A DNA stretch of 64,000 nt. It comes from Candidatus Bathyarchaeota archaeon. Its GTDB lineage: Archaea > Thermoproteota > CALKCG01 > B24 > DRYS01. A program made the translations under genes and the position numbers. The notes beneath the pieces are model-generated. The model searched no databases. It was not told the origin of the DNA and saw only the letters and a program-made list of their open reading frames with translations. This document shows, piece by piece, positions 1 through 64,000 of this stretch. Position 1 is the first letter of the stretch; each line of letters starts with the position of its first letter. Where the stretch lies: positions 128,001 to 192,000 of the forward strand of contig JAGTQC010000002.1 in the NCBI GenBank assembly GCA_018396535.1. Direction: 5' to 3'.

Positions 1-1320
1 CCATGTTATAGCCGAATATCTCTGCTGACCTGTGAAAGCTGATCTAGTAAGTATAACTACACGTTTATCCGAGATGCTACGCTGCCCTTCATAGACGGCT
101 CTAGTCGTCATAAGCGAGTATGCGTTCAGATACCTAGCACCCGAACCTATAGCCGTAGTCGATGAATGGAATGGTGTATAGAACGAAGCCCATCCTACAC
201 CAGTCTCGGGTTCTGTCGCATCAAGCCACCATCCATCCACGCCTATATCGAAGAAGCTTCTCCTAATATACTCCCAATACAATTTCCTAGCCTCCTCGTT
301 GAAGGGATCATAGCATCTAGTACCAGGGCATATGAATCCTCTACTCTCCATATCCTTATAGATATCCGTCTCCTCACCGAATATCGGCCATATGGAGATT
401 AAAATACGTATGCCAAGCTCATGTAGATCCTTAACCATCCCAGCTGGATCTGGGAAGGATTCCTCATCGAACTTAAAGGCATTCCATCCATATTTACCCC
501 AATATTTCCAATCCAATACTATGATATCGATAGGTATACCTTTACTCCTAAAGGTTCTAGCAACCTCTAGAATCTCATCCTGAGTCTTATATCTCTCCTT
601 AGATTGCCAGAATCCATAAGCCCATATCGGTAGTAGAGGTGGATCACCAGTTAGCTTACGATAGGATGATATCACATCATCTATACTTGGGCCATAGATT
701 AGATAGTAGTCTATAGCATCCGAAGCTTCAGACCAAAACTTAATCTTACCAAAACCGTTATCGGCGAAGTTTTCGAATCGAGTCATAGAGTAGTTATCCC
801 ATAGTATACCGTAGCCTCTACTAGATACTAGGAATGGTATAGCTACATCCCAATTCCTCTGTATAAGCGTGATACTACGACCCCTATAATCGAATATACC
901 TGGATGCTGCCCTAATCCATAGAATCTCTCATCCATAGATACTCTGAAGGTTTGTTCTACACTATAAGTCTCCCCATCGGGTAGCTCGATAGAGGTTAGT
1001 GATCTAGAATCCTCGACGATAATCGGGGATCCATACAGGTCGTAGAACTCTATAAGCCCAGTATCAAGATCTACCGATGCCTTCAACTTATCGGTGGCTA
1101 CCGTAATCCTGGAAGGCTCCCTTCGTATCTTCCAATCAACCTGTTTCAAAGATGTATTAATAACCGATAGACTGCTATCCCCGGGTAGCTTAGAGCTTAG
1201 AGTATAGGTTACACGTATAACGTTATCGCTACAGATCTGCAGCCTCATCCTACCCTCTGGATGCATATAGAACGTAATCTCCCTTAATCCTCTACTATAG
1301 GATTTTACAGTAAATGGCAA
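1..1320 (-). CDS. GH31 glycoside hydrolase (alpha-xylosidase/alpha-glucosidase), runs off the left edge
   Basis: Manual translation from TTG at 1320 gives GLGQHPG..., WAYGFWQSKERY, IPIDIIVLDWKYW and the nucleophile motif WWLDATEPE (~205-231), all in one frame. Absent from the ORF track because no stop lies in the window. Confidence 0.9.
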   Translation of the reverse strand, partial: MPFTVKSYSRGLREITFYMHPEGRMRLQICSDNVIRVTYTLSSKLPGDSSLSVINTSLKQVDWKIRREPSRITVATDKLKASVDLDTGLIEFYDLYGSPIIVEDSRSLTSIELPDGETYSVEQTFRVSMDERFYGLGQHPGIFDYRGRSITLIQRNWDVAIPFLVSSRGYGILWDNYSMTRFENFADNGFGKIKFWSEASDAIDYYLIYGPSIDDVISSYRKLTGDPPLLPIWAYGFWQSKERYKTQDEILEVARTFRSKGIPIDIIVLDWKYWGKYGWNAFKFDEESFPDPAGMVKDLHELGIRILISIWPIFGEETDIYKDMESRGFICPGTRCYDPFNEEARKLYWEYIRRSFFDIGVDGWWLDATEPETGVGWASFYTPFHSSTTAIGSGARYLNAYSLMTTRAVYEGQRSISDKRVVILTRSAFTGQQRYSAITW

Positions 1321-1415
1321 ACCTAATCCAACACCCCGATCATAACGTAGATCAGATTACTATATAATAATCTTATGGCTGACTATGTACGTCTTAAAAG
1401 GAATAATTGTCGGAT

Positions 1416-2273
1416 TTATAATTCGAGAAGGATTATACCGATCGATGCTAGTAGTATAGCTATCCATATCCATATGCTCAGCTTCTCTCTTAGAGAGATG
1501 TTTGCTGCTAGAGCTGAGATTATAGGCTGTATACCAGTTATAACGGTAGCTCTACCAGCTCCTATAAGCCTTATACTCTCAAGGTATAGTGTCGTACCTA
1601 GGGATAACCCTGTTAAACCTGATAACGAGCCCCATAACAATAACCTAGCATTTCTAAGCTTACCCATGCTACGTCTACATATAGGTAGCATAGCTAAAGC
1701 TAGTATAGGGAATCTGTAGGCGTTACCTATCAGCGGATCTACACTCCTAACACCTATAGATACGAAGGTTACAGCTATAGACCATAGAAGAGCTGAGACT
1801 AAGGATAAAACCACCCCCTCAAAATATTGATTCGAACCATTCCTAGATTCCTCTCCCGATAACGCTACTATTATTGATGCTGAAACTACCAGTACACCCC
1901 CGATCACGTTAACCAGTGTTATACTCTCGTTGAGTAAAAAAGCTGAGATTAACAATACGATTAACGGATGTACCGATGATACTGCTACACCACGTGAAAC
2001 TCCTATAGCATCTATACCCTTGAAGAATACCGTATCCCCGATCCCTATACCTATAACCGTAGCCGCTAGCAGTAGGAGGAAGCCATATAAGTCTAACTGA
2101 AAGATAAACCCTCCACGTAGGATGGGTAGTATTAGGATTAAGGTTAGAGAACCTGATATACTACGTACCATATTCAACTCTATAGCCGTAGCATACCTTA
2201 AAGCTCTTTTAGAAAATACAGGTGTTAGAGCCCATAGTATAGCCGTGGATAGCGCTAAAGCCTCTCCTAACAT
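1416..2273 (-). CDS. EamA/DMT-family transporter
   Basis: 285 aa, about 10 hydrophobic helices in two repeats. Confidence 0.85.
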   Translation of the reverse strand: MLGEALALSTAILWALTPVFSKRALRYATAIELNMVRSISGSLTLILILPILRGGFIFQLDLYGFLLLLAATVIGIGIGDTVFFKGIDAIGVSRGVAVSSVHPLIVLLISAFLLNESITLVNVIGGVLVVSASIIVALSGEESRNGSNQYFEGVVLSLVSALLWSIAVTFVSIGVRSVDPLIGNAYRFPILALAMLPICRRSMGKLRNARLLLWGSLSGLTGLSLGTTLYLESIRLIGAGRATVITGIQPIISALAANISLREKLSIWIWIAILLASIGIILLEL

Positions 2274-2377
2274 AGCTTAAACCAGCTCGATAAGCTATCC
2301 TAAATTTAACGTTTACTTATGGAAGTTGGAAACCTATAAATCAAGGATGTGTGGTATATCCTAGTTTTTGATATGCT

Positions 2378-3148
2378 TTGAAGATCATGGTATGTGGTAA
2401 GGGTGGAACTGGGAAGACTATTGTATCTATCCTGCTAGCCAGGGTTCTATCTGAGAAGTATAGGGTGTACATAGTGGATTCAGATGAATCTAACATACTC
2501 TTACCTAGGCTTCTAGGTGTAAAACCACCGAAACCTCTAATAGAGTATATAGGCGGTAAGAGGGATGAAGCAGAATTGGAATCTAGGGAGCTCGATATAG
2601 CTTCCATGCTATCCAGAGCTGGGCTTGGTATAAGGCTTAGAGCACTACCAGATGAGTATATATCGTATTCTAGAGATGGGATAGGGTTAACGTGTATAGG
2701 TAAGGTTAGAGAGTATGGCGAAGGATGTGCATGCCCATTCAATATTCTTACAAGGATACTACTTAAAAACCTAGTATTGGATGCTGATGAAAGGGTTGTA
2801 GTTGATACTGATGCTGGGATCGAACATATAGGTAGAAGGGTGGAGGAAGCTGTAGATGGGGTTATAGCTCTCATAGATCCGACAGCTGAATCTATAGAGA
2901 CAGCTTCTCTACTCAAGGATGTAAGCTTAAGCTTAGGTAAGAAATTCTGGGTTATAGCTAATAAGATCGATAGAAAGGTGAGGGATATACTGATAGATAA
3001 AGCTAGAGGGATGGGGCTAAGTATAGATGGATTCATAAGCTTCGATGAGAAAATTATCGAATCATGCCTACTAGGAGAGGAGCTTAGATCGAGTAACGCT
3101 CTAGAAGATGTTAGAAGTATAGCATACACTCTTAAGATTATCGAGTAG
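2378..3148 (+). CDS. cooC: CooC/AcsF-like nickel-insertion ATPase
   Basis: Deviant Walker A GKGGTGKT, GEGCACP metal motif, VDTDAGIEH. Confidence 0.8.
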   Translation: MKIMVCGKGGTGKTIVSILLARVLSEKYRVYIVDSDESNILLPRLLGVKPPKPLIEYIGGKRDEAELESRELDIASMLSRAGLGIRLRALPDEYISYSRDGIGLTCIGKVREYGEGCACPFNILTRILLKNLVLDADERVVVDTDAGIEHIGRRVEEAVDGVIALIDPTAESIETASLLKDVSLSLGKKFWVIANKIDRKVRDILIDKARGMGLSIDGFISFDEKIIESCLLGEELRSSNALEDVRSIAYTLKIIE

Positions 3149-3273
3149 ATTTAGAGGAGGCGTAGATCCTATATAACACTTATTAAGAATAAGATCTAGA
3201 ACATATACTATTATATCAAGCGTAACCTTTATCAACTTGTTCAGATGTAATCCTTATAGCGAAGCCGTCTCTT

Positions 3274-3933
3274 ATGTTCTCAATAAAAATAGTTCTGATA
3301 TTAGCGATACTACAAATCCTATCCTCCACGTATACGATGATATACGATAATTTAGTCGAAGAGGGTATTGAACCTATACCTCTACCCTATACATGGAGTT
3401 CAGGTATAACTTGCTACTATCTAGATCTAGATCCGTTATCCGATGGCTATCAGCAATCTATCATAGTAGAAGCTGGTAGCCTAATAGTAGCGGAAATAAA
3501 GTTTCAACGCTGGAGTATATACGGTCCAGATAGAGTAAATCAGTTATTCCTACTATATTCATGGTCTAGGAACTGGAATCCGCCGACACATTATCTACCA
3601 CTATGGTTTGGTATATCGGGCGAATATCCAGGTATAGTGAAGGTTTGGAGGTATACATTCAAAGCACCGAGTGAGCCTGGAGTATACTATATATGGATTA
3701 GAGGGGATTACACGACAGGTATGGAGGAGGCTGTAGCTAATATATGGCGTATGTATCGTGGACCTCCACCATACGATGATGATGGAGGAGGTATAATCGG
3801 TAAGGTAATCGTAACGAGTAGGAGAGATAGAGTAGTATCCTCGAATATTATAGCTATACCGATACTAATAGCGTTGATGGGGTTGATAATCGCATCGATT
3901 ATATCCAGATCTTTGAAAAAGATGAAGGGTTAG
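3274..3933 (+). CDS. Hypothetical secreted protein with a C-terminal membrane anchor
   Basis: N-terminal signal-like hydrophobic stretch; C-terminal TM helix followed by a basic tail. Confidence 0.6.
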   Translation: MFSIKIVLILAILQILSSTYTMIYDNLVEEGIEPIPLPYTWSSGITCYYLDLDPLSDGYQQSIIVEAGSLIVAEIKFQRWSIYGPDRVNQLFLLYSWSRNWNPPTHYLPLWFGISGEYPGIVKVWRYTFKAPSEPGVYYIWIRGDYTTGMEEAVANIWRMYRGPPPYDDDGGGIIGKVIVTSRRDRVVSSNIIAIPILIALMGLIIASIISRSLKKMKG

Positions 3934-4025
3934 AATATGTTATCGTAGGGAGTCATAGAGATAGATGGTCGATGATGCTAGGAAGATTAATTAAAGCGTG
4001 ATAACACATTAAATTAATTAGGCTT

Positions 4026-4688
4026 ATGTCTTATTTATGGGTTGGAAAACCATTCGTTAAAAAGACCTTAGTTAAATTCGCTATAGTCTTTACGATCATC
4101 CTAATACTCTCAATACTTGTACATTTATTGCTAGCTTTATCATGGCTTATACTAGCATCTATAATCTTCATAGTATACTACTACAATAAGAGAGCGTACA
4201 CGTACTATGTAACTGATAGATCTATCAGGATAGAGAAGTCATGGGTATTCGGGAACTACATCAGAGAACTTACATTTGATCAGATAAGAGATGTACATAT
4301 AATGCAGGGGATACTCGCTAGAGCTATGAGATGCGGATCCCTAGCCTTCGTAACAACAGCTGGTTTAGAAGTAGGACATATAGGAGCTGGGGTAGGTAGA
4401 GGCGTGGTAATCGGGGGTACAGCTCCAAGGATTATAGCATGGAGGGGGGGAAGATTCTGGGATATACCGGAGCCGCAGAAGGTACGCGATATACTGATTG
4501 GGAAGATAACTGAGTGGCGTGAAGTAGCTCAGCAACAGAGAATGGCTGCTTCACTCGAAAGGATAGCTGAAACAAGACCACGTAGCGGGAATCTTCTAGA
4601 TGAATTAGAAAGACTTAAACGACTCCTAGATGAAGGGGTTATAACCAAAGAGGAGTTCGAGAAAGCAAAGAAGAAACTATTAGAATAG
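4026..4688 (+). CDS. Membrane protein with bacterial PH domain and C-terminal SHOCT domain
   Basis: Two TM helices; YYVTDRSI...I.DVHI.QG..AR...CGSL; C-terminal LERLKRLLDEGVITKEEFEKAKKKLL. Confidence 0.8.
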   Translation: MSYLWVGKPFVKKTLVKFAIVFTIILILSILVHLLLALSWLILASIIFIVYYYNKRAYTYYVTDRSIRIEKSWVFGNYIRELTFDQIRDVHIMQGILARAMRCGSLAFVTTAGLEVGHIGAGVGRGVVIGGTAPRIIAWRGGRFWDIPEPQKVRDILIGKITEWREVAQQQRMAASLERIAETRPRSGNLLDELERLKRLLDEGVITKEEFEKAKKKLLE

Positions 4689-4785
4689 TAAAAGATTAAA
4701 AAGTAGAATACATATACTACATATAACCAATCATAGAATATCGATAAAAGAGAAAAAAGAAAAGTATAGAGGTATAAGGGTAAAG

Positions 4786-5320
4786 CTACATTACAGCTAG
4801 CGTCGTCGATAGGTTATATAGGAATGCGAATAGAACAGTTATCCCTGTAGATCCTGCAACCATACCTATAGCGAAGGGCATAGCTACATCCTCATATATC
4901 TTTGCTCCTCCAATCCTAAGGATTACAAGTTTAGCTACATATGCAACTACAGTTGGGATTAATATTATGTTAGGTACGAAATCGAAAGCGCCTATAACTA
5001 CGCCTCCAGGATTCACCGGGAACCATGGGAATTTAGCATGTAACGCATATATAGTAGATATTATCGCTGCTCCGATGATAAATTGTACCCAGTGCAACGG
5101 CTCTGGATGATGGCCTAACCCACTACGCCAGTAAACCCCGACCTCAGCTACACAGGCATATGTCGGGCCCCTCTGTAGATAATTGTTGGGTACTCCTGTA
5201 TAGTTGAATGCAGCTAGGTTTAAGGCTCCAAAGCTACACCACATCTGAAGCAGCGCGAATAACGATACAACTACACCTAGAATCACAGCTATAACCATAC
5301 CTACAAATATATGGCGTGAA
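4786..5320 (-). pseudogene. C-terminal fragment of a large OPT-like/DUF6784-type membrane protein, 5'-truncated
   Basis: Hydrophobic ORF with PWFPVNPGG and KLVILRIGGAKIYE..AMPFAIG. The frame continues upstream of the ATG (RDSRHIFVG) and then meets an opposite-strand fragment. Confidence 0.5.
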
Positions 5321-5411
5321 TCTCTGAAGAACCTTCCACCTGAAAGGATATTAGAAGAACATATATGTGTGGTGCGTGAGCTTTTAGCTAGGCTGTTAAG
5401 GTGATGTAGGT

Positions 5412-6422
5412 ATGGGTTTGGGTAAGCCTGTTAGGTTTGGTATATTGGGTTTAGGTGTCGGTTATAGGAAGGCTAAGCAGTGTGTAGGATCTAGAGGAGC
5501 GGTTTTAGCCGCTGTCTGCGATCTACAGGAGGAGAGGGCTAGGAGGGTTGCTGAAGAGCTTGGCTGCCGCTGGTATACAGATTACGATGATATGCTTGAT
5601 AGTGGTGATGTAGATTGTATAGGTGTCTTCACTCCTAGCGGTATGCATATGGATCATGCTTTGAAAGCTATAGAGAGAGGGCTACACGTATTCGTAACTA
5701 AGCCTATGGATATAGATGTAGAGAAGTGTCGCCTAGCTATAAGGGAAGCTGAGAAAGCTAACGTAGTTCTCGCAGTCGATTTCGAACTTAGATACCAAGA
5801 TCTAAACCAGAAGATATTCTATGCGATACAGAAAGGTTTGATAGGTAGGGTTTTCCTAATCGATGTTTTGATGAAGTAGTTTAGGGATGAAGCATACTAT
5901 AAGGGTGGATACCCCCCTGCATGGAGGAGTAGTAGACGTTATGAAGGGGGATCTGCAGCTAACCAAGGCGTACACTACATAGATCTGGTTCAATGGTGGA
6001 TGGGTGGGGTGGAATCTGTACAGGGGTTAGCCGGAACGTTTACCCACGATATAGAGACTGAAGATTGCAGCGTAGCTATTATGAGATTTAGGAACGGGGC
6101 ATTCGGAACACTTACAACCACCACCTCGAGTATACCAGATCTAGGAACGAGAATAGAGGTTAATAGCGATAGGGGATCTATGATATGGAGGGATGGGAAG
6201 ATAGACTTCTTCCACTTGAAGGATGGAGATATATCTATACTAGACTCTATAACCCTGCCGAGTGATAGACCTATGAATATATTCGAGGATATGGCTAAAG
6301 CTATCCGTGAAGGTAGGAAGCCTATAGTAGATGGAAGAGAGGGGTTGAAGAGCGTTGCCATATTCAATGCGATATACGAATCATCTAAGATAGGGAGAGC
6401 TATAAGGGTAGAGGATGTATAG
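5412..6422 (+). pseudogene. Gfo/Idh/MocA oxidoreductase interrupted by one in-frame TAG (5877-5879)
   Basis: ORFs 5412-5879 and 6000-6422 share a frame. The bridge reads MK*FRDEAYY...GGSAANQGVHYIDLVQWWMGG. Confidence 0.8.
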
Positions 6423-7049
6423 ATTGAACAGCATAGGGTTATCATAGCTAGTAGAGTAGAAGCATTTAATATCTTAGACTGATTCTCTATTAAAGATAAA
6501 AGATCTAACTTATAACCTCCTAGATCTTCAAAGGATTACTACACCGATAGATACTCTGCCCATTATATTCAAATCGACATAACCACCTTTCCTTCTATCC
6601 CTACACACAATATCCTCGAAAACATTATACTTAACCTCAATTATTCTAACAGCTACAAAATATATTCAATTAACTGAAATAAGTGTAGAGATCTAGGGCC
6701 TCGCAGCCATGCTCCAAAGTCCTCTTCATGACTAAGTCGCCCATCTTGAATATGAAGACATCGCATATGTAGAGAGTTTCGACACGAGACGGCCCCCAAC
6801 GACTGGGGACTGGCTCAACCCACCTAAGAACTGGTTCATAAGGATCATAGGTCTGCCTCTTGGAGAACACATATTGAAGGTTACTTGTAAGGATCTGAAA
6901 TTCGGAATGTATACCCATAGATGTACTTGGCGCCCCCTTCCCGTAAACGACTACATAAAGCCCCATAGTCCTCAAAGACTCTAGGATTAAGATTCCGGCA
7001 TCATTTCTCACATCAATGAGCGTTCTCCTAGAGAGACATCTCATAGAAA

Positions 7050-7214
7050 CAATTGGTTTATGATTGGTAAAGACTTCTCTTCCACAATGTCCTTAAAAAT
7101 TCTTATCGCAGTTTCATGATTCAAGCCCCTTCTTAAAACTTTTCCATAATACGTTTGCCACATCTTTTATTGCTAAATCCAGCGTTATTACACTGAAAAG
7201 TCAACGACTCTCAC
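7050..7214 (-). pseudogene. VapC/PIN toxin remnant (left end approximate)
   Basis: GTG start overlaps the antitoxin stop. Reads VRVVDFSV*, then after a frame change ITLDLAIKDVANVLWK, typical of archaeal VapC. Confidence 0.55.
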
Positions 7215-7437
7215 AATCTTCCCTCATAGACTTCTCGGAGAAGCCTAACTCGCTCGACCTTACATCCCTTAAGATAACATCCCCCTTCTCAATCATCCTT
7301 TTGATCTTCACCTTCCATGCCAGTTCCTCTAACTATTTTCTAATCTCTTCACCTATATCTAGGCCGTTTTCTTCCAACATTTTCTTGATCTCTTCTCTAA
7401 CCATGATGCCGATCACAGTGCTCGTAAACGCCACCAT
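7201..7437 (-). pseudogene. VapB-type antitoxin with an internal TAG (7333-7335)
   Basis: STVIGIMVREEIKKMLEENGLDIGEEIRK*LEELAWKVKIKR...EKSMREDCESR; the REDRE-like C-terminus is coupled to the PIN remnant. Confidence 0.6.
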
Positions 7438-7545
7438 AATAATTATCGTCTACAAATCTATAAAAATTTCTGTCTATATAAAACAAAACAAGATAAATTA
7501 GATTATACTTGTCAACACATAAAGTCTTACATGCAGTAAGATTTT

Positions 7546-7941
7546 ATGCTCTTGAATTCAATATTTCCATTTCTAATTTATTTAGGAAATACGCTCAACT
7601 ATAAGATGATGTTTATGATCGGCAACACATTCATAGGCTTACCGCATGTATTAGCCGCATTTGCTCCAAATTTAATCACAGCGGCGGCAGTCTGGTTTTT
7701 GCACGACATTATTGGCGCATCTATATCCACACCAGCCTAACAAACGCTAATGCAAATCTATGCAAGAGATGATCAAAGGGCAAAAGACATTAACATGGTA
7801 TCGCTGTTTGGAACAATCGGCGTAATAGTCGGCCCAGCTATAGGCGGCTTCCTAGCGGGAATAAACATCAACCTGCCCTTCATCATCGGTGGAACTATAA
7901 TTACTGCGGCAACAATAACTTTAGCACCACTAAAATACTAA
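7546..7941 (+). pseudogene. MFS transporter C-terminal remnant with an in-frame TAA (7738-7740)
   Basis: Two ORFs in one frame (…STPA*QTLMQ…); GVIVGPAIGGFLA MFS motif. Confidence 0.6.
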
Positions 7942-8113
7942 TGTACCTCTGAGGAGAGTGAAGAAAGAAGGTGTTCCTCTGGATTAAAGGATACCATAGC
8001 CTTTGAAGAAAGTAAAATATCAACTATCCGTGAACAGGGAACATTCTAATTTTATAAGAAAGCCCTTCTACTGAATAGTAAAAATTTGAGAACTAAATAA
8101 CAGTGGTGAAAAA

Positions 8114-9409
8114 ATGACATCTGTGGCAGTGCTAGGCGGTGGTTGGGCCGGTATTCTCTTTGGCTTAGAATATAAGTTAAGAAAACCAAACGCTAGAGTT
8201 GTGATTTTGGAGAAGCAGAGAACCGTAGGCGGTTTGCTTAGAAGCGAGAAAATAAATGGTCATTTGTTCGATATTGGCGGAAGCCATGTTATTTTTTCGA
8301 GGAACAAAACAATTTTAAATAGAATGCTTGAAATTATTGATGATGTTCTTGAAGTACCGAGAAAATCTTTCATAGCGTTATCCCGTCACTTTGTCCCTTA
8401 TCCTCTCGAAAACAACCTTAACGCTCTCCCTGAAGAGGATAAAATTGATGCGTTAATATCGTTTCTTGAAGCATGGAAGCTAAGACCAGATGACTTTATT
8501 CCTAAAAATTTTCGGGATTGGATTCACAACTTTTTTGGCAATTGGATTGCTGAAAAATATCTTGTCCCATATAATTTGAAGATCTGGAAGAGACCATTAG
8601 AGAATATTGATGTTGACTGGATATATACACCAGGTAGATTGCCGATTCCTGACTGGAGGGATGTTGTTAGGTCAGCCATGGGACAATTAACCATAGGCTA
8701 TATTGAACAGTCAAGGTTTTATTATCCGAGATATGGCGGAATTCAAAGAATATTTGATTGCGCGATGGGCATGGCCTACAGATATGGCGTGCGTTATATT
8801 AAAGGCTATAATGTGGTGAGCATTAAGCGCGTAAATGATGGCTGGTTCATAAATAATGAAATATACTGTAAGAAAATTGTTAGTTCGATTCCATTAAATG
8901 AACTTGTCAAACTCATGGAAGCCCCAGAACATATTATTAGATTGGCTGAGCAACTCGATTATAATAGAGTGTTAGTAGTTGGCTTAGCTATAAGGAAGCC
9001 AGCGCCAGAGCAGCACTGGATATATGTTCCAGCTCCAGACATACCCTTCCATAGATACGCATGGATATCGAACTATAGCCCATTAAACGCTCCTCCAGGA
9101 AGATCAACGCTAATAGTGGAGGTTACCATACCACCAAACCAGCCAGTTAATGCTGAAAAATATGTTGAGGAAACTCTTCAAGGACTAGAGGAACTTGGTG
9201 TTGTTAAAAGGGAAGAAATAATATTTGTAAAGGCTTGGCTACATGAATATGGCTACCCAGTCCATACAACAACATCAAACAGGGCAAGAAGTGAAGTACT
9301 TCATTGGCTTAATGAGTGGGGCATAACTCCTATTGGACGATGGGGTTGTTGGCAATACTGGAATATGGATAAAGTTTATGAAGATATTATAGAAAAGTCG
9401 TCGTTTTAG
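8114..9409 (+). CDS. FAD-dependent oxidoreductase, UDP-galactopyranose-mutase/protoporphyrinogen-oxidase-like
   Basis: GGGWAG, GGLLRS, FDIGGSHVIFS, FYYPRYGG, YGYP, GRWGCWQYWNMD; glycosylation gene context. Confidence 0.75.
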   Translation: MTSVAVLGGGWAGILFGLEYKLRKPNARVVILEKQRTVGGLLRSEKINGHLFDIGGSHVIFSRNKTILNRMLEIIDDVLEVPRKSFIALSRHFVPYPLENNLNALPEEDKIDALISFLEAWKLRPDDFIPKNFRDWIHNFFGNWIAEKYLVPYNLKIWKRPLENIDVDWIYTPGRLPIPDWRDVVRSAMGQLTIGYIEQSRFYYPRYGGIQRIFDCAMGMAYRYGVRYIKGYNVVSIKRVNDGWFINNEIYCKKIVSSIPLNELVKLMEAPEHIIRLAEQLDYNRVLVVGLAIRKPAPEQHWIYVPAPDIPFHRYAWISNYSPLNAPPGRSTLIVEVTIPPNQPVNAEKYVEETLQGLEELGVVKREEIIFVKAWLHEYGYPVHTTTSNRARSEVLHWLNEWGITPIGRWGCWQYWNMDKVYEDIIEKSSF

Positions 9410-9464
9410 AGGGGCTACTTTTAAAGAGGATTATTTGCCTATAAAGGTTGGGGGGTAGCGAAAG

Positions 9465-10208
9465 GTGGAAGCAAGAATCCTGACACTGTTTTTAACTAGA
9501 GACGCATCAACTTTTGTGTATAAGAACTACGAGAAGGTGAAATTTCAAGAGGGAGTTGAGCAGGAAATTTATGTTGTGTCAGCTGAACCTATTCCTATAG
9601 AAAATAATATTGTTGTTCCTGTTCCTCGGAATTATCCGCTTCCCATAAGAATTGGTGTTACTATTAATGAAGCATTGAGACGCTTCAACCTAAGCAAGTA
9701 CACTCATATCTTCAAGGTGGATGGTGACGTTAATCTGCCACACGATTATCTTGCCAACCTTCTAGCCAAGAAGGCACCGTTAGCTGGCAGAGGTGCTGCT
9801 ATGCTTATCTCTGTTAAATTTTTGCAGAAAGTCCTTAAAGGTAAATATCCGATCAGCTACTGTGATGACGGTTACGTCTCCGCAGTTTCTGTTGCATGCG
9901 GTTATTGGCCGCCCGAGTATGATGGAGAGGATTTGCTTTGGTTCTGCCGCATTTATCAGCCAAGTAGAGAGTATTCTTATGGTCGCGAGTATTATAAGTG
10001 GGGGCTTCCGCTATCCGTTTTTATTCTACTCTTACCGCAATTATTCGTTACAAGACGACGAGACTTAAAGAGTCTTATTTATAATCTTGTTGGCTATCTT
10101 TCTGCTCTTCTCAACAAAGAGAAAAGATATCCATGGTGGAGGAGTTATGCTTACTACCGTGTAAAGCACCTAGTATCTAAACTCGATAAACTTATTACTG
10201 GGAGGTGA
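9465..10208 (+). CDS. Putative GT-A-fold glycosyltransferase
   Basis: IFKVDGDV DxD motif, CDD, YGREYYKWG; co-oriented in the cassette. Confidence 0.55.
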   Translation: MEARILTLFLTRDASTFVYKNYEKVKFQEGVEQEIYVVSAEPIPIENNIVVPVPRNYPLPIRIGVTINEALRRFNLSKYTHIFKVDGDVNLPHDYLANLLAKKAPLAGRGAAMLISVKFLQKVLKGKYPISYCDDGYVSAVSVACGYWPPEYDGEDLLWFCRIYQPSREYSYGREYYKWGLPLSVFILLLPQLFVTRRRDLKSLIYNLVGYLSALLNKEKRYPWWRSYAYYRVKHLVSKLDKLITGR

Positions 10209-10214
10209 GCACTT

Positions 10215-11072
10215 ATGCCTGCTAAAATTTTATCGGTGATCACAACCCTTAAAGATGACCCAAAAATAGTTATTACTTCTCTTCTCAACCAAACAGTTAA
10301 GCCTCAGCGAATAATCGTAGTTTGCGGTACGCGTGCAATTTATAATAAAGTTTCCTTACTTAAGGGTAAGCTGCCTGTACCGTTAGAGGCAATATATGTT
10401 AAGCCAAACATGCAAGAGCATGTGGGCGTTCGTGTGGGCAAGGCTATTAATGCAGCTTTATCAACTATCAATTTAGGTGAATTTAACTATATTCTTAAGC
10501 TTGATGCTGATATTATCCTATCAAGGCGGTGTCTCGAGAAAAGCTTAGGTGTAAGCGCCGACTTAGTTGGGCTAGGTCCCTTTATGTTGGTAAATATGAA
10601 GCCATTTATATATCTGCTTGGCGGTAAATGGCCAGAGACTCCAGCTGATGACTCATATATTTGCTTATCCTTTATAAGTAGAGGATTAAAATATGAACCA
10701 TTACCTCAAGATGTTGTGGTTCTGAAAAAAGGTGGTGTGGGTGGAGGGTGGAGATACTATTTTCTTCGAGGAGTTGATTATTATCGATCAGGCATATGTC
10801 CATTGAGAATGTTTAGAATAGTTTTAAAATTAATACGCGCCAGACGTACGCTCCTACCAACTTTCACGTTTCTCGGCTACCTAACAGCTCTCTTTAAACA
10901 CAAACCTTTTTACTCATTCGCGCCAATTATATTTAGGAAAAGTTGTACAGAGGGAATTTTTCGTCGATTGAAAAAACTTAAACGTCTGCTGAGCAAGTTT
11001 CACCATGTTAAATTTATATCTTATTTTGAGGCAGTTTTAATGATGTCTTGGCTTAGGTTAATCTTTCTTTAA
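10215..11072 (+). CDS. GT2-like glycosyltransferase
   Basis: SLLNQTVKP, YILKLDAD, ADD motif. Confidence 0.65.
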   Translation: MPAKILSVITTLKDDPKIVITSLLNQTVKPQRIIVVCGTRAIYNKVSLLKGKLPVPLEAIYVKPNMQEHVGVRVGKAINAALSTINLGEFNYILKLDADIILSRRCLEKSLGVSADLVGLGPFMLVNMKPFIYLLGGKWPETPADDSYICLSFISRGLKYEPLPQDVVVLKKGGVGGGWRYYFLRGVDYYRSGICPLRMFRIVLKLIRARRTLLPTFTFLGYLTALFKHKPFYSFAPIIFRKSCTEGIFRRLKKLKRLLSKFHHVKFISYFEAVLMMSWLRLIFL

Positions 11073-11819
11073 TTTCTTTATAATCCATCCGCAGATTACT
11101 AATGGGCGAAGCCTAAAAACTGAGTGAGCTAAGGTTTTCATAAACCCAACTCCCAAATCATATCTTGCATCTCCTGAAGAGAGCTGCCCTCTTACAACTT
11201 TCATTAGCGTGTTTTCACGTATATGCCAAACAAATACCTTATGCATATATATGCTTCTGTAACCTAACTTTCTCAGCCTAATATCAAGGTCTGTGTCTGG
11301 TGCGGATGTATCTTTAAAGCCACCGATCTCATGGAGAACCTCTCTTCTTATCACCCTTGCAGCTCCCCTGGGTTCCCTTCCAAACGGTGTTATTTCATGA
11401 GTTTTTTCCCATGCATAAATTATGCGATTAAGCAGGGTTGAGGGGTAGGTTTCTACCCTCGCTGAGACTGATGCTATATTTCCTCTGATTAACGGCAGCA
11501 TTTCCTTGAAGAAATTTTCTGGTAGAATTATGTCCGCATCTACTATGCTTATGTATTTTCCTGAGGAGTTTAGGAATCCTGTTTGTAGGGATTCGGCGTA
11601 GCTGTTTTTCCACCTCTTCCACGTCTTAATTATAAGCTTCTCGACGTTGAATCTCTTCGCTATTTCCGCGGTATTATCGCTGCATCGGTCGGCGACGAAA
11701 ACTATTTCGCCATTAATGCCCTTTAAGGCTCTTCTAACGCTTGCTAGACATTTTCCAACGTATTTTTCTTCATTGTGCGCACAGGTGATGACTGATACCA
11801 GCGGCTCCTCCATTAACAA
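11058..11819 (-). CDS. Glycosyltransferase family 2
   Basis: VSVITCAHNEE, DRCSDNT, IVDAD, IGGF...DTDLDIRL. Confidence 0.9.
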   Translation of the reverse strand: MLMEEPLVSVITCAHNEEKYVGKCLASVRRALKGINGEIVFVADRCSDNTAEIAKRFNVEKLIIKTWKRWKNSYAESLQTGFLNSSGKYISIVDADIILPENFFKEMLPLIRGNIASVSARVETYPSTLLNRIIYAWEKTHEITPFGREPRGAARVIRREVLHEIGGFKDTSAPDTDLDIRLRKLGYRSIYMHKVFVWHIRENTLMKVVRGQLSSGDARYDLGVGFMKTLAHSVFRLRPLVICGWIIKKLKKD

Positions 11820-11831
11820 CCACTCCTCTAA

Positions 11832-12764
11832 CTACCCTTTTAGCGCGTTCACATACCTTCTTAAACCCTCATCCAATGATATACTTGCCCTAAATCCTAG
11901 AACTTCTCTAGCTCTGTTGATGTTTGCACAGCTACGCCTTATATCGCCAGCTCTTGCCTCAGTATAAATAGGTTTAATGTCTAACCCAAAAATTTTCAGT
12001 AGATGTTCGGCGACTTTATTTATGCTTGTCTCCGTGCCGGAGCCTATATTAAAGGTCATTCCTCCAACTCCCTCAGCTTTCAGGGCGAGCATAAGTGCGT
12101 TAACAACATCGCTGATAAATATAAAGTCCCTGGTCTGCTCCCCATCACCAAATATGACTGGAGCTCTACCACTCCTTAACGCTTCTATGAAGTTTGATAT
12201 GACCCCACGGTATGGGCTACGCTCCTGTCCTGGACCATAAACGTTGAAGAGCCTCAGAATTATAGTTTTAAGCCCATAGGTCTCGTAGAAAACTCTGCAG
12301 TAATGCTCAGCCGCAAGCTTACTGACGCCATAGGGGGATAATGGGTTTGTTGGGTGATTCTCGTCGATAGGTATGTATACTGGTTTGCCGTAAACGGCGC
12401 ACGATGAAGTGAAGATGAATTTTTCAACATTAGAATTTAAACTCTCCTCGAGAAGGTTTAATGTCCCAATAACGTTAACCTCATTTATCTTTTTGGGCTT
12501 CTTAAATGATAGAGGAATACTGGCGATTGCTGCTAAGTGGAAGATGTAGTCGGCTTCCTTAACAGTCTCTCTCACAACCTTCCTCCCTCTAATGTCTCCC
12601 TTAATTACCTGAAAACTTGGGTTATCTACGTACATTTGGATATTCTCAAGGCTCCCAGTAAAAAAGTTGTCTAAAACGATAACTTTAAAATCCTCCATGA
12701 GAAGCTTACCAACTAGGTGGCTGCCGATAAAGCCTGCACCGCCAGTCACCACAACTACTGACAG
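11832..12764 (-). CDS. NAD-dependent nucleotide-sugar epimerase (GalE-like), probable CTG start at 12764
   Basis: TGGAGFIG, FTSSCAVYG, YGVSK, RLFNVYGP. A CTG start restores beta-1 (SVVVVTG) and follows a GGTGA SD. Confidence 0.9.
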   Translation of the reverse strand: MSVVVVTGGAGFIGSHLVGKLLMEDFKVIVLDNFFTGSLENIQMYVDNPSFQVIKGDIRGRKVVRETVKEADYIFHLAAIASIPLSFKKPKKINEVNVIGTLNLLEESLNSNVEKFIFTSSCAVYGKPVYIPIDENHPTNPLSPYGVSKLAAEHYCRVFYETYGLKTIILRLFNVYGPGQERSPYRGVISNFIEALRSGRAPVIFGDGEQTRDFIFISDVVNALMLALKAEGVGGMTFNIGSGTETSINKVAEHLLKIFGLDIKPIYTEARAGDIRRSCANINRAREVLGFRASISLDEGLRRYVNALKG

Positions 12765-12869
12765 CTTATCTCACCAGCCTTACTACATAAACTGTCTAGC
12801 TACGCTGAAACTTAACGTTATCCTTGCTATCACAACAAGATAATTAAGTTTGCTGTGCGATGCTATTTA

Positions 12870-13022
12870 CTATAGCGACTTAATAATAATTCTAAAAACA
12901 AAAATAGAGATGTGGATAATGGAATAAGAGCGGCGCGCTACCTCACCGTTATGCCTGAATCTAGCGATTATCCGCATATACCGCTTAAGCCTCTCATCAT
13001 AATCATAGATCATGCTCTTCAC
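12870..13022 (-). pseudogene. N-terminal stub of an archaeal tyrosine integrase (putative)
   Basis: MIYDYDERLKRYMRIIARFRHNGEVA resembles, from memory, the N-terminus of tRNA-adjacent Bathyarchaeia-type integrases. It starts 57 bp from the tRNA 3' end and the similarity stops near 12930. Confidence 0.5.
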
Positions 13023-13078
13023 ACTAAACCCATTATTTCCGAATTTAAAGGAGGTGAAGGAAATTGAACCATAGAGGT

Positions 13079-13156
13079 TGGCGCCCTGGGCGGGATTTGA
13101 ACCCGCGTCCAGCGGGCGACAGCCGCTGATGCTAGGCCGGGCTACACCACCAGGGC
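13079..13156 (-). tRNA. tRNA-Asp(GTC), CCA encoded, no intron
   Basis: Acceptor GCCCTGG/CCAGGGC, anticodon arm AGCGG-CT GTC GC-CCGCT, GGTTCAAATCC T-arm. Confidence 0.95.
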
Positions 13157-13298
13157 TTTCTAGGCATTTCTAACTCTCTTAGAAAGCTCCTTATTAAATC
13201 TTCTCCATAGGTAGGGTTGGTTTTTAAACTATATCTTACCGCTGAAGGTTATGTAGGTAAGAGCTATATGTTTAGATTCTTCTTCCAGTGTAAACTGT

Positions 13299-13874
13299 AT
13301 GATTCGTATATTAGCTATAGTAGGTAGTCCTAGGATTGGAGGTAATACGGAGATATTAGCTAGTGAAGCTCTTAAAGCTGCTGCTGAAGATGGAGTGGAA
13401 ACTATGATGATTAGACTTGCTGAAAGGGAGGTTAAACCGTGTGATGCTTGTCTTAGTTGTAGGAGTAGTAGGGAGTGTCGTATAAGGGATGATTTTCAGG
13501 AGATATTCGATAGGATGATTGAAGCTGATGGGATAATACTAGCTACACCTGTATACTTCGGTTCTGCTACACCTCAGATTATGGCTTTACTGAATAGAGC
13601 TGGATATCTATCTATGGCTAGGGGTAGGGTTTTCGAGAATAAGGTTGGAGAGGTGATAGTAGTAGCTAGACGTGCTGGACAGAATTTTACGCTAGCACAA
13701 TTACTATTCTTCCTTCTACATCAAGGTATGATAATCCCCGGATCCACATACTGGACTATAGCCTTCGGTAGGGAGAAGGGTGATGTCCTTAAGGATTTGG
13801 AGGGTGTGAATACTGTTAGGAATATGGCTAAGAGGATGGTGTGGCTTATAAAAAGGATTAAAGGCTTAGAGTAG
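13299..13874 (+). CDS. Iron-sulfur flavoprotein / flavodoxin family
   Basis: GSPRIGGNT, CxxCxxC-x5-C, ATPVYFG. Confidence 0.9.
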   Translation: MIRILAIVGSPRIGGNTEILASEALKAAAEDGVETMMIRLAEREVKPCDACLSCRSSRECRIRDDFQEIFDRMIEADGIILATPVYFGSATPQIMALLNRAGYLSMARGRVFENKVGEVIVVARRAGQNFTLAQLLFFLLHQGMIIPGSTYWTIAFGREKGDVLKDLEGVNTVRNMAKRMVWLIKRIKGLE

Positions 13875-13941
13875 ATGAATGTCAATACGCAGTAGTACTT
13901 TATAATCTATTCATCAATACAATTAATATTTAAATAGACGT

Positions 13942-15429
13942 TTGTCAACATATTTAAGGATCGTTATGTACAGCGGAGCTATCGAGGAAGCTATAAAGAT
14001 CCTTAGGGAGAATAACGTTAGATGGGTTCATACATCCTTCGTGGATATAAGGGGTATTATGCATGATATAGTCGTACCTGCTAGAGAATATCTAGAAGGT
14101 AATGCCTTTAGATATGGTATAGGGTTCGATGGCTCATCTGTGAAGGGTTTTAGAGATGTAGAGGAATCTGATATGGTTTTGATACCAGATCCTAAAACCC
14201 TAGCTGTGATACCGTGGATAAGGGAGGAGGCTCAGAGAAGCGCCATAATCTTGGGGGATGTCTACGAATCCTATGGCGAAGCTGAGCCTTCTGAAGCATG
14301 TCCACGTGGATATGTAGCGAAGCGTATCGAAAGGTTATGTGAAGAAGCAGGGTTAACAGCGTTTATAGGAGCGGAGATGGAGCATTTTGTATTCAAATCC
14401 GTAGATCCGACTAAACTCGTATGGGATTTATGGGTTAGCCCAGGTGGTCACGGATTTGAGATGTGGGGTGCACCTAGGATACTCCCTGAATCACCGGAGA
14501 TATCTCCTGGCGGATATGTAGTTAAGCCTAGGGATGCATATCTACGTCCACCACCTGAGGATACGACACTCGAATATCGTAATGAAGTTGCTTCGATACT
14601 AGAGGATAGCTTCGGGTTTAGGATAGAGAGACACCATCATGAAGTAGCTACAGCAGGTCAAGTTGAGGTAAACTTCAGATTCGGTAGGCTTACAGAGACC
14701 GCTGATAGAGTAGTATACTACAAGTTTGTAGCTAAGAATATCGCTAGGATACGTGGACTCATAGCTACCTTTATGCCTAAACCCGTATACCTCGATAATG
14801 CTAGCGGTATGCATGTACATGTATCTCTATGGAGTGAAGGTAGGAATATAATGTATGATGAAGACGATAGTTACGCTGAGCTAAGCCAGGAAGCTAGATA
14901 CTTCATCGGAGGCTTACTAGAGCATGCTCGAGCATTAACAGCTATATGCTGCCCTACAGTCAACTCGTATAAGAGGCTTGTACCCGGGTTTGAGGCTCCT
15001 ATATATTTGATATGGTCTAGACGTAATAGATCAGCCCTAGTTAGGGTGCCGATGTATCTCAAGGGATCAGAATATGCTTCACATAAGCGTATCGAATATC
15101 GTGCAGTCGATCCTTCATGCAACCCCTATCTCGCATTCTCATGTATAATCGCAGCTGGGTTCGACGGTATAAGAAGGAAGATTGATCCAGGCGATCCTGT
15201 AGATGAGAATGTATACAAGCTCCCAGATGAGAGGCGTAGAGCATTAGGTATAAGAGAGCTTCCAAGTACGCTTAGAGAAGCTTTAGAAGAGATGGAGACT
15301 GATGATGTTATCCATCGTACACTAGGTAGTCATCTATTCGATAGATTTATAGAATATAAGATGGAGGAGTGGAGGCAGTACTCCATGTACATCACTCCAT
15401 GGGAGATAGTGAAGTATCTAGATTGCTAA
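13942..15429 (+). CDS. glnA: Type I glutamine synthetase (true start possibly ATG 13966)
   Basis: FDGSS, HHHEVA, FMPKP, SGMHVHVSLW, NSYKRLVPGFEAP, NRSALVRVP, RIEYR..DP. Confidence 0.95.
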   Translation: MSTYLRIVMYSGAIEEAIKILRENNVRWVHTSFVDIRGIMHDIVVPAREYLEGNAFRYGIGFDGSSVKGFRDVEESDMVLIPDPKTLAVIPWIREEAQRSAIILGDVYESYGEAEPSEACPRGYVAKRIERLCEEAGLTAFIGAEMEHFVFKSVDPTKLVWDLWVSPGGHGFEMWGAPRILPESPEISPGGYVVKPRDAYLRPPPEDTTLEYRNEVASILEDSFGFRIERHHHEVATAGQVEVNFRFGRLTETADRVVYYKFVAKNIARIRGLIATFMPKPVYLDNASGMHVHVSLWSEGRNIMYDEDDSYAELSQEARYFIGGLLEHARALTAICCPTVNSYKRLVPGFEAPIYLIWSRRNRSALVRVPMYLKGSEYASHKRIEYRAVDPSCNPYLAFSCIIAAGFDGIRRKIDPGDPVDENVYKLPDERRRALGIRELPSTLREALEEMETDDVIHRTLGSHLFDRFIEYKMEEWRQYSMYITPWEIVKYLDC

Positions 15430-15496
15430 AAATCTAAGATATGAAAGTATAAGTAGGTTTACATACACTAGGAATTTCTATAGGTGTCTACCGGGG

Positions 15497-15727
15497 TTGA
15501 GAGTATATATATTCGTAAGGACAAAGCCGGGGACATCGGAGGATGTCGTTAAGAGGATTAAGGAGAAGGTGAAGGAGGTTCTACTAGCCGATTCCATATA
15601 CGGTAGGTTTGATGCTATAATCGTATTAGATGTTCAAAACTTCGATAGATTAAACGAGATAGTATATAGAGTGATAGCTAGCGATCCTGATGTTATACAT
15701 ACAGAGACATCTCTAACTCTATCTTAA
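15497..15727 (+). CDS. Stand-alone Lrp/AsnC ligand-binding (RAM) domain protein
   Basis: 76 aa; YIFVRTKPG, YGRFDAII, HTETSL. Confidence 0.8.
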   Translation: MRVYIFVRTKPGTSEDVVKRIKEKVKEVLLADSIYGRFDAIIVLDVQNFDRLNEIVYRVIASDPDVIHTETSLTLS

Positions 15728-15740
15728 GGAGGGTTAAGAT

Positions 15741-16004
15741 ATCGCGAATCTCAAACCTAGATCCCTCCGTAGAAAGCCTATAAGAGCCTTCGTTCTAATC
15801 ACGACGAGCCCAGGTACATCCGAAGATATAGTTAGATCTAGGAGGATTAAGGGTGTTAAACTGGCAAACTCCGTCTTTGGAAGATACGATGCTGTAGTAG
15901 TGATAGAAGCTGATAGCTTAGAGGAATTGAAGAAGATAATATACGAGGTAATAGAGCAGCATCCAAACGTTATACGTACGGAAACATTGATATCTCTACA
16001 ATAA
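15741..16004 (+). CDS. Second stand-alone Lrp/AsnC RAM-domain protein, apparent ATC start
   Basis: Open frame KPIRAFVLITTSPGTSEDIV...SVFGRYDAVV...HPNVIRTETLISLQ, a clear paralog of the upstream gene. No ATG/GTG/TTG precedes the domain; a GGAGG SD lies 8 nt before ATC. Confidence 0.75.
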   Translation: MANLKPRSLRRKPIRAFVLITTSPGTSEDIVRSRRIKGVKLANSVFGRYDAVVVIEADSLEELKKIIYEVIEQHPNVIRTETLISLQ

Positions 16005-16023
16005 TACTGTTAAGCCTCCGAGA

Positions 16024-18804
16024 TTAGCTATAGAGTTCTACGGATAATCTAACCCCTTCTCTAAGTCCAACTGGTTCAGCGAATTTCAGTAATATACAGC
16101 CATCGCTAAATTCTAAGCTAAACCTCGATTCGCATCCATCGATAAAGACTCTAGCTCCACTAAACCTAGATGTTACAGGTATAGTGATGCCGCTAATCGT
16201 TATAGATCCTAATCTACCTTCTATATCTAAGCTAATCTTACCTTCTGTAGATCTATACGCTAAAGATGCTAAAGCACCTGGTAGGAGAATCGGTCCTTTA
16301 AAGTCCATCTTATTAATCTTGGGATCTATCCTGAGTATACCATCTACTCCTCTATATCGTGCTCCTGCTAACGCGTTGAATATCGTTAAAGATACAAGAA
16401 CTCTGAAATAGTGTCCTCCACACTCTATATGATTCCAGTAGAGACCCCAGCTTCTATACCTTTCATGTACAGATCTAAGAAGTTCTACACCTTCATCCAC
16501 CATACCCTCTTCTATCATATGCGTCGCTACAGGTATCTCTATCCCAGTCCACGGTGTATCCGCCTGGGATCCAACCGTATACGGTATCGAAGATTCGTTG
16601 AAGTACTTCATATCACCAGCTAACGCTGGTCTAGGTTTACCAGGGTATACAGCGTTTATGAGACCCTCCCACTTCTTAAAATTGTATTTGTATACAGATT
16701 TTAGCATCGATACAACCTTCTCTCTATCGAATGCATAGTCCAGGTCTAGAAGGAATTTAAGATACCATTCACCTGTAAGTGCTGCACTCATACAAGCTTT
16801 ATCCCTCATACCGCTTATAGGATCATACCAGTTATCGAAGTATTCACCATTCCATAGGAGTTTTATGAAGTTCTCTACGGCGCAACAATATATCTTCTCG
16901 AACTCTCTAGCATCCTCTGTAAATCCGTTAAGCTTAGCAGCTTCTATAGCTGCTTTAAGCGATGCTATCCATAAGTCTGATGTAAACGTCGCTACACCTA
17001 GTAGGCTTAAAGCATCGAATGTATTCACAGATATGGGTATGTACATCGGGCCTGAGAGGAGTATTCTCAGAGATTCTAGAAGTCTCCTACCCATAACCCC
17101 GCTTATAGCCTCCGCTACCTGGGAGAATCCTTCATAGCCAGATGGTGGTGAATGATACATTAGCTTAAGACCTGCATCATCATGCTGTACTAATACTGCT
17201 TTAACAACGGTTTTTATAGACTCCCATAACCTAGATAGGTATGCACGGTCACCTGTCCAGTAGTAGTTGAGTAGAACTAGTAGTATATACTCTGGTAGGA
17301 GATCATTCCTATCATACGTATCGACTATATCTAGCGATGCTATGAAGAAATGCGGAACCCTACCTGTAGGATCCTTCCCGGTCTTACCGACGATCTCTCT
17401 TATAGTTTTCTTAAATTTCTCTAGATCATGCTGTATCGACGGATCCTTCTTCAAAGCATCCCTATAGAGCTGCATATTCTCTGGGAAAGCTAGAGCGAAT
17501 AATTCATAGTATGGAGACTTATCCTTATCCAGTATATACCTCTCCGTATTGAAGATTATATTCTTAGCTAGATCAGGGTATAGGTAGGCTATCCCAGTTA
17601 TACCCCAGAAAGCTACATCTACTGTATTGAAACCACAGCATCCAGGCCCACCCTCCCATACACCGAATCTACCATCCTTCAGTAGCCATGTACACTTAGA
17701 TAGAGTCGTTATCTGGGAGGAGGCTAAATCTACGATCCACTTATCGTAGGATGCATCGTAGAGCGTATCTATAAACCTCCTAGTCTTAGAGTATAGGTAA
17801 TCGAGGTTATCTACAGTATAATCTAGGACAGCTGTAACATCTGGGAATATATTCTCGTAGTAGTGCCCTACTAGTACACCTCTCAAATCTATATGGTTTG
17901 GATAGTACCAGGCTAGTAGGATAGTAACCCTACCCTCATTACCAGGCTTAATCCTTATACTCTTAGTGAGACAGCCGTATAGATCTAAACCGTAGGCTTC
18001 GGCATCTGCTAAACCTGATATCAATCCATCCTTCCTGAAATCTACTAGAAGCCTCCTCACGATATTAGAAAATGCTCTCCTATCATCTGGAGCTGTCTTT
18101 ATACTTACAGATGAATTAGCTTCGCCTAAAACAGCTAACGCTAGGGAGCCGTTAAACATACAATGATCTACGCTTAAACCTTCACCTTTGAGCAGCATGG
18201 CTGTATACTTACCGCTTCTATATAGCTTGTTAACAATCTTTACATTCGGGCTTATCCTATGGGGGTTTCTCAGAATAGATAGTAGCGATACTTCAACCTC
18301 TCTTGATCCATTATTCTTAAAGCGGAATACAAGGATAGCTACAGGTATAGATGAGTTTTTAATATCGGATGGTATAAGCGGTGAGAAAGCTTCCATAGAG
18401 ATTTCTAAACCGAAGTATTGGAATGAGGAATCCGTATATCTGAGTATAGCGAAGGGGGGCTTACCTTCGAAATCTATCTTCTCGACAGGTCTAACCCACG
18501 GTATACGATAAGGATCCACTATAGACTGCCATAAACGGTAAGTTATATCTGGATCGCTATCCATCCATAAGCTAGTTGTCAAGAACCTTACTACAGGCTC
18601 ATCTTCATCAGACGCTACTCTTAAAGCGAAGATGAAGCCCTCTCTATCTAAGTACTGCTCTATCTCACCTCCAGCTCTCCACGGCCTATTATTGAATATC
18701 TGCCACTCATAGAACCGCCCATCTGCTCTAATCTCCACAGAACCGGTACCTAATCCCCCTAAAGGTATTCCTGAATAAGCTGGTGTAGACGAGGATATAT
18801 TCAT
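16024..18804 (-). CDS. GH116 glycoside hydrolase
   Basis: GIPLGGLGTG, WQIFNN, AFSPLIP, LWNGEYF, ECGGHYFR. Confidence 0.9.
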   Translation of the reverse strand: MNISSSTPAYSGIPLGGLGTGSVEIRADGRFYEWQIFNNRPWRAGGEIEQYLDREGFIFALRVASDEDEPVVRFLTTSLWMDSDPDITYRLWQSIVDPYRIPWVRPVEKIDFEGKPPFAILRYTDSSFQYFGLEISMEAFSPLIPSDIKNSSIPVAILVFRFKNNGSREVEVSLLSILRNPHRISPNVKIVNKLYRSGKYTAMLLKGEGLSVDHCMFNGSLALAVLGEANSSVSIKTAPDDRRAFSNIVRRLLVDFRKDGLISGLADAEAYGLDLYGCLTKSIRIKPGNEGRVTILLAWYYPNHIDLRGVLVGHYYENIFPDVTAVLDYTVDNLDYLYSKTRRFIDTLYDASYDKWIVDLASSQITTLSKCTWLLKDGRFGVWEGGPGCCGFNTVDVAFWGITGIAYLYPDLAKNIIFNTERYILDKDKSPYYELFALAFPENMQLYRDALKKDPSIQHDLEKFKKTIREIVGKTGKDPTGRVPHFFIASLDIVDTYDRNDLLPEYILLVLLNYYWTGDRAYLSRLWESIKTVVKAVLVQHDDAGLKLMYHSPPSGYEGFSQVAEAISGVMGRRLLESLRILLSGPMYIPISVNTFDALSLLGVATFTSDLWIASLKAAIEAAKLNGFTEDAREFEKIYCCAVENFIKLLWNGEYFDNWYDPISGMRDKACMSAALTGEWYLKFLLDLDYAFDREKVVSMLKSVYKYNFKKWEGLINAVYPGKPRPALAGDMKYFNESSIPYTVGSQADTPWTGIEIPVATHMIEEGMVDEGVELLRSVHERYRSWGLYWNHIECGGHYFRVLVSLTIFNALAGARYRGVDGILRIDPKINKMDFKGPILLPGALASLAYRSTEGKISLDIEGRLGSITISGITIPVTSRFSGARVFIDGCESRFSLEFSDGCILLKFAEPVGLREGVRLSVELYS

Positions 18805-18844
18805 AGCCTAACCTACTATATCTGTATGCTAGCTATATAAGCTG

Positions 18845-19630
18845 TTAAGATAGCCTATAATGAGTAAGTATCTCTGATAACTCTAAAGCTATATCCATAT
18901 TGCTACAAGCTACTATAGGACTCCTAACACCATACTCTAATCTAGGTTTCAATCTATCCATACCCTTATCGAATAGGTACCCTCCAGCTTCCTCCAATAT
19001 GAATCCTGCTGCAGCAAAATCTGTAAGTCTCAATATGCCTCTCAAATCTATGAATGCTTCGAGACTACCTGAAGCTACCATGCAGATCTCTAACGCATCA
19101 GATCCGATACATCTTACATGAGCTGCTCTTCTAACTATTTCGATGATACTTAGAGCTGTATGATCATCTATAGCTCCTTTGAAATTTAGATCTATAGCTA
19201 CCATAGCTTTACTTAGTTTAGCGGTATTGGATGGCTTTATAAGCTTACCATTTAAGTATGCTCCAGCACCCCTATATGCTTCGAATACTTGATTTAGAAT
19301 AGGATTAACTACGACCGCAGATACTATATCATCCCAGTTATACCCATAAGCTAGAGCTAGACTTAGAGAGTATAGCGAGTACCCTTTGAGTAAATTTGTA
19401 GTACCATCTATAGGATCTAATATGAGTATCGGTGGTCCTCCACCACCCCAAGATATGATGCCACTCTCCTCTGTTATCAATGTCGCATTCTTCAATCTCT
19501 GCTTGAGTATCCTAGCTATCGAATCCTCGACTTTCACGTCTACATCTTCAAGGCTTCCCTCAGCTACTACTCTATTTAGAGTCTCTACGCCTCCTTCTAA
19601 CGCTTCTAATAGTAACTCTGATCTAGACAT
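18845..19630 (-). CDS. Inositol monophosphatase/FBPase family
   Basis: ITEE, LDPIDGTTN, D.AAA..ILEEAGG. Confidence 0.9.
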   Translation of the reverse strand: MSRSELLLEALEGGVETLNRVVAEGSLEDVDVKVEDSIARILKQRLKNATLITEESGIISWGGGGPPILILDPIDGTTNLLKGYSLYSLSLALAYGYNWDDIVSAVVVNPILNQVFEAYRGAGAYLNGKLIKPSNTAKLSKAMVAIDLNFKGAIDDHTALSIIEIVRRAAHVRCIGSDALEICMVASGSLEAFIDLRGILRLTDFAAAGFILEEAGGYLFDKGMDRLKPRLEYGVRSPIVACSNMDIALELSEILTHYRLS

Positions 19631-19642
19631 AGCAGAGTAGGT

Positions 19643-20146
19643 TTAGTAAACCACAACCTTATTAACACCTTCTATCCTTAGAAGTTCTGGTATTATATCT
19701 CCAGGTAAAGGTTTCTCCGTGATTATAGTAAGTTTAGGTTCGGGATGAAGATCCGGGTCATCAGCTACAGCCTGCCTTATACTTATACCTCTCCTAGCTA
19801 TAGCTTGAGCTGCACCAGCTAGGATACCCTTCATCCTAGAATCAGCGTATATCTCGACTACGCCGTAACCTAAGAGCTTAGCTGCATCAGCTAGAAAGGC
19901 TCCTGATGGCCTAAGCTTAGAGAATATCTCTCTGAGAAAGTCATCCTCAAGTATACTTTTAGCAGTAGCCTTTACCGTTCTCCTATCTACACCTAGAGCT
20001 CTCGCTATTTTAGCTTCATCCATCTCTATGGGTCCACAGTATATCTTACCATCTAGACCTATCCTCAATCCAAGCTCTACTAGAGCTTTAGCAACTTTAA
20101 GTCTCCCAGGATACTCTTCGAAATGTTTTGCTATCTTACTCCACAA
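19643..20146 (-). CDS. COG2150 regulator of amino-acid metabolism (HTH + ACT); start probably TTG 20146
   Basis: [37 protein letters not shown]. Confidence 0.8.
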   Translation of the reverse strand: MWSKIAKHFEEYPGRLKVAKALVELGLRIGLDGKIYCGPIEMDEAKIARALGVDRRTVKATAKSILEDDFLREIFSKLRPSGAFLADAAKLLGYGVVEIYADSRMKGILAGAAQAIARRGISIRQAVADDPDLHPEPKLTIITEKPLPGDIIPELLRIEGVNKVVVY

Positions 20147-20198
20147 AACAATCCTTAAGAGTATTAAAGTAGACAACATTGCTATAAAGATTTCATAT

Positions 20199-21158
20199 TT
20201 AAGCATAAGTAGAAGCTTTCAGTAGAGCATCCATATCTTCAGCTAGCTCTTTTAGAGAAGCTACACCAACCATAGCGGATCCCGCCTTCACAACCCTAAA
20301 TACATAGTGAAATGCATCGATAGGACGAACCCTCCCTCCTGCTAAAGGCTTTATAGCTATTATCAGCCTACTCGCTCTAGCTATAGCATCCTCTACACTA
20401 TCTTTAGATGGGAGCATTAAGGCTCCTATAGGGTTTAACGGCGTTATGTATCCTTTAAAATCTAGATCGGATTCTTCGAGTATAGGTATAACCGATCCCG
20501 CATGGTGGGATCCTATGAATACTTCTAACCCTGATTCTCTAAGAATATCTATGCATTCTCCTAGAAGATCCAGTCTACGCGTTAATACTAGGAAATCAGC
20601 TTCGGAGCCAAGCTCTAAGAAGAGACATCTATCTAGATCGAAATACGATACCCTCTCTTCTATTAGCTTTAAATCTACGGAAAGCTCCTGAAAATCTTCG
20701 TATTCGTATGGCTTTATATCTGTTAAAGCTTTAGAAAAGATCTCCATCCATCCAGGTCTACATGATAGTATAGGATCTCTAAGGTATTTCTCCTTCAAGA
20801 TATATGCATCCATGACGCTCTTAGATTCTAGTATGAGATATGTAACCCAACGTCTTACATCGTCTATCTTCGCCCCCCTAATGGTTAAAGGTATGCTTAT
20901 ACAGGGTGCTAGCATCCATTCTATTCCTTCGCTTCTAAGCTTAGAGATCGATAGGAAGAATAGCTTGACTAGCTTATCCTCAGAATATGTAGGTGATGCT
21001 ACTACTCTAATACCGTAATCTACATAGGCGGATCTTAGAATATTCATCGTCTCATTCATATCGGAGAATCTTTCCCTATACAATCGGTTTATTTCAGGTC
21101 CCTGGTACGATTCACCTAGAAATGGTAGGCATCCTAGTATTACTCTAGGTATACTCAT
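20199..21158 (-). CDS. Hypothetical aldo/keto-reductase-like protein
   Basis: ILGCLPFLG at the N-terminus; IIAIKPLAGGR and MVGVAS..E at the C-terminus. Confidence 0.55.
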   Translation of the reverse strand: MSIPRVILGCLPFLGESYQGPEINRLYRERFSDMNETMNILRSAYVDYGIRVVASPTYSEDKLVKLFFLSISKLRSEGIEWMLAPCISIPLTIRGAKIDDVRRWVTYLILESKSVMDAYILKEKYLRDPILSCRPGWMEIFSKALTDIKPYEYEDFQELSVDLKLIEERVSYFDLDRCLFLELGSEADFLVLTRRLDLLGECIDILRESGLEVFIGSHHAGSVIPILEESDLDFKGYITPLNPIGALMLPSKDSVEDAIARASRLIIAIKPLAGGRVRPIDAFHYVFRVVKAGSAMVGVASLKELAEDMDALLKASTYA

Positions 21159-21200
21159 AATCCTAATATCGTCTTATTCAACTGAAAGTTAAAAGTTAGG

Positions 21201-22133
21201 GTGTCGTATGCTATGCCCTATGTAGTAGCTGCTACATGGAGCTTTGGTTTAAAGGCTGTATCGAGAGCCGCGGAGATTCTCACATTAAACGGAAACGCTC
21301 TCGACGCCGTCGAGGAGGGTATAAAAGTGGTTGAGCTTGATCCAGAGGTGTTAACAGTCGGTCTTGGAGGTATACCTAACCTTAAAGGTGTATGCGAGCT
21401 CGACGCCTCCATAATGGACGGCTACTCTCTCAAAGCGGGAGCTGTAGGTGGAGTGAGGAATGTTCTACATCCTATATCGGTAGCTAGGAAGGTTTTAGAA
21501 TTAACGCCTCATATACTATTAGTTGGTGATGAGGCTATAGATTTCGCTTCGAAACTCGGATTAACGGTATCGGAGTTTACTTGGAAGAAGGGGGCGTTAG
21601 AAAAGTGGAGAGAGCTTCTATCCAGTATAAATCTCGGAGTGGGTCTTCAACCCTATATGGATAAGATTAAAGCTTATATTGAGCATTATAGACTACATGA
21701 GACTATATCCGTAGTAGCTCTAGATAGATATGGAAACATAGCATCCGGTAGCTCTACTACCGGCCTACCGCTTAAAATTCCTGGAAGAGTGGGGGATTCT
21801 GCCATCATCGGTGCAGGCGTCTATGCAGATAATGACGTAGGAGCTGCATGTACGACTGGCGTAGGCGAGATAGCTCAGATAACACTTCTATCCAAGAATG
21901 TATGCGATCTTATACGTACGGGTCTAGATCCGCAAGATGCATGCGAGAAAGCTATAGAAAATACCTTTAGATATAAGTACTATCATGGAGGTATAGCAGT
22001 GTTAGCAATCGATCGTGAAGGTAGAATAGGAGCTGCATCATCGCGTAAAGACTTCGTATATGCATATATAGCTGAGGGTATGGATAAACCTAAAGTGGAA
22101 GCCGGCGTATACGTAGATTCTAGTGAATACTAG
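21201..22133 (+). CDS. Ntn-hydrolase asparaginase_2 family (glycosylasparaginase/isoaspartyl peptidase)
   Basis: ELDASIMDG, HPISVARKV, HET autoprocessing Thr, PGRVGDS, TGVGE. Confidence 0.9.
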   Translation: MSYAMPYVVAATWSFGLKAVSRAAEILTLNGNALDAVEEGIKVVELDPEVLTVGLGGIPNLKGVCELDASIMDGYSLKAGAVGGVRNVLHPISVARKVLELTPHILLVGDEAIDFASKLGLTVSEFTWKKGALEKWRELLSSINLGVGLQPYMDKIKAYIEHYRLHETISVVALDRYGNIASGSSTTGLPLKIPGRVGDSAIIGAGVYADNDVGAACTTGVGEIAQITLLSKNVCDLIRTGLDPQDACEKAIENTFRYKYYHGGIAVLAIDREGRIGAASSRKDFVYAYIAEGMDKPKVEAGVYVDSSEY

Positions 22134-23011
22134 AATCTCTTAGGGAATATCCTTGCTAAAGCAGGCTTCAATAAAGTCGTTAATACCAGCGAGACCGCTA
22201 CTTGACCGAATACATCCCTATACAGGGATATTAGAGCTGGAGCTAAACCCTTTATGAATATATTCACATAGAAGTATGTCATAGCCATAACAACTCCTCC
22301 CAAGGCGCATAGAGCTATCTGTATATAGAATCTTCTACCTTTACCAAGACCAGCTATAAACCCTTCTAACCCATGTGCAGGTATAGAGACAAACCATCGA
22401 GGATAACCTATATAGATATCTGCAGCAACGGCTCCTACAGCACCTATTAGAGCACCTAGTTTAGGTCCAAGCATAAGTGCTGATATGAATATGATAGTGT
22501 CACCTATATGGGTATACCCCCCTGTAGGTGATGGAAAGAATTGGCCTGTGAAAGCTGTAGCTACGGCTGTTAAAGCTGAGAATATAGCTATGGATGCTGC
22601 TTCTAAGCTAGATAATCTAACAGTAGGCTTGTATGTAGGCTCCTCCTTGAAGATAAAACCAGATCTAAAGCCTAGTATAGCTATAGCTACTAGCCCTGTT
22701 AAATCTATTAACGGCATATCCACGCCTATGATTCTCGAATAGGTTATAGACGCCACTCCTAAGCATAGGGAGGATAGCGATAATAGTATCGACCATAATC
22801 CACGAGTGAACAAAGATGCTAGTACTAGAAGTAGTGATAGAAGGCCGAGAGTTAATAACAAGCTTAAACTATTCTTCATATAGCCTGGAATATCTACAAC
22901 ACTTAGAAATGTGTATCCGCCAGCGTATAGTATATGAGTAACACTCATTAATGTATGGAGAGCTATGATAGCTCCTCCTATGATAGCTAGATACGTTTGT
23001 AGCGTCTTCAT
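22130..23011 (-). CDS. ECF transporter S component with an extra N-terminal membrane domain
   Basis: PTGGYTHIGD, GAVGAVAADI..GY, HGLEG in the C-terminal half. Confidence 0.8.
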   Translation of the reverse strand: MKTLQTYLAIIGGAIIALHTLMSVTHILYAGGYTFLSVVDIPGYMKNSLSLLLTLGLLSLLLVLASLFTRGLWSILLSLSSLCLGVASITYSRIIGVDMPLIDLTGLVAIAILGFRSGFIFKEEPTYKPTVRLSSLEAASIAIFSALTAVATAFTGQFFPSPTGGYTHIGDTIIFISALMLGPKLGALIGAVGAVAADIYIGYPRWFVSIPAHGLEGFIAGLGKGRRFYIQIALCALGGVVMAMTYFYVNIFIKGLAPALISLYRDVFGQVAVSLVLTTLLKPALARIFPKRF

Positions 23012-23205
23012 ACGGAAATTTATTCAAGTTTTAACTTTAATATTAAAGTTTGTCATTGTATAGTATGTAGGTTAGATATCGATCAGACAAGTATATCTAA
23101 TAGCTAAATCATATATGGCTGTATAATCCAATCTCGAATATACTCTACCTAGATAACCTATATATCCAGATATCGAGAAGTATATCATTTCCTTTAGGTG
23201 GTGTT

Positions 23206-24003
23206 ATGAAGATATCATGTCAAGAAAACCTACTAACAGGTGTATCGTTTGAAGAAAAGGTGTATACAGCTGAGAAGCTTAAGCTCGATGCTATAGAGGT
23301 TTGGGGTAGAGACCTTGATACTAGAATTAAGTCCATACTAGATGCAATATCATCTAGTCGAGTTAAGATTTCCACCATATGTAGTGGTTATCCTGGTGAT
23401 CTTCTAAGCACAGATAGGAGGGAAAGAGAAGAAGCTATGAATGGAATAATTGAGAGACTTAGATATGCATCTGAACTTGGAGCTATAGGTTTGATAGTCG
23501 TTCCAACCTTCGGTAGACCTAAGCTTCCAGATCTATACCCATTACATCGTGATGTAATCGAGCTGGAGAGGAGACTTATAATAGAGGAGCTTCGAATACT
23601 GGATAAATACGCTGTCGATTATGGAGTATACATACTGTTGGAGCCTATCAATAGGTATGAGACACATTTCATGAATAAAATTTCAGATGCGATTAAAATC
23701 GTAAGTGAGGTCTATGGAAACAATATAGCGGTTATGGCTGATTTCTTCCATATGAATATAGAGGAGAGAGATTTATCAGAAAGTTTACTTTCATGTATCC
23801 ACCTACTTAAACATATACATCTAGCGGATAGCAATAGACTCCCACCAGGTTTTGGGCATACAGATTTTAAGACACCCCTCTCCCTGCTCAAGAAGCATGG
23901 ATATAAATATTATATGGCTTACGAATGTAGGATACCTGAACCTACAGAGCTGAATCTAGAGAGATCTATAGGATATATCAGAAGCGTGATATGTGAGGTG
24001 TGA
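23206..24003 (+). CDS. Sugar phosphate isomerase/epimerase (xylose-isomerase-like TIM barrel)
   Basis: LEPINRYE, DFFHMNIEE, HIHLADSNR.PPG.GHTDF. Confidence 0.9.
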   Translation: MKISCQENLLTGVSFEEKVYTAEKLKLDAIEVWGRDLDTRIKSILDAISSSRVKISTICSGYPGDLLSTDRREREEAMNGIIERLRYASELGAIGLIVVPTFGRPKLPDLYPLHRDVIELERRLIIEELRILDKYAVDYGVYILLEPINRYETHFMNKISDAIKIVSEVYGNNIAVMADFFHMNIEERDLSESLLSCIHLLKHIHLADSNRLPPGFGHTDFKTPLSLLKKHGYKYYMAYECRIPEPTELNLERSIGYIRSVICEV

Positions 24004-24982
24004 TATGAGAAGGATTCGTGTAGGATTCATAGGTGCTGGAGGTATAGCAGGATTACATGCTAGTAAGCTATCTACCATCCCAGAGGTTGAGGTTGTTTCA
24101 GTAGCGGATGTCGTATACGATAAAGCTAGAAGCTTCTCTGAGAAGTATGGTGGTAAACCCTATAATGACTGGAGGGAGATGTATAAAAGCGAGAAGCTAG
24201 ATGCTGTATGGATATGTATACCTCCATATGCTCATACAGATGAAGTAGAGGAGGCGGCTGAAAGAGGTATCCATGTGTTTATAGAGAAGCCTATAGCTTT
24301 AACACTGGAGAAGGCTGAGGATATGAGGAGAGCTGTGGAGGAGAGTGGGGTTATATCATGGGTTGGCTACCATTTTAGGCAGGCGTACTCTATAAGACGG
24401 TGCAAGAGTATACTAAGCGAGTCTGGCCCGGTAGGTGTAGTTTTAGGTAGATGGTGGGGTGGAATAGTAGGAGATCCTAAACATTGGTGGTGGAGAAGAG
24501 AGCTTAGCGGAGGGCAGATAGTGGAGCAGGCTACGCATATATTCGATCTAGCAAGATTCCTTGTAGGTGATGTTTCAAGAGTTTACACAGAGTTAACCAA
24601 ATCTATGCTTACAGATATACCTGATCTAACTATAGAGGATGCTGCAGCAACTGTACTACGGTTTAAGAACGGGGCTATAGGTGTTATCACGAATACATGT
24701 GGTGCTAATCCTCAAGCTCATAAAGTAGAGATGGATATAGTAGCTAGGAGAGCTCATATAGAAATACGTGGTACGAAGAAAGCCACCATATATAGGATTG
24801 ACGGTGTAGAGGATATAACGTCACTCAACGATCCATACCTAGATGAGGATTTAAAATTTATAAAAGCTATCAAAGGTGAAGGCGAAAGCGAGGTTCCGAT
24901 AAGCGAAGGGGTAAAGACTCTCAAACTTACGTTAGCAGCTTTAGAAGCATACGAGAAAACACTACCTATAAAGATCGATTGA
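23993..24982 (+). CDS. Gfo/Idh/MocA oxidoreductase
   Basis: GFIGAGGIA, EKP, SGGQIVEQATHIFD. Confidence 0.9.
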   Translation: MRCDMRRIRVGFIGAGGIAGLHASKLSTIPEVEVVSVADVVYDKARSFSEKYGGKPYNDWREMYKSEKLDAVWICIPPYAHTDEVEEAAERGIHVFIEKPIALTLEKAEDMRRAVEESGVISWVGYHFRQAYSIRRCKSILSESGPVGVVLGRWWGGIVGDPKHWWWRRELSGGQIVEQATHIFDLARFLVGDVSRVYTELTKSMLTDIPDLTIEDAAATVLRFKNGAIGVITNTCGANPQAHKVEMDIVARRAHIEIRGTKKATIYRIDGVEDITSLNDPYLDEDLKFIKAIKGEGESEVPISEGVKTLKLTLAALEAYEKTLPIKID

Positions 24983-25088
24983 GTAATGTGGCTATCCCCC
25001 TATTTCATGGTATATTATGTTTAATGTACATTTTTGATCAATAAAGTTTAATACTAAGCTTAAATGTACTTAGTGGGCGTGATACCCT

Positions 25089-26498
25089 ATGTCTAGAGGG
25101 ATATGTAAAGTAGTATTGGATGAAGAACTCATCCCTAGGAGCTGGTATAATATACTACCAGATCTACCAGAGCCTCTACCACCACCATTGAATCCTGCTA
25201 CTAGATCACCAGTCAATCCTAAAGATCTTGAAGCTATTTTTGCTAAAGAACTAGTACGACAGGAAGTTTCACAGGATAGATGGATACCCATACCTGATGA
25301 AGTTAGGGATGTATACAAGCTTTGGCGGCCTACACCCCTTTATAGAGCGTATAGGCTTGAGAAGGCTTTGAAAACCCCTGCTAAGATCTACTATAAGTAT
25401 GAAGGGGTAAGTCCTCCTGGAAGTCATAAACCGAATACAGCTGTAGCTCAAGCATATTACAATATGATAGAAGGAATAGAAAGGCTTACAACTGAGACGG
25501 GAGCTGGACAATGGGGTTCAGCTTTAGCATTTGCATGTATGTTATTCGGCTTGAAATCTACCATTTACATGGTTAAGGTTAGCTATAATCAGAAGCCCTA
25601 TCGTAGGATTCTGATGGAGATGTGGGGTGCGGAGGTTTTAGCCAGCCCAAGTAGTAGAACTGAGGCTGGACGGAAGATTTTGGAAAAGGATCCAGATAAT
25701 CCTGGTAGTCTAGGCATAGCTATAAGCGAAGCTATAGAGGATGCTGTTAAAGATCCTAGAGCTAAGTATACTCTTGGAAGTGTTTTGAATCACGTATTAC
25801 TACACCAGACGGTTATAGGGTTGGAAGCTAGGGAGCAGTTTGCGGTAATCGATGAATATCCAGATATGATAATTGGATGTATAGGTGGTGGAAGCAGTTT
25901 CTCAGGTATATTCTGGCCATTTTACTACGATAAGGTATCAGGCAAAGCACCCAAGGATATCAGATTCATAGCGGTAGAGCCTACGGCATGCCCCTCTATA
26001 ACTCAGGGTTTCTATACCTACGACCATGGAGATACAGCTAGATTAACACCGCTACTCAAGATGTATACGCTAGGACATACATTTATACCCCCACCAATAC
26101 ATGCCGGAGGTTTAAGGTATCATGGAAAAGCTCCGACGCTATGCTTACTAGCTAGACATGGAATAGTGGATGTTAGAGCTTACGATCAGGTTAGTGTATT
26201 CGATGCCGCCGCGCTATTCACTAAGACTGAGGGGATACTACCGGCTCCTGAACCCAGCCACGCTATCAAAGCCGTGATAGATGAAGCTATAAGATGTCGG
26301 GAGGAAAATGAGGAGAAGACAATATTATTCCTACTATGCGGGCATGGGTTATTGGATATGCAGGCATTCGACGACTATTTGAGGGGTAAGCTTCACCCAT
26401 ACTACTATCCTAGGGAACATGTTATAGAGGCATTAAGAGAGCTGAAAACACTGTACCCATGGCTTAACGGAGAGCTTTCAAAAGCACTATCTGAATGA
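25089..26498 (+). CDS. trpB2: TrpB-like PLP enzyme (TrpB2)
   Basis: [34 protein letters not shown]. Confidence 0.95.
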
Positions 26499-26532
26499 GA
26501 TATGATGCGTGCATATCGATTATAAATGTAAG

Positions 26533-26826
26533 CTACCCTCCGCCTACAAGTATAGGCGCTATTACTATCTCATCTCCATCCCTAACTAGGTGTATATTCC
26601 ACTTTTCACGAGGTAATGCTACACCATTAACCATAGCCGCATAGGTAGGATTACCGGGCTCCATTATACTATACATCTCCTTTCTAAGTGAGGCTTCAAG
26701 CATATCTATTAGTAGCCCCATAACTTCTTCTACTGTTAAGCTGGTATGATCCTCTATAGTTAAGGTGAAGCTATATGGCTTATTAGATAAGCCTATTAGG
26801 GAGATCTTAACCTTCACTTGAACCAC
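26533..26826 (-). CDS. MoaD/ThiS-like ubiquitin-like protein (SAMP)
   Basis: VNG...DGDEIVIAPILVGGG, C-terminal GG. Confidence 0.8.
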   Translation of the reverse strand: MVQVKVKISLIGLSNKPYSFTLTIEDHTSLTVEEVMGLLIDMLEASLRKEMYSIMEPGNPTYAAMVNGVALPREKWNIHLVRDGDEIVIAPILVGGG

Positions 26827-27283
26827 CCGTTAGCTTCTTAGCTACTTCAACCCTCTTAATCTGAGCCCTGATGTCGCGGCTAGTAAGGGTTAACGCATCT
26901 TCCGGGCATGCGTCTATGCAGAGAGGTGAGCCATCGCATAGATCGCATACTATAGCCACCATCCTCAAAGGATGAAGCATTATAACGCCGAAGTCGCATG
27001 CCTCTATACATAACCCACATCCAACACATTTATCCTCATCGACCACTATATGCCCATCTTGAGCTTGTGTGAGAGCATCCCTAGGACAAGCCTTAACGCA
27101 TGGAGGGTTTTCGCAAAGTACGCATGTTAAAGCTACATTCCTATATGGGTAGAGGCGTACACTCCTTATCCTAGAGGCAACGGAGCTAAATCTATTCTCA
27201 TGCTTCAAAGAGCATACAAGCTCGCAGATGCCGCATCCTACGCATTTGGAGGGGTCGCAATATACAAACTTGAACTTCTTCAA
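26807..27283 (-). CDS. Multi-4Fe-4S ferredoxin-like protein
   Basis: CVGCGICELVC, CVLCENPPCVKACP, CVGCGLCIEAC, CDLC...CIDACP. Confidence 0.9.
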   Translation of the reverse strand: MKKFKFVYCDPSKCVGCGICELVCSLKHENRFSSVASRIRSVRLYPYRNVALTCVLCENPPCVKACPRDALTQAQDGHIVVDEDKCVGCGLCIEACDFGVIMLHPLRMVAIVCDLCDGSPLCIDACPEDALTLTSRDIRAQIKRVEVAKKLTGGSSEG

Positions 27284-27292
27284 GACGATATC

Positions 27293-29149
27293 TCACCTCG
27301 CTATGTAGCTTATGAGCGGAATATATTCTTCTATACCGAGCTCTAGAAGTTTAGATGGGCGGGGTACACCTTCACTATCCCAGCCTCTAGCCTCGTAATA
27401 GTCAAGGATTAGCATTCTAAGTTCTTCAGGCGCAACTTTACTACCCTTCGCAAGCCCCTCTGGTATAGGGTCTTTCATCACTCTTGGTGGGAGCGTATCG
27501 TCCATCCATGTGAGCCCCTCACGCATATTATATATACGGGCTAGGTTGCTTATCCTTTCAGCGCTCTTTAGTAGATCTGCAGCTGAGAACTGGAAGCCTG
27601 TAACTAGATTGTATATGTAGGCTATCTCCTCTAAACCCTTCCATGCCGCTCTTGTAAACTTACAGAGAGGTAAGGAGTCGTATACGATGTATATATCCTC
27701 GCTTTCAGCTACAAGTTTTCCCCGACCTCTTTCAGCTTTAAATCTATCAACTTTACCGCTTAAATCGAAGCTGTAAGCTCCATGTGTCTGATGGTGGGCT
27801 CCTCTCCTAGAGACTGCATAGCCTAACGCAGCTGTTTTCAACCCTCTAACGTCATACCCGGTCATCTCGACACCTTTCACATGCATAGCAAAATCTATGC
27901 TACCACTAATCTTCTCGGAAGCTCTCTTAACACCCTCAGCGAGTATGCTACCTAGATTTTCTCGGAAGGCTATCTGCTCAATCATAGTGAGTAAAGCCTC
28001 TGAATTACCGAATTCGAGAGCCACTCCACCAGTATCTTCCCTGGATATTAGGCCTCTGGAGAAGCACTCCATAACGAAGCCTATCACCACACCTGTCGAG
28101 ATAGCATCCATGCCGTAGAGATCGCATAGCTCTATCGCCTTTATCACAGCGTCAAGCTCCCTTACACCGCAGTAAGGTCCAAGAGCCCATAATGACTCAT
28201 ACTCAACCCTAACGGTAGTACCTTTAAACTTTCCATCTTTAACCTCAGCCACATGTTCACACCTCATAGGGCAGGAGGGGCATGCCTGTATCTTAGCTAC
28301 GAACATTTCGTTTAATGTTTCACCACTAACCTGTAATGCTCCGTCAAACATTGCCTCCCTATAGTTCCTAGTAGGAAGGGCTGCGGCAGTATTTAGTACG
28401 AGTATGTTTGCCGATGTACCTAGCGTTCTATACTTGGTAGTAGCTGGTCCTTGAAGCCTATGGTAAAGTTCTAGGCACTTTTCCTGAAGGGTCTTCGGCT
28501 CAGCTACCTCGACTGCACCGGTACCCCTTACGGCGATGGCTTTAATGTTCTTACTACCCATGACGGCTCCTAACCCAGTCCTACCTGCAGCTCTATACCT
28601 ATCGTTCATTATACAGGCAAATCTGACAAGGTTCTCACCTGCAGGCCCGATGGAGGCAACCCTCACCTCGTGGTCGCCGAGCTCTCTACGTATAGTATCC
28701 TCGGTTTCCCATGTAGTCTTCCCCCATAGATGTGATGCATCTAGGAAATGCACCGTGTCATCCTCTATATATAGGTATAATGGTCTATCAGCCTTACCCT
28801 TAACTACTAGTGCATCATAACCAGCTCTCTTAAACTCGAGACACCAAAAGCCGGCGGAATATGCCTCCCCGAGGAGATTTGATAGGGGGGATTTAGCGAA
28901 AACGCCATATCTAGAACTGCATGGAACCATAGTACCTACGAATGGGCCTACAGTAAATACGAGCGGGTTACATGGATGGAATGGGTCTATTCTGGGCTCC
29001 TGATAGTCCATTAGAAGCTTTATACCTATACCAGTCGCTCCAAGCCACTTCTTAATGAAACCCTCATCTAGAGGTATAGTCTTATAGCTTCTCTCAGTGA
29101 CATCTATATACAAAATTCTACCCATAAATCCGTAGGGCATAATAGTCAC
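27293..29149 (-). CDS. aor: Tungsten aldehyde:ferredoxin oxidoreductase family
   Basis: KSPL, IGPAGENLVRFA, GR.GLGAVMGSKNIKAI, CPSCPMRC, EYE, DLYGMD, YYEARGW. Confidence 0.92.
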   Translation of the reverse strand: MTIMPYGFMGRILYIDVTERSYKTIPLDEGFIKKWLGATGIGIKLLMDYQEPRIDPFHPCNPLVFTVGPFVGTMVPCSSRYGVFAKSPLSNLLGEAYSAGFWCLEFKRAGYDALVVKGKADRPLYLYIEDDTVHFLDASHLWGKTTWETEDTIRRELGDHEVRVASIGPAGENLVRFACIMNDRYRAAGRTGLGAVMGSKNIKAIAVRGTGAVEVAEPKTLQEKCLELYHRLQGPATTKYRTLGTSANILVLNTAAALPTRNYREAMFDGALQVSGETLNEMFVAKIQACPSCPMRCEHVAEVKDGKFKGTTVRVEYESLWALGPYCGVRELDAVIKAIELCDLYGMDAISTGVVIGFVMECFSRGLISREDTGGVALEFGNSEALLTMIEQIAFRENLGSILAEGVKRASEKISGSIDFAMHVKGVEMTGYDVRGLKTAALGYAVSRRGAHHQTHGAYSFDLSGKVDRFKAERGRGKLVAESEDIYIVYDSLPLCKFTRAAWKGLEEIAYIYNLVTGFQFSAADLLKSAERISNLARIYNMREGLTWMDDTLPPRVMKDPIPEGLAKGSKVAPEELRMLILDYYEARGWDSEGVPRPSKLLELGIEEYIPLISYIAR

Positions 29150-29151
29150 CC

Positions 29152-29484
29152 TTATATGTCGAATATCACCTCAGCCACCCTGACCCTCTTCAAGCTAGAT
29201 TCCTTCATAAGGTTAGAGAATGCGTCTCTGAAATCCTGGCATGCTACCCTAGGCCTATGACCCCTTACACAAGCCGTAAACCCATTGACCAACACAATAT
29301 TCTCACAGTAAAGGCAAAAACCCCCGTAATCTCTGATAAACCTTGGCGAGTCAGGTTTAGGCTTAAAGTCCCCGCATGCTATCTTAGGTCTATGATTTCT
29401 TACGCATGCAGCGAACCCCTCTATATCCCTACGCTCTACAAAATTCAGGCAGTTTCTACAGAAGTTCGGTTTAGGCTGAATCAT
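29152..29484 (-). CDS. Hypothetical protein with two tandem Cys/His-rich repeats
   Basis: FCRNC...GFAACVRNHRPKIACGDF and FCLYC...GFTACVRGHRPRVACQDF; fits between the neighbouring operon genes. Confidence 0.7.
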   Translation of the reverse strand: MIQPKPNFCRNCLNFVERRDIEGFAACVRNHRPKIACGDFKPKPDSPRFIRDYGGFCLYCENIVLVNGFTACVRGHRPRVACQDFRDAFSNLMKESSLKRVRVAEVIFDI

Positions 29485-29496
29485 GCTTCTGTACCC

Positions 29497-31089
29497 CTAA
29501 CCGTCTAATAGTATTGACTCCATAGCTTCAGCCTCAGACTCCTCAGGTAGGGGTAGCCCGGTAGCTTTCGCAGCCCTTTCCGTTAAGGCGAAAAGGTCTC
29601 TCCTAGATGCTAAGCTTAGCTTAAACTTACGCATACCAGCTAGTAGTTGCTGCAGCCCCACCCTTATCCTCTCCATATATCCGTAGACCCCTAAAGCACC
29701 CCACGGAACGGATCCTATCCTATCTCCAAGTTTAGGCTGTAGCTCTGAGAACGCTATGAAGAACTTGTACGGATCCTCTCCATATATGTATGAGAAGTTT
29801 TTAGGTACACTACCTTTCGAGGCTAGTCTAGCGAAGTATTCCGCTTTCATAGCTGCGGTGAGGATAGCCCTACCTATAACGACGGCTTTAACATACTGGC
29901 CTTCACCGAAGTTGCTCATAGCTATAGCCTTCAAAATCTGTGTTTCGTTTATGAAACCACCAGCCATGACTATGTCCGGGACATACCTACCTCTACTCCT
30001 AAGTATCTCCGCACACCTGAGAACTTGAGCCTCTAAGTATACCGTTGGAACCCCCATTTCATCCATCATGGATACCGGACTCATACCAGTACCTCCTTCA
30101 CAGCCATCAAATGTTATATAGTCTATCTTAGCTTCCGATGCAAGCTTCAACGTGTAGGCCGTAGCCGTAGGCCTGTAGGCTCCTGTTTTAAGACTTATAT
30201 GCTTAGCACCATGCTCCCTAAGCCTATCTATCCCCTCAAGGAATTCCTCCCTAGATGCCATACCTACACGGCTATGCCTCTCGAAGCTTTTGAAGAACCC
30301 AGCCTTAAACGCAGCCTGGATCTCGGGATCCTCTGGATCCGGTATGACAAGGTAGCCTCTCCTCTTAAGCATTAAAGCTCTATCTAGATCTGCCACCCTA
30401 ACCTCTCCGCCTATAGCCTTAGCACCCTGACCCCACTTTATTTCTATCACATCGACCTCAAGCTTCGTCAACGCGTATATTCCTACCCCTAACCTCTCAT
30501 CTTCTACGTTTGTCTGTACAGCTATACCTCCATATATGCCATCCCAAAACTCTCTGTAGGATTCGACTCTAGATCTTAACGCAGGAGACTCTACGATCTT
30601 ACCGTTAGAGATTACGGCATCAGGATCCATACCGCATACATTCTCACCGATTGTAACGAGTATACCAGATAGTGCAGCTCCTATAGCTACGCCTCTCCAA
30701 TACTTAGCTGCTACAGCGGTGGATCCTAAAGCCCCTGTAATGACTGGGATTCTAAGCCTAATCCCGCCGACGGAAGTTTCGACATCTACGTTTGGAAATA
30801 AGGCTTTATCTGGATCAGGCTCTATACCTTCAACACCCCTTACTTCGCAGTGGAAGTTAAAGTGGCTCCAATCTAAGCCGTAATCCTTTACAGCTCCAGC
30901 TGTGCTGAGGCCGAAGAGGAATGGCGCAGGGTAGAGAGCTTCTCTCCCTCTAAACGCTGATAATGCTATCTCGCATATGAAGGGGCACTCTTCTATGCAG
31001 AGCGGGCACATCCCGCTTGTAGCAGCCGGATCCTCAACCCTTAAGGTTGTCCATGTAGTTGACTTAGAGTTAAGATATGATGAATTCAT
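29497..31089 (-). CDS. FMN-binding glutamate synthase family protein (stand-alone archaeal type)
   Basis: SGMCPLC...CEI, FRGRE.LYP, EIKWGQGAKAIGGE, FERHSRVG, GGTGMSP. Confidence 0.9.
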   Translation of the reverse strand: MNSSYLNSKSTTWTTLRVEDPAATSGMCPLCIEECPFICEIALSAFRGREALYPAPFLFGLSTAGAVKDYGLDWSHFNFHCEVRGVEGIEPDPDKALFPNVDVETSVGGIRLRIPVITGALGSTAVAAKYWRGVAIGAALSGILVTIGENVCGMDPDAVISNGKIVESPALRSRVESYREFWDGIYGGIAVQTNVEDERLGVGIYALTKLEVDVIEIKWGQGAKAIGGEVRVADLDRALMLKRRGYLVIPDPEDPEIQAAFKAGFFKSFERHSRVGMASREEFLEGIDRLREHGAKHISLKTGAYRPTATAYTLKLASEAKIDYITFDGCEGGTGMSPVSMMDEMGVPTVYLEAQVLRCAEILRSRGRYVPDIVMAGGFINETQILKAIAMSNFGEGQYVKAVVIGRAILTAAMKAEYFARLASKGSVPKNFSYIYGEDPYKFFIAFSELQPKLGDRIGSVPWGALGVYGYMERIRVGLQQLLAGMRKFKLSLASRRDLFALTERAAKATGLPLPEESEAEAMESILLDG

Positions 31090-31120
31090 AACCGAAAAAC
31101 GTTAAATGCATTATAGCAGG

Positions 31121-31151
31121 TTTATAAATGTATCGGAAAACGGTTACCGTA
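31121..31151 (-). promoter_or_regulatory. TATA box (TTTATAAA) plus an adjacent palindromic operator candidate
   Basis: TTTATAAA at 31121-31128, about 32 nt upstream of the start. GGAA-N6-TACC and the palindrome ACGGT-T-ACCGT lie at 31135-31150. Confidence 0.4.
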
Positions 31152-31258
31152 TACTATACCGTAATTTATAGTATTCTAGAATATCTAGGTTGGTTTAATG
31201 TAGGAAGCTGGATAACGTAAACCTAAAGTTTAAACTTCGAGCATCACCCTCCTATAGT

Positions 31259-31516
31259 ATGGGGATGACCCTGGTTCAGATTGGATTAGCGTTACTTATG
31301 GTAGGTTTTGTACTCGTAATATGTGGAATTATTATTACGGTGATTCAAAATCTTAGATGGGCTAGACGGAGGATTGGAGGAGCTATACTCATAGGACCTT
31401 TCCCCATAGTATTTGGGGATAAAGATCTTATTAAATATAGTTTCATCCTTCTAGCAATCATGATCGTGTTAACGCTGGTTCTACTATTGCTACCACCGAT
31501 ATTAGCTTCACTTTAA
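31259..31516 (+). CDS. DUF131 membrane protein
   Basis: GGAILIGPFPIVFG.D motif between two TM helices. Confidence 0.8.
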   Translation: MGMTLVQIGLALLMVGFVLVICGIIITVIQNLRWARRRIGGAILIGPFPIVFGDKDLIKYSFILLAIMIVLTLVLLLLPPILASL

Positions 31517-31612
31517 TCTACGTCATCCATAGGTTGAATTACCTATGAAAAAGATAAGGGTTATCTTTTACTTAGCGATCTTTGATTCTTAGGTGGAGGG
31601 AAGTCTAAGTAG

Positions 31613-32029
31613 ATGGTAGTATTATGCGAGGAGTGCGGTAGATATCAAGCTAGGTATGTGTGCGAAGATTGCGGTAAGAGGGTCTGTGCTATATGTTTCG
31701 ATACGTATTCGGGATTATGTAAATCATGTTTAAAAGAGCGTTATACTAAACCTTACCTAGAGGTTAAACCGATTGGATTTATGGAGCTCCCCCTAATCAT
31801 GATACTTCTAGGTGTTACTCTCATGTTTATAGGAGCACTTCTCATAGGGTTATCTGGGTTTGAATCTGGAAGTATAAGTGGTGGTATAGTTGTGATACCA
31901 TTCATTCCCATACCTATAGGTTTAGCTTTTGGTCCTTATAGCCTGGTTCTAGTAGTTTTAGCATATATATTAGCTGTAATCTTCTTCGTGTTAGCAATCA
32001 TCTGGTGGAGGAGGATAAAAAAGATATAG
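31613..32029 (+). CDS. Zn-finger plus DUF131-like membrane protein
   Basis: Four N-terminal CxxC pairs; GGIVVIPFIPIPIGLAFG. Confidence 0.65.
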   Translation: MVVLCEECGRYQARYVCEDCGKRVCAICFDTYSGLCKSCLKERYTKPYLEVKPIGFMELPLIMILLGVTLMFIGALLIGLSGFESGSISGGIVVIPFIPIPIGLAFGPYSLVLVVLAYILAVIFFVLAIIWWRRIKKI

Positions 32030-32066
32030 GGCTACCCACTCATAATATTGCTGTGGTGGGTACATC

Positions 32067-32405
32067 TTGGATATATCATGGGAGGAGTTTAAACGTAAGT
32101 ATCCGAATTTAGCTAGAGAGATAGAAGAGAAGACTATGTGTATATCTATCGGTGGGATTAGATGGGAGAATGGCGAAAACTACGATGAACTTCGAAACCC
32201 TGACGTCGTATCCTTTCTTAGAAGATGCGATACAGATGAAGAGGCATACGAAGTTATAGACTATCTGGAGAGAAGGGGGGAGATCTCTCGAGAATATGCT
32301 GAATCAGTGAGAAGGCAGGTTAGGGAGAAGGGTGTAAGATCGTTCGGTTCTCGTAAACCTATGGGCTACTATCTTATGAAGTACTATTATGGTGAGGATG
32401 TGTAG
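32067..32405 (+). CDS. DUF2095 family protein
   Basis: EEFKRKYPNLAREI, P.VVSFLRRC.T.EEA.EVIDYLERRGEI, GVRSFG.RK..GYY. Confidence 0.85.
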   Translation: MDISWEEFKRKYPNLAREIEEKTMCISIGGIRWENGENYDELRNPDVVSFLRRCDTDEEAYEVIDYLERRGEISREYAESVRRQVREKGVRSFGSRKPMGYYLMKYYYGEDV

Positions 32406-32725
32406 GCTTCGATTCTAATCCAATCCAGCTTTGGAGGATACCCCATCTCGGTTAGAGATTTCAATAGTTCTCGTAACTCATCTTCAAACTTACCGTCTCT
32501 TAGAAGTATCACATATCCATTCTTAACACCGTTAAAATGCCTCCTATCTTTAGTTACGAATATAGCTGAATGATACTCTATAAAGCTTTTTATTTCCTCA
32601 TCGGATGCATCAATGGAGAGGATATCCTTTATATGGTAGCTTTCCCCGTATCCTAAAGCCTTTAGGCATCCAACAAGTAGTGGAGATAGCATAGCATCTA
32701 CAAGTATTACAGGAGTACCCTTCAT
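32387..32725 (-). CDS. DUF5615/Mut7-C-type PIN domain protein
   Basis: ILVDAML, SDEEI, FVTKD..F. Confidence 0.6.
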   Translation of the reverse strand: MKGTPVILVDAMLSPLLVGCLKALGYGESYHIKDILSIDASDEEIKSFIEYHSAIFVTKDRRHFNGVKNGYVILLRDGKFEDELRELLKSLTEMGYPPKLDWIRIEAYTSSP

Positions 32726-32866
32726 ACTTCTACTCTAGAAAAGTAGAGTGATATGTATATAAATGTTATTCACAATATTGTATCAAAAACTCTATTTTTG
32801 TGTAAATGGTGTGAGAACGTTTATCCAGTAGTTCTACGTAAGCTTTCTATGTAAGGAAGAGAGGAT

Positions 32867-34456
32867 ATGCAGGAGACGGTATTCGATAGGGCTTGTAGGG
32901 AGATTGTAGCTATCCTAGCATCTAAACCTAGCCTCACTCCTAGGGATGTAGCTAGGGTTAAGCTTGATGTAGCGAAGAAGTATGCTTTACCGAGGATTCC
33001 ATCGAATAGCGAGCTAATCCACTATGCATCTGAATACGAGGTTCTAAAGAAGCTTCTAAGAAGGAAGCCTGTAAGGAGTATAAGCGGTGTTACTGTAGTA
33101 GCTGTTATGACTAAACCTTACCCATGCCCACAATCGGTTCCATGCCTATACTGCCCCGGTGGACCTAGGTATGGTACACCACAAAGCTATACAGGTAAAG
33201 AACCTGCAGCGCTTAGAGCTATACAATATGATTATGATCCCTATATGCAGGTTAAAGCTAGAGTTGAGCAGCTAGAGAAGGTGGGGCATAGGGTCGATAA
33301 GGTTGAACTTATAATCTTAGGAGGTACGTTTACAGCTTTACCTAGAGACTATGTGGAGTGGTTTGTTAAGAGATGTTTAGACGCGCTTAACGGTAGGGAA
33401 TCTAATAGCCTTGAAGAAGCTAAGAGGATAGCTGAGGATGCTCCTATAAGGTTATCTGGTATCATAGTCGAGACGAGACCTGACTGGTGTAAGGAAGGGC
33501 ATGTGGATTTTATGCTAAACTTAGGTGTTACTAGGGTTGAGATTGGTGTTCAAACAATATACGACCACGTGTATAGTATGGTTAGGAGAGGGCATAGGGT
33601 TTCCGATGTAGTAGAAGCGACTAGGATAGCTAAAGATTCTGGTTTAAAAGTGACGTACCATCTTATGCCGGGTCTCCCAGGCTCCGATAGGGATATGGAT
33701 ATAGAGATGTTTAGGGAGGTATTTGATAATCCTGATTTTAGACCTGATGCTTTGAAGATCTATCCATGCCTAGTTGTTAAAGGCTCAGATCTATATGATC
33801 TATGGATTAAAGGATTGTATAAACCATATGGATGCGATGAGCTTGTAGATCTTCTAGCTGAGGCTTTAAGCTGCATCCCACCGTATGTTCGTATACAGAG
33901 GATACAGAGGGATATACCAGCACCTCTTATAGAAGCTGGATGTAGGTATGGGAATCTTAGGGAATACGTAGAAGCAGAGATGGAGAGAAGAGGTAAGCCA
34001 TGCAGATGTATAAGGTGTAGGGAGGTGGGGCATAGGATGCTGAAGAAGGGGGTTAAACCTAGAATCGAAGATCTAGCCTTATCTAGGATAGAATACGAAG
34101 CTAGTATGGGGATCGAAATATTTCTATCGATTGAAGATAAGGTGAGAGATATACTGGTAGGATACCTACGTTTGAGGATTCCTTCACGATATGCTCATAG
34201 AGAGGAACTTAGAAATGCTGCTATCGTACGTGAACTTCACGTATACGGACCTATGCTACCAGTAGGATTTAAACCTACAGAGGAGTGGCAGCATAGAAGT
34301 CTAGGTAGAGGGCTACTTCTAGAAGCTGAACGTATTGTTAAAGAGGAGTATGACCTAGATAAGATAGTAGTAATAAGTGGTCTCGGTGTGAAGAGGTACT
34401 ATAGGAGGCTAGGATACGAGTATGATGGCCCGTATATGAGTAAAAGATTGGGGTAG
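32867..34456 (+). CDS. elp3: tRNA uridine(34) acetyltransferase Elp3
   Basis: CP...CLYCPGG, PQSYTG.EPA, ETRPD, KIYP, VRELHVYG, QHRSLG. Confidence 0.95.
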   Translation: MQETVFDRACREIVAILASKPSLTPRDVARVKLDVAKKYALPRIPSNSELIHYASEYEVLKKLLRRKPVRSISGVTVVAVMTKPYPCPQSVPCLYCPGGPRYGTPQSYTGKEPAALRAIQYDYDPYMQVKARVEQLEKVGHRVDKVELIILGGTFTALPRDYVEWFVKRCLDALNGRESNSLEEAKRIAEDAPIRLSGIIVETRPDWCKEGHVDFMLNLGVTRVEIGVQTIYDHVYSMVRRGHRVSDVVEATRIAKDSGLKVTYHLMPGLPGSDRDMDIEMFREVFDNPDFRPDALKIYPCLVVKGSDLYDLWIKGLYKPYGCDELVDLLAEALSCIPPYVRIQRIQRDIPAPLIEAGCRYGNLREYVEAEMERRGKPCRCIRCREVGHRMLKKGVKPRIEDLALSRIEYEASMGIEIFLSIEDKVRDILVGYLRLRIPSRYAHREELRNAAIVRELHVYGPMLPVGFKPTEEWQHRSLGRGLLLEAERIVKEEYDLDKIVVISGLGVKRYYRRLGYEYDGPYMSKRLG

Positions 34457-34561
34457 AAGTGTTAAACCGAAGCTGATATATACAGTGCTTATAATCTCTA
34501 TGGATTTTATAACGGGAAATTCTTAAATAAAACTTCAAGAAACAACATCCTAATGGATTAA

Positions 34562-34636
34562 GCGGTGGTCGTCTAGCCTGGTTAGGACACCAGCCTGCCA
34601 CGCTGGGAGTCGCGGGTTCGAATCCCGCCCACCGCA
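34562..34636 (+). tRNA. tRNA-Gly(GCC)
   Basis: Acceptor GCGGTGG/CCACCGC, anticodon arm CCAGC-CT GCC AC-GCTGG, GGTTCGAATCC. Confidence 0.95.
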
Positions 34637-35007
34637 TAAGATTCTATAAGCAAATATAACTCTAAGCAATACACTAGGTAAACTGGATAACGTTCTCTAC
34701 ATATGATCTCGAATCGCTACTAAAGTAGATGTTCGACTTGGTATATCATTACAGCTTATACAAGGTGATATAACATAGATTTGTGTAGCTGGGGAGATTA
34801 TGTTATTAGAAGGTGTATGCGATACTACTTATAGCTATGGGAGTAGTGTTATATTACGGATTCGATAGCTTCTATAATAGTTGTAGGCTGAAAGAATGCT
34901 AGTATATACGTAGAGTGGATGAAAAATATGCGGTAAGCAGATTTTATGTTCCACATATGTAAGCTCTTAAGGGTTAAAGTCTACTAAGCTTATCGATTAT
35001 CTATGCT

Positions 35008-35175
35008 ATGAGTAGAAGAAACTCTATGCGTCTTGTAACAGTTAAGCTGCCTGAGGCTATAGTTGAAGGTATAGATGAACTCGTTAAGACAGGGTTCTAC
35101 CCTAGTAGAAGTGCTGTTATAAGAGCTGCTGTTAGAGATCTTCTAAGAAGAGAGTTATGGAGAACTCAAAGCTGA
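35008..35175 (+). CDS. Small ribbon-helix-helix (CopG/CdrS-like) regulator
   Basis: 55 aa, [51 protein letters not shown]; below the ORF-track cut-off. Confidence 0.85.
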
Positions 35176-35919
35176 ATGTATAAGCTTGGTAAGTCTTCTA
35201 GCTTCCTCTTCAGGGCTCTGCGAGCATAGTATACTTCTACCAGTGATTATATACTTAGCTCCTGCTCTCACAGCTTCGATAGCAGAGCCTCCTTGAACGC
35301 CTACACCGGGGGAGTATATCGGTATATCCTCCCCTAATATATCGTAGACTTCACGTATTACATCGATTCTTGTAGCACCTACTATCGCTCCATCGCATCC
35401 CCATTCTAAAGCCCTATATGCGAATATCTTATAGAATGGCTGCTGATAACCTCCATCCAACACTATCCTACCGTAACCTTCAGATGCTCCTCTATGACTC
35501 ATGTATATCAGGGGTAGTACACCGCCATATCTCGCATTAACCTCCCTTGCGATAACATCTACCCCGTCACTCCATCCTATAAATGGATTTACCGTTATAG
35601 CATCGAATCCAGCATCCATCAGGTATCTTACAGCAACCTCGTTCGTCGAGCCTATATCGTTAAGTTTACAATCAGCTATACATTGCACTCCATGCTTATG
35701 TGCTTTAGAGGTTATCCTGTATAATTCATTTAAACTTAAAGGTAGTAGTAGATGCCAGTTCAGCTTAACTCCACATATGTAATCGGATAATCTTTCTAGC
35801 ATACATAAAGCGTAATCTTCGAGTTTAGATGAATCTACCCCGACTGGATCTAGAGCAAGTATTAGCCTTGTTTTCTTACTAACTGCCAAATCCTCTATAC
35901 GGTACTTAAACCTCTTCAT
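35155..35919 (-). CDS. pyrF: Orotidine-5'-phosphate decarboxylase
   Basis: [33 protein letters not shown]. Confidence 0.92.
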
Positions 35920-35969
35920 GTCAGGTTAGCTTTATGCCTCTGACATATAGATAAATCTACACATGAGTT

Positions 35970-36725
35970 ATGCAGATAAAGGTTGGATGCTGCGGCTTTA
36001 GTGTGAAAGGGGGTAGGAAGGCGTACTACAGATTATTCGATCTAGTAGAGATACAATCGACATTCTATCAGCTTCCGAATACTAGTACAGCTATGAGTTG
36101 GAGAAGGGAGGCCCCCGAGGGGTTTGAATTTACTTTAAAAGCGTGGCAGGCTGTTACTCATCCACTTGATAGTCCTACATGGAGGAGGGCTAGGTGGAAG
36201 CCACCGGTAGATAAGGCTTCTAGTTACGGATTACTAAAGCCTACTGAGGAAAACCTAGAGGCATGGGATATGATTGTAGAGATAGCGCGGATTCTACGTA
36301 GTAGGGTAGTAGTTGTTCAATGCCCACCATCGTTTCAAGCTACAGAGGAGAGTGTATCGGATTTGAAAGCATTCTTTAATAAAGCTTCTACCGGAGGCTT
36401 AATCGTAGCATGGGAGCCTAGACATAGCTCTTGGACTTATGAGTTGGTTAGATCTATATGCTTGGAGCTAGGTTTAATCCACATAGTGGATCCGTTTAAG
36501 GAGAGATGTGCTACCGAGGATGTTAGCCCCGTATATTATAGACTACACGGTTTAGGTAGTAGACCGTACGTGTACAAGTATACTGATGATGATCTAAGAA
36601 TTCTATATGAAAAATATGTGAGGCCTCTAATAGAGAACGGCTTAGAAACGTATATTTTATGGAATAACATATATATGGCTCAGGATGCTGAGCGGTTTAA
36701 ACAACTATACCTAAAAGCGGGGTGA
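35970..36725 (+). CDS. DUF72 family protein
   Basis: VGCCGF, VEIQSTFY, F.FTLKAWQ..TH, QCPPSF, WEPR, YYRLHG. Confidence 0.9.
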   Translation: MQIKVGCCGFSVKGGRKAYYRLFDLVEIQSTFYQLPNTSTAMSWRREAPEGFEFTLKAWQAVTHPLDSPTWRRARWKPPVDKASSYGLLKPTEENLEAWDMIVEIARILRSRVVVVQCPPSFQATEESVSDLKAFFNKASTGGLIVAWEPRHSSWTYELVRSICLELGLIHIVDPFKERCATEDVSPVYYRLHGLGSRPYVYKYTDDDLRILYEKYVRPLIENGLETYILWNNIYMAQDAERFKQLYLKAG

Positions 36726-36731
36726 AGCCTG

Positions 36732-37484
36732 CTATAGCTCTCCACATACACAGAATACCTCTCTACAAATATCGTATAGCCTATCTAAGCCTAGACCTGT
36801 CTTAGCGGATACGGCAGTTATGTTACCGGTATGCTTAGAGTATTTTTGAGCCAAATCTGCTAGTGCTAAAGCTATATCGCTTGATGCGCCGAGCTTCTCC
36901 TCCAATATTTTAGCTTTAAACTTCTCTGGATGGTTTAGTAGAGATAATACAGTTTCAGCTTCAGGTAAATCAGATTTATTCAGGACGGATATGCATGGTA
37001 CGCCAAGTCTTACCTGTGTAGCTACGGCTAAGCTTAGAGCTACAGATAGATCTGAAGCAGTCCTAGCAAGTATAGGATCGAATATGTATACTGCTACGAT
37101 CCTACCAAGCTTCCTAAGAAGCTCTGCTATGATTGGCCCTGTATCTCTAAATACGAATATCTCCATCTGCCCAGGTGTATCTATCAACATGAAGTCCGAC
37201 TTTATCATAGATAAATCTGAAACTATCCTATCGCTGTATTCCTTCATAAGCTCGGCTGCTCGTATAATAGCTCCATTAGGGCCTAAACCTTCTCTCTCCA
37301 TAAGATCCTTAACCGTGAAGAATGTACGTATATCAAAATCTGGTTTAAACGGGGTATACGTGCATCCAGGATCTAGGTTTACGTAACCGACTTCTACCTC
37401 CATCTCCTTTTCAAGCCATAACCCGAAGGAATGTGTAAGGCTAGATTTGCCTGATCCAGCGGTACCTATGAACATTATATACAT
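36732..37484 (-). CDS. GPN-loop GTPase
   Basis: GTAGSGKS, NLDPG, LGPNG, DTPGQME, NKSD. Confidence 0.93.
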   Translation of the reverse strand: MYIMFIGTAGSGKSSLTHSFGLWLEKEMEVEVGYVNLDPGCTYTPFKPDFDIRTFFTVKDLMEREGLGPNGAIIRAAELMKEYSDRIVSDLSMIKSDFMLIDTPGQMEIFVFRDTGPIIAELLRKLGRIVAVYIFDPILARTASDLSVALSLAVATQVRLGVPCISVLNKSDLPEAETVLSLLNHPEKFKAKILEEKLGASSDIALALADLAQKYSKHTGNITAVSAKTGLGLDRLYDICREVFCVCGEL

Positions 37485-37607
37485 AGCTTTAGCCTTGAAA
37501 TTCTGTATGATAACCGTTGTATCTAAATTTTTGCTTTATGAACGTATCTGAAAACCTTAATGACATTTATAAGCCAGTACTACGTTTATCCAACATAGAT
37601 TCGAGAG

Positions 37608-39062
37608 ATGTCAGCTCATGTTCCTCTTAGAAGAGTAGATGAGTATGTATGGGAGATACCTAAAGATTTCAAACCAGGTATGCGTGTACCATGCAGAATA
37701 TATGCAGATGAAGCTCTATTAGAGAAGATGAGAAGCGATATGACTCTCATCCAGTGTGCTAACGTAGCCCACTTACCAGGTATCTATAAGTGGTCTCTCA
37801 CGATGCCAGATGGCCATGAAGGCTACGGATTCCCTATAGGGGGTGTAGCTGCTACAGATTACGAGGAAGGTGTTCTAAGCCCTGGAGGAGTTGGCTATGA
37901 TATAAACTGCGGTGTACGATTGATTAGGACAAACCTAGATATAGATGATATCAAACCGGTGTTAGGTAAGCTGATAGACCTTATATTCCATTATGTACCA
38001 TCAGGTTTAGGGAGTAAGGGTAGGATAAGGGTTACTCAAAGCGAGCTTGATAAAGCTGTAACAGAGGGGGTGGCGTGGGCTATTAAAGCTGGTTACGGAT
38101 GGCATGAGGATGCTGAGAGATGCGAGGAGGAGGGATGTATGAAGATGGCTGATCCTACTAAGGTATCGTCCACAGCTAAGCAGAGGGGTGTAGGTCAGAT
38201 AGGTAGCCTTGGGAGTGGAAACCACTTCCTAGAGATAGATGTAGTGGATAGGATTTATGATGAGAGGGTTGCACGTAGGTTTGGTATAGAACATGAGGGG
38301 CAAGTAATGATTCTAGTTCATACTGGTAGTAGAGGGTATGGTCATCAGATATGCAGCGATTATCTCAGAGTTATGGAGAGAGCAGTCCATAAGTATGGCT
38401 TGAAACTACCTGACCGCGAGCTTGCATGTGCACCTGCTAAAAGCCGGGAGCTTGAAGACTATTTTGCAGCTATGTCCTGTGCATGCAATTTTGCATGGGT
38501 GAATAGACAGCTTATAACACACTGGGTGAGAGAAGCCTTTAAAGATATAGTTAGAAGGGATCCTGAGGATCTAGGTATGCACTTAGTATACGATGTAGCT
38601 CATAATATAGCTAAGGTGGAGGAGCATACTGTTGATGGTAGGAGGGTTAAGGTCTTTGTACATAGGAAGGGGGCTACCAGGGCATTCCCAGCAGGACATC
38701 CAGATGTACCTGCTGAGTATAGGGATGTGGGTCAACCTGTACTTATACCTGGAAGTATGGGTACAGCATCATGGGTTCTAGTAGGAGATCCTAAAGCTAT
38801 GGAGATAAGCTTCGGATCGACAGCTCATGGTGCTGGTAGAGTTCTAAGTAGGGAGGCGGCTAAGAGAAGGTATCCGAGTAGCGAGGTTGTAAGAAGGCTT
38901 GAGAGACAGGGTATAATCATACGTGCTGAGAGTATGGCTGTAGTAAGTGAAGAAGCTCCTGAAGCGTATAAGGATGTAGATAGGGTAGTCGAGGTAAGTC
39001 ATAATGTAGGTATAGCGCGTAAGGTAGCCCGCTTACTACCTATAGCTGTCGCGAAGGGTTAG
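37608..39062 (+). CDS. rtcB: tRNA-splicing RNA ligase RtcB (no intein)
   Basis: MPDGHEGYGFPIGG, GYDINCG, GSGNHF, HRKGAT, HGAGR, EEAP.AYK. Confidence 0.96.
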   Translation: MSAHVPLRRVDEYVWEIPKDFKPGMRVPCRIYADEALLEKMRSDMTLIQCANVAHLPGIYKWSLTMPDGHEGYGFPIGGVAATDYEEGVLSPGGVGYDINCGVRLIRTNLDIDDIKPVLGKLIDLIFHYVPSGLGSKGRIRVTQSELDKAVTEGVAWAIKAGYGWHEDAERCEEEGCMKMADPTKVSSTAKQRGVGQIGSLGSGNHFLEIDVVDRIYDERVARRFGIEHEGQVMILVHTGSRGYGHQICSDYLRVMERAVHKYGLKLPDRELACAPAKSRELEDYFAAMSCACNFAWVNRQLITHWVREAFKDIVRRDPEDLGMHLVYDVAHNIAKVEEHTVDGRRVKVFVHRKGATRAFPAGHPDVPAEYRDVGQPVLIPGSMGTASWVLVGDPKAMEISFGSTAHGAGRVLSREAAKRRYPSSEVVRRLERQGIIIRAESMAVVSEEAPEAYKDVDRVVEVSHNVGIARKVARLLPIAVAKG

Positions 39063-39463
39063 ATACCGTAGTGGATGGTTGGAATAAGGCTGTGCTCTAA
39101 ATTTAGCCATCTATTTTTCCTCCTACATAGATAATCTTATTGATAATATGATTCTTCATAGAGCTTTATCATCTATCGAGAATTATACCGGTATCTAATA
39201 TGGGTCTCCCCGATCCGAACTATTCCCTTCTTAAATACTACTGAAGCTATCCTTCAGCTGGTATCCTAATTCTGTTAAAGCGGTTCTACATCTTATAGAT
39301 ACGTCTATACACCTAGCTTTTATCGTATAGCTGATACTTTGTGAAAAATATGCGATTCTCAGCTAACCTAGAGGGGTATTTATCATATTTCACCAATAGA
39401 TTTTCAAAATCATGAGTAAAGCTACTTTTATAGTATGGTAGCTTACAGACCATTGTATTAGGC

Positions 39464-41878
39464 TTGGTGGAGTTCATACTAGCTGGTAATGCGCACATAG
39501 ATCCAGTATGGCTTTGGAGATGGTTTGAAGGATATTGGACTGTAAGATCTACTGTTAGACGTGTATTAGATCTCATGGAGAAACATCCCTCTATAACATT
39601 CGTTTTCTCTTCTTCCATCATGTATAGATGGCTTGAGGAATGTGAACCACAATTATTCGAGAAGGTTAAGAAGCTGATAGGTGAAGGCCGATGGATTCCG
39701 ATCGGTGGATGGGTTGTTGAACCTGATTGCAATATCCCTTGCGGAGAATCGTATATACGTCAAGCCTTATACGGTAAGATGTACTTTAAGGAAAGGCTAG
39801 GAATCGACATAGTGGTCGGCTATAATATAGATAGCTTTGGGCATAACGCTTCTCTTCCACAGATACTCAGGAAATCTGGATACGAGTACTACATCTTTAT
39901 GAGACCTGATAGACGTGAAAAAGATCTTCCACCCATATTTCTATGGGAGTCTCCGGATGGAAGTAGAATCCTAGCTTATAGGCATCCTGTAAGCTATGCA
40001 CTACACGGTGACCGTCTTGTAGAAGCTTTAGAGAGATTAGCATCGAATCCACCCCTACCGGTTATCCTTATACTATTCGGTAGGGGGGATCATGGAGGTG
40101 GACCTACATACGAGGATGTGAAAGCTATAGAGGAGTTTGCAGGTAGATTCAAATATATTGGTATTAGATTTTCTAATCCGGAGGAGTTCTTCAAACGTAT
40201 AGTAGAAGCTGGATTGGATATGCCTATCGTTAGAGGTGAGCTGCAACACCATGCAACGGGATGCTACTCTCTACTATCGGAGGTTAAAACATTGAATAGG
40301 AGAGCTGAATATAGTCTTATGGCTGCAGAGAGGTTATCCGTACTAGCATATCTATTGACTGGTTTGAGCTATCCTAGGGATAGGCTTAGGATGGGGTGGA
40401 TGCATACATTATTCTGCCAATTCCACGATTCGCTAGCTGGGACATGTATCCCGGAGGCGTATTGGGATATTCGGAGCATGTATAGCGAATCTATAGACAT
40501 AGCTTACGAATCCATCAATCTAGCAGCACAGAGGATATCGTCCATGGTTGATACGAGTGGCGGAGTATACATCATAGTATTTAATCCTACTGGTGTTCAT
40601 GTTAGATTCCCTATAGAGGTAGAGCCTTGGCCTGGGGATTATGCTATCCTAGATCCAGATAATGGTGGGCTAGTCCAGGTGCAGGATGTGAAACCATCAT
40701 CTATCACCGCTCGTAGAAGAGTATTATTCACAGCGGATATACCTGCTCTAGGCTATAAATCGTATAGATTAGTCGATAAACCTGTTCGGGAGAACGAGCT
40801 TAAGGGGGTACTGGAAGCGTCTGATCTAACTATAAGGAATGACTATTTCATAATCGAGGTGGATTCTGAAAACTGTGGGATTAAGATGCTTTATGATAGG
40901 AGGGTCGGTGTAAACGTATTCAGAGGATACGGAGCCTCACCCATAGTCTTGAAGGATGAAAGCGATACATGGGGTCATGGAGTATACACCTACAGGTATG
41001 AGGAGGGCAGGTTTAAGAATACTGAAGTTTCGCTTATAGAATCCGGTCCTATAAGAGCGACTATTTGTGTTAAAGCATGTTTTTCGAATTCTACGATTTG
41101 GCAATACATATCTCTCTATAGAGGACTCGACTTTATAGATGTTAAGGTTAAGCTTGATTGGAGAGAGAAGCATAGGATGCTTAAGCTATCCTTCCCCGTT
41201 AACCTAAACTCCTCTAAGGTAACATATGAAATCCCCTATGGCGTTATAACTAGGATAGCTAACGGAGTAGAGGAGCCTGGGCAGAGATGGGTTGATGTAT
41301 CTGGTACCCTTTCAACACCAGATAGGAGTGTAGAATTTGGGTTAGCTATAGTTAACGATTCTAAGTATAGTTATGATGCCTATGGCTCAGAACTCCGTAT
41401 GAGTATACTTAGAAGTCCACCGTACGCTCATCACGAGCCGCATAAACTCAAACCTAATGTAGATTATGAGTATATAGATCAAGGCCTCCATACGTTTAGA
41501 TATGTATTAATACCCCATCCTGGTGATTGGAAAACTGTTTTCTATAGGATAGCGGAGATAGCTGAGATACTAAATACAGGCTTCTTCTACATAGTCGAAG
41601 ATCGGCATATAGGCTCTCTACCACTTAAACTTTCATCGATAAATGTCGAGCCATACAATGTTATACCATCTGTTCTGAAACTCTCTGAAGAATCAAACGA
41701 TTTGATACTAAGATTAGTAGAATATTGTGGGATCGAAACCGAGGCATATATAGATATACCGATTCTAGGTAGAGAGATAGGGATTGAGATTAAGCCATTC
41801 GAGATAAAAACCCTAAGGATACCATTAGATAAAGATAAACCAGTAGTCGAGTGTAACCTACTAGAGACCCCTATATGA
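39464..41878 (+). CDS. GH38 alpha-mannosidase
   Basis: AHIDPVWLW, GGWVVEPD.N.P.GES, DSFGH, GDHGGGP, QFHD.L.GT. Confidence 0.93.
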   Translation: MVEFILAGNAHIDPVWLWRWFEGYWTVRSTVRRVLDLMEKHPSITFVFSSSIMYRWLEECEPQLFEKVKKLIGEGRWIPIGGWVVEPDCNIPCGESYIRQALYGKMYFKERLGIDIVVGYNIDSFGHNASLPQILRKSGYEYYIFMRPDRREKDLPPIFLWESPDGSRILAYRHPVSYALHGDRLVEALERLASNPPLPVILILFGRGDHGGGPTYEDVKAIEEFAGRFKYIGIRFSNPEEFFKRIVEAGLDMPIVRGELQHHATGCYSLLSEVKTLNRRAEYSLMAAERLSVLAYLLTGLSYPRDRLRMGWMHTLFCQFHDSLAGTCIPEAYWDIRSMYSESIDIAYESINLAAQRISSMVDTSGGVYIIVFNPTGVHVRFPIEVEPWPGDYAILDPDNGGLVQVQDVKPSSITARRRVLFTADIPALGYKSYRLVDKPVRENELKGVLEASDLTIRNDYFIIEVDSENCGIKMLYDRRVGVNVFRGYGASPIVLKDESDTWGHGVYTYRYEEGRFKNTEVSLIESGPIRATICVKACFSNSTIWQYISLYRGLDFIDVKVKLDWREKHRMLKLSFPVNLNSSKVTYEIPYGVITRIANGVEEPGQRWVDVSGTLSTPDRSVEFGLAIVNDSKYSYDAYGSELRMSILRSPPYAHHEPHKLKPNVDYEYIDQGLHTFRYVLIPHPGDWKTVFYRIAEIAEILNTGFFYIVEDRHIGSLPLKLSSINVEPYNVIPSVLKLSEESNDLILRLVEYCGIETEAYIDIPILGREIGIEIKPFEIKTLRIPLDKDKPVVECNLLETPI

Positions 41879-41916
41879 CGCTATTCAACATCTATTGTAA
41901 CTATAATTTATTGAGC

Positions 41917-44259
41917 TTATTCATATCTTAAAGTCGAAGCTATGTTAACACTTACTATATAGCTACCTAGGATCAAGCCGCTTGGTATAATCGTAGATAG
42001 TATAAATAGTAGCATATTAAATAAAATACTTATCGATGGATTGATGGCTATCGAAAATGGGGTTATACTATTTAGAAAGTTTGAGAATATATTTAGAGTG
42101 ATGGGGATTGTGAATAAACATAATAACACAGATAACCCGCCTAAAATAGCTAATTTAAAAATTATAAATGAAATACCATTTAGTTTACTCATACCTAATG
42201 CTCTTAATGTGGCTATAACAATTCTTTCCTCGATTATATCTTGCCCAGATATAGTGAATATGAGAAGAATGGATGTAGTCCATGTGAAAAATATCATTAC
42301 GGTTGCTGCAGACTGAAATGCTTTTGTTAATACATCAGATAGGATATTTATAACTCCAGATTTATTTATATCCCATAAGTATCCAGGGACTTTCTTCTTA
42401 ACAATTTTTATTAAATTATCTATACCTGTACTATTTTTAAATTTTATAACCATAGCATTAACTTTACATTCAGAATCATCCAGCTTTTGCATTATATGAA
42501 TGGGGACAATTATAAAGTTAAATATTAAATCCCTCCTAATCCCAACTACCGTTAAGTTTAAATCTAGTTTTTCAGTTATTAATGTTATATTATCTCCTAC
42601 TTTAACATTTAAAATCCGTGCTAAATTTTCAGGTAGTATAGCACTACTATCATTATTCATAAGATATCTGCCATTAACTAGAGAGTAGTTAAAGCATGTT
42701 GCATTTACTGGTAATCCTATACATAAAATTGTGTATCTATCTATTTTGACATAGCGGTAATAGGCAAATTCTAAGCGATCTATATCATTTATTAAAACTT
42801 CTATATCTGCTATCAATGGTAACATATCATATGGCCTATTTAAGCATATGATTAAATCAAATATTAGAGAGCTTGAAGTTTCATCTAGGATATTTTGTTG
42901 AACTTCATATGCAGATATTAAAGTTGAATTAATAGTAACACTTACAACTATAACTGCTATTATAGCTATTTCACGGTTTTTCTTTCTTAATATACTTCTT
43001 AAAGCATATTTTATGAAGTAAGGGTATTCACTAATTTTAGTTCTTATTTTTTTAGTAGATAATGTTAATCCTGGAAAGCTTTTTATAGCTTGTATTACTG
43101 GGATTTTCATAATATACATTACTGGAGGGATAGCTGAAATAATTGAGCATAATATCCCAGTTAATGTGTAGAATATTATCAGGTATATATTTTGATTTAA
43201 TATCTCTGGTAGAGAGCTTAATACGAAGTACATTCCTTCCATAATTAAGCTTACATTAGCAAACCCGGATAGGAGTGCTCTTGCTACGACTATACTTAGG
43301 AATGATCCTAGAAAACCTCCAAATGCTCCTATGATTAAGCCTCTTAGAGCATATGTAAGTAAAATCGATTTATTCGAAGCTCCTATAGCTCTTAATATTC
43401 CTATATCTTTGAATTCTCTTGTTACCATTAGATTCATAGATGTATATATTAATGCTAAACTGATAATAAAGATTGAAAATCCTATTAATGATAAAAGTGA
43501 AACTAGATAACTATAATATGATCTTGTCTCTATGAAAGGTATAACATTCCCTTCTATAGATTTGAATACTGGAATTCTGTATGAAGTGAATTCATCACCT
43601 ATTTTTTTCATAGCTTCGAAAACATCGCAATTCCTTCTAATTTTTACCAATATCTGGTTTACTGTATTATTTGCATCTAATATATTTTGTAGGATTTGAA
43701 TTGGTATAATCGCATATACTATAGAGCTTCCATACCATCTAGGCATCCAAACAGCTCTACATGTACCGACTACCTTTACTGTTACATTTCCTTTGCTGGT
43801 TTCGATTAGTATATGTTTATCTAATACGTTTTCTCCATAATCATGCTCTACGACTATCGCTTCCTCATATATCTCAGGTATTCTTCCTTTAACTATAGTG
43901 ATATTATTCATTTTTAATGGAAGGTATACTCCTATAAGAAGTATATCCACCTCTCTAGGCCAACCTTTAGGATTGTATGCTATAGTCTTGTATGTTAATC
44001 TAAACTCGTACTGCTCGATATAATCTTTCCCACCTAGTATCTGCTCAGCTAGATCTTTAGATAATATTCCTGTACTGATAGAGAAATCAGCCATATTTGC
44101 TTCCTCGATCGATGCCTCTACTAGTAATGGGATATTCTTCAAAGCTATCGCGGTTCCGCACATGAGCGCGAGAGCGATAGATAACATTAGTATGGTTAGG
44201 AATGATCCTAAAGGACGCTTTACTAAACCTCTGAGAGAGTATCTTAGGTATGGCTGCAT
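41917..44259 (-). CDS. MacB/FtsX-like ABC permease (duplicated)
   Basis: Two FtsX units (IGILRAIGA; IATLRALG) and a C-terminal LRYE. Confidence 0.85.
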   Translation of the reverse strand: MQPYLRYSLRGLVKRPLGSFLTILMLSIALALMCGTAIALKNIPLLVEASIEEANMADFSISTGILSKDLAEQILGGKDYIEQYEFRLTYKTIAYNPKGWPREVDILLIGVYLPLKMNNITIVKGRIPEIYEEAIVVEHDYGENVLDKHILIETSKGNVTVKVVGTCRAVWMPRWYGSSIVYAIIPIQILQNILDANNTVNQILVKIRRNCDVFEAMKKIGDEFTSYRIPVFKSIEGNVIPFIETRSYYSYLVSLLSLIGFSIFIISLALIYTSMNLMVTREFKDIGILRAIGASNKSILLTYALRGLIIGAFGGFLGSFLSIVVARALLSGFANVSLIMEGMYFVLSSLPEILNQNIYLIIFYTLTGILCSIISAIPPVMYIMKIPVIQAIKSFPGLTLSTKKIRTKISEYPYFIKYALRSILRKKNREIAIIAVIVVSVTINSTLISAYEVQQNILDETSSSLIFDLIICLNRPYDMLPLIADIEVLINDIDRLEFAYYRYVKIDRYTILCIGLPVNATCFNYSLVNGRYLMNNDSSAILPENLARILNVKVGDNITLITEKLDLNLTVVGIRRDLIFNFIIVPIHIMQKLDDSECKVNAMVIKFKNSTGIDNLIKIVKKKVPGYLWDINKSGVINILSDVLTKAFQSAATVMIFFTWTTSILLIFTISGQDIIEERIVIATLRALGMSKLNGISFIIFKLAILGGLSVLLCLFTIPITLNIFSNFLNSITPFSIAINPSISILFNMLLFILSTIIPSGLILGSYIVSVNIASTLRYE

Positions 44260-44261
44260 AG

Positions 44262-44939
44262 CTATGTCTCTACTATCTGTCCATCTACTAGATTAACTAT
44301 ACGGTCGGCTGCTTTAGCTATACGTTGATCATGGGTTACTATTACTAGTGTTGTTTTATACTCCGCGTTTATTTCGCTTAGTAATTCCACTATCTCAGCC
44401 CCAGTCTTAGTATCAAGGTTTCCAGTAGGTTCATCGCATAGTAGTAGTGGTGGATTATTTATCAAGGCTCTCGCTATCGCTACACGCTGCTGCTCACCTC
44501 CAGATAACTGGTAGGGGAAATGGTTGAATCTACCCTCTAATCCGACCCTAGCTAAAATCTTCTCAGCCTTTTCTCGAGCATCCCTAGTTTTTAAACCTAT
44601 TATCTCAGCTGGAACCATAACGTTTTCTAGAGCTGTAAAGGTTGGTATCAGGTTGAAGAATTGGAAGACGAACCCGATCTTCTCTGCTCTAAAACGAGCT
44701 AGCCCTCCCTCCTTTAATCTTCCTAGATCCACCCCGTCTACATATATCTTACCGGATGTTGGTCTATCTAACCCGCCGATAATATTGAGTAGGGTAGATT
44801 TACCAGAACCGCTTGGGCCTAGGATCGCTATGTACTCCCCCCTCTCGATTCTAAGATTTACATTCTTTAATGCGATAACGTTTGTTTCCCCAGTCTTGTA
44901 TATCTTACTAATATTATCAGCGATGACTATCCAATCCAA
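44262..44939 (-). CDS. LolD/MacB-type ABC ATP-binding protein
   Basis: [29 protein letters not shown]. Confidence 0.95.
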
Positions 44940-45004
44940 ATGGATCCCCCATGCTTATGGGTCCCATACTGTTCGATACCTCGAATATCCTTTCCTAACT
45001 AATC

Positions 45005-45505
45005 TCATAGTTCTACGACTTCCACGTATATATCTGGTAGATCTACTATAGCCGCAGTCCTTCTCCCAGATAGATATCCGCAAGCTTCACCTGGGTTTAT
45101 TAATACTGTATTACCAACCTTCTTAACTTCGAACTTATGTGTATGCCCTCTAACGATTAGGTTGTATAAGCCTGATCTAGCTAATCCATCAACTATCGCT
45201 TCGATCGTACCGTGTAGGAGGGCTATCTTAACCCCCTCTAATTCGATCGATTGAAAATCTTCTATACTATAACCCATCTCCTCAGCGGTCTTTTTAAGCA
45301 TCGATCTCTCCCCATCTACATTACCGTAAACTCCTATAACCTTACATCTATCTACGACTAAAGCTCTCATAGTGAATGGGGCACACCAATCTCCTGCATG
45401 CAATACTGTATGAACCCCTCTCTCAGCGAATATACGAGTAGCTCGCCGTACTGCTTCAAGATTATCATGTGTATCGGAGATTATACCTATCCGCATACCT
45501 AACAC
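45005..45505 (-). CDS. MJ0936/YfcE metallophosphoesterase
   Basis: SDTHD, HAGD, GNVD, HG, GHTH, NPGE. Confidence 0.9.
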   Translation of the reverse strand: MLGMRIGIISDTHDNLEAVRRATRIFAERGVHTVLHAGDWCAPFTMRALVVDRCKVIGVYGNVDGERSMLKKTAEEMGYSIEDFQSIELEGVKIALLHGTIEAIVDGLARSGLYNLIVRGHTHKFEVKKVGNTVLINPGEACGYLSGRRTAAIVDLPDIYVEVVEL

Positions 45506-45606
45506 CGCATATAGTTTGGGATAGTATCAGAGATCAGAGAATTTATCTTCATACGTTTAAGTTTTAATAGAGATAACTACCGTAATATCGTCTTAGGGGT
45601 AGCTTA

Positions 45607-45951
45607 TTGATAGAGGAATGCAGATTCGGTATGGTGAAGGTTGATGGCGTTACCTATACTCGAGATATACTTATACTAGTAGGTGGCTGTGTTAAGCCTA
45701 ACTGGTGGCGTAGGGAAGGCCACAAACTGTATCTAGATGATTTAAAGGATATACTAGATGATAAACCGGAAATCTTAGTTATAGGATCTGGTTTCTACGA
45801 AGCTATGGATGTACCCTCGGATACAGTAGAAGCTCTTAGGAATTTGGGTATAGAAGTTTTCATCGAGAATACGAGGAAGGCTGTGAAGATATATAATGAG
45901 CTAATCTCGAAGGGTAAGCGTGTAGCTGCTGCTCTACATCTTACTTGTTGA
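45607..45951 (+). CDS. MTH938/NDUFAF3-like protein
   Basis: FG...DG..Y..D, WWRREGH, PEILVIGSG, AALHLTC. Confidence 0.85.
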   Translation: MIEECRFGMVKVDGVTYTRDILILVGGCVKPNWWRREGHKLYLDDLKDILDDKPEILVIGSGFYEAMDVPSDTVEALRNLGIEVFIENTRKAVKIYNELISKGKRVAAALHLTC

Positions 45952-45962
45952 TCTCCTAGATT

Positions 45963-46232
45963 TCATCCACCTGCTGCAGGGGGGAATACATCTATCCTAT
46001 CCCCCTCTGTTAACATTGTATCGAGGCCTCCAGTTTGACGGATGTTACGCCCGTTAACCAATATTATGATTGCTCTATCTATATCACCATCTACTATGAC
46101 AATCTCCTTAAGCTCGGGTATAACTTCAAGTACATCTACTAGCTTTGCGTAACTGCTTTTAAGCTCAACCTCCCTCGACCCCCACCCTGTCCTGCTTCTT
46201 AGAAAGGCGTAGACGTTTACCGTAACCTTCAT
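45963..46232 (-). CDS. SAMP1/MoaD-like ubiquitin-like protein
   Basis: LVNGRNI..GLDT.L.EGD.I.VFPPAAGG. Confidence 0.9.
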   Translation of the reverse strand: MKVTVNVYAFLRSRTGWGSREVELKSSYAKLVDVLEVIPELKEIVIVDGDIDRAIIILVNGRNIRQTGGLDTMLTEGDRIDVFPPAAGG

Positions 46233-46259
46233 CTCTCCACCTACACTCCTATATCTAAG

Positions 46260-47123
46260 TTAAACTAGTGTTTCTCCTCCTAGATTCCTCCATATACTCT
46301 TCATCTTCACAGCATCTATATCGAGTAATGGTGTTTCGCATATTATCGTAGGGTTTACACCGATCTCTAGGAGTGCTTCAGCTATCGTATCGAAATCTGG
46401 ACCGTACGATTTCTCATCGAGATTATGATGCTCTCTTTCACCGCTCTTACCATACTCTATCCTAGAATAGTGGCAATGCATCTCCTTCTTAACATAATCT
46501 GAGCCTAATACCTTCTCTAACTTACCTAATACTGCGATGATATCATCCTTATCCTTTATCGATCCTAGTTCTCTAGCATATAGGTGAGCCCAATCTACTA
46601 CTGGTCTAGCATAGGGAACCGATATCGAAAGTTCTAGAACCTCATCTATAGATCCAAGCTGACTTCTCTTTCCAGTAGTTTCTAAACCTAGGTATATACC
46701 GGATAGATTCTCCATCTCCATCCAGTCTGCGATAATCTTTAAAGCTTGGCGGCATAAATCTAAAGCATCCCTATGACTTCTACCTCCGTAGTAGCCTGGA
46801 TGGAAGACGACGATATACGCACCCATCCATGATGCAGCTGTTAGAGCTGCTTTAAGCCTCTCAATACTATCTTTTACAACATCTTCTCTACCAGACAGGT
46901 TTATGAAATATGAAGCATGCATGCTAAGCTTGGTATTATACTTCTCAGATTCCTCTTTGAGAGATTTAGCTTTACTCATAGCTATCTGTGGTCTACTACC
47001 CCATCTTACAGCTTGGTATTCGAATGCATCTAACCCTTCTCCATACAGGTAGCGGGGTATCTCATCTATATCGCCGTTAAACCCTATAGGCTTACCTGCA
47101 GGACCGAAGCGTGCGATCGGCAT
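46260..47123 (-). CDS. nfo: Archaeal endonuclease IV
   Basis: FGPAG, HASYFINL, FHPGYY, ETTGK.SQLG, DWAH, GE..H, ICETP. Confidence 0.88.
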   Translation of the reverse strand: MPIARFGPAGKPIGFNGDIDEIPRYLYGEGLDAFEYQAVRWGSRPQIAMSKAKSLKEESEKYNTKLSMHASYFINLSGREDVVKDSIERLKAALTAASWMGAYIVVFHPGYYGGRSHRDALDLCRQALKIIADWMEMENLSGIYLGLETTGKRSQLGSIDEVLELSISVPYARPVVDWAHLYARELGSIKDKDDIIAVLGKLEKVLGSDYVKKEMHCHYSRIEYGKSGEREHHNLDEKSYGPDFDTIAEALLEIGVNPTIICETPLLDIDAVKMKSIWRNLGGETLV

Positions 47124-47224
47124 ACATTGAATAATCTATGTATGCCTAGGCTTAAGATTTAAGCTATGTACCCTATAGCCTAGGTAAATATTATTATACA
47201 ACCTTCTACACTTTTATCGCTCGG

Positions 47225-47455
47225 TTGGTTAGAATGCCTAGGTACTGCCCGCTATGTGGGGGTAGGCTTGTATACGATAATAGTGTTAAACTATACGTTT
47301 GTCAGAGTTGCGGTGCGATGTTAACGTTGGAGGATATAATCAGAGAGCGGGATAGGATAGCTAGCTTAGCTAGGGGGGGTGATGTAAGGAAGAGGGATGC
47401 ACGAGAGTATCTTAGATGGTGGACTTCTTCTAAAAGACAATCTGAGGAGGACTGA
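47225..47455 (+). CDS. Small Zn-ribbon protein
   Basis: CPLCGG...YVCQSCG; C-terminal EYLRWW.S.K. Confidence 0.7.
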   Translation: MVRMPRYCPLCGGRLVYDNSVKLYVCQSCGAMLTLEDIIRERDRIASLARGGDVRKRDAREYLRWWTSSKRQSEED

Positions 47456-47508
47456 TATAAGTAATACTTTAATGTAGGGTTTAGGGTGAAGATAGACTGT
47501 GATAGGCT

Positions 47509-48318
47509 ATGTTTACTGTTGAAATACTGAGTATAGGTAACGAGCTTCTGATAGGGAAGATTGCGAATACTAATGCACAGTATCTTGCTAGAAGGATAAC
47601 GGAGCTTGGAGGTAAGGTTACTCGAATAATAGTAGTAGGTGATAACCTTGATGAGATAGCGGAAGCTGTCAGAGAGAGTTTGGGAAGGAGGCCATCGTTT
47701 ATAATAACTACTGGTGGGCTTGGACCTACATTCGATGATATGACGCTTACTGGTATCGGTAGAGCTTTGAATTTGGAGATGGTGTTAAACGAGGAGGCTT
47801 TAAGGATGGTTAGGGAGAGGTATGAGGTATTATCTAGGGAGAGGGGTATACCGTTCGAGTTAACACCTGCGAGAATCAAGATGGCTATACTTCCTAAGAA
47901 TGCTGAACCTATACGTAATCCTATAGGAACTGCGCCAGGTGTAAGATTGAAGATCGATTCTACGGTAATATATGCGCTACCAGGGGTGCCGAGTGAGATG
48001 AGAGCTATATTCGAGGAGTATATCGCTCCGATTCTAGCTAAGATATCTGATAGAGTATTCGCTGAGAGATACCTATTCATAGAGGGGGTGCCTGAATCAT
48101 CGCTAGCTCCGATACTGGAGGAGGCTATGGGTAAGTATACGGATATATATGTGAAATCCCATCCTAGGGTTGAGGAGGGTAAACCCCATATAGAGCTCCA
48201 TATAACAACCTATTCTGAGAGTAGAGAGAGAGCTGAATCCATACTCTCGGCTGTAGCCGAGTATCTGAAGAAGGCTGTGAGGGAGAGGGGGGGATTAGTT
48301 CTTGAGAAGCATACATGA
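47509..48318 (+). CDS. CinA N-terminal-like (molybdopterin-binding-domain) protein
   Basis: IGNELLIG...NTN, GGLGPTFDDMT, NPIGTAPG, LPGVP.EM. Confidence 0.9.
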   Translation: MFTVEILSIGNELLIGKIANTNAQYLARRITELGGKVTRIIVVGDNLDEIAEAVRESLGRRPSFIITTGGLGPTFDDMTLTGIGRALNLEMVLNEEALRMVRERYEVLSRERGIPFELTPARIKMAILPKNAEPIRNPIGTAPGVRLKIDSTVIYALPGVPSEMRAIFEEYIAPILAKISDRVFAERYLFIEGVPESSLAPILEEAMGKYTDIYVKSHPRVEEGKPHIELHITTYSESRERAESILSAVAEYLKKAVRERGGLVLEKHT

Positions 48319-48466
48319 TATCGGTAAATCGCTATACCTATGAGTTAATAGGTAGCAGCGATCAGGATGCTGCTTGGGTAATCATCGATGGTGGTATCTT
48401 CGATCCTAACGCTATTCTAAGCGAATTTAAATTAACCTAATAACTCTACTTCTACTATAGAACGAT

Positions 48467-49117
48467 ATGTCTACGGATGAGTTGATGGATAAAATCCACC
48501 GTTACATAAGCCGGATATCAGATAGGAGTATTAGACGTAAGGTTCGTAGGATTATCAAATCTATCGGGGAGAAGCTCTACGATTATCATCCGCTTACCCT
48601 AGCTGATTCTCCTGCTGGGGAGAAGATCCACCACGATTATAGAGGCGGATTATTAGAGCATATGGTAGCTTCTATCGAGATAGCTCTAGCTCTATCTGAT
48701 CTACTAGAGAAACATTATAGGGGTAGGGTGGATAGAGATATAATCATATCGGCGTTGATACTGCATGACTTATACAAGGTTTACTGTTATGAAAGGAGGA
48801 ATGAAGGGTTTAGACGTAGTGATCTAGGCTTACTCCTAGATCATCATACGCTAATAGTATCTGAGCTTATACGTAGAGGTTTCCCGATCGATATAGTTCA
48901 CGCAACTCTAGCAGCTCACGGGAAGTATGGGCCATCTACACCTAAAACTGTGGAGGCTCTTATAGTTCATCTAGCTGATTACATAGATTCTACACTCGCA
49001 TCGGAGATTACTAGGGGGGTGCAGCTAGCTATGGAGAGGGCTGGGGTTAAACCTCCAGAGGTTATCACTGTATCAGATGCTCTTAAAATCCTTGAGAAGC
49101 TTGGTAGAGCTGGTTAG
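48467..49117 (+). CDS. HD-domain protein, YhaM-like
   Basis: HHDYRGGLLEH, LHDLYK, P.T.EA..VHLADYID. Confidence 0.8.
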   Translation: MSTDELMDKIHRYISRISDRSIRRKVRRIIKSIGEKLYDYHPLTLADSPAGEKIHHDYRGGLLEHMVASIEIALALSDLLEKHYRGRVDRDIIISALILHDLYKVYCYERRNEGFRRSDLGLLLDHHTLIVSELIRRGFPIDIVHATLAAHGKYGPSTPKTVEALIVHLADYIDSTLASEITRGVQLAMERAGVKPPEVITVSDALKILEKLGRAG

Positions 49118-49431
49118 GGTTTATAATCTCTTATAGCTTTATTTATCTCCTCGGATTGCCAGTGATCTACGAGTATAACCTCGGATTCACGTATGAAGGG
49201 TAGGCTATGAAGCTTATGTTTGATATCTAGACCTATTTGTAAAGCAAATATCGGTGGGCAGAATGGGGCTGATAGATGGTATATTATACGAGCTCTCCCA
49301 TCCTCCACCTTTACCTCATCTATGAATCCTGCTTCCACTATCGAGAAGCCTAATTCTGGATCTCTGATATCCTTTAAAGCATTATATACTATCCTCTCTT
49401 CTTCAGATAGCTTAGATTCATCTACCGGCAT
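49114..49431 (-). CDS. DUF59/SufT-like Fe-S assembly protein
   Basis: DPELG.SIV..G, PFCP. Confidence 0.85.
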   Translation of the reverse strand: MPVDESKLSEEERIVYNALKDIRDPELGFSIVEAGFIDEVKVEDGRARIIYHLSAPFCPPIFALQIGLDIKHKLHSLPFIRESEVILVDHWQSEEINKAIRDYKP

Positions 49432-49479
49432 ATCCTTAATACCGAGATTCTAGGAAGGCTTCTAGGATAAAAAGTTTAG

Positions 49480-51936
49480 TTAAGCCTTAGAGAATACTCT
49501 ACCTACTAGAGTTATACGGCTCCTCCCATAATCATCTTTATCTACGTAGATAGCATCTGTGAATATATCTGAATCCTGAATATCCTCTATATGAGATATA
49601 ACGATAATCTTCTCGTAATCCGTGGAGAATTCTCGTAGTAGCTCGAGGAGATGCATCCTGAATTCCCCGCTTAGAGGACCGAAACCCTCATCTACTATAA
49701 GCGTCTTGAAGCTTCTAACACCTCTCCTCTCAGCTATTGTCTTAGCTATACCTAGACGTATAGCAAACCCTATTAGAGTAGCTTCACCACCACTATATGT
49801 TGAGAGTTCTCTTTCAACTCCATCGCTATACACCTTTATCGTTATATCACCTTCACTAGATACATCTATCTTTAGATCGAATCTAGGTAGGAGTTTCGAT
49901 AGGTATATACGGCTCCAATACTCTACAGAGGATATTATCTCATGTAGTAGGTATATGGGGAAACCTTTATCATGGAAAACCTTCTCGTATAGTATCCTAT
50001 ACACGTTATACTTGTGTAGCGTATCTTTAAGCTCTTTTTCTAATCTTGAAGCCTCCTCTAGATACTTCATACACTCGCTAATACTATCCTCTACATCCTT
50101 CTTCCTCAACCTCAACTCTTCATACCTACCTATATACGATTCTAATTTAGAAGCTAGCTCATCCCTCTGCTTCGTAAGATCTTTAAGCGTATACTCTATA
50201 CTACTAATCTTTGCTTTAACATCGTTCAAAGCCTTCTCTATTCTACCTATATCTGCTAGCGTATGCTCTATTCTAGCTATCTCATCATCTAGATCTTTAA
50301 CTACCATCTGAGAATACTCCAGTTTCTTAATCTCATCATCTATAGATCTATAGATGGATCTAAGCTCATCTAGCTTCTTATTAAACTCATCTAACCCGCT
50401 ATACGTGAAGCCTAGTATGGATCTAAGCTCAGATTCCATAGATAATAGTCTCTGCTTAACCTTCGAATACTCCTCCTCATCCGTAGGTAGCCTACTCAAT
50501 TCTACACGTATCCTCTCCATCTCCTCCTCTATAGGTTTTATAGCACCCTTCGCTTGTGTTAAAGCAGTAATCCTAGCTTCGCATTCCCTAACCCTTTCCT
50601 TTAAGACGTTTAATACAAGCCTCCTCTCCTCCATAACCTCCCTAAGCTTTTCAGCCTCCTCTAATAGACGTTTTCTTAGATTATCCCTAACGGTATCGGT
50701 GAGCTTCGATCCGCATACCGGGCATGAATCGCTTTTCGAAAGCTCGGTGGATGATGTCGTTATGAATCTAAGCTGCTCTTCTAGACTAACCACCTCTTTC
50801 TGAATCTTCTCTATACTATCTAAGATCCTCACTCTCTCCTCTTCTATCCTACCTAGTAGCTCTACCCGATGGGAGAGTTCATCGTAGCTATTCCTAAGCT
50901 CTTCAAGCCTAATCTTTAGAGATTTAGAAAGCTTCATAGCTAATTCCATAGTGGAAGCTATGGATTTCAATTTCTCATACTCAACCATTCTATCATAAAG
51001 CTTCTCTAAGATATCTATCCTATACCTCAACTTCTCTCTTTCAGACTTCAATACTGGGTAACGCTCCCAGCCTCGTATAAACTGCTCCCTTCTAGATCTA
51101 AGCTCGTTTAGCTTCTCTACAGATTCTCTAAGTTTAGAGTATGCTGCTTCAAGCCATCCAAGTTCTCTACTAAGTGAGCTACGCATCTCCTCACCCCTAC
51201 GTATCTCCTCATCCAGCCTATCCAGCTCTATCCTAAGCTTAGATATCTCCCCTGATACTGAAGCTAACTCTAGCTCTATACTTGCTAGAAGCTTCTTCAA
51301 ATCATCTAAACGTGTAGTATACGTTCTAAGCTTAGATAGCTCTGATCTAAGCTGCTCTACTCTAAGATAGTATGAATCTCTAAGCTTCTTAGCTTCATCC
51401 CTCTGTATTCCGAAATCTATACCGAAGGCTTTCATAAAGACTTCCCTACGCTGAGAGGGGGAGACTCCTCTACCTATTATCCCAGCTACCTCACCTTGAC
51501 GTATTAGAAGCGTATACAGGAATGTACGGTAATCGAGTTTTACAAGCTTCTCTATCTCTGCATCTACTGCTTGCACAGTTGAAGCTATGACACGCTGAAC
51601 CCCTCCACTATCATCTACCATATACAACCAGGCTTGACTCCTCTTATCAGGGTAGAATATCCTCTTAACCCTGTATCTTACACCATCTACTTCGAAATCT
51701 ACTTCTACTCTAGCAGGTTTACCAGATCCGGATCTTAGAATCCACCATGCTGATGATGGATCCATCTCACCGTAGGCTTTCTTAAAGAATGCAGCTGTTA
51801 AAGCATCTACGAAGAGGGTTGTCTTACCTGATCCCGTACTTCCATAAACTATTATCCTACTTCCAAGTTTATCTAGGTTAAGCTCGCAGCTTTCGTAAGA
51901 AGCTATATTCTCTATATAGATACGATTAATCTTCAG
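49480..51936 (-). CDS. Rad50/SbcC-like SMC ATPase; start extended to CTG 51936
   Basis: The frame is open upstream of the annotated ATG 51765 and contains KINRIYIENIASY and Walker A GSTGSGKT. Also Q-loop RQGE, Zn hook CPVCG, YSGGE, DEGFG and ISH. Confidence 0.9.
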   Translation of the reverse strand: MKINRIYIENIASYESCELNLDKLGSRIIVYGSTGSGKTTLFVDALTAAFFKKAYGEMDPSSAWWILRSGSGKPARVEVDFEVDGVRYRVKRIFYPDKRSQAWLYMVDDSGGVQRVIASTVQAVDAEIEKLVKLDYRTFLYTLLIRQGEVAGIIGRGVSPSQRREVFMKAFGIDFGIQRDEAKKLRDSYYLRVEQLRSELSKLRTYTTRLDDLKKLLASIELELASVSGEISKLRIELDRLDEEIRRGEEMRSSLSRELGWLEAAYSKLRESVEKLNELRSRREQFIRGWERYPVLKSEREKLRYRIDILEKLYDRMVEYEKLKSIASTMELAMKLSKSLKIRLEELRNSYDELSHRVELLGRIEEERVRILDSIEKIQKEVVSLEEQLRFITTSSTELSKSDSCPVCGSKLTDTVRDNLRKRLLEEAEKLREVMEERRLVLNVLKERVRECEARITALTQAKGAIKPIEEEMERIRVELSRLPTDEEEYSKVKQRLLSMESELRSILGFTYSGLDEFNKKLDELRSIYRSIDDEIKKLEYSQMVVKDLDDEIARIEHTLADIGRIEKALNDVKAKISSIEYTLKDLTKQRDELASKLESYIGRYEELRLRKKDVEDSISECMKYLEEASRLEKELKDTLHKYNVYRILYEKVFHDKGFPIYLLHEIISSVEYWSRIYLSKLLPRFDLKIDVSSEGDITIKVYSDGVERELSTYSGGEATLIGFAIRLGIAKTIAERRGVRSFKTLIVDEGFGPLSGEFRMHLLELLREFSTDYEKIIVISHIEDIQDSDIFTDAIYVDKDDYGRSRITLVGRVFSKA

Positions 51937-53119
51937 AACGATCAGCCTCCAATAACTTCAATCCTTCCGATACCACATCCTCGGTTAAAGCTGAATCTAG
52001 TGTACCAGTGAGTAGGTTTGAAACATACTCCCTAAATAGGTCTTCTATAGATGATGACCTGGTATGTCGAATAGTCTTCAACCCCTCCTCCCTAACCCTC
52101 TCTACATCTAGTATCCAGTGGAATACTTTGAATCTATTCATAACCTCCTCTATCGATGAAAAAGCTATATTCCGACTGCTTTTAATCCTGAGTTTTAGAC
52201 GAACGATAGCATCCTCTATACCTGGTGAGGCTTCCAATAACGATGTTAATAATTCGCTTATATCAACCTCATCCGATATGTAAGCATAGTCTTGTTTAGG
52301 TATACTCTTCATAGGTCTGCATGGGAGTTCTCTAAACATCCATCCCAGACCTCCCCCCTCTTCCTCGACTACGACAAATCCTTTAACATCATCCTCCTCA
52401 TCGAAGTTTACACGTTCTATAGATCCGGGGTAGACAGCATTCTTTGAGGGGGATTGATGCCTATGTATATGTCCGAGACATACGTAATCGAGATTCGAGA
52501 ATATGGATACAGGTACGGAGATTTCTCTAAGAACTATGGCTGGTATATCCTTTATGTAAGCTTCGTCTACGGTTAGGTGAGCTACTGCTATACTATAATC
52601 GTACCTATACTCCTCCTTCGCTATTAGATTCTTCACTAACCCCATGATCTTCAATCTAGATTCCTCCCAATCTATCGCAGAGGCCTGTACATACGGTATC
52701 ATAAAGAATTTCACTACCCTACCGCTTATACGCCCCTTCAAATATATGCATCCAGGCTCTTCTGCAAAGTAGAATAGGGGGGTACCTGCATCCGATAATG
52801 CTTTAAGGTATGATGGGGTATCCTCTGCTTTAGGTTTATCATGAGTCCCAGCTACGGCTATTACCGATATCCCTCTCGAAGCTAGACTATATACGAATCT
52901 TGCGAATAAATCTAGGAGGAGACTTGAAGGTTTAGCTGTATGGAATATATCTCCAGCGATAACTAGGAAATCGCATCCCGTTTCTAACGCATAGTTCTTA
53001 ATCCTATGTAGCTGATCTTCGAAATCCTTTAATCTAAACCTACGCTTAGATAACGGTAGCCCTACCGGCCATACGCCTAGGTGAAAATCAGCTGTGTGTA
53101 TGATTTTAAGTCTACCCAT
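51926..53119 (-). CDS. Mre11/SbcD-like nuclease
   Basis: HTADFHLG, AGDIFH, AGTHD, AHL, LGHIH, YPGSIER..F.E. Confidence 0.9.
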   Translation of the reverse strand: MGRLKIIHTADFHLGVWPVGLPLSKRRFRLKDFEDQLHRIKNYALETGCDFLVIAGDIFHTAKPSSLLLDLFARFVYSLASRGISVIAVAGTHDKPKAEDTPSYLKALSDAGTPLFYFAEEPGCIYLKGRISGRVVKFFMIPYVQASAIDWEESRLKIMGLVKNLIAKEEYRYDYSIAVAHLTVDEAYIKDIPAIVLREISVPVSIFSNLDYVCLGHIHRHQSPSKNAVYPGSIERVNFDEEDDVKGFVVVEEEGGGLGWMFRELPCRPMKSIPKQDYAYISDEVDISELLTSLLEASPGIEDAIVRLKLRIKSSRNIAFSSIEEVMNRFKVFHWILDVERVREEGLKTIRHTRSSSIEDLFREYVSNLLTGTLDSALTEDVVSEGLKLLEADRSED

Positions 53120-53285
53120 ACCCCGAGTACACTATACTATTAGTAGTTATAGACGGATATTATAGTTAGGGATAAGTTATACGTTTATAGAGTAGGTTTT
53201 ATGAGATCGTTCAAAGTTAACTAGAATAACATGAATTTTAGCTGTATACTGCTAGGAGGATTGCATATTCCACTACTACACGATT

Positions 53286-54074
53286 TTATCTACCGTATCT
53301 ACGCTCCCTCCTCTGGTAGGTTCTTATAGCTCTTAGTAGATCTATACGTCTAAATTCAGGCCAGTAGACATCTAGGAAGCATAACTCACTATATGCGCTC
53401 TGCCATAGCAGGAAGCCGCTAAGCCTCTCCTCACCACTCGTCCTTATTATAAGATCTGGATCCGGCTTAGGTAGATGCGATGTATATAGATGCTCCTCTA
53501 GTATCCTCTCATCTATATCCTCCGGTTTTAGTAAACCTTCGGCAACTTTGGTAGATATCCTCTTAACAGCATCGACTATCTCCAGTCTACCTCCGTATGC
53601 TATAGCTATGTTAAGCCATCTACTAGAATAATCCTTCGTAGACTCCTCTATAGCTTTCGCAAGCTTAGATAAATCATCCGGGAGTAGATCTAGTCTACCT
53701 ATGAACTTAACCCTAACCATATTCCTATGTATATTTTCATCATCTAAAAGCTTCTCTAAATACCTTCTGAATATGGACATGAGATTCTCAACTTCCTCAC
53801 GAGGTCTATGAAAGTTCTCGGTAGAAAAGACGAAGAGTGTAAGTATAGGTACGCCCAATTCTAGACACCATTTCAGTAAGTCTTCAACCTTCCTCGCACC
53901 GTACTCATGCCCAATCCAGGGGGGTAACCCCCTACTTCTAGCCCACCTCCTATTCCCATCGAGTATTAGAGCTACATGCTGTGGGATAGATCCATTCCTA
54001 ACCTGACGGTAGAGCCACCACTCATACAATCTATAAATACCTAACAACCTCAGTAGCGTAGCTATTATAGCCAT
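53286..54074 (-). CDS. uppS: cis-prenyltransferase (polyprenyl diphosphate synthase)
   Basis: HVALILDGNRRWA, FSTENF.R, YGGR.EI, IRTSGE.RLSGFLLWQ.AY.E. Confidence 0.95.
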   Translation of the reverse strand: MAIIATLLRLLGIYRLYEWWLYRQVRNGSIPQHVALILDGNRRWARSRGLPPWIGHEYGARKVEDLLKWCLELGVPILTLFVFSTENFHRPREEVENLMSIFRRYLEKLLDDENIHRNMVRVKFIGRLDLLPDDLSKLAKAIEESTKDYSSRWLNIAIAYGGRLEIVDAVKRISTKVAEGLLKPEDIDERILEEHLYTSHLPKPDPDLIIRTSGEERLSGFLLWQSAYSELCFLDVYWPEFRRIDLLRAIRTYQRRERRYGR

Positions 54075-54161
54075 ACACTATGAATCTGCTATACTCTAAA
54101 CCTAAATAGTTTAACAACGGTAAAATAATCCTAATTTATACCCTAGAATACTGAATAACTC

Positions 54162-55235
54162 TTGTATCGAGGAGTGAGAAGCTTGGGTGTGGGTATAGTA
54201 GGTTATGGTGTGTACGTACCGATATGGAGAATAAAGGTTGATGAAATAGCGAGAGTATGGGGGCATGATCCTAACGTATACCGTGAAGGGCTGGGGGTAG
54301 AGGAGAAATCTGTTCCATCAATCGATGAGGATACAGTTACGATAGCTGTAGAAGCCGCTAGGAATGCTTTAAAGAGAGCTCCAGAAGTATCGCCAAATAG
54401 TATAGGCGCTATCTATGTAGGATCAGAATCACATCCATATGCAGTTAAACCTACGGCTGCAACAGTAGCTGAAGCTATAGGAGCTACACCATCCTTAACT
54501 GCAGCAGATACAGAATTCGCTTGTAAAGCTGCTACAGCTGCTCTACAAGCATGTCTAGGCTTAGTCTCTTCAGGATATATAGATTACGGTATGTCTATAG
54601 GTGCTGATACAGCTCAAGCAAGCCCTATGGATGCGTTAGAATATACTGCTGCAGCAGGCGGAGCGGCTTACATAATCGGTAGGAGGGAGGTTATCGCGGA
54701 GGTAGAATGCACCTACTCGTATACACAGGATGTGCCAGATTTCTGGCGTAGGGATGGGGATGTCTATCCTAGGCATGCAGGTAGGTTTACAGGTGAACCA
54801 GGATATTTTGAACATGTAGTTAAATGTACCTTAGGCTTAATGGAGAAGGCTGGGTTGAAGCCATCCGACTTCGACTATGCTGTTTTCCATCAGCCTAACG
54901 CTAAGTATCCGCTTAGAGCTGCTACTATGATAGGTATACCATTGGATAAGGTTAAACCAGGTCTCGTAGTTCAATGGATAGGAAACACGTACTCTGGATC
55001 TAGCCTCATAGGATTAGCAGCTATCCTAGATATAGCTAAACCTGGTCAGAGAATACTTATGACATCATATGGATCTGGAGCTGGATCTGATAGCTTTAGT
55101 CTTCTAGTAACGGATGTTATAGAGGAGAAGAGAAGGCTTGCACCCCCTGTACGATACTATCTGGATAGGAGGAAGTACATAGATTATGCAGCATATATAA
55201 AGCTTAGACGTATGTTTAAAGGGGTGGAGTACTAA
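54162..55235 (+). CDS. Archaeal HMG-CoA synthase
   Basis: [44 protein letters not shown]. Confidence 0.93.
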
Positions 55236-56416
55236 TGGAGTTCCCCCTTTATAAGAAGAGAGATGTAGCTATAGTAGGTGTAGGTACATCTAAATTCGGT
55301 GAAAGATGGGATAAGAGTCTCAGAGAGCTGGCATGGGAGGCTGCCGTACCGGCTGTAGAAGATGCAGGTATACAGGGACGGGATATACAACTCGTAATAT
55401 TTGGTAACATGTCTGGAGGCTTATTCGCAGGACAGGAGCATGTAGGAGCCTTAATAGCTGATTTTCTAGGTTTAAACCCGACACCAGCTATAAGAGTTGA
55501 AGCTGCATGTGCATCTGGAGGTGTAGCCTTATTCCAAGGATATCTAGCCGTAGCCTCAGGTCTATACGATATCGTAGCTGTAGGAGGTATAGAGAAGATG
55601 ACGGATGCCCCTCCAGATAGAGCTACTTTAGCATTAGCAGGAGCTATGGATTCAGAATGGGAGGCATACTTCGGAGCAACCTTCCCAGGCCTATACGCGC
55701 TTATAGCTCAACGATATATGCATGAGTATAAGCTTTCTAGAGAAACCTTAGCGGAAGTCGCTGTAAAGAATCATTACCATGGAAGCATGAATCCACTCGC
55801 CCACTTCCAATTCAAGACGACGGTTGAACGCGTAATATCATCCCCATTAGTAGCAGATCCACTACGTAGGGATGATTGCTGCCCAATATCCGACGGAGCT
55901 GCATGCATGATATTAGTACCTGCTGAAAAGGCTAGAAGGTATACGGATACGCCTATCTATATCAAGGCATGTACAGTTGCCTCAGATAAACTAGCCTTAT
56001 TTGAACGTGAAGATATAACTACGCTAAGAGCTACGATCGAAGCTAGCAGGGAAGCCTATAGGATAGCTAAGCTATCGCCCGCAGATATAGATGTAATCGA
56101 AGTCCACGACTGCTTCACTATAGCAGAGATAATAGCGTTAGAGGATCTAGGATTCGTAAGAAAGGGTGATGCTGGTAGACTATATGAGGAGGGGGAGACT
56201 TATGTTGGTGGAAGACTACCGGTTAATACTGATGGGGGATTGAAAGCTGGTGGACATGCTGTTGGGGCTACAGGTGTTAAGCAGGTGATAGAGCTTGTGA
56301 AACAGTTAAGAGGCGAAGCTGAGAAGGGTAGACAAGTTTCGAATGCTGAATATGGATTAGCTCAGAATGTAGGCGGATCTGGAGCTACTGTAGTAGTAAC
56401 TATAGTCGGGAGGTGA
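55235..56416 (+). CDS. Acetoacetyl-CoA thiolase
   Basis: EAACASGG, GIEKM, EVHDCF, GGL..GGHAVGATG, NVGG. Confidence 0.93.
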   Translation: MEFPLYKKRDVAIVGVGTSKFGERWDKSLRELAWEAAVPAVEDAGIQGRDIQLVIFGNMSGGLFAGQEHVGALIADFLGLNPTPAIRVEAACASGGVALFQGYLAVASGLYDIVAVGGIEKMTDAPPDRATLALAGAMDSEWEAYFGATFPGLYALIAQRYMHEYKLSRETLAEVAVKNHYHGSMNPLAHFQFKTTVERVISSPLVADPLRRDDCCPISDGAACMILVPAEKARRYTDTPIYIKACTVASDKLALFEREDITTLRATIEASREAYRIAKLSPADIDVIEVHDCFTIAEIIALEDLGFVRKGDAGRLYEEGETYVGGRLPVNTDGGLKAGGHAVGATGVKQVIELVKQLRGEAEKGRQVSNAEYGLAQNVGGSGATVVVTIVGR

Positions 56417-56422
56417 TTATGT

Positions 56423-56887
56423 ATGTCTATGCTAGGTATTCCATCACATTGGAGGAGGAGGAAGGAAAGATATAGGCTTATAGGATCTAAATGCGAGGCA
56501 TGCGGCAAAGTATTCTTCCCTAGGAGGGAGATATGTCCTAATTGTAGGCGTAGAGGTAGGGTGATAGATGTAGAGCTACCTGGGAGGGGAAAAGTCTATA
56601 GTTATACTGTCATAAGAGTACCATCAGAGGGTTTTGAATATTATGCACCATACATAATAGCTATAGTAGAGCTTGAGAACGGTGTTAGAGTTATGAGCCA
56701 GATAGTTGATTGCAATCCAGAGGATGTATATATAGGTATGCCTGTCGAGGTATGCTTCAGAAGGATATTTAGTCAAGGCGATAAGGGGATAATAAGCTAC
56801 GGGTTTAAATTCAAGCCACTAGACGATAGCTGGATCAGATGCTATGAAGAAGAAGCTAAGATTAGCGTATCTGAGATGAAAGTATAA
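56423..56887 (+). CDS. DUF35 Zn-ribbon/OB-fold scaffold of the thiolase/HMG-CoA synthase complex
   Basis: C..CG..FFP.R..CP.C, G.VYSYTVI, YGFKF.P; canonical operon position. Confidence 0.9.
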   Translation: MSMLGIPSHWRRRKERYRLIGSKCEACGKVFFPRREICPNCRRRGRVIDVELPGRGKVYSYTVIRVPSEGFEYYAPYIIAIVELENGVRVMSQIVDCNPEDVYIGMPVEVCFRRIFSQGDKGIISYGFKFKPLDDSWIRCYEEEAKISVSEMKV

Positions 56888-56957
56888 GAAGCCCTGAATA
56901 TAACGCTCGGGAAAAACTAATCTCAACCCCTTTACCATATTTTTCTCCAGGGCTAAA

Positions 56958-57019
56958 GGCACCGGAGACGGGCGAACAGACCTTTACCAGGGATGATGAC
57001 TCCACCTAAAATAGGTGCC
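56958..57019 (+). ncRNA. Candidate K-turn-containing guide sRNA (H/ACA-like or C/D-like)
   Basis: GC-rich intergenic hairpin GGCACC/GGTGCC enclosing CAGA-CCT(TTACC)AGG-GAT-GATG, which fits a standard kink-turn; flanked by rRNA-complementary arms. Confidence 0.5.
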
Positions 57020-57032
57020 GGCTAAACCACCC

Positions 57033-58061
57033 CTACATTCTTAAAGATATTAACGCGATCCCACCGATTGCTATTTCAAACCATAGCATAACAATTCTTA
57101 TCATGAGCGTAGCTGCTACGCTAATAGCAGATGGTATACCGACTAAGGAATATAGAGCTGCCATAATAGTTTCGACCACACCAATCATCCCTGGTATACC
57201 GATCGGTATCATCTGAATGGTTATACCTATCGTATATATTGATATGATGATGGGTACTTCAATTGTGTATCTAAGTGAGAGAAAAACGAAGTATGCTACC
57301 ATTACATCTAAAATCCATGCTATCCACGATAAAGATATCGATAGGACGACTATCTTCTTCGTAGTAGTTATAAGTTTCATGGAATAGTCAAACTTATATA
57401 CAAAAACCTCTATCCTAGAGTATAGCTTTTCACTTTTACTCCCTATAAGTTTTAGGATAGGTTTTATTGTAGTAAAGATTATTTTTGGATATATTATCAT
57501 AACTAATGCTAGAAGGGAAAATATAGCAATAACTATAGCGATTTTAGAAAACATCTGGAATAACATAGATGTTAGTGTAAAGCTCATAGATAGGTACAGG
57601 AAGCCTATAATCGAGCCTAAAAGAAAAGGGAGAAGGGAGAAAATCCTATGGAGTAGTACTGTAGCAGACGCGATCTCGTATGAGCAACCGTATCTACGAT
57701 TTACGGTATATATCCTAAAAAGCTCCCCGCCTATGGAGGCTGTCGGTATAGCGAGATTAAGGAATATACTTCCTAGTATTATCTTTAGGGATGAAACGAA
57801 ATCTATAGGTGACCCTGTAGCTTTTAAGAGTATACGCCATGACTCTGAATATGCGGCTATTCCAAGTGTAACCGATATGAATGATGCAAGATATAGCATA
57901 GGATTTGCTGAAAATATATAGCCTATGGATAGTTTTATATCAGGATACGATGAAAAAAATAGTGTCAATAATATTAAACCTACTACCGTTAGCGATATTA
58001 ATTTTCTAAGTCTGAAGGCTATCCTAACCGATCCACCACCATTCATCTTAGGGTTAGACAA
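57033..58061 (-). CDS. Lysylphosphatidylglycerol-synthase TM / UPF0104 flippase-like protein
   Basis: P.ASIGGE.FR, IPIGIPGMIGVVE, multi-TM. Confidence 0.85.
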   Translation of the reverse strand: MSNPKMNGGGSVRIAFRLRKLISLTVVGLILLTLFFSSYPDIKLSIGYIFSANPMLYLASFISVTLGIAAYSESWRILLKATGSPIDFVSSLKIILGSIFLNLAIPTASIGGELFRIYTVNRRYGCSYEIASATVLLHRIFSLLPFLLGSIIGFLYLSMSFTLTSMLFQMFSKIAIVIAIFSLLALVMIIYPKIIFTTIKPILKLIGSKSEKLYSRIEVFVYKFDYSMKLITTTKKIVVLSISLSWIAWILDVMVAYFVFLSLRYTIEVPIIISIYTIGITIQMIPIGIPGMIGVVETIMAALYSLVGIPSAISVAATLMIRIVMLWFEIAIGGIALISLRM

Positions 58062-58069
58062 GCCTCAGT

Positions 58070-58774
58070 TCAGATCGTGAAAACATCTACTTTAAATCTT
58101 TCGTCTCTACGTCTATATGCTGTCTTAAGAAAACGTTCTACATCTTCATATGATTTATCGTATATGTGAGCACTATTTGAAAAGTCGAAGTATGCTCCTA
58201 CTTTTAATCCAAGCTTATCTGCTACCATCTTCTGAAGCTCTGTCATCGCTAGCATATTCATATGAGCTGCACGGAATAGATCTCTACTCCTCCATTCAGA
58301 TTGAAGTATTAAACTGTCGCCATAAACTTTAAACCATAACCTCTGTAAGCATGGAGGAGAATCTAGTGTTAAATCCTTAGATGGCATCCATGTTATCGCT
58401 TGCGCCCTCCTAGTATACGGAGTCTTATGGAGCTTCTCTACTATGAAATCTATCTGGTTAATACCTTCAGATCCATACCTAAATAGCCGTTCATGATATG
58501 TATAAGCAAGCTTCCCAGTAGCTATCATTGAATCTAAACTACCCTCTAATACCTCCCGTATATAGCTCTTTAGACCTAAAGTTGCGTACACGTCCCCGGG
58601 ATGTATACGCGGCTCTGAGAATGGATCTTCAACTATCATCAACAACGTAGACTCCCTTGCTTTACAACCATACTCCGTATCCGTCTCAAATCCATTGCGA
58701 TATACCACTTCGACAGACATCTCCCAAACTTCAGCGATACACCTACCACGGACCACTACAAATGGCGGTCTCAT
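58070..58774 (-). CDS. thyA: Archaeal thymidylate synthase family
   Basis: YTYHERL, TRRAQAITW, PPCLQ, WRSRD, SAHIY. Confidence 0.85.
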   Translation of the reverse strand: MRPPFVVVRGRCIAEVWEMSVEVVYRNGFETDTEYGCKARESTLLMIVEDPFSEPRIHPGDVYATLGLKSYIREVLEGSLDSMIATGKLAYTYHERLFRYGSEGINQIDFIVEKLHKTPYTRRAQAITWMPSKDLTLDSPPCLQRLWFKVYGDSLILQSEWRSRDLFRAAHMNMLAMTELQKMVADKLGLKVGAYFDFSNSAHIYDKSYEDVERFLKTAYRRRDERFKVDVFTI

Positions 58775-58964
58775 ATCATCGGAAACTATATTAGTCAGAT
58801 TTCAAATGTAAATAAAGGTTTACGGCATGAAGACCTAAACCAAATCCAAGTAGCTATAGTATGTTTCAAAAGGAATAGTATTACGGATGATCAGATGCTA
58901 GCACTTACCATAGGAATATTATAAATACGACATTTACAGAGCCATATACCACGATTTCTAGGCG

Positions 58965-60011
58965 TTGAAGATTATTAAGCTTAGAAGACCTATATCCGCT
59001 GGCATAATACTAACATATAAATGTACTAGTGAATGTAAGCATTGTATGTATGCGTGCTCACCTAGAAGAGAGAATGTATGGATGAATAAACATTTATTCG
59101 AATTCATAGTTGAGAGGATAACGTCTATAACATCTCACGTATATAGGGGTACTAGGAATAGAATTCACGGTATTAACTACGGGTTTCATCTAACTGGCGG
59201 TGAGCCATTTATAAACTTCCAGCTACTATCTTCATACGTTAAGTCGGCATCCAATATAGGGCTGCCGTCTATGTTTGTAGAAACAAACTGCTTCTGGTGT
59301 AACTCTGATAATGATGTGGTAGATAGACTTACGATACTTAGGAGGACCGGTCTACACGGTATACTGATAAGCGTTAATCCATTTATGCTTGAATACGTAG
59401 ATTTCAGGAATGTAAAAAGATGTCTTAGAATAGCTTTAAACATCTTCGGCTCCAGTAATACTATGGTATATCATCCATACTTTTATAAACAAGCTGAGAA
59501 TATGAATATTGAAGGAAAGATGGCTTTCGATGAGTATCTCAGGATAGCATTATCTAAGGGCTATAGTTTAACCGATATATTCAATCCATATATACTACTT
59601 CCCATGGGGCGTTTATGCTATCAACTAAATAGATTCTATGATAGAAAGGATGCTAAATTCTATATTGGAGAGGAATGTCTAGATGAACTTACTAGGCCTT
59701 GGCATATACATATGGATTGCTATGGCAACTATATACCAGGATATTGTAGCGGTATATCCATAGGGAGCGTATGGAGTATCAACGAGATGATAGAAGTCGG
59801 AGTTGATCTATCAGATAAACCAGTTATCGAAGCGTTATCGAAAGGCATAGGAGAACTCTATAGACTTGCTATCGAAGGATACGGATATAAGCCTCTTAAT
59901 GAAGGATATATCTCAAAATGCCACTTATGCTTAGATATAAGGAGATACCTAGCCCTAGATGTCGGTGGATTTAAAGATTTACAACCAGTGGAATTCTATG
60001 AATATCTATGA
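58965..60011 (+). CDS. Radical SAM protein
   Basis: CTSECKHC, TGGEPF, ETNC.W, C-terminal CHLC. Confidence 0.88.
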   Translation: MKIIKLRRPISAGIILTYKCTSECKHCMYACSPRRENVWMNKHLFEFIVERITSITSHVYRGTRNRIHGINYGFHLTGGEPFINFQLLSSYVKSASNIGLPSMFVETNCFWCNSDNDVVDRLTILRRTGLHGILISVNPFMLEYVDFRNVKRCLRIALNIFGSSNTMVYHPYFYKQAENMNIEGKMAFDEYLRIALSKGYSLTDIFNPYILLPMGRLCYQLNRFYDRKDAKFYIGEECLDELTRPWHIHMDCYGNYIPGYCSGISIGSVWSINEMIEVGVDLSDKPVIEALSKGIGELYRLAIEGYGYKPLNEGYISKCHLCLDIRRYLALDVGGFKDLQPVEFYEYL

Positions 60012-60151
60012 CCTTACCTGTTTATTCCGTCCTTAAGGGATACTACGCCATGGTTATATAGCTCTGGAGTTCATGGTATACTAATACTATATACGATATA
60101 TAGCCAATATTATTACTTTAGTATTTAGGTATATTTATACTTAGGATTAAT

Positions 60152-60730
60152 ATGTCTTACCAAGATAAAACTATAAGGTATTTCGATAAACCTGGCCCGC
60201 ATAATACGAACGCTACATTAGAGGCTATTAAGGGGAGAATGATGGCTTTAGGTATCAAACACATAGTAGTCGCCTCCACTTATGGAAGTACAGCTTTGAA
60301 AGCTATAGAGATGTTTAAGGATATGGATGTAGAGATAATTGTCGTCACTATATCTAAGAGTTTTGAGAAGGAGGGATGGGTTATGGATGAAGAAATCAGG
60401 AGAAAAATAGAGTCACTTGGTGCTAAAGTGTTGACGTGTACGCATGCGTTAGGGGATGATCTAGATTCTGCGTTTACAGATAAATTCGGTGGTAGATCGT
60501 ATAAACAGATAGTAGCTGATACACTTAGAAGATTTTCTCAAGGTATGAAAGTTGCAGTGGAGATAATCCTTATGGCTGCTGATGCAGGGCTTATACCTAT
60601 CGATAGAGATGTAGCAGCCGTAGCAGGTACGGATAGAGGCGCCGATACAGCGATAATAGCTAAACCGAGCTATTCCAGGAGATTTCTAGAATTCAAGGTT
60701 AAGGAGATAGTTGCCATGCCTAGTTGTTAA
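60152..60730 (+). CDS. COG1751 (pyruvate-kinase C-terminal-like) protein
   Basis: YFDKPG..NT, VVAST.G.TA, QGMKVAVEI..MAADAG, GADTA. Confidence 0.85.
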   Translation: MSYQDKTIRYFDKPGPHNTNATLEAIKGRMMALGIKHIVVASTYGSTALKAIEMFKDMDVEIIVVTISKSFEKEGWVMDEEIRRKIESLGAKVLTCTHALGDDLDSAFTDKFGGRSYKQIVADTLRRFSQGMKVAVEIILMAADAGLIPIDRDVAAVAGTDRGADTAIIAKPSYSRRFLEFKVKEIVAMPSC

Positions 60731-60752
60731 CGATAAAATAGAATGAATATCA

Positions 60753-61769
60753 TTAGAGGACTAGATCGATCTTCATACCGACATTTCTTTCTAAAGCTTT
60801 CCTATAAACGTAATCAGCTACTATCGCATCTTGTATAGCTAGACCTGTGGATACGAATACTGTTAACTCATCTCTAGATAGTCTTCCAGGCTTAATACCA
60901 GCTATAACTTCGCCTATCTCTCCAGCTATATCCTCTCTTCTAAGAATCCCAGTAGCTATCGGTACATTAACTTCTCCACTATGGATTGCTTGAATTAAAT
61001 CATCTACGAAGATTCTCGCATCTCTAAGTATAGCTGGATCGAGCTCTTGTTTACCAGGTGCATCAGCACCTATACAATTAATATGTACACCATGCTTAAC
61101 CCATAATCTATCGATTATAGGTCTACGAGAGGGTGTAGCTGTAACTATGATATCTGCGCCTTCCACTGCTTCTCTAACAGTCTGTGCGGATTTAACTACA
61201 GTTACACGCTCCCTAAATTTTGAAGCTAGAGCTTCAGATGCTTCAGTACGTATATCGTATATTCTCAGCTCTTCTATTTCCCTAGAGATTTGTAATATAG
61301 CTTCGATCTGCCCGTACCCTTGTCTTCCAGCCCCTACGATAGCGAGTATATGAGCGTCTGATGGAGCGAGCCATCTAACAGCTACAGCTCCAGCGGCTGA
61401 TGTACGTATGAATGTTATCCATGTACCATCCATAATAGCTAGAGGCCACCCGGTTTCCCTATCCAATACTGTTATAGTTGCGAGAACAGTAGGTAACCCT
61501 CTAGTAGATGGGTTAAATGGATAAACTGTAACTATCTTAACTGCTAATATACCTTTATCCTGTATATAGCATGGCATAACTCTTAGATCACCGTTATACT
61601 CTGGAAGATCTAGATATGTTTTGGGAGGCATTCTAACTTTTCCTAGAGCTTTAAGCTTGAATACTTCTTCTACTAGAGGTATAGCCTCCTTTATAGATAT
61701 GATCCTCTCTATCTCTCTACCTGTAAGTAGAAGTGTACCTCTATTTATCATCCATCTATAGGGATACAT
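60753..61769 (-). CDS. ala: Alanine dehydrogenase (ornithine cyclodeaminase/mu-crystallin family)
   Basis: MPPK.YL, GDLRVMP, RT.AAG, IGADAPGKQELD, STGLAIQD. Confidence 0.8.
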   Translation of the reverse strand: MYPYRWMINRGTLLLTGREIERIISIKEAIPLVEEVFKLKALGKVRMPPKTYLDLPEYNGDLRVMPCYIQDKGILAVKIVTVYPFNPSTRGLPTVLATITVLDRETGWPLAIMDGTWITFIRTSAAGAVAVRWLAPSDAHILAIVGAGRQGYGQIEAILQISREIEELRIYDIRTEASEALASKFRERVTVVKSAQTVREAVEGADIIVTATPSRRPIIDRLWVKHGVHINCIGADAPGKQELDPAILRDARIFVDDLIQAIHSGEVNVPIATGILRREDIAGEIGEVIAGIKPGRLSRDELTVFVSTGLAIQDAIVADYVYRKALERNVGMKIDLVL

Positions 61770-61822
61770 TATCCTTAATGAATTATTTATATTTAGTTTT
61801 TTCTTAAAATATTGCTAGGTGT

Positions 61823-62886
61823 ATGACTTTGAATCATCTTGAGAGATTTCATAGAGTCTTTAAATTTATGGAGGTAGATAGGGTTCCGGACTATGAATTC
61901 GGATATTGGACTGAAACTATAGATAGGTAGCATAGGAAAGGTTTGCCTATAGATAATAAGACGAATAGGGATATAGAACTGTATCTAGGACTTGAAGAAT
62001 GAGATTGTATAGAGATGCTACCGGTTAGAGTTGGCTTGTGACCTATACCTCCGAGTAGAATTATAAAGGAAGATGAAGAGCATGCAGTAGTTGACGATGG
62101 TATAGGTGGAATCTATGTATCGTATAAGAAGGGGTCTACACCACCATACTATATAAGGTATCCGATAAGAAGTCGTAACGATTGGGAGAGACTCAAACAA
62201 TTCTTCAATCCGAATACCCCCGGTAGGATACCTTTAAACTGGGATGAAGTAGTTGAATCATATAAAGATAGAAGTTACCCATTAGGTATAGGATCGTTTA
62301 GTCTCTATGGATGGCTTAGGAATTGGATGGGTATACAGGGGTTATCTATAGCTTTCTATAGAGACCCAGATTGGGTATGTGAAATGATGGATACACTCGT
62401 AGAATTATGGGTAGAATTGATTAGGAAGTATTGAAAGATATCAAAGTGGATTTTGCAACATGGTAGGAAGATATGTGCTATAATAGGGGGCCTATGATAT
62501 CGCCTAGAATTTTCGAAGAGTTTATGGTTCCAAGATATAAAAGGGTTAACGAGATTGCGATGGCGAAGTATATAGACTGATACCTGGATGGATTAAAGGA
62601 GGTATAAACGCTCTTCTACCATTAGAGAGTAGGTGTAACGATATAGTTAGACTTTGCGAGGAATATCATGGTAGATTCGTATTTATGGGCGGAGTGAATA
62701 AGATAGCGTTGATACTAGGCGAAAAAGCTATAGATTCTACTATAGAAAAGCTTAGGTCTATACTAGAGACTGGTGGGTATATACCTATGGTCGATCATAG
62801 ATGTCCACCCGAAGTATCGTATCGAATATACCTATACTATCTTACTTAAGAGTAAAAGGAAGCTTATAGGAAAGAGAGAACTATAG
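61823..62886 (+). pseudogene. Uroporphyrinogen decarboxylase (URO-D/MtaA)-family pseudogene
   Basis: Manual translation gives ERF...VDRVP..EFGYW.ETI, LYGWLRNWMG, EDM.Y..GP.ISP, DCDG, GGVNK, GGYIP..DH..PPEVS. It has four in-frame stops and about three frame disruptions. Confidence 0.85.
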
Positions 62887-63003
62887 GATTGTACGGTTAC
62901 TATTATCGATTATGTATAAGACTTATCTAATCTATAGAAGCCCATCCCTTAGATTTACACTAAAAAATATTTTTACTTCTCACCAACCAAAATAATAGTA
63001 AGT

Positions 63004-64000
63004 ATGGGTAGATTATTTGGTACGAACGGTGTTAGAGGTATACTTAACAAAACCATAACAATCGATACTCTGATTAGGCTTGGCTATGCTATAGGGACGT
63101 TTTTTAAAGGCGGTAGGATCCTTGTAGGTATGGATGGAAGGGTAGGTAGCCCTGTAGCGAAGACTGCTACTATCTCAGGTCTATTAGCGACTGGATGTGA
63201 AGTATTGGATGCAGGGTTAGCGCCGACACCTACTATTCAATATGATGCTAGATTCAACGATGTAGATGGCTGCGTTATATTCACAGCATCTCATAACCCT
63301 CCGGAGTATATAGGTATAAAGGTATGTGGACCAGATGGCGTTGAGATACAACGTGAGGATGAGGAGAAGATAGAATCGATATTCTTTGAAGGAAAGTATA
63401 ACCTTGTAGGATGGAATATGGTTGGTAGGGTTAGAGGTATAGTAGGTTCGATAGAAAGGTACGTAGAAGCTGTAGTTAAACATGTCGATAGAGAATCTAT
63501 CGCTAGAAATAGGTATAGGGTGGTAGTGGATCTAGGGAATGGTGTATCAGCATTAACGATACCATATATTCTCAGGTTTTTAAAGTGTGAAGTCTACACG
63601 ATAAACGATCATATAGATGGATTCTTCCCAGGTAGATCCCCAGAGCCATCTGAGGAGAATCTAGGTATGCTTATTAAAGCCGTTAAGGCATTTGACGCGG
63701 ATTTAGGGGTAGCATACGATGGGGATGGGGATAGAGCTATATTCGTAGATGAGAATGGTGTATTCCACCATGGAGATAGGAGCCTAGCTTTAATAGAGGA
63801 TTATGTGATGGAAGTGAAACCTGGGGCTACACTGGTAACTCCTGTTAGTACGTCACAAATAGTTGATGATGTAGCTAAGATGAGGGGGGGTAAAGTAATG
63901 CGAGTTAGAGTTGGTAGTGTGGATGTATCATGGACTATGAAGAGATTGAATGCAGAATTAGGTGGAGAGGAGAATGGTGGCATATTTTACGGCCCACATC
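63004..64000 (+). CDS. Phosphohexomutase (phosphoglucosamine mutase/PMM-PGM), runs off the right edge
   Basis: MGRLFGTNGVRG, TASHNPPEY, YDGDGDR, GGEENGG. Confidence 0.93.
   Translation, partial: MGRLFGTNGVRGILNKTITIDTLIRLGYAIGTFFKGGRILVGMDGRVGSPVAKTATISGLLATGCEVLDAGLAPTPTIQYDARFNDVDGCVIFTASHNPPEYIGIKVCGPDGVEIQREDEEKIESIFFEGKYNLVGWNMVGRVRGIVGSIERYVEAVVKHVDRESIARNRYRVVVDLGNGVSALTIPYILRFLKCEVYTINDHIDGFFPGRSPEPSEENLGMLIKAVKAFDADLGVAYDGDGDRAIFVDENGVFHHGDRSLALIEDYVMEVKPGATLVTPVSTSQIVDDVAKMRGGKVMRVRVGSVDVSWTMKRLNAELGGEENGGIFYGPH

Follow-up and report, generated by a model that had tools for sequence, protein, structure and literature searches.

A conserved single kink-turn RNA from an archaeal genome as a predicted box C/D-type guide for C1402 of 16S rRNA

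Background

What kind of RNA is encoded by a short kink-turn hairpin that lies between two convergent genes of an archaeal genome, and on which RNA would it act? The window (the whole stretch of 64,000 nt that was analysed) corresponds to C7:128001-192000 of a metagenome-assembled archaeal genome, which comprises 14 contigs and 1.41 Mb and is 93% complete. The element sits in a 145-nt gap with convergent protein genes on either side: a thiolase and ChsH2-type OB-fold/zinc-ribbon pair on the 5′ side and, on the opposite strand, a gene for an LPG_synthase_TM membrane protein on the 3′ side. A sequence-only reading of the window had proposed an atypical H/ACA-like pseudouridylation guide or chaperone, with two arms bracketing the A-loop of 23S rRNA helix 92. 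Here we argue that window positions 56950-57029 (+) probably encode a box C/D-type guide RNA which is reduced to a single kink-turn and is predicted to direct ribose methylation of 16S C1402 (Cm1402). From the earlier proposal, a conserved kink-turn RNA of guide type, read from the + strand and aimed at a functional centre of the ribosome, has been retained, but the H/ACA assignment, the helix-92 target and the two-arm bracket have not.

Results and discussion

One kink-turn closed by a basal helix

The 5′ strand of the basal stem, GGCACC (56958-56963, +), pairs with GGUGCC (57014-57019, +), and this 6-bp helix closes a loop with several distinct parts. Read 5′ to 3′ on the + strand, these are a guide strand GGAGACGGGCGAA (56964-56976), a D-type box CAGA (56977-56980), a mini-hairpin CCU-UUACC-AGG (56981-56991), a C-type box GAUGAUGA (56992-56999) and a variable connecting strand CUCCACCUAAAAUA (57000-57013), which is not a conserved guide. 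The guide core GACGGGCG occupies 56967-56974 and is followed by AA before the box; the fifth guide base upstream of the box is G56972. CAGA is one change away from the box D sequence CUGA, which is the form found in most family members, and the C-type box holds the RUGAUGA consensus as AUGAUGA at 56993-56999.

The mini-hairpin provides the canonical stem of the kink-turn, with CCT (56981-56983) paired to AGG (56989-56991) and GAT (56992-56994) bulged out. Tandem sheared pairs G56995.A56980 and A56996.G56979 follow, and then U56997-A56978 and G56998-C56977. With the D-type box first, followed by the loop and the C-type box, the arrangement matches an internal C′/D′ motif, here with a real canonical stem of 2-3 bp. 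Basal stem and apical kink-turn had been described in the sequence-only reading, and each of the listed features is present, as are the two arms that it named, ACGGGCGAA at 56968-56976 and ACTCCACC at 56999-57006.

The box motifs are readable on the + strand alone. An RNA from the minus strand was rejected, since the boxes cannot be read there and its fold was no better than that of shuffled sequences (z = -0.91). The single-sequence fold of the element itself was likewise no better than that of shuffles (z = 0.03). Rfam searches, run at gathering thresholds over the whole window and at permissive thresholds over 56800-57150, returned only sub-threshold partial matches to C/D snoRNAs, and in 14 related loci no guide RNA matched any Rfam family.

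Conservation and covariation across homologs

The element was found by BLAST in two further genomes of the same genus, with an identity of 84-87%. In these three orthologs the 5′ arm and both boxes are invariant, and the C-type box is also invariant in group A of the family described below. Variation among the orthologs is found in the apical loop, in the 3′ arm and in one additional pair of the basal stem, which is missing, U-A or C-G; in the 3′ connecting strand, several of the 14 positions differ. A covariance model (R1) run on 16 genomes of the order and class gave matches confined to the three same-genus genomes, and an exact 19-mer searched against the GTDB genomes recovered the same two relatives together with 17 chance bacterial matches. 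The guide sequence is absent from the supplements of Dennis et al. 2015.

When 17 homologs were aligned with the covariance model, 94.6% of the cells were paired compared to 72.8% in shuffles and 31-46% with slid partners, a percentage that is favoured by the fitting of the alignment to the model. The stems seen in raw homolog listings, outside the model alignment, agree with the covariation result. In the basal stem, all seven aligned pairs change on both sides and 95.8% of the cells are paired. The pair adjoining the sheared G.A is U-A in 11 of the 17 sequences, A-U in the other six and never unpaired; the boxes covary at A56978/U56997, CUGA occurring with GAAGA and CAGA with GAUGA. The loop of the mini-hairpin changes in length and sequence while its CC/GG is kept. 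The closing GG was not demanded by the search pattern and is present in the real homologs, but absent in five chance bacterial matches. On this comparative evidence the basal stem and the kink-turn are a real structure, beyond what chance would give.

These changes also bear on a cis-acting role, in which the hairpin would bind L7Ae or act as a terminator for the convergent genes, or else be what is left of a decaying box C/D gene without function in trans. The location in the 145-nt gap between convergent genes fits such an element, and L7Ae is reported to bind mRNA kink-turns (PMC5539422). Compensatory changes in the stems and the kink-turn, however, argue against a remnant, the single-stranded guide has been kept while the stems changed completely, and family members are found in unrelated genomic contexts, some beside tRNA genes. 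We consider a cis element or remnant very improbable.

The two arms behave differently outside the genus. In the other groups, the 3′ arm consists of 4-7 unrelated bases, but the 5′ arm is kept together with the boxes next to it; the RNA thus carries one guide and not two. A second guide in the 3′ strand was considered and dropped, as the strand is unconserved and gave no outstanding rRNA match. The conservation of the guide is an unbiased observation only within the three BLAST orthologs, because the patterns used to collect the family demanded guide and register.

A family with one kink-turn and its conventional relatives

Of 400 genomes sampled from the phylum, 19 contained the pattern GACGGGCG-NN-CWGA-loop-UGAWGA, and none contained a reversed-pattern control. 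In one taxonomic family it was present in 12 of 16 genomes, within sRNAs that end in a stem, have terminal boxes of varying degeneracy and carry a second guide, ACCAUUGUAGC, which matches UACAAUGG in 16S rRNA. The first guide of these sRNAs pairs 1-2 bases further toward the box with the register unchanged. Conventional box C/D sRNAs of other families of the phylum (L064-L077) carry the same guide in the same register, and in one of them (L077) all four consensus boxes are present.

A metagenome scan anchored on guide and boxes produced 34 loci. Five were discarded as GC-rich bacterial coding matches without closing GG or basal stem. The remaining 29 loci, together with two from genomes (L062 and L063), share the one-kink-turn architecture and fall into about eight groups, of which A, B and D come from hot springs and C from soil. 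Their basal helices are unrelated to each other in sequence (e.g. GGUGCACAGCG/CGUUGUGCGCC, ACGUGGCG/CGCCACGU, GGUAUACGGUU/AACCGUAUACC and CGGUGCAUGG/CCAUGCACCG). None of the one-kink-turn members has terminal C/D boxes or a conserved second guide. A second GA-dinucleotide pair at the basal helix is absent from all of them, while the conventional relatives have it or a degenerate version, and a second kink-turn at the basal helix was found in no family group. Since the searches required guide and register, the family as collected is confined to members with this guide.

In the group B metagenome loci, the guide RNA is located about 40 nt upstream of a tRNA gene (e.g. L078:595-779, with the tRNA at L078:693-779), which suggests co-transcription of the two.

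Helix 92 of 23S rRNA is a poor match

The 16S and 23S rRNAs are both missing from the host assembly, as a search of all of it revealed, and claims on guide targets in the host rest on relatives. For the target searches, the 16S and 23S rRNAs of a same-genus genome (G002) were used in place of those of the host.

According to the H/ACA proposal, the arms would flank the A-loop sequence GGUGGAGU-UG-UUCGCCCGU and leave U2552-G2553 unpaired. This sequence was not found: the 23S rRNAs of the genus and of the order read GGGUGAGUCUGCUCGCCUAUUAAAG at helix 92, and the same-genus rRNA, GGGUGAGU-CUG-CUCGCCUAU, mismatches both arms. Even the best register leaves a 3-nt gap, CUG, which does not start with U and is not the U-N expected for a pseudouridylation pocket. 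Helix 92 did rank second among 13,596 bipartite sites with a score of 12.5/17, corresponding to 6/8 and 6.5/9 pairs on the two arms. That score was reached by 69% of the shuffled arm pairs (in 138 of 200 shuffles, some rRNA site scored at least as well), so that the complementarity of same-genus helix 92 to the two arms does not exceed chance, the very outcome that had been named as refuting the proposal.

In general shape, the element does resemble the hairpin of archaeal H/ACA sRNAs: a basal stem leads to an internal loop and, at the apex, to a kink-turn of the L7Ae type. A Nop10 gene is present in the genome and H/ACA machinery thus probably exists, meaning that gene content does not discriminate against this class. 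In the details the likeness ends. The basal stem is followed by GGCUAAACCA, and in about 29 homologs no conserved ACA or ANA box is found after the stem; the lack of an ACA at the canonical distance of 14-16 nt had already been noticed in the sequence-only reading. The kink-turn or K-loop of archaeal H/ACA RNAs sits above an upper stem of about 5-6 bp, but only two Watson-Crick pairs (C56977-G56998 and A56978-U56997) separate the loop from the sheared pairs here. Compared with archaeal H/ACA sRNAs, the element lacks the ACA box, the bipartite pocket, an upper stem of normal length and a conserved 3′ strand, that strand being 4-7 nt long in most groups, and it matched no H/ACA family of Rfam. 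An H/ACA-like guide or chaperone at helix 92 can be given hardly any credence.

C1402 of 16S rRNA as the predicted target of the guide

When the 12-13 guide bases upstream of CAGA were compared with the 16S and 23S rRNAs of the same-genus genome, the best match was located at 16S positions 1368-1380 (ACCGCCCGUCGCC), with eight contiguous Watson-Crick pairs, a mismatch and two more pairs. The best target is thus not in the peptidyl-transferase centre, as had been suggested, but in the stretch CGCCCGUC, which we take to be E. coli 16S 1400-1407 (numbering by our alignment to the E. coli sequence). The fifth guide base, G56972, lies opposite the C that is equivalent to E. coli C1402, and the two bases adjoining the box remain unpaired with the target. 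Complementarity alone is not significant, as approximately 12-20% of shuffled guides reach an equal run over the fifth position in these rRNAs; the weight for a 16S target comes from the family.

In the same-genus 16S rRNA (L056:2869-2881, positions 1368-1380), C1407 is followed by G (CCCGUCGCC), where E. coli has A1408, a position tied to aminoglycoside binding.

C1402 is 2′-O-methylated in E. coli, in yeast, where snR70 is the guide, in human and in plants (PMC2794176; PMC11542601). In Nanoarchaeum equitans, Cm at 1402 was mapped with no sRNA candidate found, and sR11 of Ignicoccus hospitalis was proposed for the same site (PMC5389701).

A paralogous module in the tRNA-Trp intron

The strict kink-turn pattern has just two occurrences in the 1.41-Mb genome, the element and an anticodon intron of tRNA-Trp. 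The tRNA-Trp(CCA) gene (C12:55754-55962, - strand; L055) is 209 nt long and contains three introns, in the D-loop, in the anticodon stem between positions 28 and 29, and at 37/38; ARAGORN missed this gene even with intron search. The intron guide GCGGGUUU, upstream of a CAGA box, can pair with AAACCCGC, which belongs to the 3′ exon and lies at the 3′ splice junction; the fifth guide base is then opposite tRNA position 39. The 37/38 intron also includes CUGGAGC, complementary to the anticodon loop.

A tRNA-Trp intron with one kink-turn was detected in 12 of the 400 sampled phylum genomes and in none with the reversed-pattern control. From family to family, guide and exon change together (ACGGG/CCCGU, GCGGG/CCCGC and UCGGG/CCCGG), and two sister genomes have an A.C mismatch between them. 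The intron supports, independently of the 16S match, the reading of the module as a box D′-type guide that follows the fifth-base rule. In Haloferax, a box C/D guide borne by the intron of pre-tRNA-Trp methylates positions 34 and 39, with position 39 established by experiment (PMC7994747; PMC3326292). The 65-nt tRNA-Trp intron of Sulfolobus solfataricus forms a very stable circle, lacks consensus boxes and is complementary to positions 34 and 39 (PMC3326292).

With the archaeal pre-tRNA-Trp intron guides (Haloferax volcanii, Pyrococcus sR50, S. solfataricus) the element shares the module of guide, CWGA, CC-loop-GG and RAUGAWGA. In both, the basal helix is at the same time the inner helix of a bulge-helix-bulge, a putative one in the case of the element. 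It differs in being free-standing between protein genes and in having a guide that aims at 16S rRNA, not at its own host RNA. The similarity of the flanks is weak (covariance model score of 18.7 bits), and common descent is therefore only suggested.

Flanks resembling a bulge-helix-bulge

A direct repeat, GGCUAAA, is found on both sides of the basal stem. The 5′ half of a putative bulge-helix-bulge (56951-56957, +) consists of GGCU and a 3-nt bulge AAA, with a predicted cut at 56956/56957, and the 3′ half (57020-57029, +) of GGCU, a bulge AAA and CCA, with a predicted cut at 57025/57026. A central 4-bp helix can form between GGCU at 56951-56954 and GGCU at 57020-57023 (G.U, G-C, C-G, U.G), with a 3-nt bulge on either strand: AAA on the one, replaced by UAA in some orthologs, and AAA on the other. 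The inner helix, a strong one, is the basal stem; the outer helix is weak, with 1 bp in the window and 3 bp in G002, and the motif would be of the relaxed kind.

Within group A the 3′ flank GGCUAAACCA hardly varies, in contrast to the bases that follow it, and the exception, L103, has AGCU on this side, turning one U.G pair into U-A. Groups B and D show UCUU/AAGA, UCUU/GGGA and UCUU/GAGA at the same offsets, where the covariation of the central helix was tallied by hand and the groups differ by one column. Flanks of this type are absent in five of the eight family groups.

Predicted cuts were placed between bulge bases 2 and 3, a rule that yields the correct 7-nt anticodon loop when applied to the tRNA-Trp of the host. 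By the same rule, the excised RNA would be 69 nt long (56957-57025). The host genome encodes two splicing-endonuclease paralogs, which correspond to the two-subunit type of this enzyme that tolerates relaxed motifs. As the flanks would form a symmetric bulge-helix-bulge, the RNA may be excised and circularised; judged from these sequence features, the prospects for and against excision with circularisation are about even.

The flanks (GGGCU-AAA/UAA-GG) also look like an anticodon loop, and a tRNA fragment or intron was considered for this reason. No tRNA is predicted at the locus, tRNA-Leu(UAA) and tRNA-Phe(GAA) are located elsewhere, and the triplet is AAA in some orthologs and UAA in others; the tRNA interpretation was therefore rejected.

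A single-motif box C/D guide or a chaperone?

Boxes, register and the paralogous tRNA-Trp intron place the element with the box C/D methylation guides. It has C/D boxes within a kink-turn and a guide with its predicted target at the fifth base, and fibrillarin (C10:91360-92034) is encoded in the genome with Nop5 (C10:90515-91192) adjoining it. A second box motif, as in the C′/D′ plus C/D arrangement, is absent. Like archaeal box C/D sRNAs (including L064-L077 and Ignicoccus sR11) and the eukaryotic snR70/U43, the element combines a kink-turn of C/D type with a guide upstream of a D-type box, a target opposite the fifth guide base and the same predicted 16S site. In contrast to these, it has one motif and one guide, with a plain helix replacing the terminal C/D motif; it has the order D′ then C′, a 3-bp mini-hairpin, a CAGA box and bulge-helix-bulge-like flanks, and it matches nothing in Rfam. 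The description that suits its sequence best is that of a new architectural variant of box C/D guides, paralogous in design to the tRNA-Trp intron.

In the model that we favour, L7Ae would bind the kink-turn and Nop5-fibrillarin would assemble on top. The guide would pair with 16S 1400-1407 (E. coli numbering), and fibrillarin would methylate the ribose opposite the fifth guide base, i.e. C1402 in the P-site/decoding centre. The precursor would probably be cut by the tRNA-splicing endonuclease at the symmetric bulge-helix-bulge to give 56957-57025, and the excised RNA may be circularised, like the paralogous tRNA-Trp intron. The basal helix anchors the far end of the guide and might, as a conjecture, replace the second motif.

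The main difficulty with a methylation guide is the single motif, because with M. jannaschii proteins in vitro RNAs with one box C/D motif are active but lose site specificity, for which both motifs are required (PMC1635284). The engineered half-mer or 'hemi' box C/D RNAs (Hardin and Batey 2006) are alike in having one kink-turn and one guide. They are, however, synthetic and lose specificity in vitro, whereas the present RNAs form a natural conserved family in which a basal helix closes the guide loop.

This difficulty leads to the main rival, an antisense chaperone or assembly factor. Such an RNA would bind 16S 1400-1407 during maturation of the small subunit, keep the top of helix 44 open and perhaps carry L7Ae, with no site-specific methylation. 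Guide and target are identical to those of the methylation model, the pairing of sRNAs with rRNA has earlier been proposed to have a chaperone role (PMC5389701), and the methylation ruler may fail when a single kink-turn is present (PMC1635284). Against a chaperone speak the tRNA-Trp paralog, which points exactly at position 39, and a predicted site that is 2′-O-methylated across all domains of life. The spacing of guide and box is moreover the same in the conventional relatives, though the search pattern fixed that spacing. We regard a pure chaperone as rather unlikely, and methylation of C1402 as the probable function.

A broader proposal is put forward more tentatively, and we hold it to be somewhat doubtful: a natural family of 'hemi' box C/D RNAs, with one kink-turn, one guide and a closing helix, might consist of free-standing relatives of the crenarchaeal-type tRNA-Trp intron that are released by the endonuclease in some lineages, are perhaps circularised and install Cm1402. 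If true, archaeal Cm1402 sites without a recognisable sRNA would be explained, and site-specific guiding would be possible without the two-motif architecture that is thought to be required. With this family, nature provides a test of whether one kink-turn and a closing helix suffice for site-specific methylation, and a tie between free-standing guides, the tRNA-Trp intron and the release of RNAs by the endonuclease. A guide without terminal C and D boxes would escape the standard sRNA finders as well as Rfam. As for the site itself, C1402 is in contact with the codon in the P site, and the methylation of its ribose belongs to the very few that bacteria, archaea and eukaryotes have in common.

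Other guide-like features in the genome and at the locus

A conventional box C/D sRNA is encoded at C1:13955-14003 (- strand), with AUGAUGA, a 12-nt guide, CUGA, UCU, AUGAAGA, a second 12-nt guide and CUGA. Its D guide matches 10 nt at the 5′ end of 16S rRNA (CGGUUGAUCC), and for its D′ guide there are two 16S sites with matches of 9 nt. A strict regular expression gave no other full match in the genome, and this suggests that the guide repertoire of the host is small.

Within the window, a sub-threshold Rfam match to the C/D sRNA family sR2 (16.9 bits, E = 0.15) at 56827-56876 (+) lies inside the 3′ end of the ChsH2-like ORF. CAGA, AUGAAGA and CUGA are present in it, no box C was seen, and the match is probably due to chance.

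Between this match and the element, about 27-39 nt upstream of the latter, a block GAAAAACTAATCT (56911-56923, +) is invariant or nearly so across the three same-genus orthologs, whereas the adjacent intergenic bases vary; it is a candidate BRE/TATA-type block and possibly the promoter of the element.
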